DNA of 64,000 nucleotides from assembly GCA_963796685.1 (NCBI GenBank), contig CAWCMR010000022.1, positions 128,001 through 192,000 on the forward strand. Reading direction: 5' to 3'. Below, piece after piece: positions 1-64,000 of this stretch (positions are counted from its first letter, which is position 1; every line of letters starts with the position of its first letter). Below the pieces are notes generated by a model that saw only the letters and a list, made by a program, of their open reading frames with translations, was not told where the DNA came from and did not search any database. A program made the translations under genes and the position numbers. Source of the DNA: an uncultured delta proteobacterium (GTDB lineage: Bacteria > Myxococcota_A > Polyangia > Fen-1088).

Positions 1-1
1 G

Positions 2-256
2 ATGAGCTCATGGTGGGTTCTGTGGATGGTATTCATGTTTCTGTTTCTCTTGTCCCCGGTTACCTATGGTTGGGGCTACCGCGGATGGGGACCGCCATAT
101 CCCCGGTATGTCCAGCGACGCCGCGGACTGCGGGCAACTACGATGGGGCAGCCAGCAGACCTTCGCCACCAGTCTTGGGGATGGGGAGGCGACTTCGTAT
201 GGATAGTGCTTCTGATAGCCGGGGGCTGGGCCTTCGCGGGCCTTTTGCTGCGATGA
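2..256 (+). CDS. Small Trp/Gly-rich two-TM membrane protein (paralogue of 34390-34647)
   Basis: Hydrophobic N- and C-termini; YGWGYRGWGPPYPRYVQRRR is identical in the second copy. Confidence 0.75.
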   Translation: MSSWWVLWMVFMFLFLLSPVTYGWGYRGWGPPYPRYVQRRRGLRATTMGQPADLRHQSWGWGGDFVWIVLLIAGGWAFAGLLLR

Positions 257-266
257 GGAGCCGTCA

Positions 267-1271
267 GTGAAATTGGGCATGGTCGGCCTCGGACGGATGG
301 GGGCCAACATGGTTCGGCGGCTCCTTGGGGCCGGCCATCAATGTGTGGTGTTCGACGTCCATGCGCAGGCAGCCGTCGATTTGGCGAAATTGGGCGCGGT
401 CGCGACACGCTCGCTCTCCGAGCTCATCGCCAAGCTGGAGACGCCGCGTGCGATCTGGATCATGGTACCTGCCGCCGTCGTTGATGCCACCCTCCGTGAC
501 ATCGCGCCGCTACTCGCGGCCGAAGATGTTGTCATCGACGGGGGAAATTCCTACTACCACGATGACATCCGCCGTGCGAAGACGCTTGGAGAGCGCGGAA
601 TCCACTATGTCGATGTCGGCACCTCCGGAGGCGTCTGGGGCTTCGAGCGCGGTTACTGTCAGATGATCGGGGGTGAGGACGCCATCGTCAAGAGACTCGA
701 CGACATCTTCTCCGCACTGGCGCCCGGTTTCGACGACGCGAGCAAGTCACCTCGGGATAACAAGGGAACTGTGGAGCGCGGCTACATCCATTGCGGCCCC
801 GCGGGGTCAGGGCACTTCGTCAAGATGGTGCACAATGGAATCGAGTACGGGATGATGGCGGCCTACGCCGAGGGACTCAACATTCTTCGCCACGCGAATG
901 TCGGGGCGAGTGAACGGACGTCGGATGCTGAAACCGCACCATTGCGACACCCTGAGCTTTATCAATATGATTTGAACCTTCCGGACATCGTCGAAACGTG
1001 GCGGCATGGCAGCGTCATTGGCTCTTGGCTCCTCGACCTCACCGCTGCAGCATTGAAGAAGAGTCCCGACCTCAAAGACTTCACGGGCCGCGTTTCGGAC
1101 TCTGGCGAAGGGCGATGGACTCTCAAGGCGGCCATCGACGAGGGCGTGCCTGCGCCCGTTCTGAGCACGGCGCTGACGCAGCGATTTGCGTCGCGAGGCG
1201 ACGAGGACTTCTCCAACAAGCTGCTCTCCGCGCTCCGATATCAGTTCGGCGGACATAAGGAGAAGCCCTGA
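267..1271 (+). CDS. gnd: Decarboxylating 6-phosphogluconate dehydrogenase, short (YqeC/GntZ) type
   Basis: GLGRMG Rossmann motif, IDGGNS, VGTSGG, GHFVKMVHNGIEYG, DSGEGRW, FGGH C-terminus. Confidence 0.95.
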   Translation: MKLGMVGLGRMGANMVRRLLGAGHQCVVFDVHAQAAVDLAKLGAVATRSLSELIAKLETPRAIWIMVPAAVVDATLRDIAPLLAAEDVVIDGGNSYYHDDIRRAKTLGERGIHYVDVGTSGGVWGFERGYCQMIGGEDAIVKRLDDIFSALAPGFDDASKSPRDNKGTVERGYIHCGPAGSGHFVKMVHNGIEYGMMAAYAEGLNILRHANVGASERTSDAETAPLRHPELYQYDLNLPDIVETWRHGSVIGSWLLDLTAAALKKSPDLKDFTGRVSDSGEGRWTLKAAIDEGVPAPVLSTALTQRFASRGDEDFSNKLLSALRYQFGGHKEKP

Positions 1272-1374
1272 TGCTACCTGTCCCTTCCGCGGGAAAGCCG
1301 GCCGAGGCGGCAATACTGGTGAACGTACCGAGGCTCGTCACGGCCTACTGTCAGCGACGCTTTGGGGGGCGGCC

Positions 1375-3540
1375 GTGACGTCTGAGCGGAAACTTGGCGA
1401 TTATGTGGCGGAAGTTTCCGAACGAGCGGATGTCCGCGTAGGCGTTCCCTTACCCTTGGGAACCTATAAGCAGGACGGAGGAGTCAACTTTGCCCTCTTC
1501 AGCCGCCATGCAAGCCGGGTACGGTTGGAACTGTTCGAACATCCTATGGACGGGAAGCCCTCCAGAGCGATTGACCTCGATCGAGAACGGAATCGGACCG
1601 GCGACGTGTGGCACGTCTGGGTAAAGGGAATCACTTCTGGGCAACTCTATGCCTATCGAGTGGACGGACCCTACCAACCAGGCGAAGGGCACCGCTTCAA
1701 TTTCAACAGACTTCTCCTGGATCCGTTCGCCAACGCGATCTCCCCGCTGCCCAAGTGGGATTTCAAGCCGGCACGTGGATATGACCCCTCGGCACCAGAA
1801 CAAGACTTGGCTATCTCGAAGCTAGACGATGCCCAATCCATGCCCAAGTGCGTGGTTGTGGACGAGCCCTTCGACTGGGACGCGGACCGGCCGCCTAGGC
1901 ATTCGTGGTCGGAAACCGTGATCTACGAGGTACATGTCCGAGGCATCACCATTCATCCGAGCTCGGGCGTGGCCCATCGCGGAACCTACCGAGGTCTGAT
2001 GGAGAAGATTCCCTACCTCAAGAGCCTCGGGGTGACGGCAGTGGAACTGATGCCTGTGCAGGAGTTCAATGAGGCTGCGGTTGGGCGAAACGATTCACCA
2101 ACGAGCCAAGCACTCAAGAACTACTGGGGATACGATCCCGTTGTCTTCTGCGCACCGAAAGGCTCGTACAGCAGCTCCGGAGGTTGCGGTCAGCAGAAGT
2201 TGGAGTTTAAGCAAATGGTGCGGGCCTTTCACAAGGCAGGAATCGAAGTGCTCCTGGATGTGGTATTCAATCACACCGCCGAGGGAGACGAGCTGGGGCC
2301 GACGCTCAATCTTCGCGGAATGGACAACGCGATCTTCTACACCCTGGCTGATGACAAACGCTACTACAAGGACTTCACGGGCACGGGCAATACCATCAAC
2401 GCAAATCATCCTGTCGTACGAGACCACATCTTGGGAGCACTGCGCACGTGGGTGATCGAGATGCACGTGGACGGCTTTCGATTCGACCTGGCATCGGTTC
2501 TAAGTCGAGACAGCACAGGCAAATTGCTCACCAATGCCCCATTGCTCGAACGTATCGCCCAGGATCCAATCCTGCGAGATGTGAAGCTCATCGCCGAGGC
2601 ATGGGATGCCGCTGGCGCCTACGAGGTCGGCAGCTTTTCAGAACGCCGATGGGCGGAATGGAATGGACGATATAGAGATGACGTACGCCGATTCTGGCGC
2701 GGCGATGCGGGGATGCTCGGTCTGTTTGCCAGTCGGATCTGTGGCAGCGCAGACATCTACAGCAAATCGGGCAAAGGCCCAGAGAGCAGCATCAACTTCA
2801 TCGCCTGTCACGACGGCTTCACCTTGAACGACCTGGTGAGCTATCGCAGCAAACACAATGAGGCCAACGGAGAAGACAACCGAGATGGCACGGACTACGA
2901 CTTCAGCGACAACCACGGCGTGGAAGGGCCCACCACCGATCCGGCAATCGAAACCCTGCGCAAACGCCAGATCAAAAACTTTCTCTTGACCCTATTCGTA
3001 TCGCGTGGCGTGCCAATGCTGCTCGCTGGCGACGAAGCTCGGCGTACACAGGGCGGTAACAACAACGCCTATTGCCAGGATAACGCGACTAGCTGGTTCG
3101 ACTGGGCCTCGCTAGAGCAGCACCGGGAAGTTCTTCGCTTCGCGCGCGGCATGATCGCATTTCGGCGGGCTCATCCCGTCCTGAGCAAAGAGCGATTCTA
3201 TGCAGATAAGGACATCCGTTGGTTTGGCACGCGGGGGGGGCTGCCGAATTGGGCTGAGCCGCAGGCAAAGCAGCTAGCTTGCTTCGTCAGAGAGGATGGG
3301 CAGAATTCACTCTGTCTGCTGTTTAACGCCGGCAAGGAGAGCGCCGACTTCCATCTGCCAGGGCAGCATTCGCCGTCTCGTTGGTGCATTGCGGCCGACA
3401 CCGGGCAGGATGAGGCAAAGGATCTGTTCGCGGCAGGCAAGGAACCGCGGCTCGAAGACTCTCGCGGCTATCGATTGGGCGCACATTCCAGCGCCATACT
3501 GCTGCTCCGAGGAACGGATGAGGAACCCGATGCCAATTAG
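1375..3540 (+). CDS. glgX: Glycogen debranching enzyme / isoamylase (GH13)
   Basis: GVNFALFS, NYWGYDP, DVVFNHTAE, DGFRFDLA, IAEAWD, CHDGFTL, GNNNAYCQDN; start (GTG 1375) uncertain. Confidence 0.93.
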   Translation: MTSERKLGDYVAEVSERADVRVGVPLPLGTYKQDGGVNFALFSRHASRVRLELFEHPMDGKPSRAIDLDRERNRTGDVWHVWVKGITSGQLYAYRVDGPYQPGEGHRFNFNRLLLDPFANAISPLPKWDFKPARGYDPSAPEQDLAISKLDDAQSMPKCVVVDEPFDWDADRPPRHSWSETVIYEVHVRGITIHPSSGVAHRGTYRGLMEKIPYLKSLGVTAVELMPVQEFNEAAVGRNDSPTSQALKNYWGYDPVVFCAPKGSYSSSGGCGQQKLEFKQMVRAFHKAGIEVLLDVVFNHTAEGDELGPTLNLRGMDNAIFYTLADDKRYYKDFTGTGNTINANHPVVRDHILGALRTWVIEMHVDGFRFDLASVLSRDSTGKLLTNAPLLERIAQDPILRDVKLIAEAWDAAGAYEVGSFSERRWAEWNGRYRDDVRRFWRGDAGMLGLFASRICGSADIYSKSGKGPESSINFIACHDGFTLNDLVSYRSKHNEANGEDNRDGTDYDFSDNHGVEGPTTDPAIETLRKRQIKNFLLTLFVSRGVPMLLAGDEARRTQGGNNNAYCQDNATSWFDWASLEQHREVLRFARGMIAFRRAHPVLSKERFYADKDIRWFGTRGGLPNWAEPQAKQLACFVREDGQNSLCLLFNAGKESADFHLPGQHSPSRWCIAADTGQDEAKDLFAAGKEPRLEDSRGYRLGAHSSAILLLRGTDEEPDAN

Positions 3541-4159
3541 GACGTTGTTCGTGGACATTGGAGGGGTACTGCTCAGCGACGGATGGGATAATCACGCTCG
3601 CAGAAGGGCGGCCAAGAAATTCAAGCTCGAGTCAGCCGAGATGGAAATACGACACCAGATGACCTTCGACACCTACGAGGAAGGCAGACTGACTGAGGAA
3701 GAGTATCTGAACCACGTGGTCTTCTTTCGAAGGCGGACGTTCACTCGGGCGCAGTTTCGGAAATTCATGTTCGCTCAATCGACGCCCTACCCCAAGATGC
3801 TCGCGCTGGTTGGTGAGCTCAAGGCAAAGTACAAGCTAAAGGTCGTCGCGGTTAGCAACGAGGCTCGCGTACTGAATGACTACCGCATTCAAGAGTTCAA
3901 GCTCGACAAGATGATAGATGCGTACGTCTCGTCGTGCTATGTCCACCTACGCAAGCCTGATGCGGACATTTTTCGGCTGGCGTTGGATGTTGCACACACG
4001 CCAGTGCAACAAGTGGCTTACGTCGAAAACACCCCAATGTTCGTCGAGATTGCGACCAGTTTGGGAATACGAAGCGTTCTTCACACGGGCTACAGGTCCA
4101 CGTGCGCCAAACTGGCCTCATTCGGCTTGCGGAACGGCGAAGAGAAGAGGGGTCGATGA
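3530..4159 (+). CDS. HAD-family phosphatase
   Basis: FVDIGGVL motif I and RKPD motif; ATG overlaps the glgX end. Confidence 0.85.
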   Translation: MPIRTLFVDIGGVLLSDGWDNHARRRAAKKFKLESAEMEIRHQMTFDTYEEGRLTEEEYLNHVVFFRRRTFTRAQFRKFMFAQSTPYPKMLALVGELKAKYKLKVVAVSNEARVLNDYRIQEFKLDKMIDAYVSSCYVHLRKPDADIFRLALDVAHTPVQQVAYVENTPMFVEIATSLGIRSVLHTGYRSTCAKLASFGLRNGEEKRGR

Positions 4160-5427
4160 AGCCAACTAGCCGACGCATTCTGACGGTCAACGGCGGCTCC
4201 TCGAGCATCAAATTTGCTCTGTTCGAGGTCGGCGACTCGTTTCGACGCATATTGAAAGGTGGGATCGAGCGGATCGGCCAACCAGATGCTACCTTCTCTG
4301 TGAAAAGTCCGAACCAGCGGGATACATCCTCTTGGTCGGTGGCGGCACCGGATCATACTGCGGCGGTCGGCGCTCTAATGGATTGGGTTGCGGAGCGCGG
4401 CCGGAGCGATGAATTATTCGCGGTAGGTCATCGCCTGGTGCATGGCGGGCCGGCGTATAGCAGCCCGCAACGCATCACCGAGGCAATGGTCGAGGCGCTA
4501 CACCGGCTCAGCCCCTTCGATCCTGAGCATCTGCCTGAAGAGATCCTGTTGACCGAGGCATTTCACCGTCGGTTCCCGGACCTGCCTCAAGTGGCGTGTT
4601 TCGACACCGCCTTTCACAATGAGCTGCCTCGCGTGGCCCGGTTGCTACCGATCCCACGACGTTACGAAGCCCAGGGGGTGCGGCGTTACGGGTTTCATGG
4701 CCTGTCGTATGCCTTTCTCATGGGTGAGCTTGCTCGGCTGGCCGGCGCGGAAGCGGCAGAGGGCAAGGTGATCCTCGCCCACCTTGGCAATGGTTCGAGC
4801 CTGGCCGCGGTAAACCATGGGAAATCCGTGGATACCAGCATGGGCTTCACGCCGACAGCAGGGGTGCCAATGAGTACCCGCTCGGGCGACCTCGATCCCG
4901 GCCTGGTTTGGTATCTGGCGCGCACTGAAAAGATGACGGCAAAGCAGTTCAATGAGATGACCAACTTCCATTCCGGACTACTCGGGGTGTCCGAGACCAC
5001 TTCCGACATGCGTGAGCTGCTCGACCGCGAAAAGGAGGACGTGCGCGCAGCCGAGGCGGTGGCGCTATTCTGCTACCAGATCAAGAAATGGATCGGGTCA
5101 TTCGCAGCGGCGATGGGCGGACTGGACACGCTCGCGTTCGCTGGCGGTATCGGCGAAAACGCAAATGCAGTCCGTGCGCGGATTTGCAGAGATCTGGGTT
5201 TTCTAGGAATCGAGCTCGACGAGGAGCGCAACACCGCGAATGATGGTGTGATCTCCGCGGCGACCAGCCGGGTGGACGTCCGAGTGATTCACACCGATGA
5301 AGAGCTGATGATTGCGCGCTCCGTGTGCCGCGTCCTTGGGCTCGCAATTGCGAGTGAAGCAATGACGGAAGCCCCGACCACGCAGGACCACGAGCATCCA
5401 ACTGTGAGGAAAACGGAAGGAATATGA
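4156..5427 (+). CDS. ackA: Acetate/propionate kinase
   Basis: NGGSSSIKF, GHRLVHGG, CFDTAFH, RRYGFHGLSY, HLGNGSS, TSMGFTP, FAGGIGEN. Confidence 0.95.
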   Translation: MKPTSRRILTVNGGSSSIKFALFEVGDSFRRILKGGIERIGQPDATFSVKSPNQRDTSSWSVAAPDHTAAVGALMDWVAERGRSDELFAVGHRLVHGGPAYSSPQRITEAMVEALHRLSPFDPEHLPEEILLTEAFHRRFPDLPQVACFDTAFHNELPRVARLLPIPRRYEAQGVRRYGFHGLSYAFLMGELARLAGAEAAEGKVILAHLGNGSSLAAVNHGKSVDTSMGFTPTAGVPMSTRSGDLDPGLVWYLARTEKMTAKQFNEMTNFHSGLLGVSETTSDMRELLDREKEDVRAAEAVALFCYQIKKWIGSFAAAMGGLDTLAFAGGIGENANAVRARICRDLGFLGIELDEERNTANDGVISAATSRVDVRVIHTDEELMIARSVCRVLGLAIASEAMTEAPTTQDHEHPTVRKTEGI

Positions 5428-5594
5428 CCATGAAGAACACGACATCCACGACGAAGGACCCGATCTGCGGAATGACAGTGGACGGAGCAACGGCTTTCCA
5501 CGCCGAACGCGATGGCAAGACATACTCCTTTTGTAGCGATCACTGCCGGATGAAGTTCCTATCCACCCCGGAGGCTACCTCGCACGACGAGTAA
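5424..5594 (+). CDS. Stand-alone YHS-domain (metal-binding) protein, 56 aa, absent from the ORF track
   Basis: Hand translation MTMKNTTSTTKDPICGMTVD...DGKTYSFCSDHCRMKF; DPxCGM and YxFCSxxC motifs; ATGA overlap with the ackA stop. Confidence 0.85.
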   Translation: MTMKNTTSTTKDPICGMTVDGATAFHAERDGKTYSFCSDHCRMKFLSTPEATSHDE

Positions 5595-5636
5595 CAGCGG
5601 AAGAGTCTTAACGCGAAGAGAGAAAGGGACATTGTC

Positions 5637-6407
5637 ATGCTATATAGAGCGAAGATACTAAGTGGTTACAAGCTGGACAGCCTCGACGGCGAGATGGGAA
5701 GGGTAGAAGAATTCTACTTCGACGACAAGCACTGGGTGGTTCGCTATTTGGTTGCCGATGCAGGCAGGTGGCTCACGGGACGACATGTGCTGCTATCGCC
5801 GTATGCGCTGGGCGCCGTGAGCGGCGAAAAGCACCGGGTTACGGTGGATTTGACGAAGAAGCAGATTCAGGACAGCCCCGCCTTGGATCGCGATAAACCT
5901 GTCTCCAGGCAATTCGAGGAATCGTATTATGGGTATTATGGCTGGCCCATGTATTGGGGTGGCCCGTACATGTGGGGCTCGTATCCCTACATTGCGCGCG
6001 ATCGTAAGGATTGGAAGAATCGCGCCAAGGCCGAGAACAACTGGGATCCGCATTTGCGCAGTACTTCGGATGTGACTGGGCATAAGATCGAAGCCAGCGA
6101 TGGCGCGATAGGGCACGTTGAAGACTTCATCATTGACGACGAGACCTGGGCGATTCGCTATCTCATCGTCGATACTCGGAACTGGTGGCCTGGAAAGCGT
6201 GTGCTTATCGCGCCGCAATGGATTGAGCGAGTCAGTTGGATGGAGTCGAAGGTCTTCGTCCGCCTCTCTCGCGAAGCGATCAAGCAGGCGCCGGAATTCA
6301 CCGAGGATTCTGTGCTGACTCGCGAGTATGAGGATGCTCTGCATCGGCATTACAATCGGCGGGGATACTGGACCGACGAGGCCGCGGCGCGGGCGGAATT
6401 CCGTTAA
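5637..6407 (+). CDS. Tandem PRC-barrel domain protein
   Basis: Two repeats of DGxxGxVEx(F)xxDDxxWxxRYLxxD; DPHLRS linker. Confidence 0.85.
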   Translation: MLYRAKILSGYKLDSLDGEMGRVEEFYFDDKHWVVRYLVADAGRWLTGRHVLLSPYALGAVSGEKHRVTVDLTKKQIQDSPALDRDKPVSRQFEESYYGYYGWPMYWGGPYMWGSYPYIARDRKDWKNRAKAENNWDPHLRSTSDVTGHKIEASDGAIGHVEDFIIDDETWAIRYLIVDTRNWWPGKRVLIAPQWIERVSWMESKVFVRLSREAIKQAPEFTEDSVLTREYEDALHRHYNRRGYWTDEAAARAEFR

Positions 6408-6437
6408 CGGCTGCTCGCCTAGGAAAGGGACATTGTT

Positions 6438-6578
6438 ATGAACCATAATTACGGATGGATGGGCGGATGGATGAGTGGCCGGATGGGTGGGGGAGTGTGG
6501 ATTTGGCCGGTGAGTGCCGCGCTGATGGTGGCGCTGGTCATCGTCGTAATCGTGAAACTGTCAAGAAAGAGGCCGTGA
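6438..6578 (+). CDS. 46-aa Gly/Met/Trp-rich single-TM peptide, absent from the ORF track
   Basis: [46 protein letters not shown]; same RBS leader as the PRC gene. Confidence 0.65.
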
Positions 6579-6585
6579 GGTAACC

Positions 6586-8958
6586 ATGACTACCGATCCG
6601 CTGTCTCGGGAGCTGCTCCACAGGATGGATGCCTACTGGCGCGCCGCCAACTACCTGGCAGTCGGCCAGATCTATCTCTACGACAATCCGCTTTTGAGGC
6701 GACCGCTGACGCTGGCCGACGTGAAGCGCATGCTCCTGGGACACTGGGGCACGACCCCCGGCCAGAACTTCATTTACGTGCATTTGAACCGGGTCATCAA
6801 GAAATATGACCTCGACATGATCTACGTCTCGGGCCCAGGGCATGGTGGGCCGGCGGTCGTGGGCAACACCTATCTCGAGGGCACCTACAGCGAGATCTAC
6901 CCCAATGTTGGCCAGGACGAGGCCGGGCTTCGGAAGCTGTTCCTTCAGTTTTCGTTCCCTGGAGGCATCCCCAGCCACGCCTCGCCGGAATGCCCCGGGT
7001 CAATCCACGAAGGCGGCGAGCTCGGGTACTCGCTCAGCCATTCATTCGGGGCGGTCTTCGACAATCCCAATCTCACCGTCGCGTGTGTCGTGGGCGACGG
7101 AGAGGCCGAGACGGGACCTCTGGCCACGGCGTGGCAATCGAACAAGTTTCTCAACCCGATTAGCGACGGAGCCGTGCTGCCGATCTTGCACCTCAATGGC
7201 TACAAGATCAGCAACCCTACGGTCCTCGCCCGGATCGAGCATGAGGAATTGGAGCAATTCCTACGAGGTTGTGGTTGGACGCCCCTTTTTGTAGAGGGCG
7301 ATGAGCCAGAGAAGATGCATCAGCTCATGGCCAGTACTCTGGACCTGGCCATGGAGAGCATTCGCCAAATCCAAAGCCATGCTAGGGGCAACAACGACTC
7401 GGCCCGGCCACGCTGGCCAATGATCGTGCTCAGATCGCCCAAGGGTTGGACAGGTCCCAAGATGGTCGATGGCCTGCAGGTTGAAGGCACATTCCGCGCG
7501 CACCAGGTGCCGCTCTCCGATCCGGCCACCCATCCCGAGCACCTCAAGCTCCTGGAAGACTGGCTGCGCAGCTATCGGCCGGAGGAGCTCTTCGATGCGC
7601 AGGGGCGCCTGAAGCCGGAGCTGGCCGAGCTGGCGCCGAAGGGCGATCGACGCATGGGTGCCAACCCGCATGCCAATGGCGGCATTTTGCTCCGGGACCT
7701 GCGGATGCCGGATTTCCGAGACTACGCGGAGGCCGTGCCAGCACCAGGGGCTCGCGGAATCGGCGACGTGCATGTACTCGGCCCGTTCCTGCGCGATGTG
7801 GCCAAGCTGAACGCGGAGAAGCGCAACTTCCGCGTCTTCGGGCCGGACGAGACGCTCTCCAACGGTCTGGAAGCCCTCTTCCAGGTGACGAAGCGCCAGT
7901 GGAACGCGGCGACCGTGCCGAACGACGAATTTCTCGCCCCCGCAGGACAGGTGCTGGATTCGATGCTCAGCGAGCACCAGTGCGAGGGCTGGCTGGAAGG
8001 GTACTTGCTCACCGGGCGGCACGGCATGTTCAACTGTTACGAAGCATTCATCCACATCATCGATTCGATGTTCAATCAGCACGCCAAGTGGCTCAAGGTC
8101 ACGGCGCACCTACCATGGCGGCGGAAGATCGCCTCGCTGAACTACCTGCTGGCGTCGCATGTCTGGCGGCAGGACCATAATGGCTTCACCCACCAGGATC
8201 CCGGCTTCATCGACCACGTCGTGAACAAGAAGGCGGAGATCGTGCGGGTCTATCTTCCGCCGGACGCCAATTGCCTGCTGTCGGTGATGGACCACTGCCT
8301 GCGCAGCCGCCACTATATCAACGTTGTGATCGCGGGCAAGCACCCCGCGCCTCAATGGCTGACCATGGACGCAGCCGTCAAACACTGCACCGAGGGCATT
8401 GGCATCTGGCAGTGGGCCAGCAACGACCAGGGGGTTGCCCCGGATGTGGTCATGGCCTGCTGTGGCGATGTGCCGACGCTGGAGACGCTCGCCGCCGTTT
8501 CCATCATGCGCGAACATTTGCCCGAGCTGAAGATCCGGGTCGTCAATGTCGTCGATCTCATGAGGTTGCAACCGCAATCCGAGCATCCGCACGGGCTCAG
8601 CGATGTGGACTTCGACGAGCTCTTCACCAAGGACAAGCCGGTCATTTTCGCCTACCACGCCTACCCGTGGTTGATCCACCGGCTTACCTACCGCCGGACC
8701 AACCACGACAACATCCACGCCCGGGGGTACAAGGAAGAAGGGACCATCACCACCCCTTTCGACATGACGGTATTGAACGATTTGGACCGCTTCCACCTGG
8801 TGATGGACGTCATCGACCGCTTGCCCAAGACTGGCGAAAATGGCATCTACCTGAAGCAGCAACTGAAGGACAAGCTTGTCGAGCACAAGCAATACATCGA
8901 GAAATACGGTGAGGATCTGCCGGAGATTCGGAACTGGAAGTGGGATCCACGCCAATGA
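6586..8958 (+). CDS. xfp: Xylulose-5-P/fructose-6-P phosphoketolase
   Basis: [33 protein letters not shown] motif, [20 protein letters not shown]. Confidence 0.96.
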
Positions 8959-9978
8959 ACACCCGTGGGCTTATAGATACCGCGAAGACGCTGGTGGCTG
9001 GCGACAGGGGACTTCTGGCGATGGATGAGAGCAATCCAACCTGCAACAAGCGATTCGCAAAGTTGGGAATTCCACAGACCGAGGATGCGCGGCGGTCGTA
9101 TCGAGAGCTAATTGTCACTACCCCCGGACTCGGGGAGAGCATTAGTGGCGCGATCCTCTACGACGAGACGATTCGTCAGCAGAAGAAGGATGGCACTCCC
9201 TTTGTTGCAGCCATCATCGACGCTGGAATCATACCGGGCATCAAAGTCGACACCGGGGCAAAGAACATGGCTGGGCACTGCGGAGAGAAGGTGACCGAGG
9301 GCCTGGACGGGTTACGCGGGCGCTTGGCCGAATATTCCAAGATAGGCGCCCGCTTTGCCAAGTGGCGCGCTGTGTTTGCCGTGGCCGACAAGACTCCCAG
9401 CCGCAGCTGCGTCGAAGCGAATGCGCACGCGCTGGCGCGCTACGCGGGCTTGTGCCAGGAGGCCGGGATTGTCCCCGTCGTCGAGCCGGAAGTGCTCATG
9501 GTCGGCGAGCACACCTTGGAACGGTGCCGTGAGGTAACGGAGGAGGTCCTGCGAGCGGTCTTCAACCAGCTTTACGGCCAGCGGGTGATGCTGGAAGGAA
9601 TGCTTCTGAAGCCCAACATGGTCGTTCCGGGATTGACCTGCCCCACGCAAGAGACGGTGGACGAGGTGGCCGATGCCACGGTGAGATGTCTCTTGCGCGC
9701 CGTCCCCGCCGCTGTGCCAGGAATTGCGTTCCTGTCGGGCGGCCAATCCGGCGAGCTGGCCTCGGCCCGCCTGAGTACCATGAATGCCAGATTCAAGTCG
9801 CAGACTGCCTTGGGCGTTGGCGTTTTCGTTTGCGCGTGCCATCCAACAACCCGCATTGGAGATCTGGCAAGGCGAGGAGGCGAACGTGCCGGCGGCACAG
9901 AAAGCTCTCTACCATCGAGCCAAATGCAACCAGGTGGCGCGCCGCGGGCAATACAACTCCACGATGGAGGGGGTTTGA
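8955..9978 (+). pseudogene. fba: Class I fructose-bisphosphate aldolase with a +1 frameshift near 9802 (real or read error)
   Basis: GLLAMDES, FAKWR, VEPEVL, LLKPNMV, FLSGGQS in one frame; the C-terminus LPWALAFSFARAIQ...STMEGV continues in the 9784..9978 frame. Confidence 0.85.
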
Positions 9979-9980
9979 CC

Positions 9981-12434
9981 ATGAAGCCAGCTAGCCATCC
10001 TGCACCAGGCGGGCCCGGGATTTCGGCGCGCTGGACTTCCAGCGCTAAGACGGGCGTCGGCACGGCGCTGAGCGATAGGAGCCGCGTCTGGTTCACGCTG
10101 AGCCATGGCATCTTCAACGAGATCTATTATCCCCGCATTGACCAGGCCTGCGTACGCGACCTGGGGATGGTCGTCACCGATGGCGCGGATTTCTTTTCCG
10201 AGGAGAAGCGGGATGTTCGACATGAAGCTGCATGGTTGAGCGATGGTGTCCCGGGATTTCGCCTGGTCAACACCTGTCGTGATGGCCGTTACCGCATCGA
10301 AAAGCAGATTGTGACCGATCCGCACCGGGACACGGTGTTACAGCAGGTTTCGTTTCACGCACAACAAGGCGCATTGTCGGACTATCACCTATCCGTCCTG
10401 CTCGCGCCCCACTTGCAAAATCACGGCGGGGGCAATACCGCGTGGGTGGACGATTTCGAGGGAGCGCCATTGCTATTTGCGCAGCGGAACGATTGCGCGT
10501 TGGCTCTAGCTTGTTCCGCGCCGTGGACCAAGCGGTCGGTTGGCTACGTCGGTGCTTCGGACGGCTGGCAGGATTTGAAGGCCCATCACCAGATGACGTG
10601 GGAATACACGCGGGCGGAAAATGGCAACGTGGCTTTGACCGCCGAAATCGATCTTTCGCAATCGAACGGAAGGTTCGTTCTGGCACTTGGTTTTGGCAAA
10701 GACCCGGATGAAGCGGCCCGGAATGCCATCGGCAGCCTGCGCGATGGTTTCGAGAAGGCGAAGCACGACTACATCGCCGGCTGGCAGAAATGGACCAAAA
10801 CGCACGCCTCGCTTGACCAAGAAGAAGCCGCTGTGGGCAATCTTGCCCCAAAGAGCCTCGCCGTCCTTCGCACGCATGAATCCAAGCAGGCCCGCGGTGC
10901 CATCATCGCCAGCCTCGCGATTCCGTGGGGGTTCAATCAGGGGGACGATGATCAGGGGGGATATCATCTCGTCTGGTCGCGTGACATGGTGGAGACAGCG
11001 GGCGGTTTGCTCGCTGCCCGGGCGCACGAAGACGCCCGCCGGGTGCTCTCATTCTTGCAGCGAACCCAGCAGCCGGACGGTCACTGGTCGCAGAACATGT
11101 GGTTGAATGGTTCGCCCTACTGGAACGGAATCCAAATGGACGAGACGGCGTTGCCGATCCTGCTGGTGGACTTGGCACGGCGCGAGAATGCCCTGGCTGA
11201 AGGCGGCTTTGAAAAGTATTGGGCGATGGTGAAGAGGGCTGCCGGTTATCTGGCGCGCAACGGCCCGGTCAGCCAGCAGGATCGCTGGGAGGAAGATCCC
11301 GGCTATACCCCGTTCACCGTCGCGGCGGAAATCGCGGCATTGCTGGCGGCGGCAGAGTTGGCCGAATTGAACCACGAAGCCTCCCTGGCGAACCACCTCC
11401 GCGAGATCGCCGATGTTTGGAATGATTCCATCGAGCGTTGGATGTATATGTCCGCGACCGACTGGCGCCAGAAGTTCAAGGTCGAAGGATACTATGTCCG
11501 CATCGCTCCGAAGCAGACGGGTGCCGGGGCAAGTCTCCAACAGAATGTGCGCGTCAAGAACGTCAAAGCATCGGAGGACACCCGGCGGGCTAGTCATCTG
11601 ATCAGTCCGGACGCGCTGGCGCTGGTGCGTTTCGGCTTGCGGGCGGCCGATGATTCGCGGATTCGCGACACCGCCAAAGTCATCGACGCCTTGCTCAGGG
11701 TGGAGACCCCGACCGGTCCCACGTGGCATCGCTACAACGACGATGGCTATGGCGAGCATGAGGATGGTTTGCCGTTTGACGGAACCGGAATTGGCCGTGG
11801 CTGGCCGCTGCTCACCGGCGAGCGGGCACACTACGAGCTGGCTGCCGGCCGCGGGGAAATTGCAAAACAACTTCTGGCCACCATGGAATCATTCGCCAAC
11901 GAAAGCGGTTTGATTCCGGAGCAAGTCTGGGATTCCCCCGACATCGCGGAACGCGAGCTTCATCTGGGCCGACCTTCCGGCTCTGCCATGCCGCTGGTCT
12001 GGGCGCACGCCGAATATCTAAAGCTGCGGCGCTCGCTGCACGATGGCAGGCTTTTCGACCAACCACCGCAAACGGTGCAACGCTATCTGAAGAAGAAGAC
12101 CGTATCCCCGCGCCTGACGTGGCGGTTTAACCACAAGCTGCGCTCGCTGCCGCCCGGAAAACTTCTGCGCGTCGAGTTGATGGCTCCGGGAGTCATTCAC
12201 TGGACTGCCGACGATTGGAAAACCTGCCAAGACTTGAAGACTCACGATGCCGGGCTCGAAATTCATATGGCCGACCTTCCCACCCAGTCGCTGCCCGAAG
12301 GCAAGCAGGTGAAATTCACCTTCTACTGGCCGGACACAGATCATTGGGAAGGCAGCGATTTCGTGGTTCAAATTAGTAGATGGCGCAGAGGGGACTTTGT
12401 CTCGACCGAAGGGAGCGGGACAAATGGGACATGA
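9981..12434 (+). CDS. Glucan 1,4-alpha-glucosidase (GH15 glucoamylase/glucodextranase-like)
   Basis: Own RBS (GGAGG) and ATG; GGYHLVWSRD, QMDET, QDRWEE, HRYNDDGYGE, PEQVWD, SAMPLVWAHAE. Confidence 0.9.
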   Translation: MKPASHPAPGGPGISARWTSSAKTGVGTALSDRSRVWFTLSHGIFNEIYYPRIDQACVRDLGMVVTDGADFFSEEKRDVRHEAAWLSDGVPGFRLVNTCRDGRYRIEKQIVTDPHRDTVLQQVSFHAQQGALSDYHLSVLLAPHLQNHGGGNTAWVDDFEGAPLLFAQRNDCALALACSAPWTKRSVGYVGASDGWQDLKAHHQMTWEYTRAENGNVALTAEIDLSQSNGRFVLALGFGKDPDEAARNAIGSLRDGFEKAKHDYIAGWQKWTKTHASLDQEEAAVGNLAPKSLAVLRTHESKQARGAIIASLAIPWGFNQGDDDQGGYHLVWSRDMVETAGGLLAARAHEDARRVLSFLQRTQQPDGHWSQNMWLNGSPYWNGIQMDETALPILLVDLARRENALAEGGFEKYWAMVKRAAGYLARNGPVSQQDRWEEDPGYTPFTVAAEIAALLAAAELAELNHEASLANHLREIADVWNDSIERWMYMSATDWRQKFKVEGYYVRIAPKQTGAGASLQQNVRVKNVKASEDTRRASHLISPDALALVRFGLRAADDSRIRDTAKVIDALLRVETPTGPTWHRYNDDGYGEHEDGLPFDGTGIGRGWPLLTGERAHYELAAGRGEIAKQLLATMESFANESGLIPEQVWDSPDIAERELHLGRPSGSAMPLVWAHAEYLKLRRSLHDGRLFDQPPQTVQRYLKKKTVSPRLTWRFNHKLRSLPPGKLLRVELMAPGVIHWTADDWKTCQDLKTHDAGLEIHMADLPTQSLPEGKQVKFTFYWPDTDHWEGSDFVVQISRWRRGDFVSTEGSGTNGT

Positions 12435-13797
12435 AGCCAAATCGGAGGTGAACGGATTCGTCTATTTCGCCGTGGGGGTGGCCGCTCTCGGCGGCCTGCT
12501 CTTTGGCTACGATACGGGCGTGATTTCCGGGGCCATCTTGTTCATCAAGAAACAGTTCTCCCTGTCGGCCACCATGGAGGAAATCGTCGTCAGCTCCGTT
12601 TTGATGGGTGCCGTTGTCGGCGCGACTATCGGAGGTGCTCTGACTGACCGCTTTGGGCGGCGCAAGATGATCATCCTGGCCGGTATCATATTTACGGTCA
12701 GCGCTATGGGCACGGCGCTGGCACCCACAGTCAGCTGGTTGCTTGCGGCCAGGGTGGTGAGCGGAATCGGAATCGGCATCGCTTCGTTTATCTCCCCGAT
12801 GTATATCGCCGAGCTCGTGCCGTCAAAAGTGCGCGGTTCCTTGGTGGCGGTCAACATGTTGGCGATTACCAGCGGCATCGTGGTTGCCTACCTGGTGGAC
12901 TATGCCTTTTCCTCCAGCGGGGGATGGCGCTATATGTTTGGACTGGCCGCAATACCATCCTTCGCCTTGATCATTGGAATGTGGTGGCTGCCGGACAGCC
13001 CGCGCTGGTTGCTCAGCAAATCAAGAGTCGAACAGGCGACGAAGATCCTACAGCGGGCGCGCACCGTAGCGAATGTGAGCCCGGAAATTGCGGACATCCA
13101 GAAGAGCACAGAAGAACAGGGCGTCGGCGGTATGAAAGGACTATGGCAGCCTTCACTCAAGATGCCGATGATTGTCGGCCTGGGACTGGCAATATTTCAG
13201 CAGATAACCGGCATCAACACGGTCATCTACTATGCCCCGACCATTTTCAAGTTTGCCGGAATTAACGCTACCGGACCCGCAATTCTGGCCGGAGCGGGGT
13301 TGACCATGGTGATGTGGCTCTTTCACGTGCTGGCCATTTTCCTGCTGGACCGTGTCGGCCGGAGGCCTTTGTTGCTGGTCGGTGTGGCCGGTCAGGTTAT
13401 TGGGCTGGCTGTCTTGGGCGCCGCTTTCCAGTTTCAGCAGTTGGCCAGCTTCAAGAGTTACATCGCCATTGGCGGCCTGGTCATCTACGTCGCGTGTTTC
13501 GCCTTTGGGCTTGGGCCGATCTTCTGGCTGCTGATTTCCGAGATCTATCCACTGAAGGTTCGTGGTGCGGCCATGAGCGCCGTGACGGTAACGAACTGGG
13601 CCTTGAATCTGGTGGTGGCCGTGAGCTTCCTGACCCTGGTCGGGGTTCTTGGGCACGCGGGAACTTTCTGGCTATACGGTCTCATTGCGATCGGCGCCTG
13701 GGTCTTCCTCTATCTGTTGGTGCCGGAGACCAGGGGCAAGAGCCTCGAACAGATTGAAGCCCACTGGCGGGCAGGAAAGCATCCACGGGCACTATGA
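12424..13797 (+). CDS. MFS sugar porter
   Basis: GGLLFGYDTGVISG, DRFGRR, PDSPRWL, QQITGIN, PETRGKSLE. Confidence 0.95.
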   Translation: MGHEAKSEVNGFVYFAVGVAALGGLLFGYDTGVISGAILFIKKQFSLSATMEEIVVSSVLMGAVVGATIGGALTDRFGRRKMIILAGIIFTVSAMGTALAPTVSWLLAARVVSGIGIGIASFISPMYIAELVPSKVRGSLVAVNMLAITSGIVVAYLVDYAFSSSGGWRYMFGLAAIPSFALIIGMWWLPDSPRWLLSKSRVEQATKILQRARTVANVSPEIADIQKSTEEQGVGGMKGLWQPSLKMPMIVGLGLAIFQQITGINTVIYYAPTIFKFAGINATGPAILAGAGLTMVMWLFHVLAIFLLDRVGRRPLLLVGVAGQVIGLAVLGAAFQFQQLASFKSYIAIGGLVIYVACFAFGLGPIFWLLISEIYPLKVRGAAMSAVTVTNWALNLVVAVSFLTLVGVLGHAGTFWLYGLIAIGAWVFLYLLVPETRGKSLEQIEAHWRAGKHPRAL

Positions 13798-13901
13798 CGA
13801 ACACCTTGATCCGGCGCTACGGAAAAGCCATGGAGGCATCCCACGGGCGATAAGGCCGTGCCTTCGGCGTCGACGCAGGAAGGACGGAAAGGATTCATGT
13901 T

Positions 13902-16832
13902 ATGAACGCAAATACAGACCAGCCCAAGGCTCCTGAATCGAAACCGGAATCCAAGCCGGAGGCAAAGCCCGATGGGAAGGAGGATCTAAAGTCTCTTCCC
14001 ATGCCGGAGCTTCAAGCGAAATTGGGGTCGTCGCCGGACGGCCTCAGTCAAGCCGAGGCGCAGAAGCGACTCTCGCAATATGGGCCGAATGAGCTTACGG
14101 AAAAGAAGACAAATCTCTTTCTGAAGTTTTTCAGCTACTTCTGGGGCCCCATCCCATGGATGATCGAGGTTGCCGTGATCCTCTCGGGGGTGGTCGGGCA
14201 CTGGCCCGATTTCTTCATCATCCTTCTTTTGCTCGCAGCCAATGCCGTGGTCGGCTTCTGGGAAGAGCGCGAAGCGAGCAACGCCATCGAGGCTTTGAAG
14301 GCCCGGCTGGCGGTCAAGGCCAGGGTAAAACGGGACGGGAAGTGGATCAACCCGCCGGCGCGTGAGTTGGTGCCCGGCGATGTCATCCGTATGCGGCTGG
14401 GCGACATCGTGCCCGCGGACGCACGATTGCTTGACGGCGACCCGGTGGAGGTCGACCAATCCGCACTCACGGGCGAGTCGTTGCCTGCCGAGCGCAAGGT
14501 CGGAGAAGCGGTGTTCTCCGGTTCCATCATCCGACAGGGTGAAAGCGGCGGGATGGTTTACGCCACGGGCGAGAAGACCTACTTCGGCAAGACAGCGCAG
14601 CTCGTGCAGGAGGCGCACACCGTCAGCCATTTCCAAAAAGCGGTTTTGAGGATCGGCAATTACCTGATCATCCTGGCGGTAGCCTTGGTGGCGGTGATCA
14701 TTGGTTTTGCGATCTATCGCGGCGATGCGATCCTGACCACGTTACAGTTTGCCCTGGTATTGACCGTGGCCGCAATACCCGTGGCGATGCCCACGGTGTT
14801 GTCGGTAACCATGGCGGTGGGGGCGCGCCTGCTCTCGAAAAAGCAGGCGATCGTGAGCCGATTGGTGGCCATCGAGGAGCTGGCGGGCGTGGACGTCCTG
14901 TGCGCGGACAAGACCGGCACCCTGACTCAAAACAAGTTGACCCTTGGCGATCCCTTCGGCGTGAACAACATCCCCGTAGAGCAAGTAGTCCTTGGTGGCG
15001 CGCTGGCGTCGCGCGCGGAAAACAACGACACCATTGACCTGGCCGTGCTGGGCGGATTGAAGGACAAGGAGGCGCTGAAGGCCTACGAAGTGGTTCATTT
15101 CCAGCCCTTCGACCCGGTACACAAGCGCACCGAGGCGTCTGTCAAAGGCAAGGACGGAAAAACCTTCAAAGTAACGAAGGGTGCGCCTCAGGTGATCCTG
15201 ACGTTATCGGCGAATGCCGAGCAAGTGAAACCCGCGGTCGAGAAGGCGGTCAACGAATTCGCGGCGCGTGGGTTCCGTTCGCTGGGCGTGGCGCGGGCAG
15301 AAGGCGACGGGCCATGGCAGTTCCTCGGCGTGCTGCCGCTGTTTGATCCGCCACGCGAGGATGCCAAGGCCACGATTGCGACCGCGCTGGCCATGGGCGT
15401 GAAGATCAAGATGGTGACGGGCGATGCACTGGCCATCGCCAAAGAAACCGCGAAGAAGTTGGCCATGGGCGCCAATATCCTCGATGCCGCCAGTTTGGGC
15501 GACTCGAAGAAGAAAGAGACGACGGAGGTGGCCGAGTCCATTGAGAAGGCCGACGGATTCGCCCAAGTCTTTCCCGAACACAAATTTCATATCGTGGATG
15601 TTCTACAGAACCGCGGCCACATCGTGGGCATGACAGGCGACGGGGTCAATGACGCCCCCGCTCTCAAAAAGGCCGACTGCGGCATCGCCGTTTCGGGCGC
15701 GACGGACGCTGCGCGCGCGGCAGCGGCCATCGTGCTGATGACACCGGGCCTTTCCGTGATCATCGACGCGATCAAGGAGAGCCGCCGCATCTTCCAGCGC
15801 ATGAACAGCTACGCCATCTACCGCATCGCGGAGACCTTGCGCGTGCTGTTCTTCATGACCCTGGCGATCCTGGTGTTCAATTTCTATCCGTTGACGGCCG
15901 TGATGATCGTGATGCTGGCGCTGCTCAACGACGGCGCGATTCTGTCCATCGCCTATGACAACGTTCACTACAAGGACCAGCCCGAGGCGTGGAATATGCG
16001 CATGGTGCTGGGCATTTCTACGGCGCTAGGCCTCATCGGAGTCGTCTCCGCCTTCGGCTTGTTCTACCTCGGCGAGCGGGTCTTTCACCTTGACCGTCCG
16101 CATATCCAGACGCTGATGTATCTGAAGCTATCCGTGGCGGGGCACCTGACGATCTTCCTAACCCGTACGCGCGGCCGGTTCTGGTCCATACGTCCGGCAA
16201 AGATTCTGTGGCTGGCGGTGCTTGGCACGCAGATCGTGGCGACGCTGATCGCAGTCTATGGACTATTCATGACGCCACTCGGCTGGGGTTGGGCCGGGTT
16301 CGTGTGGGGCTATGCGCTGCTGTGGTTCCTCGTGAACGACCAGGTCAAGTTGCTCGCGTATCGGATCTTTGATCCAGTCAAAGCCGAGGCCAAAGCCAAG
16401 GCTGAACCCAAGGCGGAAGACAAACCGGACGCCAAGGTCGAGGCGGCGCCAGCAACGAAGGTCGAACCGAAACCTGACGCCAAACCCGAGGCGACTGCCG
16501 AACCTAAACCGGAGGCGAAGCCCGAGTCAGCGCCCGCAGGTAAAGCTCCGGCCGAACCGGCAGCCAAATCCGTGCCGCCTGCGGCCACCAAAGCAGAACC
16601 GAAACCGGACGCGAATACCGACGTCAAACCAACCGACAAAGTCGAGCCGAAGCCTGATGCCCAACCGGAAGCCAAGCCCGGGCCCAGCACGAAGCCAGCG
16701 GTCGAGGTATCCCAGCAGGTCGCCACGAAGGTCCACAAATTCTACGAGCAATTGGGGCGCGAGGACGTTCGCGCGGTCGAGGAAGCGGACGAGGCGAAGG
16801 AAAAGGCTCCGAAAGTGCAGCCCCCCAAATAG
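13902..16832 (+). CDS. Plasma-membrane-type proton-efflux P-type ATPase (type IIIA) with a P/K/E/A-rich C-terminal extension
   Basis: FWGPIPWMIE, TGES, AAIPVAMP, DKTGT, KGAP, DPPR, TGDGVND, LLNDG...IAYD. Confidence 0.92.
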   Translation: MNANTDQPKAPESKPESKPEAKPDGKEDLKSLPMPELQAKLGSSPDGLSQAEAQKRLSQYGPNELTEKKTNLFLKFFSYFWGPIPWMIEVAVILSGVVGHWPDFFIILLLLAANAVVGFWEEREASNAIEALKARLAVKARVKRDGKWINPPARELVPGDVIRMRLGDIVPADARLLDGDPVEVDQSALTGESLPAERKVGEAVFSGSIIRQGESGGMVYATGEKTYFGKTAQLVQEAHTVSHFQKAVLRIGNYLIILAVALVAVIIGFAIYRGDAILTTLQFALVLTVAAIPVAMPTVLSVTMAVGARLLSKKQAIVSRLVAIEELAGVDVLCADKTGTLTQNKLTLGDPFGVNNIPVEQVVLGGALASRAENNDTIDLAVLGGLKDKEALKAYEVVHFQPFDPVHKRTEASVKGKDGKTFKVTKGAPQVILTLSANAEQVKPAVEKAVNEFAARGFRSLGVARAEGDGPWQFLGVLPLFDPPREDAKATIATALAMGVKIKMVTGDALAIAKETAKKLAMGANILDAASLGDSKKKETTEVAESIEKADGFAQVFPEHKFHIVDVLQNRGHIVGMTGDGVNDAPALKKADCGIAVSGATDAARAAAAIVLMTPGLSVIIDAIKESRRIFQRMNSYAIYRIAETLRVLFFMTLAILVFNFYPLTAVMIVMLALLNDGAILSIAYDNVHYKDQPEAWNMRMVLGISTALGLIGVVSAFGLFYLGERVFHLDRPHIQTLMYLKLSVAGHLTIFLTRTRGRFWSIRPAKILWLAVLGTQIVATLIAVYGLFMTPLGWGWAGFVWGYALLWFLVNDQVKLLAYRIFDPVKAEAKAKAEPKAEDKPDAKVEAAPATKVEPKPDAKPEATAEPKPEAKPESAPAGKAPAEPAAKSVPPAATKAEPKPDANTDVKPTDKVEPKPDAQPEAKPGPSTKPAVEVSQQVATKVHKFYEQLGREDVRAVEEADEAKEKAPKVQPPK
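16380..16700 (+). repeat. Degenerate (A/V)EPKP(D/E)AKP coding repeats
   Basis: Repeated EPKPDA/EPKPEA units in the ATPase tail; similar KPE units at its N-terminus. Confidence 0.75.
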
Positions 16833-16874
16833 GCCGCCGCAACCAGCGCGGCCGATATACCTGAAAGAAGAAAG

Positions 16875-16937
16875 ATGAAGATCAATTCACAAGATTTCCA
16901 GGTGCGGCCCGGCGCCAAGGTCGAGCTCAAGGAGTGA
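16875..16937 (+). pseudogene. ppk2: 20-codon N-terminal stub resembling polyphosphate kinase 2 (class III)
   Basis: Purine-rich RBS then MKINSQDFQVRPGAKVELKE*; resembles the recalled MKINSxDFRV..G.KV.L.xWPT start of PPK2-III proteins. Confidence 0.55.
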
Positions 16938-16940
16938 GAT

Positions 16941-18035
16941 ATGATGAAGGCCACCGAGCTGCTGTACGACCTGGGCCAGAGCCTCTGGCTCGACAACATC
17001 ACGCGCGATCTGCTCGACTACGGCACGCTGGAACGGTACATCGACGAGCTCTCCGTGACCGGGTTGACCTCGAACCCGACGATTTTCGACCACAGCATCA
17101 AGGGCAGTGCCGCCTACGACACCGCGATTCGTGAAGCGCTGGGGAAGGGAAGCACCGGTGAGGCGCTGTTCTTCGATCTGGCGCTCGACGATCTCGTCCG
17201 CGCCGCCGATCTGTTCAGGCCGATTCACGAGGGCACGAACGGCGTGGACGGCTGGGTGTCCCTCGAGGTGTCGCCGCTGCTCGCCCATGACACGGCAAAG
17301 ACCATCGCCGCCGCCAAGGAGCTTTCCGCGCGAGCGGCACGTCCGAACCTGTTCATCAAGATCCCTGGCACTGAGGAAGGTCTTCCAGCCATCGAGGAGG
17401 CAATCTTTGCCGGTGTGCCGGTCAACGTCACGCTCTTGTTTTCGCGCGAGCAATACCTGGCGGCGGCCGAGGCGTATTTGCGCGGCATCGAACGGCGTAT
17501 TGCCGCCGGGCTCAACCCCCAGGTCGGCTCGGTGGCCTCGATGTTCATCAGCCGTTGGGATGCCGCGGTGGCGGACAAGGTTCCAGGGACGCTGAGCAAC
17601 CGGCTCGGAATCGCCGTTGCCGGCCGTATCTACAAAGCCTACCTCGACCAGTTGAGCAACCCGCGCTGGCAGCGCGCATACAACCGCGGTGCCCGACCGC
17701 AACGGTTGTTATGGGCCAGCACCGGGACGAAGGATCCCAAGGCTTCCGACATTCTCTACATCAAGGCCCTCGCTTCCCCATTCACGGTGAACACGATGCC
17801 CGAGGCAACCCTGAATGCCTTCGACGACCATGGTGAGCTTGGTGCGGCCATGGCACCAGACGGTGGCGATTGCGAGCAGGTCTTGGGCGAGCTCGCGAAG
17901 TCCGGCGTGCATGTGGACGCCCTGGCCGCCCGCCTACAGGACGAGGGAGGGAAATCGTTCGTGAAATCTTGGCGCGAATTGCTAGAGGTGATTGCATCAA
18001 AGAGTGACGCCCTCAAGAAGACGGAAATGCGATGA
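16941..18035 (+). CDS. tal: Transaldolase
   Basis: [49 protein letters not shown]. Confidence 0.95.
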
Positions 18036-20191
18036 GTCAAGGCGTGGCCAGCTCTCCGAAGGCGCCAAGCGCGGGTGCCTTCACATGCCCCATGCATCCC
18101 GAGGTTCAGGCGGACAAGCCCGGCTCTTGCCCGAAGTGCGGGATGGCGCTGGAGCCGAATACGGCCGTTGCGACCGAGGAAGAGGAAAACCCGGAGCTGA
18201 GCAATATGAGGCGCAGGTTCTGGTTCTCGGCGGTGCTCGCCGTGCCGCTGATCGTTCTCGCGATGGGGGATGCCGTGACCGGCGGTCTCGTATCTCGACT
18301 TGTTTCACCGCAAACCAGGACCTTCGTGGAGCTTGCGCTGGCCACCTTGGTGTGCACCTGGGCAGCCTGGCCGTTCTACGTCCGCGCGGTCCAGTCCGTA
18401 AGAAACAGGAGTCTCAACATGTTCACCCTGGTCGGGCTCGGGGTGTTCGTGGCCTACACGTACAGCCTCTTTGCTACACTGCTGCCTGGCTTCTTCACTG
18501 CCTCGTTCCGCGGCAAGGACGGAGAGGTGGCAGTCTACTTCGAGGCTGCTGCCGTCATCGTCACTCTCGTTCTGCTCGGGCAAGTACTCGAGCTGCGAGC
18601 TCGCGGCGCGACCAGCACCGCCATCAAGAGGCTCCTCGGCCTCGCGCCGAAGACCGCGCGTCGTCTCAAGGCGGATGGTTCAGACGAGGACGTCTCGCTC
18701 GATGCCGTCGCAGTCGGCGACCGGCTGCGCGTGCGTCCGGGTGAGAAGGTCCCCGTCGACGGCATCGTGCTCGAAGGGACAACCTCGATGGACGAGTCGA
18801 TGGTCACTGGCGAGCCGATCCCCGTGGAAAAGCATACCGGCGACCACGTGGTGGGCTCGACCATGAACGGCACCGGGGCGCTGGTCGTGCGTGCCGAGAA
18901 GGTTGGCGCCGAAACCCTGCTGTCACGAATTGTAGCGATGGTTGCCGAAGCCCAGCGCAGCAGGGCTCCGATCCAAAGGCTCGCGGACATCGTCTCGGGC
19001 TACTTCGTTCCAATCGTCGTGGGTGTCGCGGTCCTCACTTTTGTCGTGTGGAGCCTCGTGGGACCCGAGCCGCGCATGGCGCGCGCGCTCATCAATGCAA
19101 TTGCAGTCCTGATCGTCGCTTGCCCTTGCGCGCTCGGGTTGGCGACGCCCATGTCGATCATGGTCGCGACCGGAAAGGCTGCCACGATGGGCGTCCTCTT
19201 TCGCAACGCCGAGGCCATCGAGGTCATGCGCAAGGTCGATACGCTCGTCATCGATAAGACCGGAACGCTGACCGAGGGCAAACCGAAGCTGACGTCCGTC
19301 GTGCCTGCTGCGGGTTTCGATGAGCAGGCGCTGCTTCGGCTCGCCGCCACGCTCGAGCGGGGGAGCGAACATCCCCTCGCGGCCGCCATCGTCGAGGGGA
19401 GCGTAGGCCGCGGCGTCAGGTTGGGCGACACGACGGGATTCGAGAGCATCACCGGCAAGGGCGTGCGCGGAAGGGTCGACGGTCGGGCCGTGGCTCTCGG
19501 AAATCGTGCGCTCGTTACCCAGCTCGGTGTCGAGCTCGGCGCGCTCACCGAGAAGGCCGAGGCGCTGCGGACCGAGGGGCAGACTGTCATGTTCGTGGTG
19601 GTTGATGGGAAACCAGCGGGCCTGGTCGGCGTCGCTGACCCGATCAAGGACAGTACCCCCGAAGCCATTCGAGCCCTGCACGAAGAGGGCATCCGCATCG
19701 TGATGCTCACCGGCGACAACGAGACGACCGCGCGGGCGGTGACCAAGGCGCTCGGCCTTGACGACGTCGTCGCCGACGTGTTGCCAGACCAAAAGGCGGA
19801 GGTCGTCAAGCGGCTCCAGGGCGAAGGTCACTTCGTGGCGATGGCGGGCGACGGTATCAACGATGCACCGGCGCTTGCGCGGGCACAGGTGGGCATCGCC
19901 ATGGGCACAGGCACCGACGTTGCCATGGAGAGCGCGTCCATCACGCTCGTGAAAGGAGACCTGATGGGCATCGTCCGAGCCCGTCGCCTGTCACGAAAGA
20001 CGATGCGCAACATCAAGCAAAACCTGTTTTTCGCTCTCTTCTACAATGCGGCGGGGGTGCCCATTGCGGCTGGCGTGCTCTATCCCTTCTTCGGGCTGCT
20101 TCTGTCTCCCGTCTTCGCGGCAGCAGCGATGAGCTTCAGCTCGGTGTCAGTGATTGGCAATGCGCTGCGCTTGCGGCGCGCCCATGTGTGA
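18032..20191 (+). CDS. copA: Cu(I)/Ag-translocating P1B-ATPase
   Basis: FTCPMHP...CPKCGM heavy-metal domain, [22 protein letters not shown] and MxxSS TM motifs. Confidence 0.93.
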
Positions 20192-20257
20192 CCCCGCTCA
20201 ACAGGATCACTGGCCCACATTTCTCGAGGATCAGGCCACCCAGGAAAACGGCGAGCC

Positions 20258-21610
20258 ATGAATCAACTCAAACGGTTTTGGAGCGTTCTGCGGTCGAGCT
20301 TTTGGTTTGTGCCTTCGCTGATTGTGGCGGGCAGCATCGCCCTCGCGGTGGCGTTGATTGAAGTGGACTCCGCCGGGAGCGAACACTGGCTGGTCCACTG
20401 GCCGCGCCTGTTTGGGGCCAGCGCGGCAGGCGCGCGCGGGATGTTGTCCACGATTGCCGGTTCGATGATGACCGTGGTGGGGGTCGCGTTTTCGATGGTA
20501 TTGGTGACGCTGGCGCTGGCCTCGAGCCAATACACCTCGCGAATCCTGCGAAACTTCATGCGAGACCGCGTCACGCAGGTCGTGCTCGGCATCTTCGCCG
20601 GCATTTTCGCCTATTGCCTGATCGTCTTGCGTACCATCCGCGGTGCCGACCAGGGCGGATTCGTTCCGAGCCTGGCCGTCTCGTTCGGCGTCGTGCTGGC
20701 AATCGCCGGCGTCGGTGCCCTCATCTTCTTCATTCATCACATTGCCACTTCGATTCAAGCCTCAAGCATCATTGCCTCGGTGGCCGAGGAGACCCTGGTG
20801 GCCGTTGACCGGCTTTTCCCGGGGAAACTTGGACAAGAGCCGGTTGACGACGACGAGGATCAGGCAACGCTCCCGCTGCCGGAGTGGAACTGGCAGACCG
20901 TCCCGGCCGAAAGGACCGGCTACATTCAAAGCGTGAACAACGCGGCCCTCCAGCGCGTGGCGCAGGAGAACAAGACCATTGTGCGGATGGAGCGCGGCAT
21001 CGGCGAGTTTGTGGTGCAAGACACCCCGCTCGCCTCGCTCGCCCTGGACGGCCCGCGGGGACCGGTGATCGTCGCTGCCGTGCAGGCGGCCTACAGCATC
21101 GACAGGCACCGCACGGTTTACCAAGATTGCGGTTTCGGCATCAGACAGATCGTGGATATGGCGTTGCGCGCACTTTCCCCCAGCGTCAACGACACCACGA
21201 CGGCGGTGATGTGCGTGGACTATCTGCAGGCGATTCTGGCACGACTGGCCTGTCGGGGAATTCCTTCGTCGCACCGCTACGAGGACGGAGAATTGAGGAT
21301 TATCGCCATCGGACCGACGTTTGCGGGCCTGGTGGCCGAATCGTTCGATCAAATTCGAGGCAGCTCCAACGGCAATGTCGGCATCATGTTACGGATGCTG
21401 GGCGCGCTGCAAACCATCGGCGATCTCACGGCCAGTCCGAGCCGGCGACAGGCGCTGCGGGAACAAGCGCAATGGATTGCCGAGCTGGCCACGCGCACCA
21501 TCGCGTCCCCACACGACCGGGCCCGGTTTGAGAGCCGGCTGGCGCGGGTGCGCGCCGCGCTCGAAACGGAGCCGGCTCCCGTGGCAGGGGTACGAAAGAC
21601 GGTGATTTAG
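20258..21610 (+). CDS. DUF2254-family membrane protein
   Basis: LALASSQYTSRIL, FIHHIA, RALSPSVNDTTTA. Confidence 0.85.
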   Translation: MNQLKRFWSVLRSSFWFVPSLIVAGSIALAVALIEVDSAGSEHWLVHWPRLFGASAAGARGMLSTIAGSMMTVVGVAFSMVLVTLALASSQYTSRILRNFMRDRVTQVVLGIFAGIFAYCLIVLRTIRGADQGGFVPSLAVSFGVVLAIAGVGALIFFIHHIATSIQASSIIASVAEETLVAVDRLFPGKLGQEPVDDDEDQATLPLPEWNWQTVPAERTGYIQSVNNAALQRVAQENKTIVRMERGIGEFVVQDTPLASLALDGPRGPVIVAAVQAAYSIDRHRTVYQDCGFGIRQIVDMALRALSPSVNDTTTAVMCVDYLQAILARLACRGIPSSHRYEDGELRIIAIGPTFAGLVAESFDQIRGSSNGNVGIMLRMLGALQTIGDLTASPSRRQALREQAQWIAELATRTIASPHDRARFESRLARVRAALETEPAPVAGVRKTVI

Positions 21611-22342
21611 AAGCGCATGACCAGGACGATGCCCGAAGCGTTCCTGGCAACAAGTGGCACGACTGCCATTCGCAGCCCGGCCGTGGGCGCAGCCAAGTCA
21701 CCTCTGCGGTATGCGTTTAGAGCGTTCAGAGCGCCCACCGGCTGAGTCAAGATCATGATTTCGCCTGTCGCGACGCCAGTCAGCAAACTGATGGTTGCGC
21801 TGGTCCAGTGCCCGAATCCCGCACCAAGGACAAAGAAGATTCCCGCATTGACGACGATATTGCCTCCATGGAAGAGCAGACTCCGCCCCTCTTGTTCATT
21901 GGCGGCGTCTCGCATTAGAAATTCTTCTGCTCGGGGAAGCGATACACATGCATCTGCTGCGGGTGTCTCGGCTCGAAGGCTCGTCGAGCTCCTTTTCATC
22001 AGCCATGACTTTCAACGGTGTGACAAGCAAGGGTACCAATCCAATCAGCGAGGCACCGCCACCCACATAGAAATCCGGTCCCGAGGCATGGGACACCAAA
22101 GGTGCGGCGACGAATTGGCCGATCGCGAGAGACGAATAGATTGCCCCCCAAGAGTAGCTCCACATGCTGGCGTGATGGGCGTCGCTGTGCAGGCGTTCGC
22201 GAATGAAACGAAGACGCGTCTCCGCATCCAAGTGCTGCAGCGCAGGTTCCCCCCCGACAAAAGTAGTCGGGCATTCGGTTCCGAACGCCGAGCTAGCGGA
22301 CAGGGCGAGAGAGAGGCCCAATGCGCTCCATCCCCGACTCAT
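21607..22342 (-). pseudogene. Exported/membrane hypothetical protein, +1 frameshift near 21980
   Basis: Signal peptide MSRGWSALGLSLALSASSAFG in the 21896 frame; continues as LRAETPAAD...GIVLVMRF in the 21607 frame. Confidence 0.65.
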
Positions 22343-22493
22343 TCGGATGAAGCATAGCAGGGTGGGGGCCATGGTGACGGCGCCAGTCAAGTCGGGGACC
22401 GAAAGGCTGGCGCGCCGGGCGTGGCGTGCTAGACACGTTTGTCTTGGCCAGACTTGCCGATGGGTTCCTCATACCGCCGAAGCGGGAGCAACG

Positions 22494-23268
22494 GTGTTCG
22501 GCTGGTTGAGGAGACGGCGGCGGGAGGGGATTCGGCGCCGTCCGTTTCCGGTCGAATGGCGTGCGGTCATCGAGAAGAACGTTCCCTTCGCGGCGTGCCT
22601 GCCTCCGGAAGACCGCGTGGAAGCTCGAAGGTCACATTCAGGTGTTTCTCGAGGAGAAGTACTTCGAAGGTTGTGGCGGGTTGCAGATCACCGACGAGGC
22701 GCGGGTTACGATCGCTGCCCAGGCATGTGTTCTTCTCCTCCATCGCGAGACGGACTACTACCCGAACCTCGTCTCCATCTTGGTGTATCCCAGCACCTAT
22801 CTTGTCCCGGGTGGTCAGCGCACCACGGATGGATTGGTCGCCGACGGTCTGCAAGCGCGGCTCGGAGAATCATGGGCGCGCGATGTGGTCGTGCTGGCCT
22901 GGGATAGCGTGCTTTCGGGCGCAGCCGATATTCACGACGGACACAACGTCGTTTTGCACGAATTCGCGCACCAGCTGGACCAAGAGTGCAATACGGGCCA
23001 GGGGGTGCCGGTGCTTCCCAGGCGTTCGATGTACGTCGCGTGGGCGCGCGTTCTCGGTCACGACTTCGATCAGCTCGTGCGTGAGACCCAGCACCATCAC
23101 CGGACGCTGATGGACCAGTATGGCGCGACCAATCCAGCCGAGTTCTTTGCCGTGGCGACCGAGACGTTCTTCGAAAAGCCACGCCGGCTTCGGGAAAAGC
23201 ATCCACAGCTCTATTCCCAACTGCAGCAGTTCTACCGCCAGGATCCGGCAACGCTCGTCGAAGGCTGA
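22494..23268 (+). pseudogene. Zinc-dependent peptidase M90 (MtfA-like), +1 frameshift near 22623
   Basis: MFGWLRRRRR...PFP.EW N-terminus; IAAQAC, GESW, HEFAHQLD, YGATNPAEFFAVATETFFE. Confidence 0.85.
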
Positions 23269-23277
23269 TTCGGGTCG

Positions 23278-23763
23278 TCAGGGAGCGATCTTCTCGCTCA
23301 GCCACTGCCGGGTCGTCTCGACGGAGTCTTTCAACGCGACGTAGGACTCGTTGAAGCCACTCTTCACATCGTTCCAGGTGGACTCGGTAGCGTTCTGCGC
23401 CTGGTCGAGCTGTTGCTTCGTCTTGGTCCATTTCTCGCGCACGACTTCCAGCTTGGCCTTGGCCTCGGCCTTCGCCGCGCCACCGGAGTCGTCAACCTTG
23501 GCGGCGAGGAGGTTCAGGTCGTCCTGGAGCTCGCCGAGGTCTTTGTTCATCTTGGCGACGAATTCGGACCTCCGCGCGTAGGCGTAGTCCTCCATCGCTT
23601 GTGCGGCTTCTGCCGTTGCTGCCTTGGCCTTGCCGAGCTGAAGGGCCGCAGCTGAGTCTTGCTGCGTCCCATTCGTCGGTCTGTCGGCAGTGGATTTGCA
23701 GCCTACGGCCAGAACCCCAGCGGAAAAGATGAAGAGCGGGAAAGCCAGTTTCGAGTTGGTCAT
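23278..23763 (-). CDS. Helical coiled-coil lipoprotein
   Basis: Lipobox LAVGC; amphipathic helices ending in TWNDVKSGF. Confidence 0.75.
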   Translation of the reverse strand: MTNSKLAFPLFIFSAGVLAVGCKSTADRPTNGTQQDSAAALQLGKAKAATAEAAQAMEDYAYARRSEFVAKMNKDLGELQDDLNLLAAKVDDSGGAAKAEAKAKLEVVREKWTKTKQQLDQAQNATESTWNDVKSGFNESYVALKDSVETTRQWLSEKIAP

Positions 23764-23791
23764 GAGTCTTCCTTTGCTTGGGTTGTCGACT

Positions 23792-23941
23792 TCAAGTCAG
23801 GCGGCGCCCCTGGATGATACGAACCAGGACCAGGACTACGGCGGCCACGAGAAGGATATGGATGAACCCTCCCATGGCGTGAGCCGTGAAGAATCCGAGT
23901 GCCCACAACACCAGAAGGATGACGGCGATTGTCCACAGCAT
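23792..23941 (-). CDS. lmo0937-family small membrane protein, 49 aa, absent from the ORF track
   Basis: MLWTIAVILLVLWALGFFTAHAMGGFIHILLVAAVVLVLVRIIQGRRLT. Confidence 0.85.
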   Translation of the reverse strand: MLWTIAVILLVLWALGFFTAHAMGGFIHILLVAAVVLVLVRIIQGRRLT

Positions 23942-23953
23942 GGTCGTCTCCGG

Positions 23954-24139
23954 TCACGAAATGGCGTTGCGAAGTGGGCGCGAGGTCTTGAAGCGTGGCG
24001 CGTGCCACAACATGTGCGAGATGGTCTGCGTGGCCAGACTGGAAACCTCTTGCGGGTTGGCGCCGTACTGCGCGGCCTTGTCGAATACGGTCAGGATCAA
24101 TTCGCCTAGGGGGACGGTCGCTTGCATTTGGGTCTTCAT
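23954..24139 (-). CDS. Small hypothetical protein (61 aa), first gene of a putative sigma54 operon
   Basis: RBS AAGG; LGELILTVFDKAAQY; lies directly behind the -24/-12 site. Confidence 0.7.
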   Translation of the reverse strand: MKTQMQATVPLGELILTVFDKAAQYGANPQEVSSLATQTISHMLWHAPRFKTSRPLRNAIS

Positions 24140-24169
24140 ATCTTTGCCTTTCTTGGAATATGCATTCTA

Positions 24170-24290
24170 CCTACAGCAGGTTTCGGGCCATCAAGTAGTT
24201 GGCATTGAATTCAGCAGGTTGCATCGTGAATCGCGATTGTTCCTGGCTTGTTCAATCAAGGTGACGTAGCTTTCCCATCAAATCGAAGGA
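24170..24290. repeat. 121-bp direct repeat, copy 1 (promoter/enhancer cassette)
   Basis: 115/121 identical to 29144-29264 by manual alignment. Confidence 0.92.
24175..24190 (-). promoter_or_regulatory. sigma54 promoter TGGCCCGAAACCTGCT
   Basis: GG-N10-GC about 35 bp before ATG 24139; IHF-like ATCAAgtagTTG at 24190-24201; boxes at 24256 and 24278. Confidence 0.75.
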
Positions 24291-24299
24291 GTGGCTGGT

Positions 24300-24470
24300 G
24301 ACGAGGGAGGGGCAGAAAGCAGGGCGAAGGCGTCGACACCCCTACCGCGCCAGTCATTGAAATCGCCCGCCATGACTATCGCCGCCTCACAGGGGATGCG
24401 TAAATTGATGTAGGCAGCCTGCATGCGAAGCTGCTTGCGGCGCGAGGCCGCAAATAGCCCGAGATGGATC
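24300..24470 (-). pseudogene. Fragment of an endonuclease/exonuclease/phosphatase (YbhP-like)
   Basis: IHLGL...IVMAGDFNDWRG motifs with no start or end of the domain. Confidence 0.55.
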
Positions 24471-24492
24471 GGCTCCTTTTGACCAGTCCGGC

Positions 24493-24864
24493 TCATGCTG
24501 CGACGCGCGGGCGCCGGCGCATCGCGACCGTCGAGGTCGCGACTGCATCGTCGTTTCCGCGAAGACGCAGCCACAACTTCGCAAGTCCAGCCAGCTCTAT
24601 CTGGCGCACACGTTCACGCGTGACCGACAATCGACTGGCAATCTCTTCGAGAGTCATGCCGCCACGCTCAGCGGCTTCAAGCGCGCAGGCTTCGCGCACG
24701 ACAGGAAGGTGCATCTCTGCCGGCTTTGCGCCGCGGTTGTCTCGTCGTTCGGAAGTCAGGTTGAAACGGCACACGGTGTGTGGGCACGGGCCCGGAAGCT
24801 TTCGGCAAGCACCCCCCGTGATTTCGTGGAGATTGATGTGCAATTCGCGGGGAATGCGTGGCAT
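24493..24864 (-). CDS. Stand-alone sigma70 region-4-like HTH protein with a Cys-rich N-terminus
   Basis: MTLEEIASRLSVTRERVRQIE; CxxxxxxCxxxxC...CAL. Confidence 0.8.
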   Translation of the reverse strand: MPRIPRELHINLHEITGGACRKLPGPCPHTVCRFNLTSERRDNRGAKPAEMHLPVVREACALEAAERGGMTLEEIASRLSVTRERVRQIELAGLAKLWLRLRGNDDAVATSTVAMRRRPRVAA

Positions 24865-24918
24865 AGGACACCTCCAGGTCTGGAGTTGATGGGTCGTTTC
24901 GCGGATTCCAGTCGACCA

Positions 24919-24934
24919 AGCAGCTTTCGAGCCA
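24919..24934 (-). promoter_or_regulatory. sigma54 promoter TGGCTCGAAAGCTGCT
   Basis: GG-N10-GC upstream of 24864; IHF-like ATCAAccacTTA at 24954-24965; box TCAaagTGA at 25001. Confidence 0.7.
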
Positions 24935-24999
24935 TGAGCGAAACGCAGTAGAGATCAACCACTTACAGCATGGCGGGCGACAAAGGCCGGTTCCGTTCC

Positions 25000-25686
25000 A
25001 TCAAAGTGAAGTTGTATCTCCGTCCCCATCAAGGATCTCTCGCACCTTTGCCGAAAGCCCCACGACGTCAAAGGGCTTCTGGATGAACCCGTTGCAACCG
25101 CTGTCGAGGAGCTCCTGGGCCTGTCCTTCGATGCTGTAACCACTGGAGAGGAGCCGGCGCGGTCAAGACCTCGTAGCCGAGCTTCTGCAAGAGGCGAGCG
25201 CTGACATTCACGATCTGCTCCTCGTCGTCGACGACCAGGATGGTCCCGGTACCGCGCCGAAGGACCGCCGTGGGGGTCTTGTCCTCCACGGCCTGACGTT
25301 CGGTCGCGGGCAGGAGAAGCGTGAAGACCGTGCCCTTGCCCGTCTCGCTCTCGACCCCGATGAAACCTGCGTGGTTCTTGATGATGCCGTAGACCGAGGC
25401 GAGCCCCAGCCCCGTGCCCTGGCCAGGGCCCTTGGTTGTGAAGAAGGGTTCGAAGATCCTCGCCATGGTTTTGGCGTCCATTCCACATCCCGTGTCGGTG
25501 ACGATGAGTTTCGCGTAAAGGCCAGGCGGAACCCCGGTCTGTGCTCCGGGCCCGCTGTAACTCCTCGTTCTGCATCTCCAGCTCAATCTGGTGTACTTGC
25601 AGTTCGTGCAATAGCCGGCGCATCTCCAACGGCGTGTTGGCCCTTTCCGCGCATCCGTCACTCCCATAACTTCCCTTGATCCCATT
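25000..25686 (-). pseudogene. Internally deleted hybrid histidine kinase
   Basis: LLHELQVHQIELEMQNEEL N-terminus joined out of frame to HATPase (TDTGCGMD, FEPFFTTK, GTGLGL) and a partial receiver domain. Confidence 0.75.
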
Positions 25687-25692
25687 TCCCTA

Positions 25693-28281
25693 TTAGACCG
25701 ATTGATTCTGGCGCAGTGTCGCCTCGAGTGTCTTGGCTGCGGTGATATCGGCAAAGGTGATCACGACGCCATCAATGCGGTTGTCCAGCGTGCGGTAGGG
25801 CATGATGCGCACCGCGAACCAGCGCCCGTCGACGGTCTTCACCGGCGTCTCCTTGAACACCAGGGTTCGGAGGACAGTTTGCGCGTCGGAAGCGAGCTCG
25901 GGATAGACCAAATCCGAAGCAAGATCGCTGATGGGTCGATTCAGGTCGCCGGGAATGAGCTTGATGATCTTCGTCATCCGCGGGGTGAAGCGCCGCACCT
26001 TCAGCGCTTCATCCAGGAACAGGGTGGCGATGTCGGTGCTGTCCAGCAGGTTTCGCATGTCATCGTTGGCGTGCGATTCGGCGTCGACCTTGGCCTGCAG
26101 CTCGTGATTGAGGGTTTGCAGCTCCTCGTTCAGGGACTGCATTTCCTCCTTGGACGTGGTCAGCTCCTCGTTCGTGCTCTGCAGCTCCTCGTTGGTGGAC
26201 TGCAATTCCTCGTTGGCCGATTTGAGCTCTTCCTGGGACGTCTGCATTTCCTCCCGCGTGGATCGGATCTCCTCGCGCGCATGCCGTAGCTCCTTTTCCA
26301 GCCTCTCCTCGGACGCGGAAATGCGCGTGCGCTTGCCCGCCGGTTTATCGGCGGGGGACTCGCTCACCTCGGTGAACACGATCATCACCATCCCGCACAT
26401 CGCTGGCGGCTCGCGCAGCGGCTCGATGGTGACGTCAACAACCTGGACGACCCCGCGGTCTTTCAACCGCACGCGAATCTGCGCGGCGCCGCGCTGCTCT
26501 CGCAGTGCCTTCTGGAAGGCACCACCAAGCTCGTTGCGCAATCCCTCGCGGGCCATGGCATGGATGTTCCAGTTGGCTTTGCCGGCAGCCGGCTCGAGAT
26601 ACCTGCCCGTTCGCCCGCTGATATAGAGAATGTCCCCCTGGCCGTTGGTGAGCACGGCGGCGGGGGAATAGCGGGCGAGCAGAAGCTGCTCGGCCTGAGC
26701 TTGCAGATTGGGAAGCGCCACCCCTCTGCCAGCCGCCGGGTCCGTCGGACGTGGACGGGCATGGAAGGATGCCGGAAATTCGACCGGCGTGGCCCCGGGC
26801 TGTGCATCGAGGCGGCGATGGATCCGGTTTTTGCCGCCCTTCGGGGCAAAAAGGTCGGCGACCGGCCCCAGCGTCTCCGCGCTGCCCAGAAAGAGGATGC
26901 CGCCCGGACTCAGGCTGTAGTGAAAAATCGGAAGAAGCTTCGTTTGCAGCTCGGGCTCGAAGTAGATGAGAAGGTTGCGGCAACTCAGAATGTCCAGCTT
27001 GGTGAAAGGGGGATCCATGATGATGTTCTGGGTGGCGAAAACCACCGACTCGCGGATGTCCTGCCGCACTCGGTAGCCTTGCTCTTCCTTCACGAAGAAT
27101 CGGCCCAATCGCTCCACCGAAACGTCGCTGGCGATGCTGGTCGGGTAGCTTCCCTGTCTCGCTCTTTCGATGGAGTCCTTGTCGAGGTCGGTGGCGAAGA
27201 TCTGCAGCAGGTAGCTTCGGGCCGGCTGCGCCTCCGCCAATACCTCCCTGAAGATAATGGCCAGCGAATATGCCTCCTCTCCGGTCGAGCAGCCTGGCAC
27301 CCACGCCCGCAGTACCCCACCCATGGGGCGTTCCGACAGCAGGGCAGGGATGGCCTTTTTCTTCAGGTAGTCCCAGGCTTCCGGATCGCGGAAGAAGTTG
27401 GTTACGCCGATGAGGAGTTCCTTGAAGAGAATTGCGGTTTCCTGCGGGCTCTCCTGCATATAGCGCAAGTAGCCGGTGATACCGGCGATGTGGTGAAGTC
27501 CCATGCGCCGCTCGATGCGGCGGTAGATGGTGCTTCGCTTGTACTGCGAAAAATCGTGACCGGTCTGACTTCGCAAGAGGACGCATATCTTCTCGATCGC
27601 ACTTTCGGTCTTGGAGGCCAGGACGAGACCGGGAGAGGCTACGCGTGGAGGGCGGGCGAGGTAGGCTACGATCTTGTCAGCCAGTTCCTCGACGGGCGCC
27701 ACCACATCCGCCAGCCCTGCATCGATGGCGCTCCTGGGCATGGAGTCGAACTTGGCAGACGCGGGGCTTTGCACGAACACCGCCCCCCCCTTCTCTTTGA
27801 TGGCAGAGAGACCGAGGGTACCATCCGATCCCATTCCCGAGAGGAGCACCCCGATGCCCTGGGGCCCTTGGTCCGCGGCCAGGGAGCGCAGGAAAAGGTC
27901 AATGGGCAGACGCAGCCCATGCGGCGCCGCCGGTGCCAGCAAGTGCAGCACTCCGTGCAGGATAGACAGATCTTTGTTGGGAGGAATGACGTAGACGCGA
28001 TCAGGCTCGACCTTCAGGCGATCCTTGACCTGAAGAACCTTCATCGGTGTGGCCCGCGATAGCAGCTCGACCAACATGCCCTTGTGAGTCGGGTCCAAAT
28101 GTTGAACGATCACGAAGGCGAGGCCGCTCTTGTCCGGTAAGTGGCGCAAGAAGGTCTCGAGCGCCTCCAGACCTCCAGCCGAGGCACCGATGCCGACGAT
28201 GGGGAACGAAGGAGGCGTTCCCGCGACCAATTTGGTGGCTTTCTCCGCTTTCAGGGTTTTCAGTTGTCGTTTGCGAGTCAT
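25693..28281 (-). CDS. CheB methylesterase / CheR methyltransferase / PAS fusion
   Basis: GIGASAGG, QHL, GMGSDG; IGVTNFFRD, GCSTGEEAY, SCRNLLIY; NEELQS heptads; start set at MTRKRQ. Confidence 0.92.
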   Translation of the reverse strand: MTRKRQLKTLKAEKATKLVAGTPPSFPIVGIGASAGGLEALETFLRHLPDKSGLAFVIVQHLDPTHKGMLVELLSRATPMKVLQVKDRLKVEPDRVYVIPPNKDLSILHGVLHLLAPAAPHGLRLPIDLFLRSLAADQGPQGIGVLLSGMGSDGTLGLSAIKEKGGAVFVQSPASAKFDSMPRSAIDAGLADVVAPVEELADKIVAYLARPPRVASPGLVLASKTESAIEKICVLLRSQTGHDFSQYKRSTIYRRIERRMGLHHIAGITGYLRYMQESPQETAILFKELLIGVTNFFRDPEAWDYLKKKAIPALLSERPMGGVLRAWVPGCSTGEEAYSLAIIFREVLAEAQPARSYLLQIFATDLDKDSIERARQGSYPTSIASDVSVERLGRFFVKEEQGYRVRQDIRESVVFATQNIIMDPPFTKLDILSCRNLLIYFEPELQTKLLPIFHYSLSPGGILFLGSAETLGPVADLFAPKGGKNRIHRRLDAQPGATPVEFPASFHARPRPTDPAAGRGVALPNLQAQAEQLLLARYSPAAVLTNGQGDILYISGRTGRYLEPAAGKANWNIHAMAREGLRNELGGAFQKALREQRGAAQIRVRLKDRGVVQVVDVTIEPLREPPAMCGMVMIVFTEVSESPADKPAGKRTRISASEERLEKELRHAREEIRSTREEMQTSQEELKSANEELQSTNEELQSTNEELTTSKEEMQSLNEELQTLNHELQAKVDAESHANDDMRNLLDSTDIATLFLDEALKVRRFTPRMTKIIKLIPGDLNRPISDLASDLVYPELASDAQTVLRTLVFKETPVKTVDGRWFAVRIMPYRTLDNRIDGVVITFADITAAKTLEATLRQNQSV

Positions 28282-28320
28282 TTGGGTAGGGCTCCCGATT
28301 GTGAGCTTGGCCGAGCCTGA

Positions 28321-28336
28321 TGCATGGTCTGGGCCA
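28321..28336 (-). promoter_or_regulatory. sigma54 promoter TGGCCCAGACCATGCA
   Basis: GG-N10-GC 40 bp before the CheB/R start; the shared upstream box is not seen here. Confidence 0.55.
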
Positions 28337-28449
28337 GTCGAGGTTGTGCGAGCGAAGCGAGATGTTCGATGAGGCGAAGGCACCATTGGCTGCGCGCTTG
28401 ACGTACGCTCCTGGAGCTCACCGCAGCGAAGAGAGGATGAGGGTGCCCG

Positions 28450-29172
28450 ATGAATGGCAAGGATGACAAGCCGAAAGGCATCGCCGGACTGCGCTGGCGG
28501 GCCGAAGAGATCGCCCAGGGGCAAGGCGCTCTCTCGCCAAAGGAGCTCACGCTCATGTCGCGCGAAGAAATGCTGAAGCTTGTCCATGAGCTTCGCGTGC
28601 ATCAGATCGAGCTGAAGATGCAGAATGAAGAGCTGGTTCGGGCCCAATCGGACCTGACCGCGACCAGGGAGCGCTATTTCGATCTCTGTAACTTGGCGCC
28701 CGTGGGTTACTTCGTCGTCTCCCGCGAGGGGCGCATTTTGGAAACCAATTCGACCGGCGCTATCCTGCTGGGCCTTCCCCGGGCCGCTCTCATCAAACAG
28801 CCCATCACCAAAACGGGCCAAGCGCTCACGTGCGAGCTGCGGATGGTGAAGGCCGACGGAGCCGCATTCTGGGTTCGCCTGACAGCCACCACGCAGGCCC
28901 CCGCAGGCACCGACGGTGCGCCCGTGAGCCGCGTCGTGCTGAGCGACATAAGCGAGCAGAAACAGATGGAGCGAGACAATGCCATGCTGGATGCTCGACT
29001 GCAACAGACCGAGCTCCAGGGCGCCGAGACCGCAAGCCCTCGAGGGGAAAAGGTGGCAAAGGCAGCAGAGATCGGGGAAAGACCTCCGGAAGCTGAGTCT
29101 TGCGGCGTTCCATTCATGGCGTGCGCCGCGAAGAATCCGAGTCCCTACAGCAGGTTTCGGGCCGTCAAGTAG
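28450..29172 (+). pseudogene. Truncated PAS sensor (kinase domains lost)
   Basis: LVHELRVHQIELKMQNEEL, PAS (LAPVGY), DISEQKQME; ends before any H-box. Confidence 0.65.
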
Positions 29173-29264
29173 TCGGCAATGAATTCAGCAGCTTGCGTCG
29201 TGAATCGCGATTGTTCCTGGCTTGTTCAATCAAGGTGACGTAGGTTTCCCATCAAATCGAAGGA
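29144..29264. repeat. 121-bp direct repeat, copy 2, containing a minus-strand sigma54 site (CGGCCCGAAACCTGCT, 29149-29164)
   Basis: Matches 24170-24290; lies directly upstream of the XylR-N activator. Confidence 0.92.
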
Positions 29265-29276
29265 CTGGTGGTGGTG

Positions 29277-30929
29277 ATGAGGGCAGGCGATCTAGACCAT
29301 AAGGAATTGCTCGAGCTCGACCCGGAAGGAGGCGTGATTCGCTTCGCCGGACAGCGAGCGCTGCTGCTCGATGCAGTGGCCATGGGACTTCTGCGCAAAT
29401 ACCTCGTGGAAAACTTTGGTGCCACCGCGGCGCGCACCGTGCTGACTCAATTCGGCTTTGCCCACGGTTGGCGCATGGCCGAGGCCATGCAGGCCGAATT
29501 CCAGTGGGAGAACAAGGCGGAGTGGCAGCTCGCCGGTACCCGCATCCACACCCTCGAGGGTCTCTTTCGCTTGGAGTTGGAGAGCCAGGGACCTCTTTCC
29601 AAGCCGGGCATGACGCTCACGGCGTCCTACGAAGCGGAGCAACATCTCCTGCACTTCGGTCGCTCGGACGTGCCCGCGTGCTGGACCATTTGTGGCCTGA
29701 CCAGCGGCTACCTCAGCAAGAGCTCGGGGAAGAGATCTACGTCCTCGAAGACCGCTGTATGGGCAAGGGCGATGTGGCCTGCCACCTCATCGGCCGGACG
29801 CGTGCGGAGTGGGGTGACGAGCACGCGGAGGAGCTGCGTTTCTTCGAGGCGAAGCGGCTCGAGGACTGCCTCGACGTTTCGCTCCAGCGGGTCACGGAGA
29901 CGCTCAAGGTCGCCGAACAGAAGCTGCGCACCCACCGTCGCGCTCTGGTTCGCGTGGCCCGCGATGTCGAGGAACCGCTCGGGATCGTCGCCAAGAGCGT
30001 CGCTATGGCGCAGTTGGTGGATTTGGCGCGCCGGGTGGCCAAAGTCGATTCGACCGTTCTCATCACCGGGGAGAGCGGATCGGGCAAGGAGCGGGTTGCC
30101 CGACTGGTGCACGAAGAGTCCACGCGCGCCGCGGGGCCGTTCGTCGCCGTCAACTGCGGCGCCATCACCGAAACCCTGCTCGAAAGCGAGCTCTTCGGTC
30201 ACGCCCGCGGTGCGTTCACGGGCGCCACGCAAGATCGGCCGGGCCTGTTCGAGTCGGCCAACAGCGGGACGCTGCTGCTCGACGAAGTCGGCGAGGTCTC
30301 GCCGGGCATGCAGGTGAAGCTCTTGCGCGCGCTGCAAGAGCGGGAGATCCGGCGCGTGGGCGAGAACAAGAGTCGCAAGGTCGACGTGCGCGTGGTGGCT
30401 GCCACCAACCGCGACCTCGCCCACGGCGTGGCAGGCGGCAGTTTCCGCCAGGATCTCTACTATCGGCTCAAGGTCGTCGAGCTGCACGTCCCACCCCTGC
30501 GCGAGCGCAGAGACGACATCTTGCCCCTCGGCCGCGTGCTGCTCGCGAGCTCGGCACTGCAGATGAAGCGCAAGATCGCGGGGCTTGCCCCGGACGCCGC
30601 CGACCAGCTTCTGCGCTACGAGTGGCCGGGGAACGTGCGCGAGCTGGAAAACGCCATGGAGCGGGCCGTCGCGCTCGCTCGCGGAACCCGAGTCGAGCTC
30701 GAGGATCTGCCGGAGGAGATCCGCCAGGCACTGACGGCCCCCGTGGCCACCAAGGGGAAGGTGCGGCCGCTCGAAGAGGTCGAGAAGGAGTACATCCTCG
30801 CGGCCTTGGAGCTGCAATGACGGCAACCAGACCCACACCGCCCAGCAGCTCCACATCGGCTCGGCGACGCTCTACCGCAAGCTCAAGAGCTACGGTTTGA
30901 TCGGCAAGAAGCACGCACTCGCGAGCTAA
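29277..30929 (+). pseudogene. XylR-N/V4R sigma54-dependent activator with two frameshifts (about 29730 and 30815)
   Basis: [31 protein letters not shown]; [24 protein letters not shown]; Fis HTH (TAQQLHIGSATLYRKL) in a shifted frame. Confidence 0.88.
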
Positions 30930-32536
30930 ACCGGCGCCTCTCCTGCACCGATATCGCAGTCGAGCACCTCGCGGACCTTGTGCGCCAGATCCGTCGTGGT
31001 GAACGGCTTGCCGATGAAGTGCACTCCTTCGTCGACAACACCATGGTGGATGAATTCATTGTCGGCGTAGCCTGACATGTAGAGAACCTTGACGGCAGGT
31101 TGCTTCTGCTCCATCTCTTGCGCAAGCGCTCTGCCGCTCATCCGCGGCATGACCATGTCGGTCAGGAGGAGACGGATGGCGCCCGTGTGTTGTGACGAGA
31201 TCTGCAGGGCATCACCAGCAGAGGCGGCGGACAGCACACGGTAGCCAGCCGACTCGAGAGCTCTCACCGCGACCTTACGGATGGCCTCTTCATCCTCGAC
31301 CACGAGAATGGTTTCCGTACCCGTGGGTTGCCGCGTAACCGCGCGCAGTCGGGTGGAGGTCACTTTGAGGGAAGACTCACGCGGGAGAAAGATCTCGAAG
31401 GTGCTTCCTCGGCCCAATTCGCTTCGGACCCAGATGATGCCGCCTATCTGCTTGACGATGCCATACACCGTGGACAGGCCGAGCCCGGTCCCTTTGCCCT
31501 TCTCCTTGGTCGTGTAGAAGGGCTCGAAGAGTTGCGCCTTGGTCCGCTCGTCCATACCGCAGCCCGTGTCTGTGACCGCAAGCCGGATGTACCGGCCGGG
31601 CTTCATGGCCACGTGGCGTGCCGCGCGCGCATCGTCGATCTCCACGTTCGAGGTTTCGATGGTCAGCTTTCCGCCCTCTGACATGGCGTCGCGGGCGTTG
31701 ACGACCAAGTTCATGAGCACTTGTTCTATCTGGCCCTGATCGGCCCTCACCAAGCCCAGATCCGGCGCGAGAGCTTGGACGAATTCGATGTCCTCGCCGA
31801 GGATCCGCTGAAGCATGCTCTCGACTCCTGCGGAGACTTGGTTCAGATTCAGGGGCACTGGTTGCACAAGCTGCTTGCGCCCGAAAGCGAGGAGTTGTCG
31901 AATCAGCTGCGCTCCGCGATTCCCGGCCTTCTGCACCTCGAGAAGATCGTCCTTGAGAGGATCGCCCTCGCGTAGCTCCACGAGCGCGAACTCCGTGTAG
32001 CCAAGGATCACGGAAAGCAAATTGTTGAAGTCGTGGGCGATGCCACCCGCGAGACAACCGATGGCTTCCATCTTTTGAGAGGCCTGCAGTTGCGCTTCGA
32101 GTTTCTTGCGCTCCTCCTCGGCCCGTTTGCGTTGCGTGATGTCGCGGATGTTGCACTGGACCACTTTGGTCTGCCCCACCCAGTACACGTTGCTGACGAA
32201 TTCGACATTGATGAGCCGCCCGTCACGGGTCTCGAGCGGTAAATCGTCGTATCGGACATATTCCTTCTCTTGCAGCTCCCTGAAGACGTCGCGCGAGACG
32301 GCGATATCCTTGAAGGGACCCAGATCCCACACTGCTTTCCCGAGAAAGTCCTCGTGAGAATAGCCGAGCAGGGAGATCAGAAAGGGATTGGCATCGACCA
32401 CCCGTCCAGACTCGGCATCGAGAATCAAGATGCCATCCTTGGCCGATTCGAAGAGCCGTCGATAGCGCGTCTCGGACGCGCTAAGGTCATTGTCTGCCCG
32501 CTGGCGTTCGTTGGCGGTCAAGTATGCAGTCACCAT
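30926..32536 (-). CDS. PAS hybrid histidine kinase / response regulator
   Basis: PAS, AHDFNNLL, NARDAM, GTGLGL, receiver VEDE...TD...KPF; may be N-terminally truncated. Confidence 0.9.
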   Translation of the reverse strand: MVTAYLTANERQRADNDLSASETRYRRLFESAKDGILILDAESGRVVDANPFLISLLGYSHEDFLGKAVWDLGPFKDIAVSRDVFRELQEKEYVRYDDLPLETRDGRLINVEFVSNVYWVGQTKVVQCNIRDITQRKRAEEERKKLEAQLQASQKMEAIGCLAGGIAHDFNNLLSVILGYTEFALVELREGDPLKDDLLEVQKAGNRGAQLIRQLLAFGRKQLVQPVPLNLNQVSAGVESMLQRILGEDIEFVQALAPDLGLVRADQGQIEQVLMNLVVNARDAMSEGGKLTIETSNVEIDDARAARHVAMKPGRYIRLAVTDTGCGMDERTKAQLFEPFYTTKEKGKGTGLGLSTVYGIVKQIGGIIWVRSELGRGSTFEIFLPRESSLKVTSTRLRAVTRQPTGTETILVVEDEEAIRKVAVRALESAGYRVLSAASAGDALQISSQHTGAIRLLLTDMVMPRMSGRALAQEMEQKQPAVKVLYMSGYADNEFIHHGVVDEGVHFIGKPFTTTDLAHKVREVLDCDIGAGEAPV

Positions 32537-32555
32537 TCCCCGGTTAAGCTTTGAG

Positions 32556-32840
32556 TTAGGCGGCGGCGTGCCGGCTCGGGCTGAGGCTCAAGTGGCCGAA
32601 TGTCTCGGCGATGAGCTCGTGGCTTGCGGCGGTCCAATCCTCCTGATCGAAGCCATGGGCACAGCCGCGAGCCAGGAATTTTCCATAGGCCCGTTTGGCA
32701 ATGTCGGCATCCGAAGCCGACCGCACATCTATGCGCTGCAGGGTGGGGGCAGTCGAAGCACCCTCGGGGTGTCGGACTTGAGGGGAAAGATGATGCGTAT
32801 GATGAGGAATCCACTTCTTGCTTTGTCCTGCGGTTTCCAT
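32556..32840 (-). CDS. DUF2934-domain small protein
   Basis: IAKRAY.KF..RG..HG.DQEDW motif; AAGGAG RBS. Confidence 0.75.
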   Translation of the reverse strand: METAGQSKKWIPHHTHHLSPQVRHPEGASTAPTLQRIDVRSASDADIAKRAYGKFLARGCAHGFDQEDWTAASHELIAETFGHLSLSPSRHAAA

Positions 32841-32872
32841 GGGATCTCCTTCTTGGCCTAACGCCTTGGTCC

Positions 32873-32888
32873 TGCAGCATTCGGGCCA
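32873..32888 (-). promoter_or_regulatory. sigma54 promoter TGGCCCGAATGCTGCA
   Basis: GG-N10-GC; boxes TCAgaaTGA (32953) and TCAattCGA (32975). Confidence 0.75.
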
Positions 32889-32974
32889 CTGCCTGACCCC
32901 ATGACTTCAAGCCCTTGCGCTCGTGATTGTCTTGGAACTGCGATTCCTTCAATCAGAATGAAGTGTCTTCCAAT

Positions 32975-33535
32975 TCAATTCGATGGATAGATCGGGCGTT
33001 CCGGCTCCGGCGAGCTGCGCTCAGAAGTCAGATGGGGAGAGCCTTCCCGCCCGGGACTGCTGCACAGAAAGATGTTTGCCGGCTTCAGGTCCCGGTGAAC
33101 CACTCCCTGCGCGTTGGCGGCGGCAACGCCGCGCATGGCCGGCAATAACAGGGTCAGTGTCGTCTGCAGACTAAGGGCACCGTTCCTTGCCAAGTAGCTC
33201 CCAAGTGTTTCCCCATCGAACAATTCCATCACGATGCACGCCATCCCGTGGTGGTCGATGACGTCGAAGATATTGACCACATTGGGGTGATTGATGCTGC
33301 TCGCGGTTAAGGCTTCACGCCGAAACAGCTCGATGACGTCGGTGTTGGAAGCGAACGACTGAAGTATGAGCTTGAGCGCAACGCGCTTTCCCGTGTGCTC
33401 GTTGATTCCCGCCCAAACCGCGGCCATACCGCCCTTGGCGATAAGCCTCTCGACGCGATAGTGGAGCCCTACGAGCTGGCCAGGTCGCAGGATGGTCTCG
33501 ATGTTGTCGTGCTCGGGCATCTCTTTACCCATCAC
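32975..33535 (-). pseudogene. Truncated Hanks-type Ser/Thr kinase
   Basis: GGMAAVW, VALK, HPNVV, HRDLKPANIFL, then no DFG or APE. Confidence 0.8.
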
Positions 33536-33691
33536 CGCAACAAGGGTGCCATCGAAAAGAGCACCGATCGGCGGGGACGGGCTGTCGCTACCTCACTCGA
33601 AGTGAACGAGGTGGCAAGTCATCTTGATGGGGCTTCGCGTACTCTCTTGGAACTACGCGAAGATGACTTGTGCAAAGGGCGCGGCCGAATT

Positions 33692-33707
33692 TGGACCGTT
33701 TCTTGCG
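33692..33707 (+). promoter_or_regulatory. sigma54 promoter TGGACCGTTTCTTGCG
   Basis: GG-N10-GC before ATG 33736; boxes at 33619-33627 and 33597-33605. Confidence 0.7.
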
Positions 33708-33735
33708 TAGACCCTGACTTCAAAGGAGCTCAACC

Positions 33736-34329
33736 ATGCATTGCAGAGAGATCATGAGTCATGACGTTCAGTGGATCCTGCCTGGGAAATCCGTCGCGGA
33801 GGCCGCCAAGCTAATGGCCTTTCACAACCTGGGCGTGCTGCCGGTGTGCAGTGCCGACGGCAAACCCGTCGGAGTCATCACGGATCGTGATATCGCGTTG
33901 CGGGTGATCGGAAAGGACCGGCTTGCCGCACAGACCGTTGCGAAGGACGTGATGTCTGTTCCCGTGCACTCGGTGACGGAGGATTGCCCCGTGGAGCGCG
34001 CGGGCGAGATCATGGCCGAGGCGAGTGTGTCGCGCCTACTGGTGCTGGACAAAGACGGCCATCTCACCGGCATTGTCAGCGTGGCCGACCTGCTGGTTCA
34101 CGCGCCCGGGAAGCACGCCTTGGAAGCGGCCCGCGGCATCTACGCCAGAGAGATGGGTGACCGCTCCGCCGGCCACCCGCACCGCGCATCCAAGCCCACC
34201 CCCGAGTACTTCCATGGCGCGCGTGACAGAACCCCAGACCTCGATTCGGTCCCGGACAACCAAGCCCGCATCGAGGCCAACAGCGTGGTCCGAGGCGGCA
34301 GTAATGGCTTGAAGGAATTCCCGGGCTAG
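33736..34329 (+). CDS. CBS-domain protein
   Basis: GVITDRDI and GIVSVADL CBS pair; AAGGAG RBS. Confidence 0.88.
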   Translation: MHCREIMSHDVQWILPGKSVAEAAKLMAFHNLGVLPVCSADGKPVGVITDRDIALRVIGKDRLAAQTVAKDVMSVPVHSVTEDCPVERAGEIMAEASVSRLLVLDKDGHLTGIVSVADLLVHAPGKHALEAARGIYAREMGDRSAGHPHRASKPTPEYFHGARDRTPDLDSVPDNQARIEANSVVRGGSNGLKEFPG

Positions 34330-34389
34330 CAGCCCGCGGTAGGGGGCAGTGGACCGAGCGGCTTGTCTCGCCAGCCCCCTACACTTGCC

Positions 34390-34647
34390 TTATCGCAGGA
34401 GCAACCCCGCCGCCGCCCAGCCGCCTCCGATGAGGAGCACCAGCCACACGAAGTCGCCGCCCCGGCCCCAAGCACGGTGTTTGGCCGCCACGGGGTTGGG
34501 CGAGTAGGCCGCCTGCAGGGCACGCCGACGCTGAACGTACCTCGGGTAGGGCGGCCCCCAACCTCGGTACCCCCAGCCGTATCCGACGGGGGACAAGAAG
34601 AACATGAACATGAATCCCATCCAAAGAAACCACAACGTGTTGCTCAT
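34390..34647 (-). CDS. Small Trp/Gly-rich membrane protein, paralogue of 2-256
   Basis: MSNTLWFLW...YGWGYRGWGPPYPRYVQRRR...GGDFVW. Confidence 0.78.
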   Translation of the reverse strand: MSNTLWFLWMGFMFMFFLSPVGYGWGYRGWGPPYPRYVQRRRALQAAYSPNPVAAKHRAWGRGGDFVWLVLLIGGGWAAAGLLLR

Positions 34648-34675
34648 CGATGACTCGCTTTCGCTCCCAGTGCTA

Positions 34676-34691
34676 AGCAACGCCGGTGCCA
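34676..34691 (-). promoter_or_regulatory. sigma54 promoter TGGCACCGGCGTTGCT (near consensus)
   Basis: TGGCAC-N5-TTGCT about 30 bp before ATG 34647. Confidence 0.8.
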
Positions 34692-34780
34692 ATCTTCTAT
34701 GCGGCCGCGAAAGAGCCGAAAACACGGTCACCCGGGAATGCTCGACACGGTCACTCCGGTCGGCACTGGCACGCGCTCAA

Positions 34781-35515
34781 TCAAGATGAGGTGCTTTGGG
34801 GTCCATTCGAGAGAGAGGGCCGAGCGAAAAGCGCGCTATCGAGCTCGAGCAGATCGCCGATGCGTTTCACGCTGGCGTCCGCCTGCGGATAGCTTGCCAG
34901 GATCTTGGCATCGCGCGCGTAGTGTCCCTGGCGCACGAAGACGGTCGTCACCCGCGACTTCCAGCGCTTCTTGATGGCTGCAAGCAGGGCCAGCTTGTCG
35001 TCCACAACCACGTAGTGTGCTGCGGGGTGCCGGGCTTCCACGTCGGCCAGCTCGACTTCTTTGTGCACGTAGATCAGCACGCGCCCCTCGACCGCTTGGC
35101 GGAGCCCGGAGCGGTCTACCTTGTGGGGCTGGAACACGACGTCGCCGTCGGTAAGAAGAACCGCGGAGCCCAAGCGGTTGGCGTACTCGAGGACAGCGAG
35201 GGCTTTGGGAAAGAGCCGCTTGGCAAACGGGTATTCGATGAGAAATCGAGAAACCGCCAACAGCCCGAGGTCGTGGGGATAGTCACGGCGAAAGCCCTGC
35301 AGGGCGCCCAAGTAGTCGGCATAGCCAAGCCGGGCTCGTAGCTGCTCGAAGATCGCCCAGTAGCAGTGCGCCCGCTTGGGACCGACCTCGCGACGGAGGT
35401 AGGTATTGAGGTCGGCAATGACCTGGTCATTGTCCAGCAAGGTGTTGTCGACATCGAACAGGAAGACGATCTTCTCTCGACTTGCAGGATTGGAATTTTT
35501 GCGGGGCGCTCGCAT
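34781..35515 (-). CDS. HAD-family hydrolase
   Basis: FDVDNTLLD, TDGD, VDDK. Confidence 0.85.
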   Translation of the reverse strand: MRAPRKNSNPASREKIVFLFDVDNTLLDNDQVIADLNTYLRREVGPKRAHCYWAIFEQLRARLGYADYLGALQGFRRDYPHDLGLLAVSRFLIEYPFAKRLFPKALAVLEYANRLGSAVLLTDGDVVFQPHKVDRSGLRQAVEGRVLIYVHKEVELADVEARHPAAHYVVVDDKLALLAAIKKRWKSRVTTVFVRQGHYARDAKILASYPQADASVKRIGDLLELDSALFARPSLSNGPQSTSS

Positions 35516-35530
35516 GGGATTGGGCCGAGG

Positions 35531-36271
35531 TCACAAGTGTACCAGGAACTCGTTCAACGCGACGACGACCTCGGCGGGGATTTCGTGTCCGCCGTCGAAG
35601 GGGAACCAAGTCACCAGCATTCCGGCGGCCGCCATCTCGGCGTGCATGCGATCCGCGATCTCGAACGATAGGATGGGATCGGTTCTGCCGTGGGACATGA
35701 AGACGTGCAGGCCTTTGCGGTGGGCGTAGTTCTGCCGCCACGACGCCTCGTCGACCGGGGCGCCCGAAAGCAGTACCAGCGCGCGCAGAGGTTCGTCCGA
35801 TTGGAACGCCACCTGGGCCGCCACCATGGCCCCTTGCGAGAAGCCGCCGAGAATGAAGGGCTGCGAGGCGCGGTTGCCCCGCCGCGCAAGCAGCGCGCGC
35901 ACAGCTTGCGCCGCGACCACGATGCCCGCGGGTTTCTCCGCGGAGAGATCGGCGCCCAGCGCTCCATCGCGCATGTTCGACGCCAGGTCCAAATGCCACC
36001 ACGCGCGCCCTGTGGGTGCTCCGTCCGTGCGCTTTTCCGACTGGGGTCCGCGCGGAAAGATGAAGCGGGTGCTGGGCGGCATGTGGATGGACTTCAAGAA
36101 GGGCAGCCAATCCTTCTCCGACGAGCAGTAGCCGTGCAGCAGGACGACGGTGGGCGGGCCTTTGCCGCCCTTGGTGATCGCGGACAGGCTCGGGACGCGG
36201 GGCGGTCGTGCCATGGCGCTCGCGACCACGACAACTCCTAGTAAGCCAAGTACAGTTCGCCTCCGATTCAT
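35531..36271 (-). CDS. Phospholipase/carboxylesterase (alpha/beta hydrolase), exported
   Basis: LLHG, GGFSQG nucleophile elbow, HGRTDP, GGHEI. Confidence 0.88.
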   Translation of the reverse strand: MNRRRTVLGLLGVVVVASAMARPPRVPSLSAITKGGKGPPTVVLLHGYCSSEKDWLPFLKSIHMPPSTRFIFPRGPQSEKRTDGAPTGRAWWHLDLASNMRDGALGADLSAEKPAGIVVAAQAVRALLARRGNRASQPFILGGFSQGAMVAAQVAFQSDEPLRALVLLSGAPVDEASWRQNYAHRKGLHVFMSHGRTDPILSFEIADRMHAEMAAAGMLVTWFPFDGGHEIPAEVVVALNEFLVHL

Positions 36272-36319
36272 GCACCTGCGTCCGGCTGATCCGTGCCTGG
36301 ATCCATAGCGCCCGAACGG

Positions 36320-36622
36320 CTACGCCGCCAGCTTCGAGCTGGCGGTTAGCGCGGGTAGGCTGGTCCAGCAGTGGCCGCAACGCGAAGCCCCGAGCGCGCA
36401 TGTGTGCTTGCACGTCGGGCACTCGCGAAATTTGGGCTCGGTGCCGAGATCCAGCATCTCGACCAGGCGCGACCAGGTCGTGTCGAGCGCGGACTTGGGG
36501 GTCTGGCTTTCGGCGGTCGTGGCCGCGCCAGGGGCGAGCGCAATCTCCTTGCCCACGGCCGCAACCAGGGTGCGCAGCCGGGACAGATCGGCACCAGAGA
36601 ACGAGAGCATCAGATTGTTCAT
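36320..36622 (-). CDS. Small protein with a C-terminal zinc ribbon
   Basis: CPTC...CGHC; AGGAG RBS; sigma54 site upstream. Confidence 0.7.
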   Translation of the reverse strand: MNNLMLSFSGADLSRLRTLVAAVGKEIALAPGAATTAESQTPKSALDTTWSRLVEMLDLGTEPKFRECPTCKHTCALGASRCGHCWTSLPALTASSKLAA

Positions 36623-36647
36623 GGACTATCTCCTGGGCAGGATCCAC

Positions 36648-36663
36648 AGCACGTTCCGGGCCA
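36648..36663 (-). promoter_or_regulatory. sigma54 promoter TGGCCCGGAACGTGCT
   Basis: GG-N10-GC 26 bp before ATG; box TCAtaaTGG at 36731. Confidence 0.7.
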
Positions 36664-36819
36664 CCCGGTCGAAGTGAATCATTCCCGGCACCTGGCGCGC
36701 CGCCGCCAGCTGCAGCAGCCGCGGATCCCATCATAATGGTGGTGCCGCTGCGTCGTTTCGACGGAGCCGAAGCGATGAAGTGGGTGGCGGGACAGCGTAT
36801 CTGGGGTAGGACGTAACGG

Positions 36820-37635
36820 GTGAGGGCCACCCTGCTCGGACGAGACGAACCCCCAGCTTTCGGTGTGGCGGGCCGCGATGGCCGTTCGCCGTTCGTGCTG
36901 ATCTGCGACCACGCGGGTCACCGCTTGCCGCGTTCGCTGGGTTCGCTTGGCCTGTCCGCCGAGGAGCTTGTCAGCCACATCGCTTGGGACATCGGCGCGG
37001 GCAAGGTCGCGACGAAGCTTGCGGCGGCGCTCGACGCCTTCGTCGCATGGCAGCCGTATTCTCGACTGGCTATCGATTGCAATCGCCCGCTCGACGCCGC
37101 CGATTCCATCGTCACCCGCAGTGAAAGGGTCGTTGTCCCAGGAAACCGGAACCTGGAGCCGCGGGACGCCGAAGCGCGCGCCCGAGGAATCTTCGTTCCC
37201 TACCACGCGCAAATTCAGGCCGAGCTGAATCGACGGAGAGATGAAGGCATTCCCAGTCTCCTCGTGTCCGTCCACAGCTTCACGCCTGTCTTTCTGGACG
37301 TACCCCGTCCATGGCACGTCGGTGTTCTTGCCAACCGGGACACGCGACTGGCCGAGCCGCTCTTGCGTCTGTTGCGCCAAGAAGGGGATCTCGTCGTCGG
37401 TTTCAACCAGCCCTACGCCGCCAGCGAGGCCTCGGACTTCTCCATCATTCATCACGGCGAAGAGCGTGGCATTCCGCCCGTGGAAATCGAAATTCGACAG
37501 GACCTCGTCGCCGACGAAGCGGGGCAGATTGCCTGGGCAGAGCGACTCGCACGCCTGCTCGCGGTCGCCTCCCGAACCCTCCGTCCTGAAAAGCAAACCC
37601 AGCACTCGCAAGGAGCACCATGGAAATCCGCGTAG
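36820..37635 (+). CDS. N-formylglutamate amidohydrolase
   Basis: ICDHAG, HIAWDIG, SRLAIDCNR, SVHSFTP, EIEIRQD. Confidence 0.88.
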   Translation: MRATLLGRDEPPAFGVAGRDGRSPFVLICDHAGHRLPRSLGSLGLSAEELVSHIAWDIGAGKVATKLAAALDAFVAWQPYSRLAIDCNRPLDAADSIVTRSERVVVPGNRNLEPRDAEARARGIFVPYHAQIQAELNRRRDEGIPSLLVSVHSFTPVFLDVPRPWHVGVLANRDTRLAEPLLRLLRQEGDLVVGFNQPYAASEASDFSIIHHGEERGIPPVEIEIRQDLVADEAGQIAWAERLARLLAVASRTLRPEKQTQHSQGAPWKSA

Positions 37636-38432
37636 GTTACGAATTGCAGTACGAGCTTCCCCAACCCACGCCCATGCTGTTGACCCTGCACGTGCACTAC
37701 AGTCGAGCGTCGGATCTGGTGCGGCCCGACCACATGATCGCGACACCCGCGGTCCCCATGGCCGCGTACCGAGACGGCTTTGGCAACTGGTGCACGCGCC
37801 TCGTCGCCCCGCAAGGCCGGTTCAGCGTCACCGCGGATACCATCGTGAAGGACACGGGCATTCCCGACGCCATATTTCCCTCGGCCCTGCAGCACCCCGT
37901 GCAGCAGTTACCGGAGGAGACGTTGGTGTTCTTGCTCGGAAGTCGTTACTGCGAGACGGATCGCTTGTCGGAAACCGCGTGGAAGTTGTTCTCCGCGGCG
38001 CCTCTCGGCTGGGCACGGGTGCAGGCGATTTGCGACTTCGTTCATCAGCACATCCAGTTCGGATACGAATATGCCAGCCCGACCAAGTCGGCGTGGGACG
38101 TGTACATCGACCGCAAAGGCGTGTGTCGCGACTTCGCCCACCTGGCCATCGCGCTCTGCCGCTGTCTGAATATCCCGGCGCGCTACTGCACGGGCTACCT
38201 CGGCGACATCGGCTTGCCGCCGCCCTATGCCGCGATGGACTTTGCCGGATGGTTCGAGGCTTACCTCGGCGGGGCGTGGCACACCTTCGATCCGCGCAAC
38301 AACGCCCCGCGCATTGGCCGCGTGCTCATCGCCCGCGGTCGCGACGCTGCCGACGTCGCCATCACCACGACCTTCGGCCCAAACACCTTGCAGGGCTTCC
38401 GGGTTTGGACGGACGAAGTCGCCAGCCCTTAG
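37620..38432 (+). CDS. Transglutaminase-like protein
   Basis: GSRYCETD, GVCRDFAH, ARYCTGYL, FDPRNN, GRDAADV. Confidence 0.9.
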   Translation: MEIRVGYELQYELPQPTPMLLTLHVHYSRASDLVRPDHMIATPAVPMAAYRDGFGNWCTRLVAPQGRFSVTADTIVKDTGIPDAIFPSALQHPVQQLPEETLVFLLGSRYCETDRLSETAWKLFSAAPLGWARVQAICDFVHQHIQFGYEYASPTKSAWDVYIDRKGVCRDFAHLAIALCRCLNIPARYCTGYLGDIGLPPPYAAMDFAGWFEAYLGGAWHTFDPRNNAPRIGRVLIARGRDAADVAITTTFGPNTLQGFRVWTDEVASP

Positions 38433-38552
38433 TCTAGTCAGTCTGCCAAGTCGGTCCTTCTTGGCCGGCGACCAACCAAAGTTGTCGGGAACCACGGGTC
38501 TTCTCTAGCAGCCCAGTCGGCGGTTCGGACAGGGCCCCGTGCTAGAAGGTGC

Positions 38553-39586
38553 CCATGGACCACGAAATCCAACCTGCCGAGCTGAGACGCGCTGTCACTC
38601 GACACGAGATCGCGGCCTGGATTTTGATGGCCGCTGGGCTGCTCCTGGTGTTGAAGCTGCGCCTGCTCTCGGCGCTCTTGGCAGGACTGCTGGTGTACGA
38701 GCTTGTCCACATCGCCGTGCTGAGGCTGCGGCGCCGACTGTCGAACAAGCGAGCCGAGATGGTGGCGGTGACAACTCTGGCGTTCCTTGTCATCGGCGTG
38801 GTGGCGGCCGCGGTGATGGGTTTGGTGGCCCTGGTACGTAGTGAAGGGCATCTCGCCAACTTGCTGGAAAAGCTGGCCGACAGTGTCTCTCTCGCGCGGG
38901 CCAACCTGCCGGCCGCACTGTCTGAAGGGCTGCCGGCCAACGCCGACGCATTGAAGGACGCGACCGTGGATTGGTTGCGATTGCACGCGAAGGAGATTCG
39001 CACCCTCGGGGCCGACTTTGGCCGGACGCTCGTCCACATCGTCGTCGGACTGGTGATCGGCGTGATGCTGTCGCTGACCGACCTGCGCTCACGCAAGGTC
39101 GAACGGCCCTTGGCGCACGCGTTGGCCGAACGCATGTCCCGCCTGGGCAATGTCTTTCGCCGCATCATCTTCGCGCAGCTTCGCATCTCGGCCATCAACA
39201 CTTTTCTGACCGCCGTATTTCTTCTGGCCGGACTGCCGATCTTCGGTGTGCATCTGCCGCTTGCCAAGACGCTGGTGGTCCTGACCTTCGTGGTGGGCCT
39301 CTTGCCGGTGATTGGCAATCTGATCTCGAACACGGTGGTGGTCGTGGTCGGACTCAGTGTCTCACCCTACGTCGCGTTAGCCGCATTGATATTTCTGATC
39401 GTTATTCACAAGCTGGAGTACTTTCTCAACGCGCGCATCGTGGGCGCGCAAATCAACGCGCGAGCCTGGGAGCTCCTGACGGCCATGCTGCTGATGGAAG
39501 CCGCGTTCGGTGTCGCCGGTGTCGTCGCGGCGCCCATCTACTACGCGTACGTGAAGGACGAGCTGACCGCGCAGGAGTTGGTATGA
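38553..39586 (+). CDS. AI-2E family transporter
   Basis: Multi-TM; AQLRISAIN, LPVIGN, HKLEYFLNARIVG. Confidence 0.85.
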
Positions 39587-41058
39587 GTGCTTCAAAGGTG
39601 GAAGAAGACCCATCGGCCTCAGAGCTGGCGTACAGCCTGCTGAGGCGCGACGCAATGAACCGCGAGGACGTGAACTATCGCTTGGTGGTCGACTCGACAC
39701 CGGCGCTGGTGTTCAGCGCGCGTCCGGACGGCTATGTCGACTACTTCAACCAGCGCTGGTTCGACTACTTGGGCGTTGCGCCAGCGGCACTGGAAGGGTG
39801 GGGGTGGATGAGCTTCATCCACCCCGACGATCGCGAGGAGCAGCTCCGGCGCTGGCGCACCTCGATCATCGACGGCCAGCCGGCCGCGTCCCAGTCCCGC
39901 GTGGCCAACGCGAAAGGTGAATACCGCTGGATGCTGCACCGGACGGAGTCATTGCGCGACGAGGCCGGTAACGTCATTCGGTGGTTCGGCACCAGCATTG
40001 ACATCGAGGACCTGAAGCGCGCCCAGCGCGAGGTCGACGAGCTCAAGGAACGCCTGTACAAGGAGAATATCGCCCTTCGCGAAGAGCTGACCCAGACGTC
40101 GATGTTCGAGGAGATCATCGGAACGTCGGCCCCGCTCCGCCGCGTCCTCGCGCTGGTGGAGAAGGTGGCGAGCTCGGATTCAACGGTGCTGATTACAGGT
40201 GAGACCGGGACCGGAAAAGAGCTGATCGCCCGCGCCATCCACAAACGATCGCCGCGTGCTGCCCGGCCGTTCGTTTCCGTGAACTGCGGCGCCATCGCGC
40301 CATCCCTCGTCGTCTCCGAGCTGTTCGGCCACGAAAAGGGAGCTTTCACGGGCGCGACGCAGCGGCGACCCGGTCGGTTCGAGCTCGCGGACGGGGGAAC
40401 CATCTTCCTCGACGAGGCGGGCGAGCTGCCTGCTGAGACGCAGGTCGCCTTGCTGCGGGTGTTGCAAGAGCGGACGTTCGAGCGAATCGGCGGCACCAAG
40501 CCCATCCCCGTCGATGTGCGCGTCATCGCCGCCACGAACCGCGACCTCGACGAGGCGATCGCGGACGGTTCGTTCAGAAGGGATCTCTATTACCGGCTCA
40601 GCGTCTTTCCGATTCAGATGCCGCCACTGCGCGACCGGGCCGCAGACATCCCCTGGCTGGTCGAGTATCTGACGCGTCGGTATGCGATGAAAGCGGGGAA
40701 GAGAATCGCGAAGGTGAGCCGCAAGACCATCGATCTGCTCACGGCCTACGACTGGCCCGGCAACATCCGCGAGCTGCAGAACGTGATCGAACGGGCTGTC
40801 ATCCTTTGCGATGAGACCTTGGTGGTCGATGACTCGTGGCTGGACCAAAGACCGGCGCAGTCGACCGGCGCCCCGCACCTCCTCGGTCGGCCCAGCACCA
40901 GCGAAGAGAAGAAGCTGATCGAAAGCGCGCTGACCGAGTCGAAGGGGCGCGTTGCGGGGACGGACGGCGCGGCCGCGAGGCTCGGCATCCCGCGCTCCAC
41001 GCTCGAGTCGAAGATTCGGTCGCTCCACATCGACAAGCATCGATTCCGGTCCAAATAG
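39583..41058 (+). CDS. PAS sigma54-dependent activator (FhlA-like)
   Basis: PAS_3, GETGTGKE, GAFTGA, WPGNIRELQN, GAAARLGIPRSTL. Confidence 0.92.
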   Translation: MSASKVEEDPSASELAYSLLRRDAMNREDVNYRLVVDSTPALVFSARPDGYVDYFNQRWFDYLGVAPAALEGWGWMSFIHPDDREEQLRRWRTSIIDGQPAASQSRVANAKGEYRWMLHRTESLRDEAGNVIRWFGTSIDIEDLKRAQREVDELKERLYKENIALREELTQTSMFEEIIGTSAPLRRVLALVEKVASSDSTVLITGETGTGKELIARAIHKRSPRAARPFVSVNCGAIAPSLVVSELFGHEKGAFTGATQRRPGRFELADGGTIFLDEAGELPAETQVALLRVLQERTFERIGGTKPIPVDVRVIAATNRDLDEAIADGSFRRDLYYRLSVFPIQMPPLRDRAADIPWLVEYLTRRYAMKAGKRIAKVSRKTIDLLTAYDWPGNIRELQNVIERAVILCDETLVVDDSWLDQRPAQSTGAPHLLGRPSTSEEKKLIESALTESKGRVAGTDGAAARLGIPRSTLESKIRSLHIDKHRFRSK

Positions 41059-41067
41059 CGGCAGAGC

Positions 41068-41172
41068 TCGACACCGGCGGTGTCGAAGCTCGCCATTTGG
41101 CGAGAGTCGCCAGCCCGGTGCAGCCCGGGGGGCCTGCAAAATCGCGCACTTGCCGTTGGCATCGCCTTTGCG
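41068..41172 (+). promoter_or_regulatory. sigma54 promoter TGGCATCGCCTTTGCG (41157-41172) with upstream palindromes
   Basis: GG-N10-GC; palindromes TCGACACC-N3-GGTGTCGA (41068-41086) and CTCGCCA-TT-TGGCGAG (41089-41104). Confidence 0.72.
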
Positions 41173-41227
41173 ATGACAGCACCTCGTGATCCTGGAAATT
41201 CCAACCAAACAACAAGGAGGTAAAGCG

Positions 41228-41950
41228 ATGGAACGAATGTTGGTGGTCGTCTTCGACGACGAAAGCAAAGCATGTGACGGCAAGTCTGCACTACGCCAGC
41301 TCGAGATCGAGGGCAGCCTCACAATCTACAGGGCTGCGGTGGTTGCCAAAAACGCCGATGGCACAACCGCTGTCAAGCAATACGATGACGTGAACCCGAG
41401 CGGCACTCTCGTCGGGACGACCATCGGGGGTCTGATTGGACTCTTGGGCGGCCCTGTGGGGGTCGCTATCGGTGCCGTCTCCGGACTCACGCTGGGGGCG
41501 CTCTCGGACGTTGGCAGCGCCCGCGTCGGTGAGGACTACGTCGAAGAAGTCTCGATGTCGCTGACCCCTGGCAAGTTCGCGGTGGTCGCCGAGATCGAGG
41601 AGGGTTGGACGACCCCGGTCGACACCCGTATGGGCGCCCTCGGTGGAACCGTCATTCGCCGCGCGCTCTGGGAGATACGGGACCAGTTGCGTAAGGATGA
41701 GATCGACGCCCTGAAAGCGGACCTGGCGCAGCTCAAGGCGGAGCTCGCGAGTGCCAACGAAAAGCGCCGCACGAAGCTGCGAGGCCGGATCGATCAACTT
41801 CAGACACGAATCGATCAACAGAAGAAGCAAGCGCAAGAGTCGCTGCAGGCGTTTCAAGCGCGCGCAGCCCAGAAGCGAGATCTCTTCAAGAAGAACGCGT
41901 CCGCGGTGGGACAGGCCCTCAAGGAGCTGGTGAAGACCCCGCGAGTGTAA
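41228..41950 (+). CDS. DUF1269-family membrane protein with a coiled-coil tail
   Basis: GGLIGLLGGPVG glycine zipper, AVVAEIEE.W..PVD; AAGGAGG RBS. Confidence 0.8.
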   Translation: MERMLVVVFDDESKACDGKSALRQLEIEGSLTIYRAAVVAKNADGTTAVKQYDDVNPSGTLVGTTIGGLIGLLGGPVGVAIGAVSGLTLGALSDVGSARVGEDYVEEVSMSLTPGKFAVVAEIEEGWTTPVDTRMGALGGTVIRRALWEIRDQLRKDEIDALKADLAQLKAELASANEKRRTKLRGRIDQLQTRIDQQKKQAQESLQAFQARAAQKRDLFKKNASAVGQALKELVKTPRV

Positions 41951-41957
41951 ACACCCG

Positions 41958-41994
41958 GGCGCGCGGAATCCTCGTACGCCGAGGTCCGCGCGCC
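41958..41994 (+). terminator. GC-rich hairpin after the DUF1269 gene
   Basis: GGCGCGCGGA...TCCGCGCGCC with inner CCTCG/CGAGG pairing; no U-tract. Confidence 0.45.
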
Positions 41995-42026
41995 ATTGCT
42001 AGGTAGAATCATACAAGGAGCACACT

Positions 42027-42578
42027 ATGGAATTCGATGAAGTCGTGAACAGGCGTCGGTCGCGACGATCCCTTGCACCGCTCGAAGTGAGTGACAGTCT
42101 CGTCAAGGATCTCGCTAACGTCGCAAGTCTGGCCCCATCCTGCTCGAACAAGCAGCCCTGGCGATTCGTGTTCGTCTTGGGCGTCCACGCGCGCAAGGTC
42201 CCTCTTGCCGGCGACGCAGACTTGGACGCCATCGCCGCGTCCACGCCGGGCATGACAGGTGCAGAGCTCGCCAACCTGGTCAACGAGGCGGCCCTGCTGG
42301 CGGCGCGGCGAGCGGAGGAACGCGTCTCCCAGCGCGATTTGACCGACGCTCTCGAGAAAGTCCAGCTCGGCGCTGCCCGCAACGTGGTCATGCCAGACGA
42401 AGAGCGCCGCCGCACCGCCTACCACGAGGCGGGTCACGCGCTGCTGGGTATGCTTCAGGCTGGGGCGGATCCTGTGCGCAAGGTATCGATCATTCCGCGC
42501 GGACGCTCCTTGGGCGTGACGCTCTCAACCCCGGAGCAAGATCGCTACGGCGCCGATACGAAATACCTGCGCGGGTAA
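42027..42578 (+). pseudogene. Chimera of a nitroreductase N-terminus and an internal FtsH fragment
   Basis: RRSRR...LAPSCSNKQPWRFV, then TPGMTGAELANLVNEAA...TAYHEAGH...KVSIIPRG. Confidence 0.85.
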
Positions 42579-42726
42579 CGGGCTCGAACGTTTTCGTACC
42601 TTGCGAGCAACCTGCCGCCGATCGTGGCGTTCACCGACGCGCAGTGCTCATGAGCCAAGTGCTATAGTGCCATCCTTGCTACAGGTGAATTGCATACTCG
42701 CCCGTCGACGCGCTCAGCGCCACGGC

Positions 42727-43911
42727 GTGATTATCCTCTGGCTTCTCCTAGCTGGAGGCTGCGTGAACCTGACACCACCTTGGACCAGCGACAGGGATGC
42801 GCACGCCCCGGGAGGACAGACTGTCGGTGATGGAAGTGCGGGGCCCGCCGCTGGCGAAACCGGTGGTGCCAGCGGCGCTGATACTGCGGGCACACCTGAT
42901 GCGGGGAGCGGCGCACCGACGACGGATGTTTGGTCGTCCGGCGGCGCCAGCGATGGTGAGGCTGCTGGCGCGGGCGGTGTGGGGGGCAGCGCGCAGAGCG
43001 ACGTCCCGGCGGCCGACGGTTCTGTCGGGGCCACCGCCACGGGCGGTAGTTCGGCCGGCGGCGGCTTGGACAGCACGGTAGCTACCGGAGGCAGCACGAC
43101 GTCGTCGGACGCACAGTCCCCCACCGATCAGGCGCTGAAGAACGACACGGCCAATGTCTCCGAGGTTGTTCCGCTGCGCGATGCCGCCGTCGATGCGCCG
43201 GCAGGCACCGACTTGTCCATCGATTCGACGACGATGGTTCCGACGCAAGGACTGATCGCCTACTACCCGTGTGAGTTGGCCCACGGCGCGTCCCTGCCAG
43301 ATATGTCGGGCAAAGGCAACGACGCCGTGTTGACCGGCGCCTTCAGCTTCGCCACGGGCCAAGTTGGCAAGGCGTTGGTTCTGACCGCTGTCGGCGACGG
43401 TGGGTCGTCCGGAGGCTACGCCACCTTGCCCCCCGGAATTCTCCTTGGCGCAACCGAGATGACCATCGCCGCTTGGTTTACGGTCACCAGTACGCTCAGC
43501 GGCCAGCGCGTCTTCGACTTCGGCACGAGCAGTACGACTTCCTCCATGTACTTCACGACGCAAAACTCCGCCGGCGTGCCTCAGTTCACCATTCGCTTGG
43601 TTCCCGACGGCGGCACGGAAATCAGGCAAAACGTTACCTCGAAGGGATCCTCGCTTTCGGTGAATGCTTGGCATCACGTGGCCGTCGTCTTGGACGCGAC
43701 TGGCGGCCACTTGTACCTTGACGGCGTTGCGATCGGCAGCAACACCGGCGTGACATTGCGGCCCGCGGATCTCGGGGCCAAGCCCAACGATTGGATCGGC
43801 CGTTCAGAGTTCGTGACCGATCCGTACTTCGACGGCATGATCGATGAGCTCCGCGTCTACAATCGTGGGCTGACGGCCAGCGAGATCGCCGAGCTCTTCA
43901 CGGCGCGGTAG
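42727..43911 (+). CDS. LamG-like jellyroll lipoprotein with a G/A/S/T-rich linker
   Basis: Lipobox LAGGC; TIAAWF, WHHVAV, LYLDG, IGRS, FDGMIDELRVYNR; start uncertain. Confidence 0.82.
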   Translation: MIILWLLLAGGCVNLTPPWTSDRDAHAPGGQTVGDGSAGPAAGETGGASGADTAGTPDAGSGAPTTDVWSSGGASDGEAAGAGGVGGSAQSDVPAADGSVGATATGGSSAGGGLDSTVATGGSTTSSDAQSPTDQALKNDTANVSEVVPLRDAAVDAPAGTDLSIDSTTMVPTQGLIAYYPCELAHGASLPDMSGKGNDAVLTGAFSFATGQVGKALVLTAVGDGGSSGGYATLPPGILLGATEMTIAAWFTVTSTLSGQRVFDFGTSSTTSSMYFTTQNSAGVPQFTIRLVPDGGTEIRQNVTSKGSSLSVNAWHHVAVVLDATGGHLYLDGVAIGSNTGVTLRPADLGAKPNDWIGRSEFVTDPYFDGMIDELRVYNRGLTASEIAELFTAR

Positions 43912-44329
43912 GAGAGTCGGACAAGAAAGCGATGACAGATGGAATGCCTTGCTGGGCCTTCGTCCCTGGCGAGGCGTGCCCCACCGCCACATCGCGATCT
44001 TCTTTCCCGCACTCCGCCGTAGGCCGCTATCATGACGGCGGGAGCACCAGGACCTGCTTCGCATTTCTTCGATACCCTCACCCGTCGGCCGGCTCCTGCT
44101 GCCCGTGAGCGACGTGTGGTGTCATTTGACGACTTGTCGCCGAAGATCAGGGGTGTTCCATAAAGACCCATGATTTCCAGTGGTTGGGTATTTGATGATC
44201 AGAACCTCATCACCCCATCCCTGCCGCTGCCTTCCGCTGGGTGCGGGGTGTCCTCAAAAGGTAGAGACTTCCCGGGCCCCGGACTAAGATGGCTCCTGCG
44301 TTCTGGGCGAGGGAAGGCATTGGCGCGCT

Positions 44330-44910
44330 GGTCGGACCACCGGGTTGTGGCAAGACCATGTCCGCGTCCGCCATCGCCAGCGAGTGCGGCTTGCCGCTCA
44401 TGTTCGTGCAGCTGCACACCCTCATCACGAAGTTCCTGGGCGAGACGGCGGCCAAGCTCCACCTGGTCTTCGAAGCCATGGCGCAGACGCGCGCGGTGTA
44501 TCTCTTCGACGAGTTCGACGCGCTCGGCGCGGAGCGGGCCTCGCGCAACGACGTGGGCGAGATCCGCCGCGTGCTCAACTCGTGCCTGGAGTTCCTCGAA
44601 CGCGACGATTCCGAGAGCATCATCATCGCCGCCACCAACTTCGTCGGCATGCTCGACGACGCGCTTTTCCGCCGCTTCGACGACATCATCGAGTACGTCC
44701 GCCCGACCCGGACCATGGCCCGCGCCCTGGTCGAAAACCGCTTGAGCCACTTCGACCTCGGCAGCATCAACTGGAAGAAGCTCTCCCCCGCCTTCGGAAT
44801 GCTCAGCCTCGCCGTGATCGTTCGCGCGCGCGAAGGGGCCGCGCGCGAGACGGTTCTCGGTGGCCGGGTGGACGTCGAGACGACGGCATTGCGGCGCTGT
44901 TTGGTTAGGC
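44330..44910 (+). pseudogene. N-truncated AAA+ ATPase (IetA-like type)
   Basis: GPPGCGKT, TKFLGETAAKL, LFDEFDA, DVGEIRRVLN, AATN, LFRRFD. Confidence 0.75.
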
Positions 44911-44914
44911 GTGG

Positions 44915-45540
44915 GCGCATAACGAAATGGCAAGAACGTCTCGAAGCTCAGTCCACAAGAGCTACGCCATGCCCGACTCGATGGTGAGTTCATCACTACG
45001 GCTGGCAACCTGGCATCGTGGATCGCGGAAGAACTGCCCCCCAACTTCCCTAGGATCGCAGCCCAGTCGCGAAGGCAGATGAAGGATGTGGAGTTGGTTG
45101 CCACGCTCCTCCTACTCCTCGAAGAGGGACCAGGAAGCTACTCGCAAGAGGAACTCGACAACGCATTTGTAGCTCGGGACCAGGCCTGGGACCAAAAGAC
45201 AAAGATCGAAGGACAGTTTCGAAATGTTGCAGGCGCCATTAAGGCACTGACAACTATCTTCCCACAAGGATCTGACATCATTGCCAGCCGCCTGCACAAT
45301 CAAGCCGACTTCTACTCGCTCTTCGGCGCGATTGCATCAACCCAAAATCTTCCGGACACACCCCAATTGGCGATGCGGCTACTTGCGTTCCTTCAGCGCG
45401 TAGAGGATGAATCGGCGCGCAAGGCGGACCTCCGCCTCGCCGCCTACTACGATGCCGCTCGATCAGCACCAAGCGACAAAGGGCCTCGTGAGACGCAAAT
45501 CAAGTACATGAAGGAGATAATTCTCGGTTCTCACCCATGA
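44915..45540 (+). pseudogene. C-terminal part of a DUF262 (ParB/GmrS-like) protein
   Basis: In-frame KNVSKLSPQELRHARLDGEF upstream of ORF 45079 resembles the DUF262 end motif; lower-GC codon usage. Confidence 0.6.
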
Positions 45541-46340
45541 TCGTTCCAGGGGCCATCCAGAGATCATTCGACTACCGGCCGATTTGGAAGCTGGGCCGAG
45601 CTGGACGATCTGTATGCCTGTGCGATTATCGTTCCGACTGTGGGCGACGAAGACGGTGTTCTCCCCTTTCTTCAGGATCGATTCTACCAGGCTGACCTTC
45701 GCAAGAGAGGGTCAACGTCGAAGGACCCTACGTCATTCAGATTCGACACTACGAGATTCATAGGCCGGCTCAGGGCACCGATTGGTGCTGATGATCGTCC
45801 TGCCATGTTCCACCTCACCTTCGAGATTCAAGTCAGGACTGCCTTCGAACACGCGTGGATGGCCACCACTCATGCACTCGCCTACAAGCCGGACAGAGTT
45901 GACTGGCGCGACCTTCGTCTGGCCGCACGGCTCAAAGCGGCGGTCGAGCAGTTGGACGATCTCGTCGCTGGATTCCAAGAAACGGCCGGCAGGATATCGG
46001 AACAGAAATGGCCCGAGATCGCAGCGCAGAGAAGTGTTGCGGAGTTCTTCCTGGAGAAAGTCAAGAACGGTCTGATTCCGCCCGAGATGGCGCCAGCAAG
46101 CTGGTTCAGATTTTCGGGCAACCTAGTAACCATTGTCCGGAAGACGGCCAAGGGCGCGAAGTTTGGCGAGATCGAAGCCAAGACTGCCCCGCAGTTTGAC
46201 ACTACTCCAGTCCTGCCTCGGTATCATGGCGGAGATCGGGCTGCTGACCGGCCCGATCAGAGAGTACACGCCTCTACTCACCGATGAACTCCTGGATCTT
46301 TTTCCGAAAGCGCGGGTGCTGGCCCCGGGCTTTGATCCCG
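45537..46340 (+). pseudogene. RelA/SpoT-like nucleotidyltransferase-domain protein, internally deleted
   Basis: MIVPGAI start out of frame with TGRF...LDDLYAC; FEIQVRTAFEHAW...HALAYK motif. Confidence 0.65.
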
Positions 46341-46683
46341 AAGCCGGTACTCCTACATAGCGTCTGCCTTCCTCACCTTCAGGCGCCGACTATCCTATGG
46401 CAACCAAGCATAGCTGGAATCCGAGTCTCCGCCATCATCCACATCGCTGAGGTAGACGCGGGTCCGCGAGAAACGGGGAGGCGGCTTCGGCGAAGTTGCG
46501 TATCAGACATGGTCGGCATTCCGCCGTTCGTCACCCTCGAGCAGATCGAGTCTTCCTCGTGAAATCAGAAGGTTGTGGAGTCATGCGCGGCGGGGACCGA
46601 GCTCACCCACACTCGGCTTGTGGGACTTTGCTCGTGGCCACGAAATCGATCGAGAATTCACGAATAATCTCGCCAATTTACTG

Positions 46684-46757
46684 CGCGCCCAGCAGGAATT
46701 GAACCTGCAACCCCCGGCTTAGAAGGCCGGTGCTCTATCCAATTGAGCTATGGGCGC
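46684..46757 (-). tRNA. tRNA-Arg(UCU), CCA not encoded
   Basis: GCGCCCA/TGGGCGC acceptor stem, AGCTCAATTGGATAGAGC D-arm, CCGGC-cttctaa-GCCGG anticodon arm, GGTTCAATTCC T-loop. Confidence 0.96.
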
Positions 46758-46941
46758 AAACGTTGTGGTGAAGGCTCAAGGGATACCACGTCCCCCTCGG
46801 GTCGGGGAAGGTCCAGCGTGACAGCCCCGAGGGACTTCTCCGCGACCAGGTCGGCGCGAAGTTGATGTGGCACTCATCGAGGCTTTTCGAGCGTGACGCG
46901 GAGGCATCGTTCACTACACGAAAACCTGGTACACTTCTCCC

Positions 46942-47274
46942 GTGACCCTGTCCATCGAGATACCAGAGGCGACCCTTCGGGCGCTGGGGCCTTCGCCAGT
47001 CGAGGCAGAGGGCAAGGTGCGTCTTGCGGCAGCCATGAAGCTGCACGAGTTGGGGCACTTGTCAGCCGGCGCCGCGGCTGACCTGGCGGGTATCTCCAAG
47101 GTCGCGTTTCTGCACAAGCTGGCGGATTTCGGCGTCGATGCTTTCCGCATGACGCCAGAGGAATTCGACCAAGACCTGGACACACTGCGCTGGTCATTGC
47201 CTGCCACGCGAGGGCACGGGGGCAAACCTGGCGCGTTTACACCGAATCGCCCCCCGAAACGATGGCTCGCCTAG
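46942..47274 (+). CDS. UPF0175-family protein (putative antitoxin), no PIN partner
   Basis: LAAAMKLHELGHLSAGAAADLAGISKVAF; C-terminal tail looks like read-through. Confidence 0.75.
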   Translation: MTLSIEIPEATLRALGPSPVEAEGKVRLAAAMKLHELGHLSAGAAADLAGISKVAFLHKLADFGVDAFRMTPEEFDQDLDTLRWSLPATRGHGGKPGAFTPNRPPKRWLA

Positions 47275-47519
47275 AGTTTGATGGTTCCGCCGGGATCGTC
47301 GGATCCCATGCGTTGGCGGCGAGCGGCGGTATCGTCTGGCGGTGGCGGGGTTCGGGCGACCGAGAGGATCAGCCACTCGCCTTCGCGCGCATCCGCGGGC
47401 AGCAGTGCGCGCGGGACGACGAAGCTGCGTTGGCCGAACAGCAGGGTCGCGCTGTCGTCTTCGATTTCGTCGATGAACAGGGTCGTTGTCTTCTTCGCTT
47501 GCTCGATGTTCTCGGTCAT
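47271..47519 (-). CDS. DUF3006-like small protein
   Basis: IDEIEDDSATL...PRALLPADAREGEWL; follows the ComEC-like MBL gene. Confidence 0.72.
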   Translation of the reverse strand: MTENIEQAKKTTTLFIDEIEDDSATLLFGQRSFVVPRALLPADAREGEWLILSVARTPPPPDDTAARRQRMGSDDPGGTIKL

Positions 47520-48415
47520 GGCGTGTTGAAGGCCTCCGTGCGCGCGCGGCTGCGCAGGGTGAGTGTTTCGCCGTCCATCTCGAGGGCAATCGCCCCGTCC
47601 AGATCGGTACGGAGGACGTGCGCCCCGACCTGTGCGAGGCGCGCCAGGGTTTCGGGATGGGGATGTTTGGCATCGCCCGCTTCGGTGCTGATGACCGCCG
47701 CCAGCGGCCTGACTGCGGTCAAGAATTCGAGCGTCGATGCGTGCCGGCTGCCGTGGTGCCCGACCTTCAGGACCGTGGCGCGCAGCTTTGCTCTGCTGCC
47801 GATCAGCCATCGCTCGGCCAGCTCTTCGGCATCCGCCGCGAAGAGCACGCTGAGCTTGCCATAGTCGAGGCGGCTGACCACGCTGTTGGCGTTCACATCC
47901 GAGTCCGCACCCCGCAGGACGGGAGAGGGCGGGCCGAGGAGGAGCAGTCGGGCGCCGTCGCCAAGCTCGATGATTCGTCCGCGCTCCGCCTGTCGAACCG
48001 GCACGTTTCGGCTTTCGAGCGCACCCAGCAGCTTGGCGTACATCCCGCTCTCGTGGGGATAGGGCGCGTCCAGATACAGGCGTGCGCCACACGACTCGAT
48101 GACCTGCACCAGCCCGCCCAGATGGTCGGCATGGCGATGGGTGAGCAGAATCAGGTCGAGCGGGCACGCGTTCTTGCTGCGCAGAAACGACACGACCCCT
48201 GGGCCGGCTTCCGCCAGGCCGCCGTCGATCAGCACGGTCTTGCCCGTGGGCGAGGTGATGAGGGTCGAGTCGCCGTGCCCCACGTCCAGAAAATCGACGT
48301 GTAGCTTGCCCTTCCGAGCAAGCGGGGCGGTGGTCGCAGCGCAGCCCAGCCCCACGCCAAGGCAGGCGAGGACGGCAAGCCTCGAGAGCACATGGCACCG
48401 GTTGCGCGTCGACAT
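47516..48415 (-). CDS. ComEC/Rec2-like metallo-beta-lactamase-fold hydrolase, lipoprotein
   Basis: LDVGHGD, LIDGG, THRHADHLGG, NANS, LKVGHHGS, HPHPET, RTD. Confidence 0.9.
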   Translation of the reverse strand: MSTRNRCHVLSRLAVLACLGVGLGCAATTAPLARKGKLHVDFLDVGHGDSTLITSPTGKTVLIDGGLAEAGPGVVSFLRSKNACPLDLILLTHRHADHLGGLVQVIESCGARLYLDAPYPHESGMYAKLLGALESRNVPVRQAERGRIIELGDGARLLLLGPPSPVLRGADSDVNANSVVSRLDYGKLSVLFAADAEELAERWLIGSRAKLRATVLKVGHHGSRHASTLEFLTAVRPLAAVISTEAGDAKHPHPETLARLAQVGAHVLRTDLDGAIALEMDGETLTLRSRARTEAFNTP

Positions 48416-48622
48416 GGTCAGAGGGTAGGGCGAGAGCTACCGGACAGGCAAGAAAGAGGCAGAGGAACATGCCGTCTTATCGGCGGCCGCGCGCCGAAGT
48501 TGCCCCCTGGCCTCCACCCAACCAAGCTGTGGCATGCTGACGTGGCGCACCGTGCACCGAGCATCCACATTTTTCTCTTTCTGCTCAACAACGCCGCCAC
48601 AGTGGTGTTCTCGAGATGAATC

Positions 48623-49240
48623 ATGAGCGAAGCCCGCCCCAACGTCGTTCCCCTGCGTAGCCTTGCCTCGGGCGTCGCGCTCGACCAGGGGGACGATGAG
48701 CAGTTGATGGCGTTGGCCGCGGGTGGCGCGAAGGTCGCTTTCGCCGTGCTGGTCGAACGCTACCTGCCCAAGGTCACGAAGTACTGCGCCCGCTTCGTCG
48801 GCCAGCTCGCGGCGGCCGAGGAGCTGGCCCAGGAGATCTTCCTCGAGGTCTGGCTGCGGCGCACGCGCTACCGGTCGCAGGGCAAGTTCGTGGTCTTTCT
48901 GTTCACCTTGGCCAGGCATCGCTGCCTCAATCGCCTGCGCGACGACCGCCGCCGCCATCGCCGCGATCTCGATGTCGGCAGCGACGGCCTGGTTGCGGGA
49001 AGCTGCTCGCCCGACCAACTCGACGTGCTTCTGGAGCGCGAGCGCCAGCGCCGGGTGCAGGCGGCGCTGCTCGGGCTCTCGACCAAGCTGCGCGAGGCGG
49101 TCCTGCTGCGCTTCGACCAGGGGCTCGACTATCCGGATGTCGCGCGCATCCTGGGTTGCTCGCAATCGACGACCCGCTCGCGCGTTCGATTGGCCATGCT
49201 GCGGTTGCGCGACGAGCTGGCGGGAGGCTCTTTGCCATGA
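48623..49240 (+). CDS. ECF RNA polymerase sigma factor
   Basis: AEELAQEIFLEVW, F..FLFTLARHRC region 2; LREAVLLR...DVARILG...RSR region 4. Confidence 0.9.
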   Translation: MSEARPNVVPLRSLASGVALDQGDDEQLMALAAGGAKVAFAVLVERYLPKVTKYCARFVGQLAAAEELAQEIFLEVWLRRTRYRSQGKFVVFLFTLARHRCLNRLRDDRRRHRRDLDVGSDGLVAGSCSPDQLDVLLERERQRRVQAALLGLSTKLREAVLLRFDQGLDYPDVARILGCSQSTTRSRVRLAMLRLRDELAGGSLP

Positions 49241-50064
49241 ACATCCCCTGTCCCGGCAGTCAGGAATGGTTGAGCCTCGTCGACGGCGAGGCCACGGAAA
49301 ACCGCGCCGCCGAGCTGCGCGTCCATGCCTCCGGCTGTTCGCGCTGCGCGCGGGAGCTCGAAACGCAGCTCCAGTTGGTGCGCGACCTCGCGGCGCCGGT
49401 GCCGGTGTCGGCGGACGCGGTTCAAACGGTCATGCGTAGCATCGAGCATGCCGAGCGGCCGGTGCGCAGATTCGGCTGGCGGGGTTGGGCGTTGGCCGGC
49501 GGCGCGCTCGCGGCGGTCACCGTGGCGGCGCTCGCGCTCCTGCCGTCGACCGGCGGCGAGCGCGGGGTCTTCACCGCCCGCGGTCACCGCGTGCCCTGGG
49601 CGCGCAAGGTGGGTGTCGAGGTCTGGGCCATCGACCATTCGCCGCGCAAGCTGGAGGCCGGCGCGGCGCTTTCGCCCGCCACGGGCATCGTGGCGAGCTA
49701 CCACAACGTCGACGCCGACATCGCCTACCTGATGGTTTTCGCCATCGATGCCCGCGGCGAGCTCCACTGGGCCTATCCCGGCTTCGAGGACGCCAAGACC
49801 GATCCCGTGGCGGTTCGCCTGGAGCCCCTGCAGGTGAACAAGGTGCTTCCCGATTCCGTGATGCTCGACGATCTGGCTGCCGGGCCGCTGGAGCTGGTCA
49901 CCTTGATCGCACGCGAGCCGTTGCGCGTCTCTCGCATCGAATCCCTGCCGGTTTCCGCCAGAAGTGCGGCCAGTCTGCGCACCCGCTTTTCCACCGCGCG
50001 CATCGAGAGCCTGTCCCTGCGCGTGGTGCCTGCCCCTGCTTTGCCCAGCAAGGAGAAGCCGTGA
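49237..50064 (+). CDS. Zinc-finger (HxxxCxxC) anti-sigma factor with one TM and an extracytoplasmic domain
   Basis: HASGCSRC; TM WALAGGALAAVTVAALALL; FTARG after the TM; ATGA overlap with the sigma gene. Confidence 0.82.
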   Translation: MNIPCPGSQEWLSLVDGEATENRAAELRVHASGCSRCARELETQLQLVRDLAAPVPVSADAVQTVMRSIEHAERPVRRFGWRGWALAGGALAAVTVAALALLPSTGGERGVFTARGHRVPWARKVGVEVWAIDHSPRKLEAGAALSPATGIVASYHNVDADIAYLMVFAIDARGELHWAYPGFEDAKTDPVAVRLEPLQVNKVLPDSVMLDDLAAGPLELVTLIAREPLRVSRIESLPVSARSAASLRTRFSTARIESLSLRVVPAPALPSKEKP

Positions 50065-51962
50065 AAGCGATCGCCTTTCTGCCCGTCTTGCTTTTGTCCG
50101 GCCCGGCTCTGGCGGTTTCCCCGGAGCAGCCTTTCACGACCCTGGTGCTGATCGTGGCCAGCAACCGCGGCCCGGCGCTCGACCGGCCACCCTTGCAGTA
50201 CGCGGACGACGACGGAGCCAAGTACCATGAGGTCTTCGCTTCCCTGGCCGGCGAGGCCAACACCACGCTCTTGACCGAGCTCGACGCCGACAGCGCACGC
50301 TTGTTTCCCCGCTTGGCGGCCTCTGTCGCGACCCCCACGCGCGCCCACGTCGATGCGGTGGTCGAACGCTTTACGCGCCAGGCGCATGAGGCGCACCAGG
50401 CCGGACGGCACGTCGGTTTCTACTTCGTGTTCGCCGGTCACGGCGACGTGGACGAAGGACGGGGTTTCTTGGAGCTCGCCGACGGCGCGTTTACCGCCGA
50501 CGATCTCGACGCGCTCTTGCGCCGCATCGGCGCCGACGAGTCGCACGTCATCCTCGACAGCTGCAACTCCTTCTTCGTGGTCAATCCGCGCAAGCCGGGC
50601 GGCCGGCGCTTCGCCACGCCTCGCGACGCTGCCGAGAAGCTGGCGCACCGGTTACCCAATGTCGGCGTGTTTCTGTCGACCAGCGCGGAGGCCGAGGTCT
50701 TCGAGTGGTCCGAGCTCCAGTCGGGCGTGTTCAGCCATGCCGTGCGCTCGGGCCTGATGGGCGCCGCCGATGCCAACCGCGACGGCCGTGTCAGCTACGA
50801 GGAGCTGGCCGCCTTCGTCGCCACCGCGGCGGCCGAAATCAAGAATCCCCTCTACCGCCCCAAGGTCTTCGCGCGCGGCCCGAACGGCGACGACGAGCGC
50901 ACGCTCTTCGACCTGGCGCGGACCCATACCCTGACCTTGACGGTCGACGAAGGTGCCGACACGCGCCTGGCGGTGCGCGACCGCGACGGCTTGCGCTGGC
51001 TCGATGCCCACAAGGAGGCGGGGCAGGTGCTTGACCTGCACCTTCCCTGGGCGTTCGCCGGCCATATGGAAGTGGATCGGTTGAGCGTCGATGGCCCCGT
51101 CGCCGGCTCGGTCCTGGCCCGCTACGAGGTGCCCGGAGACTCGGACAAGCCGGTGGTACTGGCGCAGCTCGCGGCCGAAACCCCGGAGAGCGGCCCGCGC
51201 GGCGGGCAGGAGCTCTTTCGCGGGCTCTTCGTTCGGCCCTTCGGCCCGCGCGCCCTGGCCGCCTATCGCGAAGAGCAGGCGCGCGCGCCCGAGCCGGTCT
51301 TCGGCATCTCGCGCGAAGACGCCCAGCGCATGGGCCTGCTGCTCGAACAGCTCGAGGCCATCGAGCACCAGCAGCGCCTGAGCTTGGCCACCATCAATTT
51401 CACCATGGGCGCGGTCTATGGAACCTATTTCGGGCTTGCGGCGCGCGAGCGCGGCCTGGCCGGGGACGAAAAGGCCGGCTTTCTCGCGGGCGGCATCATT
51501 CTGACCTCCATAAACATGGGAATGGGGTTGTATCGGCTGCTGCACGTCCCCGAGCGCGAGCGCGTCTACGAGCGCTTCCGCGCGGACATGTCCCGGCCCG
51601 ACGCCGACCAGGCGCGCGTGGCCGCCGCCATCGAGACACGGCTGCAGCAGATCCAGGACGAGGAACGACACCGGCGCAAGCTGAAGCTGGTGGCGGGATA
51701 CGTCGCCACCGGACTCTGCGTCGGACTGGCCGCGCTGAACGAGACCAATTCGCAGTCGCAGGACTCGCGCATTCTCGAGCGTGGGTTCATTCTCGCCGTG
51801 ACCGGGACGCTGCTGACCGTGACCTTGCACGAGCAGTTCTCGACCGGCGCCACCGACAAGCTCATCGAGCTGTGGCGCAAGGATCCGCGCCACCAGCCGC
51901 TCGATTTGTCCCTCGCGCCGGTGGCGGGCGGCGGGATGTTCGCGCTTTCAGGGACGTTCTAG
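50061..51962 (+). CDS. Exported caspase-like (peptidase C14 fold) protein with C-terminal membrane segments
   Basis: Signal peptide; LQYADDDG, FAGHG (His), LDSC (Cys), SGVFSHAVRSGLMGAAD; ends GGGMFALSGTF. Confidence 0.85.
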   Translation: MKAIAFLPVLLLSGPALAVSPEQPFTTLVLIVASNRGPALDRPPLQYADDDGAKYHEVFASLAGEANTTLLTELDADSARLFPRLAASVATPTRAHVDAVVERFTRQAHEAHQAGRHVGFYFVFAGHGDVDEGRGFLELADGAFTADDLDALLRRIGADESHVILDSCNSFFVVNPRKPGGRRFATPRDAAEKLAHRLPNVGVFLSTSAEAEVFEWSELQSGVFSHAVRSGLMGAADANRDGRVSYEELAAFVATAAAEIKNPLYRPKVFARGPNGDDERTLFDLARTHTLTLTVDEGADTRLAVRDRDGLRWLDAHKEAGQVLDLHLPWAFAGHMEVDRLSVDGPVAGSVLARYEVPGDSDKPVVLAQLAAETPESGPRGGQELFRGLFVRPFGPRALAAYREEQARAPEPVFGISREDAQRMGLLLEQLEAIEHQQRLSLATINFTMGAVYGTYFGLAARERGLAGDEKAGFLAGGIILTSINMGMGLYRLLHVPERERVYERFRADMSRPDADQARVAAAIETRLQQIQDEERHRRKLKLVAGYVATGLCVGLAALNETNSQSQDSRILERGFILAVTGTLLTVTLHEQFSTGATDKLIELWRKDPRHQPLDLSLAPVAGGGMFALSGTF

Positions 51963-52032
51963 CGACCGACTCGAGGGCCGCCAGCGCCCTGGAACTGGAT
52001 TCGCCCAGGCATGTGCCCTATGTTTCGGGCAC

Positions 52033-53280
52033 ATGCCTCCGTCAGACCATGACCAGCACGAATTGGGCGCGTCGCCGCGCAAGACCCTGATTCTGCTCGC
52101 GCTCTTCGCTCTTCTCGGCGTGATCTTCGCCGGGGTGTCGTCCTACGATTTCATCGCCCACCTCGACCGCCAGGTGCACGCCATCACCTGCTCCATCGTG
52201 CCGGGCCTCGGGCCCAAGGACACCAGCGGCGCGTCCGGATGCCACACCGTGCTCATGAGCCCGTACTCCTCGGTGTTGCGCGATCTGACGTGGGGCGGGA
52301 TCCCCATCGCCTTGCCGGCCTTCGGCGTGTTCGCCTTTCTGCTCTTTCGCGCCGTCGATCTGCTGTTGCGCAAGCGCATGGTGCGCGTCGAGACCGGGTT
52401 CATGGTCGCGGCGACCGCCCTGCCGGTGCTGACGTCGCTTGTCTATGCCATCATCTCGGCCACGCAGATCGGGACCTTTTGCAAGGTGTGCGTCGGTATC
52501 TATGTCTCGTCGCTGGGCGTGTTCGTGGCCGCCATCGCGGCCCACGTCTTCACCGCCCCGTCGCGGGATAGGGCCAGCACGAGCAGCCTCCTCGGCCAGT
52601 GGGGCTTCTACTTCGTCGAGGGGCTGGCCATGGTCGCCTTGCCGGTGCTGCTCTACCTGGCGCTCAAACCGGCCTACGCGGATTCGCTGCTGCACACCTC
52701 GGGGCTGCGCCATCCCGAGGACAAATACGGCATCATGCTGGATCTGCACGGCCAGGGACAGGTGCCCGCGATCGAGGTGCTGGATCCACTGTGTCCCGCG
52801 TGCAAGGGCTTCTCGGAACGCCTGGCTGCAAGTGGAATGGGCGATCGACTGCACCTCGAGCTCGTGCTCTTTCCCCTCGACAAGGAGTGCAACTGGATGG
52901 TCGGCGAGTCGCTTCACCCCGGCGCGTGCGCGGTCAGCGAGGCGCTGCTGTGCGCGGGCGATCGGGCGGGCAAGGTCCTGGATTGGGCCTTCGCCAACCA
53001 GGCGGATCTGCGCGCTCGCGGCGCCAGCGGCGAGTCCGCGGTCTATGCGCGCATCAAGCAGGACTTCCCCGATCTCGCCAGCTGCGTGGGCCAGCCCGCG
53101 GTGCGGTCGCGGGTCAACAAGGGGTTGCGCTGGATCGTGTCCAATTCGCTGCCCGTGCTGACGCCCCAACTTTTCGTACGCAACCAGAAGGTGCCCGACG
53201 AGGATACCGATCTCGGGCTCGACTACGTTTTGTCGCGCATGCTTGCCCAAAGCGCGAACGCGGGTGAGGTGCGACGATGA
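52033..53280 (+). CDS. VKOR-family disulfide-formation protein fused to a DsbA/thioredoxin-like domain
   Basis: Loop cysteines TCS...GC, SPYS, FCKVC; then DPLCPAC, FPLDKEC, LTP. Confidence 0.88.
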   Translation: MPPSDHDQHELGASPRKTLILLALFALLGVIFAGVSSYDFIAHLDRQVHAITCSIVPGLGPKDTSGASGCHTVLMSPYSSVLRDLTWGGIPIALPAFGVFAFLLFRAVDLLLRKRMVRVETGFMVAATALPVLTSLVYAIISATQIGTFCKVCVGIYVSSLGVFVAAIAAHVFTAPSRDRASTSSLLGQWGFYFVEGLAMVALPVLLYLALKPAYADSLLHTSGLRHPEDKYGIMLDLHGQGQVPAIEVLDPLCPACKGFSERLAASGMGDRLHLELVLFPLDKECNWMVGESLHPGACAVSEALLCAGDRAGKVLDWAFANQADLRARGASGESAVYARIKQDFPDLASCVGQPAVRSRVNKGLRWIVSNSLPVLTPQLFVRNQKVPDEDTDLGLDYVLSRMLAQSANAGEVRR

Positions 53281-53966
53281 ACGCGGGAAGGACGCATCTG
53301 GTGCTGCTTCTGTGCGCCTTGGCGGGCGTCGGGCTCGCGGTGTCGTCGTGGACGCGCGCGGCCGGGGTCCGGCTGGCCGAAACCCAGGGCAAGGCGCCCG
53401 AGGTGGCGACGGCCAGCGCCTCGGACATGGGCTACTGCTCGGGCGAGCTCAAGGTGATTCTCAAGCGCGTGCTGACCTCGTGCGGTCTCGTGGCCGGGGG
53501 AACCTCGCGCGGCTGCCAGCCCTTGCAGGCGCGCCAGGTGGCCGCCATGTCGGGTGGCGATTTCAATGCGCTCTTCTCACCGCTGGCCGAGCGCGCCGCG
53601 ATCCTGCAGTTCGACAAGGACAGCGCCGATCTCGATGCCGCCGCCGCCGATCTGCTGGAAAAGACCTTCGCCGATCGCCGCGGGGCCTCGTACTTCTTCG
53701 TGGTGTCGCGCGCCTCGCCGGAAGGCTCGACCGAGCACAATCGCGAGCTCAGCCACCGTCGCGGCAGCGCCGTGCTCGACCACATCCGGACCAAGTTCCA
53801 AGACCCCGACATCGATCAAGAGGTCGGGCTTCTGTGGCTGGGCGACGAGTTCGCCCAGCTCGATAAGCAGTTCTGCCAGTGGAAGCGCTCGCGTGCAGGC
53901 GACGCGTGCGGCACGCCGGAGCTGAACCGTTCGTCCTTCATCGCCTGGATCGACTGTCGGCTATGA
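53277..53966 (+). CDS. Exported Cys-rich protein with an OmpA-C-like domain
   Basis: Signal peptide; FDKDSADL...ASPEGSTEHNRELSHRRGSAV; six Cys in the mature chain. Confidence 0.7.
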   Translation: MNAGRTHLVLLLCALAGVGLAVSSWTRAAGVRLAETQGKAPEVATASASDMGYCSGELKVILKRVLTSCGLVAGGTSRGCQPLQARQVAAMSGGDFNALFSPLAERAAILQFDKDSADLDAAAADLLEKTFADRRGASYFFVVSRASPEGSTEHNRELSHRRGSAVLDHIRTKFQDPDIDQEVGLLWLGDEFAQLDKQFCQWKRSRAGDACGTPELNRSSFIAWIDCRL

Positions 53967-54556
53967 AACACGCACTGCTCGCCTTGTCACTCCTCTTGTG
54001 TGCCGCCTGCAACGAAAAGAGTCCGCAGCCCATGGCCTCGTCCCGCTACGAGGCGGTCAAGGCGGTTTCCAACCTGGCGGCACACTGGTGCGACACCTCG
54101 TTTGCCGGCGCCGCCGCGCCTCGCCTGACCCTGCCACCGCTGGCCGCGCCCAAGCCCGGCACCAGCCAGGTCGCGCTGCCCAAGGGTAAGCGCGTGTGGG
54201 TGAATCTGTGGGCCACCTGGTGCGAGCCGTGCCTGCGCGAAATGCCGCTCTTGCTCAAATGGCGGGACGATTTGCGCAAGGACGGCGTGGACGTGGACGT
54301 TCTGTTCCTCTCGCTCGACGAGGATGCGGGAGCCTTCGACGATTTTCTGGCCCACCACAAGGACATCGCGGCGGCCAAGGTCGCGCGCGTGGCATCCCAG
54401 CACGACTACGAACAGTGGACCAAGGCCTTCTTGAAGGCTCCCGACACGCCCATTCCCATCCACATGCTCGCCACCGCCGACGGCAACCTGCGCTGCATCC
54501 GCAGCGGCTCGCTTCGCGAGGGCGACTATCCCGCGGCGAAATCCGTCCTGCGTTAG
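53963..54556 (+). CDS. TlpA-family thiol-disulfide oxidoreductase lipoprotein
   Basis: Lipobox CAAC; VNLWATWCEPCLREMP. Confidence 0.88.
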   Translation: MKHALLALSLLLCAACNEKSPQPMASSRYEAVKAVSNLAAHWCDTSFAGAAAPRLTLPPLAAPKPGTSQVALPKGKRVWVNLWATWCEPCLREMPLLLKWRDDLRKDGVDVDVLFLSLDEDAGAFDDFLAHHKDIAAAKVARVASQHDYEQWTKAFLKAPDTPIPIHMLATADGNLRCIRSGSLREGDYPAAKSVLR

Positions 54557-54613
54557 CAACCGTTGCTTACCGCGGGCTAGCCGGCCGGCGCCTCATGCGA
54601 CTACAATGGGGCG

Positions 54614-56542
54614 ATGCTGGCACTGCTCGCTCTGTTCGGCCCCAAGCAAGGACTGCGCATTCCACTCGCCGGGCGGCTGACGCTTGGCCGCGGGGCGGAT
54701 GCGGATCTGCGGCTGGAGGATGGCAAGGTTTCGCGCGAGCACAGTCGCATCGACGCCACCTCGGTGCGGGCGATGATCGAGGATCTCGGCAGTCAGAATG
54801 GTACCTATGTCAACGGCGAGCGCATCAGCCGTCCCACCCCGCTTGCCGAGGGCGACGAGATCATGCTAGGCGACACGTTGCTGCTCGTCGCTGGCGACCC
54901 GATCGAGGTTGCGAACGCGCGCTACGGTGCGGGCACCTTGCTGGTCTCGCCGCGCGGACGCGCCAGCACGGCCTTGAATCCCGGCTCGCCTCTTCCCGAA
55001 CAGGCGGGCAGGGACGGCACGCGCGGAATCGGTGCGCTGGCGGCGCGGCTGGCGGCGGCGGGCAGCGAAGAGGAGGTCGCCGCAGCCGTGCTCGACGCGA
55101 TCGAAGGCGAGCTTGCGCCGAAGCGCGCGACGCTGCTCTTGCGCGTGTGGCAGGGCCAGGCCAAGGAGCGGGTCGTGGCGCTCGCCACGCGCGGCGAGGG
55201 CGGGGTGTTTTCCGTCTCGCGTACGCTGCTCGAACGCGCAGCCACATCGCAGCGAGGAATTTTGGTCGAGGATTCCACGGACAGCCGCGAGCTGCGCGGC
55301 GTGCGCAGCGTGGTTCTGCACGACCTGCGCTCGGTGCTGGTCGTGCCTTGGGGCCCGCGTGGGGATGGCGTGCACGGCGAAGGGCCGCGCGGTTTCATCC
55401 ATGTGGATCGGGGTCCAGAGCGTCCCTTCGTTTCGTCGGATCTGGCCTGGCTGGAGGCTGTGGGGCACCTCGTGACCCTGCGTTTGGGCGAGCGTCCGGG
55501 GCCCGCACCCGCCGCGACCGTGGCGACCATGGCGACCATGGCGACCATGGAAGGTCCCGTCGGAGCAAGCCCTGCCTTCGTTGCCGCCCTCGGGTTGGCC
55601 ACCTCGGCGGCGCGTGTGGATTCGACGGTGTTGCTCCTCGGCGAGCCCGGGACCGGCAAGGAAGATATTGCCCGTCTGATTCACACCCGCAGCGCGCGCC
55701 ATCGCGGCCCGTTCGTGGCCGTCCACTGTGGGGCCATGGCCGAGACCCTGGTCGAGAGCGAGCTTTTGGGTCACGAAAAGTGCGCCTCCAGCGGCGTCGC
55801 CGTCACGCGCCTCGGTGCCTTCGAGGCGGCCGATGGCGGAACCTTGTTTCTCGACGAGATCGGCGATCTATCGCCTGCCCTGCAGACCAAGCTTCTGCGT
55901 GTGCTGAGGGAGCGGGCGGTGGTGCGGGTCGGCGCCGGCTTGTCCCGGCAGGTGGACGTGCGCATCGTGGCCGCCACCCACCGCGATCTCGCCCACGACG
56001 TGAACGATGGGCTCTTTCGCGAAGACCTCTTCCTTCGCCTCGGCGTCCTCGCCATCACCTTGCCGCCGCTGCGCGATCGGCGCGACGACATTCCCCTGTT
56101 GGCGCGCGTGCTCGTGGATCGCATCGCCGCGCGCCTCGGCCGGCGCTCTCCCGGCCTGACCGCCGATGCGGAGACCGCGCTGGCCGCCTGGGAATATCCC
56201 GGCAATGTGCCCGAGCTCGTCAACGTGCTCGAACGCGTTCTCGTCCTGCGCGATCCGCGCGATCCAGGAGCCATCGATCGCGACGATGTGCTGGCCGGGC
56301 TCGGGCGCCCCATGCGCCCGCTTGCCGGCCCGGCGGTGTCTTCCGGGCAGGATGCCCACGAGGGCAAGCTCGCGAACGCGATGGAGCGGCTCGAAAAGGG
56401 CAAGGTGGAAGCCGCCCTTCGTCGCGCGCGCGGCGTGAAGAGTCACGCGGCTCGCATCCTCGGCATCAGCCGGCCCGCGCTCGACAAGAAGATCGCGGAT
56501 CTGAACGTCGACCTGTGGGCCAAGGAGACCGGCGGCAACTAA
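54614..56542 (+). CDS. FHA-GAF-AAA-HTH sigma54-type regulator with a degenerate GAFTGA loop
   Basis: GR...VSREH...[11 protein letters not shown]; GEPGTGKE; [16 protein letters not shown]; YPGNVPEL; [12 protein letters not shown]. Confidence 0.88.
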
Positions 56543-56669
56543 AGCCGCCTGGCGGCCGCCACTACAGTACGCAGAACCAACCGTAGGATGGCGACAGCGG
56601 AGGTAGCGCTCGAGATCGGGGTGGAGGAAGTCGGGCGACGGCGCACCAGCGGTGCTCGCGCCCGCGGGA

Positions 56670-57317
56670 TCAGAGGATCGCCACCGTGTAGGCGAACCGG
56701 ACGGCTCCTATGATCCAGGTGTGCACCGCCATCTGGTTGTCCGGGATGTCCCGGCTTGCGCCGCCCGCGCTGATGCTGCCATAGCGGCCGAGCTCGAAAC
56801 CGAAGTAGGGCGCAATAGTCAAGCGCGGCGAGATCTCGAATTCGCCACCCACCTTGAGCGACAGGTATTCGTATCCGTCGATGCTGCCGCTCGTGCCAGA
56901 CATGCCGATCTCGAGCGATTCGTAGCCGACGCCGACGCTGCCCCACAGGGGCGTGCTGGGCAGGTAGCCCCGGCCTTCGATGCCGAGCTCGGTGCGATCG
57001 GCCGAGCAGCTCGCGCCGCTCGGGCAGTTGTCGGTGAAGCCGAAGTCGTAGCCGAAGAGCAGGCCCGCGTAGAAGGCCTGGGAAAAGCGGTAGCCCAGCC
57101 CCAACGTCAAGGGAACCAGTGCTGGTACGTAGTAAGAGATGGCGTGGTCGTTTTCAATCCAGTTTCCCGTTGAACGAGCGACGCCGAGGGCGGCCGACAC
57201 CTCGATGCCGTGATCGATCGACGTTTGCGCCGAGGCCACGGTCGAGCCAAGGGCAACGACCGCAAAGCCGGCAACGGCAAGAACAGTTCGGGTGGCACGG
57301 ACGGGCTTTTGTCGCAT
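56670..57317 (-). CDS. Small outer-membrane beta-barrel protein
   Basis: Signal peptide ASAQ; alternating aromatic strands LGLGYRF, GVGYE, VRFAY. Confidence 0.72.
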   Translation of the reverse strand: MRQKPVRATRTVLAVAGFAVVALGSTVASAQTSIDHGIEVSAALGVARSTGNWIENDHAISYYVPALVPLTLGLGYRFSQAFYAGLLFGYDFGFTDNCPSGASCSADRTELGIEGRGYLPSTPLWGSVGVGYESLEIGMSGTSGSIDGYEYLSLKVGGEFEISPRLTIAPYFGFELGRYGSISAGGASRDIPDNQMAVHTWIIGAVRFAYTVAIL

Positions 57318-57668
57318 GGGGGAAGCTCCGCAAGAGAGTGTTGGTGAAAGAGGTCCCATCGAGTGTAGTCCAATCCCGCAATTCACTCTAGTGGTAGCTG
57401 ACGCGGGCGTCGGCGTCACCTCACCAGCTCGAGTTGGTACACAGGAGCACGATCTGGGATCGTGAGCAGCCTTCGGTTGGCAGGTCCGCCGAGAACGGGA
57501 GACCACAAGGCCAGGCTTGGTCTCCGGTGCCTTGGCCCGCAGCCGCTAGCCCTCAAACTCTGGCGGATATCGTCACGGCCCATGGCGGTCGCTTACTGCT
57601 GCCATGGCCCCTGAAATTTTTCGCGACGGTGGGGCTTCGGCCGACCAGACTCTGCCCCGGTGACACCG

Positions 57669-59255
57669 ATGAGCCAGGCAGCCCCCAACAAATGGTTGGT
57701 GACCATCTCGATTACCTTCGGGACGTTGATGGGCGCCATCGACATGTCCATCGTCAATGTCGCGATCCCGCACATGCGCGGCGCCCTAGGGGCCTCGGTC
57801 GACGAGATCACGTGGGTCTCGACCGGCTACATCATCGCCAACGTCATCGTCATGCCCTTGGTTGCCTGGCTTGGAGGTCGCTTCGGTCGCAAGAAGGTCT
57901 ACCAGTCGTGCATGCTCCTCTTCCTGGTCGGCTCGTTCTTTTGCGGTACGGCGCGATCGCTCGGAACCTTGGTTTTCTTTCGCATCTTGCAAGGGCTCGG
58001 GGCAGGGGGGCTGCAGCCCACCGAGCAGGCCATCTTGCGTGAGACGTTTCCGCTCGAGGAGCAGGCGACGGCCATGTCCCTCTTCGGGCTGGCGGTGATG
58101 ATCGGTCCCGCCATCGGGCCGACGCTGGGCGGTTGGCTCGTGGACCACCAGTCTTGGCCCTGGATCTTCTACGTCAACCTTCCCGTCGGCGCGCTTGGCC
58201 TCATCATGGTCCAGCGCTTCGTGCACGATCCCGAGTTCTTGGTGGCCGGCAAAGAGCGGGCACGTCGCGAGAAGGTCGACTATCTCGGGCTGGCGCTGCT
58301 GGCCGTTGGCCTCGGCTCGTTTCAGCTTCTACTCGAACGCGGCGACCAGCTCGATTGGTTCTCGAGCCGCGAGATTGATGCTTTGGCAGTTATCGCCGTC
58401 ATCGCTCTGACCGCGTTCGTGATCCGCGAGCTCACCACGGAGCACCCGATTGTCGACCTCTCCGTCCTCAAAGATCGTTGCTTTGCGGGTGGAACCTTCA
58501 TCGGCGGTCTGCTCGGCCTGTCGCTTTTCGGCAGCTTGTTCATTTTGCCGCTCTTCTTCCAGGAGCTGCGCGGCCTCTCGGCGGAGCAATCCGGCATCGA
58601 GCTCATGCCGCGGACCCTGGTCATGATGGTTACGATGCCGATTGCGGGCCTGCTGTTCAATCGTGTCGGTGCGCGCTTGATGATCGCGGTCGGCCTGGCC
58701 ATCGGGGGCTACGCGGCCTGGACCATGAAGTACTTCACGCTCGATTCCAGCCTTGGGGACATGGTCACCCCGCAGATCGTCCAAGGGATTGGATTTTCCT
58801 TGGTCTTCGTGGCCCTGTCGACCGCCACCCTGGCGAAGTTGCCCAAGTCCAAGATGAGCGCCGCCACCGGGCTCTACAATCTGGTCCGCAATCTCGGCGG
58901 CTCGGTCGGCACCGCCATCATTGCCGTCCTGTTCGAGCGCGCGCAGGGATTCGCCTACAGCGACCTCGCAGGACACATCACGCCCGCCCAGCCCCAGGTC
59001 GCCACGCGGCTGATAGCCGTGCATTCGCTGCTTGCAAGCCGCTTCGGATTCGCCTCCTCCGGCGACAGCTTGCGCGTGCTCGACCTGGAGGTCATGCGCC
59101 AGGTGACCCTACTCGCTTTCGAGCGCGTCTTCGCCATCATCGGGCTTGTCTTCTTTGCCTCGATCCCCTTCGTCCTGTTGCTTGAAAACGTGCGCCCGCA
59201 TCGCAAGGCAACCGGATCAGAAGCCGAGCCAAAGGCCCGGCCGCAGGCGGGGTGA
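57669..59255 (+). CDS. DHA2 (EmrB/QacA) MFS efflux permease
   Basis: IDMSIVNVAIP, WVSTGY, RFGRK, GPAIGPTLGG, WIFYVNLPVG. Confidence 0.93.
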   Translation: MSQAAPNKWLVTISITFGTLMGAIDMSIVNVAIPHMRGALGASVDEITWVSTGYIIANVIVMPLVAWLGGRFGRKKVYQSCMLLFLVGSFFCGTARSLGTLVFFRILQGLGAGGLQPTEQAILRETFPLEEQATAMSLFGLAVMIGPAIGPTLGGWLVDHQSWPWIFYVNLPVGALGLIMVQRFVHDPEFLVAGKERARREKVDYLGLALLAVGLGSFQLLLERGDQLDWFSSREIDALAVIAVIALTAFVIRELTTEHPIVDLSVLKDRCFAGGTFIGGLLGLSLFGSLFILPLFFQELRGLSAEQSGIELMPRTLVMMVTMPIAGLLFNRVGARLMIAVGLAIGGYAAWTMKYFTLDSSLGDMVTPQIVQGIGFSLVFVALSTATLAKLPKSKMSAATGLYNLVRNLGGSVGTAIIAVLFERAQGFAYSDLAGHITPAQPQVATRLIAVHSLLASRFGFASSGDSLRVLDLEVMRQVTLLAFERVFAIIGLVFFASIPFVLLLENVRPHRKATGSEAEPKARPQAG

Positions 59256-59389
59256 AGTCCGCGAATTCACTTCGCGAACCAGGCGAGGACCGCGGCCTGC
59301 CCTTTTGGTGCCTGGGCGGGTGGCACTGCTTCTGAGCAAGACGGGTGCCATTCCCTTGCCTCACCACAGAGGCGTCTGCATCTATGTGT

Positions 59390-59600
59390 ATGAAACGTAC
59401 AAATCTTGTGCTTGATGAGGAGTTGCTCGCGGAGGCAACGAGGCTCGGCGGGCAGAAGACGTACTCGGCAACAGTCAACGCCGCCCTCCACGACTTTGTC
59501 AGACGATTCCGTGCACAATCAGATTCTCTCGTTGCGCGGAACTGGAGCCTGGCAGGGCAACCTTTCCCACACGCGCGGAGACGATTCGGCTCGTTCTGCG
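59390..59600 (+). pseudogene. vapB: VapB-family antitoxin, frameshifted near 59515; no intact VapC
   Basis: MKRTNLVLDEELLAEA...TVNAAL; continuation ILSLRGTGAWQGNL in another frame. Confidence 0.7.
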
Positions 59601-60014
59601 CCACGCAGACGGGGTGCCCGTCGCGACGATGAACAGGCATGCAAAGACGATCTTCGACGCATCGCAGGTCATCGCTCTCCTTCCCTGGCGCAAACAGGCT
59701 CTAGCCATGGTTTCTCGAACGGCCCAAGATCAACGGGTGCGTGTCGGGCCGCGCCGACGCGGTCGGTGGGGACCTCGGGCAGGAGGTTGCCGAAATTCGA
59801 GCCACGGCGTGGTGGCGGTGGGGGCGAAGGCGCCGGGGTCGTGGCCAATCGTCGTCGGGAAAGCCGCGAACCAGCTCGGATCGAAGGTCTCGGGCTGTAG
59901 GCCGGCGCGGGGTTGTTCGAGCCGAAGAACCCGGAGACCCACGCGTTCTTGCGCATCCATGGCTTGCCGGGCACGCACGCGACATAGTCCGGCGTTCGAA
60001 CCAACGCCTGCGGT

Positions 60015-60442
60015 CTACCAGCCGATCGCAACCAGCATGTATTGCGGGTTGGCGTGCGACATGTAGCTCGAATAACTGCCGACATCGTCGTAGGAGAAGC
60101 CATACGCGCGCCCTCCGAGGGCATTGTCGTGCCAGAACCTGGCGTAGTAGTCGGCGGGGGCGGTTTGATAGAAGGTCGAGCTGTCCTTCCAGAGCGTCTT
60201 GTCGAGCAGCTTGCCGCTCGGGTCGAAGGTTCCGGCGAGGTGGCCGACGTGGCGGAAGATGGCGGCCGAAAGATCCGGATACGATCCCAGCCCGCTGCCG
60301 TTCGGGCCGGGTTTGGCGACCGTCAGGCCGTTGGCCGCCCACAAGGAATCGACAAAGGAATCGTAGTAATTGGCATACGCACCGCCGGTCTTGAATCCGT
60401 CCGCGCCTGGTTCGACGATGCGATAGGGAGGACTTTCATCAT
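60015..60442 (-). pseudogene. GH64 beta-1,3-glucanase relic (C-terminal part only)
   Basis: FYQTAPADYYARFWH...AYGFSYDDV; GGAGG + MMKVL start is out of frame with it. Confidence 0.72.
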
Positions 60443-60453
60443 GAACGGCCTCC

Positions 60454-61586
60454 TCACATCTGCGAAGCAACGCCCTGATTTGCCTGCCATGCCGCCACGA
60501 CCGAGGCGGCGATTGCCGGGCCAAAGTCGAAGGCGCTCGCGTCCAGCCGCCGCAGCGAAATGCTGCCGACCACGCCGTCGAAGATCACGACGAAGGTGGC
60601 ACTGGCAAGGGCCGGGCGCTGGAACGTGGAGCCGTTCCCGTTGCGCACCGACTTGAACGAATAGATGGTCGACGTGGCCGCCATGGGGTCGTCGGACGAA
60701 AGCACCTCGGCGACATCGAGCTCGCCGCAGCCACCGGCACCGCCCATGCCACGGCAATTGCAGCCGTATTGGGCCGTGCGCACCACCTGCGCCGGCAGGA
60801 TCCAGTAGGCGGGTGTCACCATGCCGACCGGCATGCGCATCTTGACCGCGAAGATCTTGCTGCCGTCGGCGGATCCCTTGAATCCATGCAAACCTACGTC
60901 GCGGTAGAAGCCGCACTCGCTGCCGTCGCCGGTGCCCTGGCACAGGCTGGCGCTCATCACGTTGACCCCGATGCCGTCGGCCAGCGATCCGGCGAACGGG
61001 GTGGGTGACTGGGCGGCCTCCTTGCCGTCGGCCGAAGCGTAGGACTGGCTGTTGCCGCCGCACACTGTCCACACCCCGCTGACACTGCCGCCGCCGAGGT
61101 TGTTCATGAAGACCAGGTTGTCGGACGAGCAGCCATTCCAATACGAGACACGCGCGTACCCGCCGACGTCGGGCGCGTAGATCGCGATGTCGTAGAGCTC
61201 GATGGGACCCGAGAAGACCATGGTCATCTCCTCGTCGAACGGAACCACGCGGCCGGACACGGACTTGCTTGCCTTGACGCAGGCGTTGGCGTCGCTGCAC
61301 GGAGGCGGCCAGGTTCCAGGAGCCATGTCGACGACGCGGTCGTAGCTGCCGGTGGCCCCGACGTTCAGAAAGGTGATCGCGTCGGTGACTTTCCAGTGGG
61401 AGGGCGCGGGCGGCGTGTCGGTCCCGAGCGGCGTATTGCCGTCCTCGCTTCGGCGTGCGCACCCACATCCGTCGTCGCAGCGGCGATTCCCGAGTCCTCT
61501 GCCGCGGCCGGCCCGCGCGACGTCGAGGAGCACCCGGGGAGCGACGCGAACAACAGCAGACTGCCAACGACGACTTGCGCGGTCAT
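60454..61586 (-). CDS. TOS1/YJL171C-like (DUF2403/DUF2401, GH16-like) lipoprotein, frameshift near 61450
   Basis: PFDEEMTMVFSGP, NLVFMNN, SQSYAS.DG, ECGFYR, PAYWILPAQVVRTAQYGCNC, GCGELDVAEV; lipobox LPGC in the upstream frame. Confidence 0.75.
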
Positions 61587-61740
61587 GGCGAATCCATCGC
61601 CTACCGGAAAGGCGCGCGAAGCACGTCGGCAGGGTTGCATCCCATCATGGTAACACGGCGAAGGCGTAGCACGACGGACCCACACCCTTGGAGTCAAAGA
61701 GGGTGGACGACGGCTCACGCCCGGACCGACCAGGTGTCGC

Positions 61741-62886
61741 CTATGCCATGGATTCGTGCACGATGGTCGTCAATTCCTCGTCGGTAAGGACGATGGGATT
61801 TCCCCGCATGCTGCTGGCGACCTTGGCTTTCTCCACGAGCAAGGGAACGTCCTCCTGCCGGATGCCGAGGGCGCCGAGCTTCGGGATCTCGAGCGCCGAG
61901 GCAAGCTCGGCCGTCCATGCAACCGCATCGCCGCCAGCGGCGAGCAGGTCGTTCAATTCCCGATAGCGGCCGAGGACGGGGCTCTGCGCATCTCGCCTGC
62001 TCAGGGCCACGATGTTGGCGCGCATGACCGCGGATAGAAGGGCCGCGCATACGGCGCCATGGGGCGCTTGCCATCTGCCACCGAGGGGCGCGGCGAATCC
62101 GTGCACGGCTCCAAGACCGGAATTGGCCAGGCAAAGACCGCCGAACAGGCTCGCCACCGCCAGATCCTCGCGACGTTCTGCCGTCAAGCCGTGCTCGAAA
62201 GCGAGCCGCAGCAATCTTGCGACGCGGGCCATGCCTTCCCTGGCCAAGGCCAGCGAGAACGCGTTGGCTCGAATCGAGACGAAGGACTCGAGCAGGTGAG
62301 AGAGGGCGTCGAGGCCGGTGGGCGCGAGCACGGATCTCGGCATGCCGTCGAGCAAATCGGGATCGACCAGGGCCAGTACGGGCAAAAGGTGCGGGCTGCG
62401 CAGGCTGGCCTTCACCTTGGCCTCGGGCGAGGTCAGCACGGAATTTTTCGTCACCTCGGCCCCGGTACCCGCCGTGGTGGGAATGGCGATGCAGGGCAGG
62501 CCCGGTCGAGGCAGCGGCTGGGCCTTGCCGACGATCTCCATGTGGTCGAGAAGATCCCCGTCGTTGCCGGCCAGCGCGGCGATGGCCTTGCCGGCGTCGA
62601 CGGCGCTGCCGCCTCCCAGCGCAACGACGGCATCGCATTTCTCGCGCATCGCCAACGCGCGACCCTCGCTCACCATGTCGAGCGTGGGTTCGCTGGGAAT
62701 GACCCAGGTCACGGTCGGCAGGTTCAGATGGGCGCGAAAGGCATCGCCTCGCCGACCGGATCGCCCGGTCACGAGCAGCACCCGCTTGGCCCCGAGCGCG
62801 CGCAGGGCCGGACCCGCCTGCGCCACGACCCCTGCGCCGAAGACGGTTCTCCCGGGGGCGGCCAGCTCAAACACGTTTGCGGCCAT
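61741..62886 (-). CDS. Iron-containing alcohol dehydrogenase
   Basis: GGGSAVD, PTTAGTGAE, DALSH, GLGAVHG, PHG. Confidence 0.93.
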   Translation of the reverse strand: MAANVFELAAPGRTVFGAGVVAQAGPALRALGAKRVLLVTGRSGRRGDAFRAHLNLPTVTWVIPSEPTLDMVSEGRALAMREKCDAVVALGGGSAVDAGKAIAALAGNDGDLLDHMEIVGKAQPLPRPGLPCIAIPTTAGTGAEVTKNSVLTSPEAKVKASLRSPHLLPVLALVDPDLLDGMPRSVLAPTGLDALSHLLESFVSIRANAFSLALAREGMARVARLLRLAFEHGLTAERREDLAVASLFGGLCLANSGLGAVHGFAAPLGGRWQAPHGAVCAALLSAVMRANIVALSRRDAQSPVLGRYRELNDLLAAGGDAVAWTAELASALEIPKLGALGIRQEDVPLLVEKAKVASSMRGNPIVLTDEELTTIVHESMA

Positions 62887-63205
62887 CGCTCTCCCACGTC
62901 GCCGACGGTGTGATGGTGGCGTAGGATTTACTGGTGCGCGGCTCGGCCATCATGGGCGCCACGGCATCGCGCCAGGTTTGATAGTGCGCCGTCTGTTTGT
63001 GCGCCGCCGCGCCTTCCTGCCCACGGTAAACCTCGAACAGCACGAAGCGGGTGGGATCGGCGCCCTCCTGCACGACATCGAAGCGCACGACGCCGGGTTC
63101 GCGAATGCTGGCCGCCGCGTTCCCCAGGGCGGCCGCGCGAAAGGCCTCGACCGATTCGGGCAGCACGTGGACGTAAACCAATACCGCAAGGTGCGAATCC
63201 GACAT
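62867..63205 (-). CDS. Putative quinol monooxygenase (ABM/LsrG-like)
   Basis: SIREPGVVRFDV, FVLFEVY, AHKQTAHYQTWR. Confidence 0.88.
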   Translation of the reverse strand: MSDSHLAVLVYVHVLPESVEAFRAAALGNAAASIREPGVVRFDVVQEGADPTRFVLFEVYRGQEGAAAHKQTAHYQTWRDAVAPMMAEPRTSKSYATITPSATWESDGRKRV

Positions 63206-63271
63206 GAGCGAAACCATAGCGGGTGCACCCAGTGATGCCAAGTCCATGCGCAACTCGGCGGATCCGGATCT

Positions 63272-63388
63272 TTCACCACAGAGGGCGCAGAGGGCGCAGA
63301 GGGCGGAAAGGAAAGGGTTCTCCGAATCCCAGAATCCGAACCTGTCTTCGTCCGCAACCTCTGTGCTCTCTGTGCTCTCTGTGGTGAA
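63272..63388. repeat. Short element with terminal inverted repeats built on 9-bp tandem units
   Basis: TTCACCACAGAG(GGCGCAGAG)2...(CTCTGTGCT)2CTCTGTGGTGAA. Confidence 0.8.
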
Positions 63389-63393
63389 GTTTC

Positions 63394-64000
63394 CTAGTAC
63401 CCGAGCTTGGGCGACAGCAGGCGCTCGGCGTCGGCAACGCTGATGCCCTTGCGGGCGGCGTAGTCTTCGACCTGGTCGCGGGCCAGTCGTCCGACGTCGA
63501 AGTAACGTGACTCGGGATGGGCGAGGTAGATGCCGCTTACGCTCGCGGCGGGCCACATGGCGAAGCTCTCCGTCAAGGTGATGCCGACGGCGGGGGCTTG
63601 TAGCAGCTCGAAGAGTTTTTGCTTCTCGCTGTGCTCGGGGCAGGCGGGGTAGCCGAAGGCGGGCCGGATGCCGCGGTACCTTTCGGCGATGAGATCCTCG
63701 TTGTTCAGGTTCTCGGCCGCACCGTACCCCCATTCCTTGCGAACCCGGGTGTGCAGGTATTCGGCGAAGGCCTCCGCCAAGCGGTCGGCCAAGGCCTTGA
63801 CGATGATCGCGCTGTAGTCGTCGCGCGCTTGCTGGAGCTTGGTCGCCAGCTCGTCGACGCCGATGCCCGCGGTGACGGCGAAGGCGCCGACATGATCGGC
63901 AAGTCCCGACTCGCGCGGGGCCACGAAGTCGGCCAGGCAGCGGTAGGGCGCCTCGCCCCCCTGTTGGCGCAACATGGGGAAACGAAGCAGCTCGCGGCTG
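63394..64000 (-). CDS. metH: Cobalamin-dependent methionine synthase, C-terminal activation domain (partial, runs off the window)
   Basis: [43 protein letters not shown]. Confidence 0.95.

Follow-up and report, generated by a model that had tools for sequence, protein, structure and literature searches.

The question raised by this locus is whether a group of neighbouring genes shares one sigma-54 enhancer, and which protein reads it. The window, that is the whole 64,000-nucleotide stretch of DNA that was analysed, carries several promoters that probably belong to a stress-protection regulon driven by a clade of XylR_N-V4R activators (the gene at 29277 and a paralogue on contig C9) through a two-box site phased to the sigma-54 element.

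Sigma-54 promoters and box pairs in the window

An initial sequence-only reading had listed seven GG-N10-GC sites, at 24175, 24919, 29149, 32873, 33692, 34676 and 36648, and all of them are present. Proximal boxes exist for all seven; counted from the -24 GG they stand at 66, 67, 66, 65, 65, 90 and 68 bp, in that order. The box claimed at 90 bp from the 34676 site is thus confirmed, at 34778-34792. The four distal boxes of that reading are also borne out, 22 bp past the proximal ones (24275, 29249, 32972 and 33594). Two further distal boxes had been missed, one at 36750 with a spacing of 22 bp and one at 34799 with a spacing of 21 bp, and a distal box sought at 22 bp in the 24919 promoter was not found. 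The consensus obtained from the data consists of two imperfect dyads, MCTTCAWNTTGATKG (proximal) and CNWTCRAWTTGANGG (distal), 21-22 bp apart, the proximal dyad being separated from the -24 GG by 65-69 bp or by a distance that differs from this by whole helical turns. The promoter features are as follows.

24175..24190, minus strand: P1, sigma-54 -24/-12 element
24209..24221, minus strand: P1, IHF-like site, 19 bp before the GG, 2 mismatches
24253..24289, minus strand: P1, box pair (proximal 24253-24267, distal 24275-24289)
24919..25012, minus strand: P2, with sigma-54 element (24919-24934), IHF-like site (24953-24965) and proximal box (24998-25012)
29149..29263, minus strand: P3, a duplicate of the divergent promoter of the activator gene, with sigma-54 element (29149-29164), IHF-like site (29183-29195) and boxes (29227-29241, 29249-29263)
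32873..32986, minus strand: P4, with sigma-54 element (32873-32888), IHF-like site (32905-32917) and boxes (32950-32964, 32972-32986)
33594..33707, plus strand: P5, with boxes (33594-33608, 33616-33630) and a weaker sigma-54 element (33692-33707)
34676..34813, minus strand: P6, with sigma-54 element (34676-34691) and boxes displaced by two helical turns, to 90 bp (34778-34792, 34799-34813)
36648..36764, minus strand: P7, with sigma-54 element (36648-36663) and boxes (36728-36742, 36750-36764)

Six of the sites do precede a gene start by 26-55 bp (+36, +55, +33, +29, +29 and +26), although the targets are not all small proteins as had been stated. The 29149 site is without a convincing gene and its -24 element reads CGG; the proposal that it and the 24175 site are copies of one another holds, the duplication covering 140 bp at 92% identity. 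Among the IHF-like sites originally proposed, those at 24953 and 32905 occupy a conserved position, whereas the one placed at 24190 had to be moved to 24209-24221. No IHF-like site was found at the conserved position in P5-P7.

Recurrence of the geometry in the genome and in relatives

With at most one mismatch, the box occurred anywhere in 0.3-2.9% of the 2000 dinucleotide shuffles made from the 130-nt upstream region of each of six promoters, a lenient test because the box pattern was drawn from the same promoters. A held-out scan, in which matrices trained on six window promoters were applied to the remainder of the 7.3-Mb genome, showed that the 65-68 bp spacing recurs outside the window. 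At the strict cut-off, 6/6 pairs had this spacing; at a cut-off of 13/13 it was 6/16 against 0.07 expected, and at 10/10 it was 9/263 against 2.1 expected. The stricter cut-offs were needed because a genome scan at the low threshold of 9/8 returned mostly noise. In a reciprocal scan, whose matrices started from the source genome and were then refitted to other genomes, 13 of 602 sigma-54-like sites had a pair within 40-110 bp, and all 13 lay at 65-68 bp. The genome total is 16 promoters. They fall into two clusters, both of which contain an XylR_N-V4R activator gene, and the strict pattern recovers only eight of the 16 sites. Clade-type box pairs were also sought at the XylR-type paralogue on contig C8 and at a sensor-only gene on C25, and none was found. 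Genes for rpoN and for the IHF/HU family are both found in the source genome.

Orthologous promoters were examined for 47 activator genes from Myxococcota, Acidobacteriota and others. The box pair lies immediately 5' of the gene in 41/47, at a distance of 88-99 nt from the match start and in 36 cases together with a divergent sigma-54 site, compared with 0/7 outgroup genes. The pair plus promoter was present at 29/54 loci of orthologues with at least 70% identity and at 0/17 loci of other bEBPs; eight of the 79 loci, at 60-69% identity, were counted in neither group, and one of them (L066, which resembles a broken in-clade gene) had the motif. Among 60 relatives, at least four sites occurred in 13/20 orthologue carriers (11 of the 20 from one genus) and in 0/40 non-carriers. 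The strict pattern matched only 5/26 carriers among 300 genomes of the phylum, and outside the source genus the regulon looks mostly local. Distances in 56 dereplicated promoters, whose spacers are less than 60% alike, fall one helical turn apart, and the phasing is still seen when the main peak is left out (n=23, mean cosine 0.74). An IHF-like site stands 18-19 bp before the -24 GG in 21/44 promoters, as scored against the E. coli consensus with at most two mismatches.

The activator and its clade

The protein that had been put forward as the driver is encoded next to P3, whose distal box ends 14 bp before the ATG of the activator gene.

29277..30929, plus strand: XylR_N-V4R-AAA+-HTH sigma-54 activator, with frameshifts near 29728 and 30815

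It has the XylR/DmpR architecture (XylR_N, V4R, AAA+ with GAFTGA, and HTH_8) and is alike DmpR/CapR (6iy8) over its full length (E 6e-89); the MobR model gave 351 bits, below its cut-off of 999. The paralogue on contig C9 carries a single frameshift, against two in the window copy, and one of 13 loci was split in a very small sample of the frameshift rate of the assembly. The clade comprises at least 120 proteins with 79-90% identity in the sensor region, forms a single branch in a quick tree (SH-aLRT 99) and has a near-constant recognition helix; transfer of the activator between phyla is at most suggested. The Cys/Glu/Cys/Cys zinc site, mapped through the 6iy8 alignment, is kept in 43/43 clade proteins. 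In a sister clade the TCA-N3-TGA core is identical and its flanks differ. Taken with the upstream pair and the tracking of the motif across genomes, this shared core makes the 29277-clade protein the best-supported candidate for the driver, as predicted from sequence.

Predicted target genes

The predicted targets in the window are listed below.

23278..23763, minus strand: sll1863-family stress-response protein, lipoprotein-like, 161 aa (NCBIfam NF052504, 49 bits, cut-off 35)
23792..23941, minus strand: lmo0937-family (DUF5670) membrane peptide, 49 aa
23954..24139, minus strand: conserved orphan peptide, 61 aa, first gene of P1
24493..24864, minus strand: stand-alone sigma-70 region-4 protein, 123 aa, P2 target (Pfam PF04545)
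32556..32840, minus strand: DUF2934 protein, 94 aa, P4 target (Pfam PF11154)
33736..34329, plus strand: CBS-pair protein, 197 aa, P5 target (Pfam PF00571)
34390..34647, minus strand: Trp/Gly-rich membrane peptide, 85 aa, P6 target, no family match
36320..36622, minus strand: 100-aa protein with two CxxC pairs, P7 target
35531-36271: esterase, co-oriented after the P7 target
34781-35515: HAD gene, co-oriented after the esterase

Judging from co-orientation, the sll1863-family gene is likely the third gene of the P1 operon, and the esterase and HAD genes, which follow the P7 target in the same orientation, may be co-transcribed with it. The 61-aa peptide has no Pfam or NCBIfam match, and an Atlas search gave only unnamed clusters under 0.9; its homologues stand behind the same type of promoter on C9 and at loci L009, L014, L049, L059 and L154. 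The Trp/Gly-rich peptide has a paralogue behind a promoter at C22:127823. The label of Zn-ribbon given earlier to the P7 protein found no Pfam or NCBIfam support, only the two CxxC pairs being visible.

Across the genomes, a heuristic that takes the first ORF yielded 130 target ORFs, of which 95 were searched in Pfam after duplicates and doubtful picks had been excluded, 31 of the 95 being without a match. Predicted targets include GroES, GrpE, Hsp20, CsbD, USP, BON, pirin, WrbA, SOD and envelope lipoproteins, together with many that are not classic stress genes, such as those for ice-binding-like lipoproteins (9/95) and PAS histidine kinases (7/95). The regulon had been described as one of small proteins concerned with stress and dormancy. 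Small targets are indeed present, but in the source genome the regulon takes in a PRC-barrel gene, GroES-GroEL, a sugar transferase and an OmpA protein as well; stress is supported by the targets in relatives, and dormancy is not shown.

Alternative explanations

It is unlikely, yet deserves consideration, that the same activator acting on the same sites is still an aromatic sensor like DmpR, with phenolics or quinones inducing a protective, non-catabolic response. The full-length likeness to DmpR/CapR is in keeping with such a sensor, as are the retention of the His100 equivalent in 22/43 clade proteins, the presence of pirin and WrbA among the predicted targets, and the sister clade, which retains both His and Trp and drives yceI, then doxX where the locus shows it, via a related box. 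However, His100 and Trp128 are reported to hold the phenol hydroxyl in the phenol-responsive DmpR/MopR/PoxR group, and Trp128 to be strictly conserved, in the available part of PMC7264223, and the Trp128 equivalent is replaced in 43/43 clade proteins, with Tyr155 changed to Leu and Phe170 to Val in 41/43 each. In addition, no aromatic ring hydroxylase or ring-cleavage enzyme occurs among the 95 scanned targets, and a set that extends to chaperones, CsbD and a sugar transferase is broader than detoxification.

It is improbable that the sites are real and read by another protein, whether the intact C8 XylR-type paralogue, the PAS bEBP at 38971 or a further member of the roughly 42 bEBPs of the genome. 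In its favour, the assembly shows frameshifts in both clade copies, the promoter of the C8 paralogue has the same TCA-N3-TGA core, and three genomes (G040, G239 and G268, 89-94% complete) have real-looking sites with no orthologue found; against this, the C8 recognition helix differs and its sites have TTTCA...TGAAA flanks and 20-bp spacing, the motif tracks the 29277 clade across phyla, a related soil strain has neither frameshift at the window activator locus, and dN/dS between the window and C9 copies is about 0.1 over the whole gene. Least probable is that the fixed spacing arose by copying of promoter cassettes or by chance, without shared regulation. P1, P3, C22:122869 and C9:30094 do form one duplication family, and a few other promoter pairs have weakly similar spacers (z 3-4), but most of the 16 promoters have nothing in common outside the motifs, and P7 orthologues keep the boxes while much of the spacer has diverged. 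These spacer comparisons and the phasing kept across dissimilar spacers have already largely refuted it.

Proposed mechanism

Under the preferred reading of a regulon driven by the 29277 clade, general bEBP biology suggests that an activator dimer would sit on each box, both on one face of the DNA, that IHF would bend the spacer between boxes and promoter, and that the AAA+ domain would open sigma-54 RNA polymerase, with a predicted start of transcription some 12 nt past the GC. Since the boxes adjoin the start of the activator gene, the protein would, in addition, limit transcription of that gene. The signal is about as likely as not to be a non-phenol small molecule or a redox or electrophile cue, read by a remodelled zinc-containing V4R pocket; this is the weakest part of the best explanation.

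Comparison with known systems

According to the available parts of the sources, DmpR, XylR, MopR and PoxR share with the activator the XylR_N-V4R-AAA+-HTH order, the zinc ligands, a gene divergent from the sigma-54 promoter and two palindromic upstream sites; they also have an IHF site near the core promoter, to which the IHF-like sequence in about half of the clade promoters would correspond (PDB 6iy8, 5kbe, 5fru; PMC7264223, PMC3063778, PMC13682980). The clade differs in having lost the phenol-binding Trp, its His being variable. As far as those texts describe the DmpR/XylR/MopR/PoxR group, it controls one or two aromatic catabolic operons, whereas the clade has about 16 promoters before stress and envelope genes, and the clade sites, about 95-120 bp from the inferred start, are nearer than in that group. 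In the accessible text on Myxococcus xanthus, PexR is also a one-component Myxococcota bEBP with a metal-binding sensor that controls a stress response via tandem palindromes, but with a GAF sensor, a CACCG-n6-CGGTG site and a small regulon of ahpCD and katB (PMC12754779). Nla28 of the same species likewise has a large sigma-54 regulon, for starvation stress, but an 8-bp half-site, CT[C/G]CG[C/G]AG, and, in the sections available, mostly intragenic promoters (PMC9765219), unlike those of the clade, which are found close in front of gene starts and with phased spacing. In Desulfovibrio vulgaris the bEBP gene also adjoins its promoter; regulons there mostly have 1-4 operons (largest 12), and V4R or XylR is never mentioned in the portion of the paper at hand (PMC4641369). 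OrpR, as partly described in PMC8359166, is a precedent for a redox-sensing one-component bEBP, although its site and PAS sensor differ. The PexR, Nla28 and OrpR sites were tried as the identity of the boxes and did not match.

Regulons of SigB, RpoS and EcfG contain CsbD, BON, USP, WrbA, and YtxH- and YflT-containing operons. These target types are common to the clade, but the driver there is an alternative sigma-70 factor as opposed to sigma-54 with one bEBP, and the clade promoters are of the -24/-12 type. The lmo0937 family has also been linked to general stress regulons, in the part of PMC3225968 available. The clade has a broad stress-protective target set; the csbD (contig C5) and C9 dps genes of the source genome fall outside it, with no convincing box pair plus promoter. 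No SigB/F/G or RpoS was found above cut-off in the source genome, which is 88.6% complete.

Significance

No description of the clade or motif was found in the literature searched, which comprised the text of openly accessible papers. The clade would be mis-read as an aromatic regulator, because XylR/DmpR-type proteins are annotated so almost everywhere. A wider reading, tentative and somewhat doubtful, is that soil and sediment Myxococcota and Acidobacteriota possess a sigma-54 general stress response, a counterpart of SigB, RpoS and EcfG, whose one-component activator derives from XylR without the phenol pocket, has travelled on stress islands from one phylum to another and gains new genes when a ready-made enhancer-IHF-promoter cassette is copied or swapped. 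The clade yields a testable predicted binding site, a promoter geometry and a target list for stress control in these largely uncultured phyla, and no canonical general-stress sigma factor of the SigB/F/G or RpoS kind was found above cut-off in the source genome. The sister clade, with its phenol pocket and yceI-doxX, and the derived clade without that pocket form a natural before/after pair, which is usable for studying how the V4R signal changed and how the regulon grew.

Promoter architecture and extent of the predicted regulon

The sequence-only reading had proposed seven sigma-54 promoters (P1-P7, at 24175, 24919, 29149, 32873, 33692, 34676 and 36648) with upstream TCA-N3-TGA boxes, and a check of the window sequence found all of these -24/-12 elements and boxes in place. 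Towards the gene, the proximal box lies 65-68 bp from the GG of the -24 element (90 bp at 34676), and a distal box follows 21-22 bp beyond it in every window promoter but 24919. For six independent upstream stretches, a box occurred anywhere in only 0.3-2.9% of shuffles. The held-out scan, in which matrices from six window promoters were applied to the rest of the genome at distances of 20-500 bp, is a stronger test and bore out the spacing enrichment: 6/6 pairs fell at 65-68 bp at a cut-off of 15/15, 6 of 16 at 13/13 (0.07 expected) and 9 of 263 at 10/10 (2.1 expected). With matrices refit on other genomes, but seeded from the source genome, a reciprocal scan of the source genome found a pair within 40-110 bp of 13 of 602 sigma-54-like sites, all 13 of them at 65-68 bp, and three further promoters with weaker core scores.

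The genome scans gave 16 promoters, 13 at 105-165 kb of contig C22, where the window occupies 128001-192000, and 3 on contig C9 (24-30 kb). This is a large number, since most bEBP regulons of D. vulgaris comprise 1-4 operons in the available part of PMC4641369. The 110-160 kb stretch of C22 has a lower GC (0.59-0.62 vs ~0.65). The same low-GC stretch (C22:95954-146000) also carries a 2904-aa protein, glycogen phosphorylase, sugar-phosphate enzymes and YtxH-, YflT- and ice-binding-like genes, which we read as a putative storage and stress island.

Individual promoters show further features. At P4 (window 32530-32873; locus L125; run X1), relatives retain the promoter and the first codons, but the gene behind differs (GrpE in genome G002 vs DUF2934 in the source genome; 698 letters in place of 294 in a related strain), which suggests gene swapping behind a fixed promoter cassette. 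In P7, the stretch directly before the -24 element (36664-36690, minus strand) holds a 16-bp block with a short palindrome. Four orthologous P7 promoters keep this block unchanged, even as much of the spacer differs between them; the block has no IHF likeness and may be the site of a second regulator. Adjoining the P1 duplication edge is a short ORF (24278-24574) with no Pfam match, which we take to resemble a piece of an endonuclease/phosphatase gene.

The activator gene and its paralogues

Domain searches identified the following gene.

29277-30929, activator, XylR_N-V4R-AAA+-HTH, with frameshifts near 29728 and 30815

Its C9 paralogue shares 84% DNA identity with it and has one frameshift near the start. 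A dN/dS of ~0.1 between the two copies in all three pieces, and a related soil strain in which both window frameshifts are absent (one contig each), indicate that the breaks either arose recently or stem from assembly errors. The C9 activator gene diverges from the genes for the 61-aa peptide and lmo0937, a unit that in the window is split by ~5 kb between two 140-bp promoter copies. A CheB/CheR-like fusion, a PAS protein and a histidine kinase accompany both activator copies (window 25068-29172; C9:17761-23456) in segments of 83-85% identity, the window kinase (25068-25754) being a fragment. Among the predicted targets, too, PAS kinases are frequent. Three copies of a 501-aa ORF and another gene, labelled transposase-like and integrase-like from sequence reading, flank the C9 locus (C9:15790-36809). 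On contig C25 (221450-222170; L003, L008), a stand-alone XylR_N-V4R protein of ~200-240 aa, which lacks an AAA+ domain and precedes a tiny ORF, is a possible trans-acting sensor.

Conservation across genomes

A cross-genome scan returned 79 loci. Pair and promoter at 64-69 bp were present in 29/54 loci of orthologues with at least 70% identity, in 1/8 at 60-69% and in 0/17 of other bEBPs. The check on orthologous promoters was likewise positive. Of 47 orthologues for which upstream DNA was available, 41 have the pair 88-99 nt ahead of the match start, and 36 of these also have a divergent sigma-54 site; none of 7 outgroup genes scored for an upstream pair. The distal-box flank facing the activator is partly its ribosome-binding site, and conservation there may be inflated. 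By title, carriers belong to Myxococcota, Holophagaceae and Thermoanaerobaculia (Acidobacteriota), Gemmatimonadota and Eiseniibacteriota. Box-to-GG distances in 56 dereplicated promoters were 45-47 (2), 56-59 (13), 65-69 (33), 78 (1), 89-91 (3), 101-102 (2), 164 and 193; phasing of ~10.7 bp persists when the main peak is left out (n=23, mean cosine 0.74). IHF-like sites, predicted by sequence match, stand 18-19 bp before the GG in 21 of 44 promoters.

Among 60 relatives, 20 orthologue carriers had a mean of 5.4 pattern matches vs 0.65 in 40 others, and at least four matches occurred in 13/20 vs 0/40; 11 of the 20 carriers come from a single genus, and the loose pattern takes in chance matches. 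A strict pattern, which recovered 8/16 sites in the source genome, matched 5/26 carriers vs 4/274 others in 300 phylum genomes; among these four, one carries the orthologue in split form and another seems to be a chance match. G239, G268 and, from an earlier set, G040 have real-looking sites, yet the orthologue search found none there. These sequence counts establish the large predicted regulon in this genus and a few relatives. In other lineages, it may be only local, or the strict pattern may lack sensitivity.

Predicted targets

First-ORF picks numbered 130, of which 95 were scanned against Pfam. Ice-binding-like (PF11999) lipoproteins were the commonest first target across phyla (9/95; L021, L046, L057, L060, L062-L064, L066, L171), a frequency that hints at freeze or desiccation stress. 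They were followed by PAS histidine kinases (7), sigma-70-type factors (4), CsbD (3, one just below cut-off), pirin, DUF4398 and OmpA (3 each), and BON, SPFH, GroES, AI-2E, RelA/SpoT-domain, GGDEF and other bEBPs (2 each). Single matches include Hsp20, GrpE, USP, superoxide dismutase, PRC, SOUL, YihY/BrkB, VIT1, DUF2934, DUF5670 and sugar transferase; 31/95 had no Pfam match, and WrbA and sll1863 stress proteins were additional NCBIfam matches. Predicted targets in the source genome further comprise groES (with groEL and a pirin-like gene behind it), an OmpA protein, a sugar transferase, an sll1863-like protein, a paralogue of the 85-aa Trp/Gly-rich peptide, and a PRC-barrel-like gene preceding glycogen phosphorylase (labels from family searches and Pfam matches on orthologues; groEL and pirin from sequence reading). 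A SigB inhibitor lowers expression of Listeria lmo0937, according to the accessible text of PMC3225968. No convincing pair and promoter was found at csbD and dps of the source genome, which counts against a complete general stress response.

Sensor domain, probable mechanism and rival explanations

In a quick tree of 49 full-length rows, the activator clade is a single branch of 43 (SH-aLRT 99). Structurally, the clade falls within the XylR/DmpR subfamily; the membership tests for the phenol-responsive group place it outside that group. The mechanism considered probable as a whole resembles that of DmpR-Po, as far as the available parts of PMC7264223, PMC3063778 and PMC13682980 describe it: two activator dimers would likely bind one DNA face, IHF would likely assist a loop, and the activator would likely drive sigma-54 opening and negative autoregulation, the signal being a putative non-phenol cue.

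That the activator is still an aromatic sensor, with a protective output, is unlikely. Zinc ligands are kept in 43/43 rows; with pocket residues mapped onto DmpR through 6iy8, Trp128 occurs in 0/43 and His100 in 22/43, and the Tyr155 and Phe170 positions are aliphatic in nearly all. No aromatic ring hydroxylase or ring-cleavage enzyme is among the 95 scanned targets. Five sister proteins retain both His and Trp. In three, a related site (TCA-N3-TGA or near variant), with flanks unlike the clade's and ~20-bp spacing, separates the activator gene from the start of a facing yceI, and doxX comes next in two. This yceI(-doxX) unit (L050-L052), with an intact phenol pocket in its divergent activator and its own site upstream, is a candidate phenolic/quinone stress module. 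A paralogue on contig C8 likewise has the TCA-N3-TGA core, in flanks of its own. Changes in motif and sensor thus go with the clade, in support of the earlier choice of the XylR-N/V4R protein at 29277 as the activator of these sites; service by another activator is judged very unlikely. Least credible of all is that the fixed arrangement is a duplication artefact: P1, P3, C22:122869 and C9:30094 form one duplication family, and most remaining source-genome promoters share no sequence beyond the motifs.

PexR and OrpR differ from the activator clade in both site and sensor, and Nla28 differs in its site, in the portions available of PMC12754779, PMC8359166 and PMC9765219, respectively; general background is found in the accessible parts of PMC4486848 and PMC12316311. 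A search of the accessible literature found no description of the regulon. Overall, the comparisons across genomes indicate that the predicted regulon is real and conserved.
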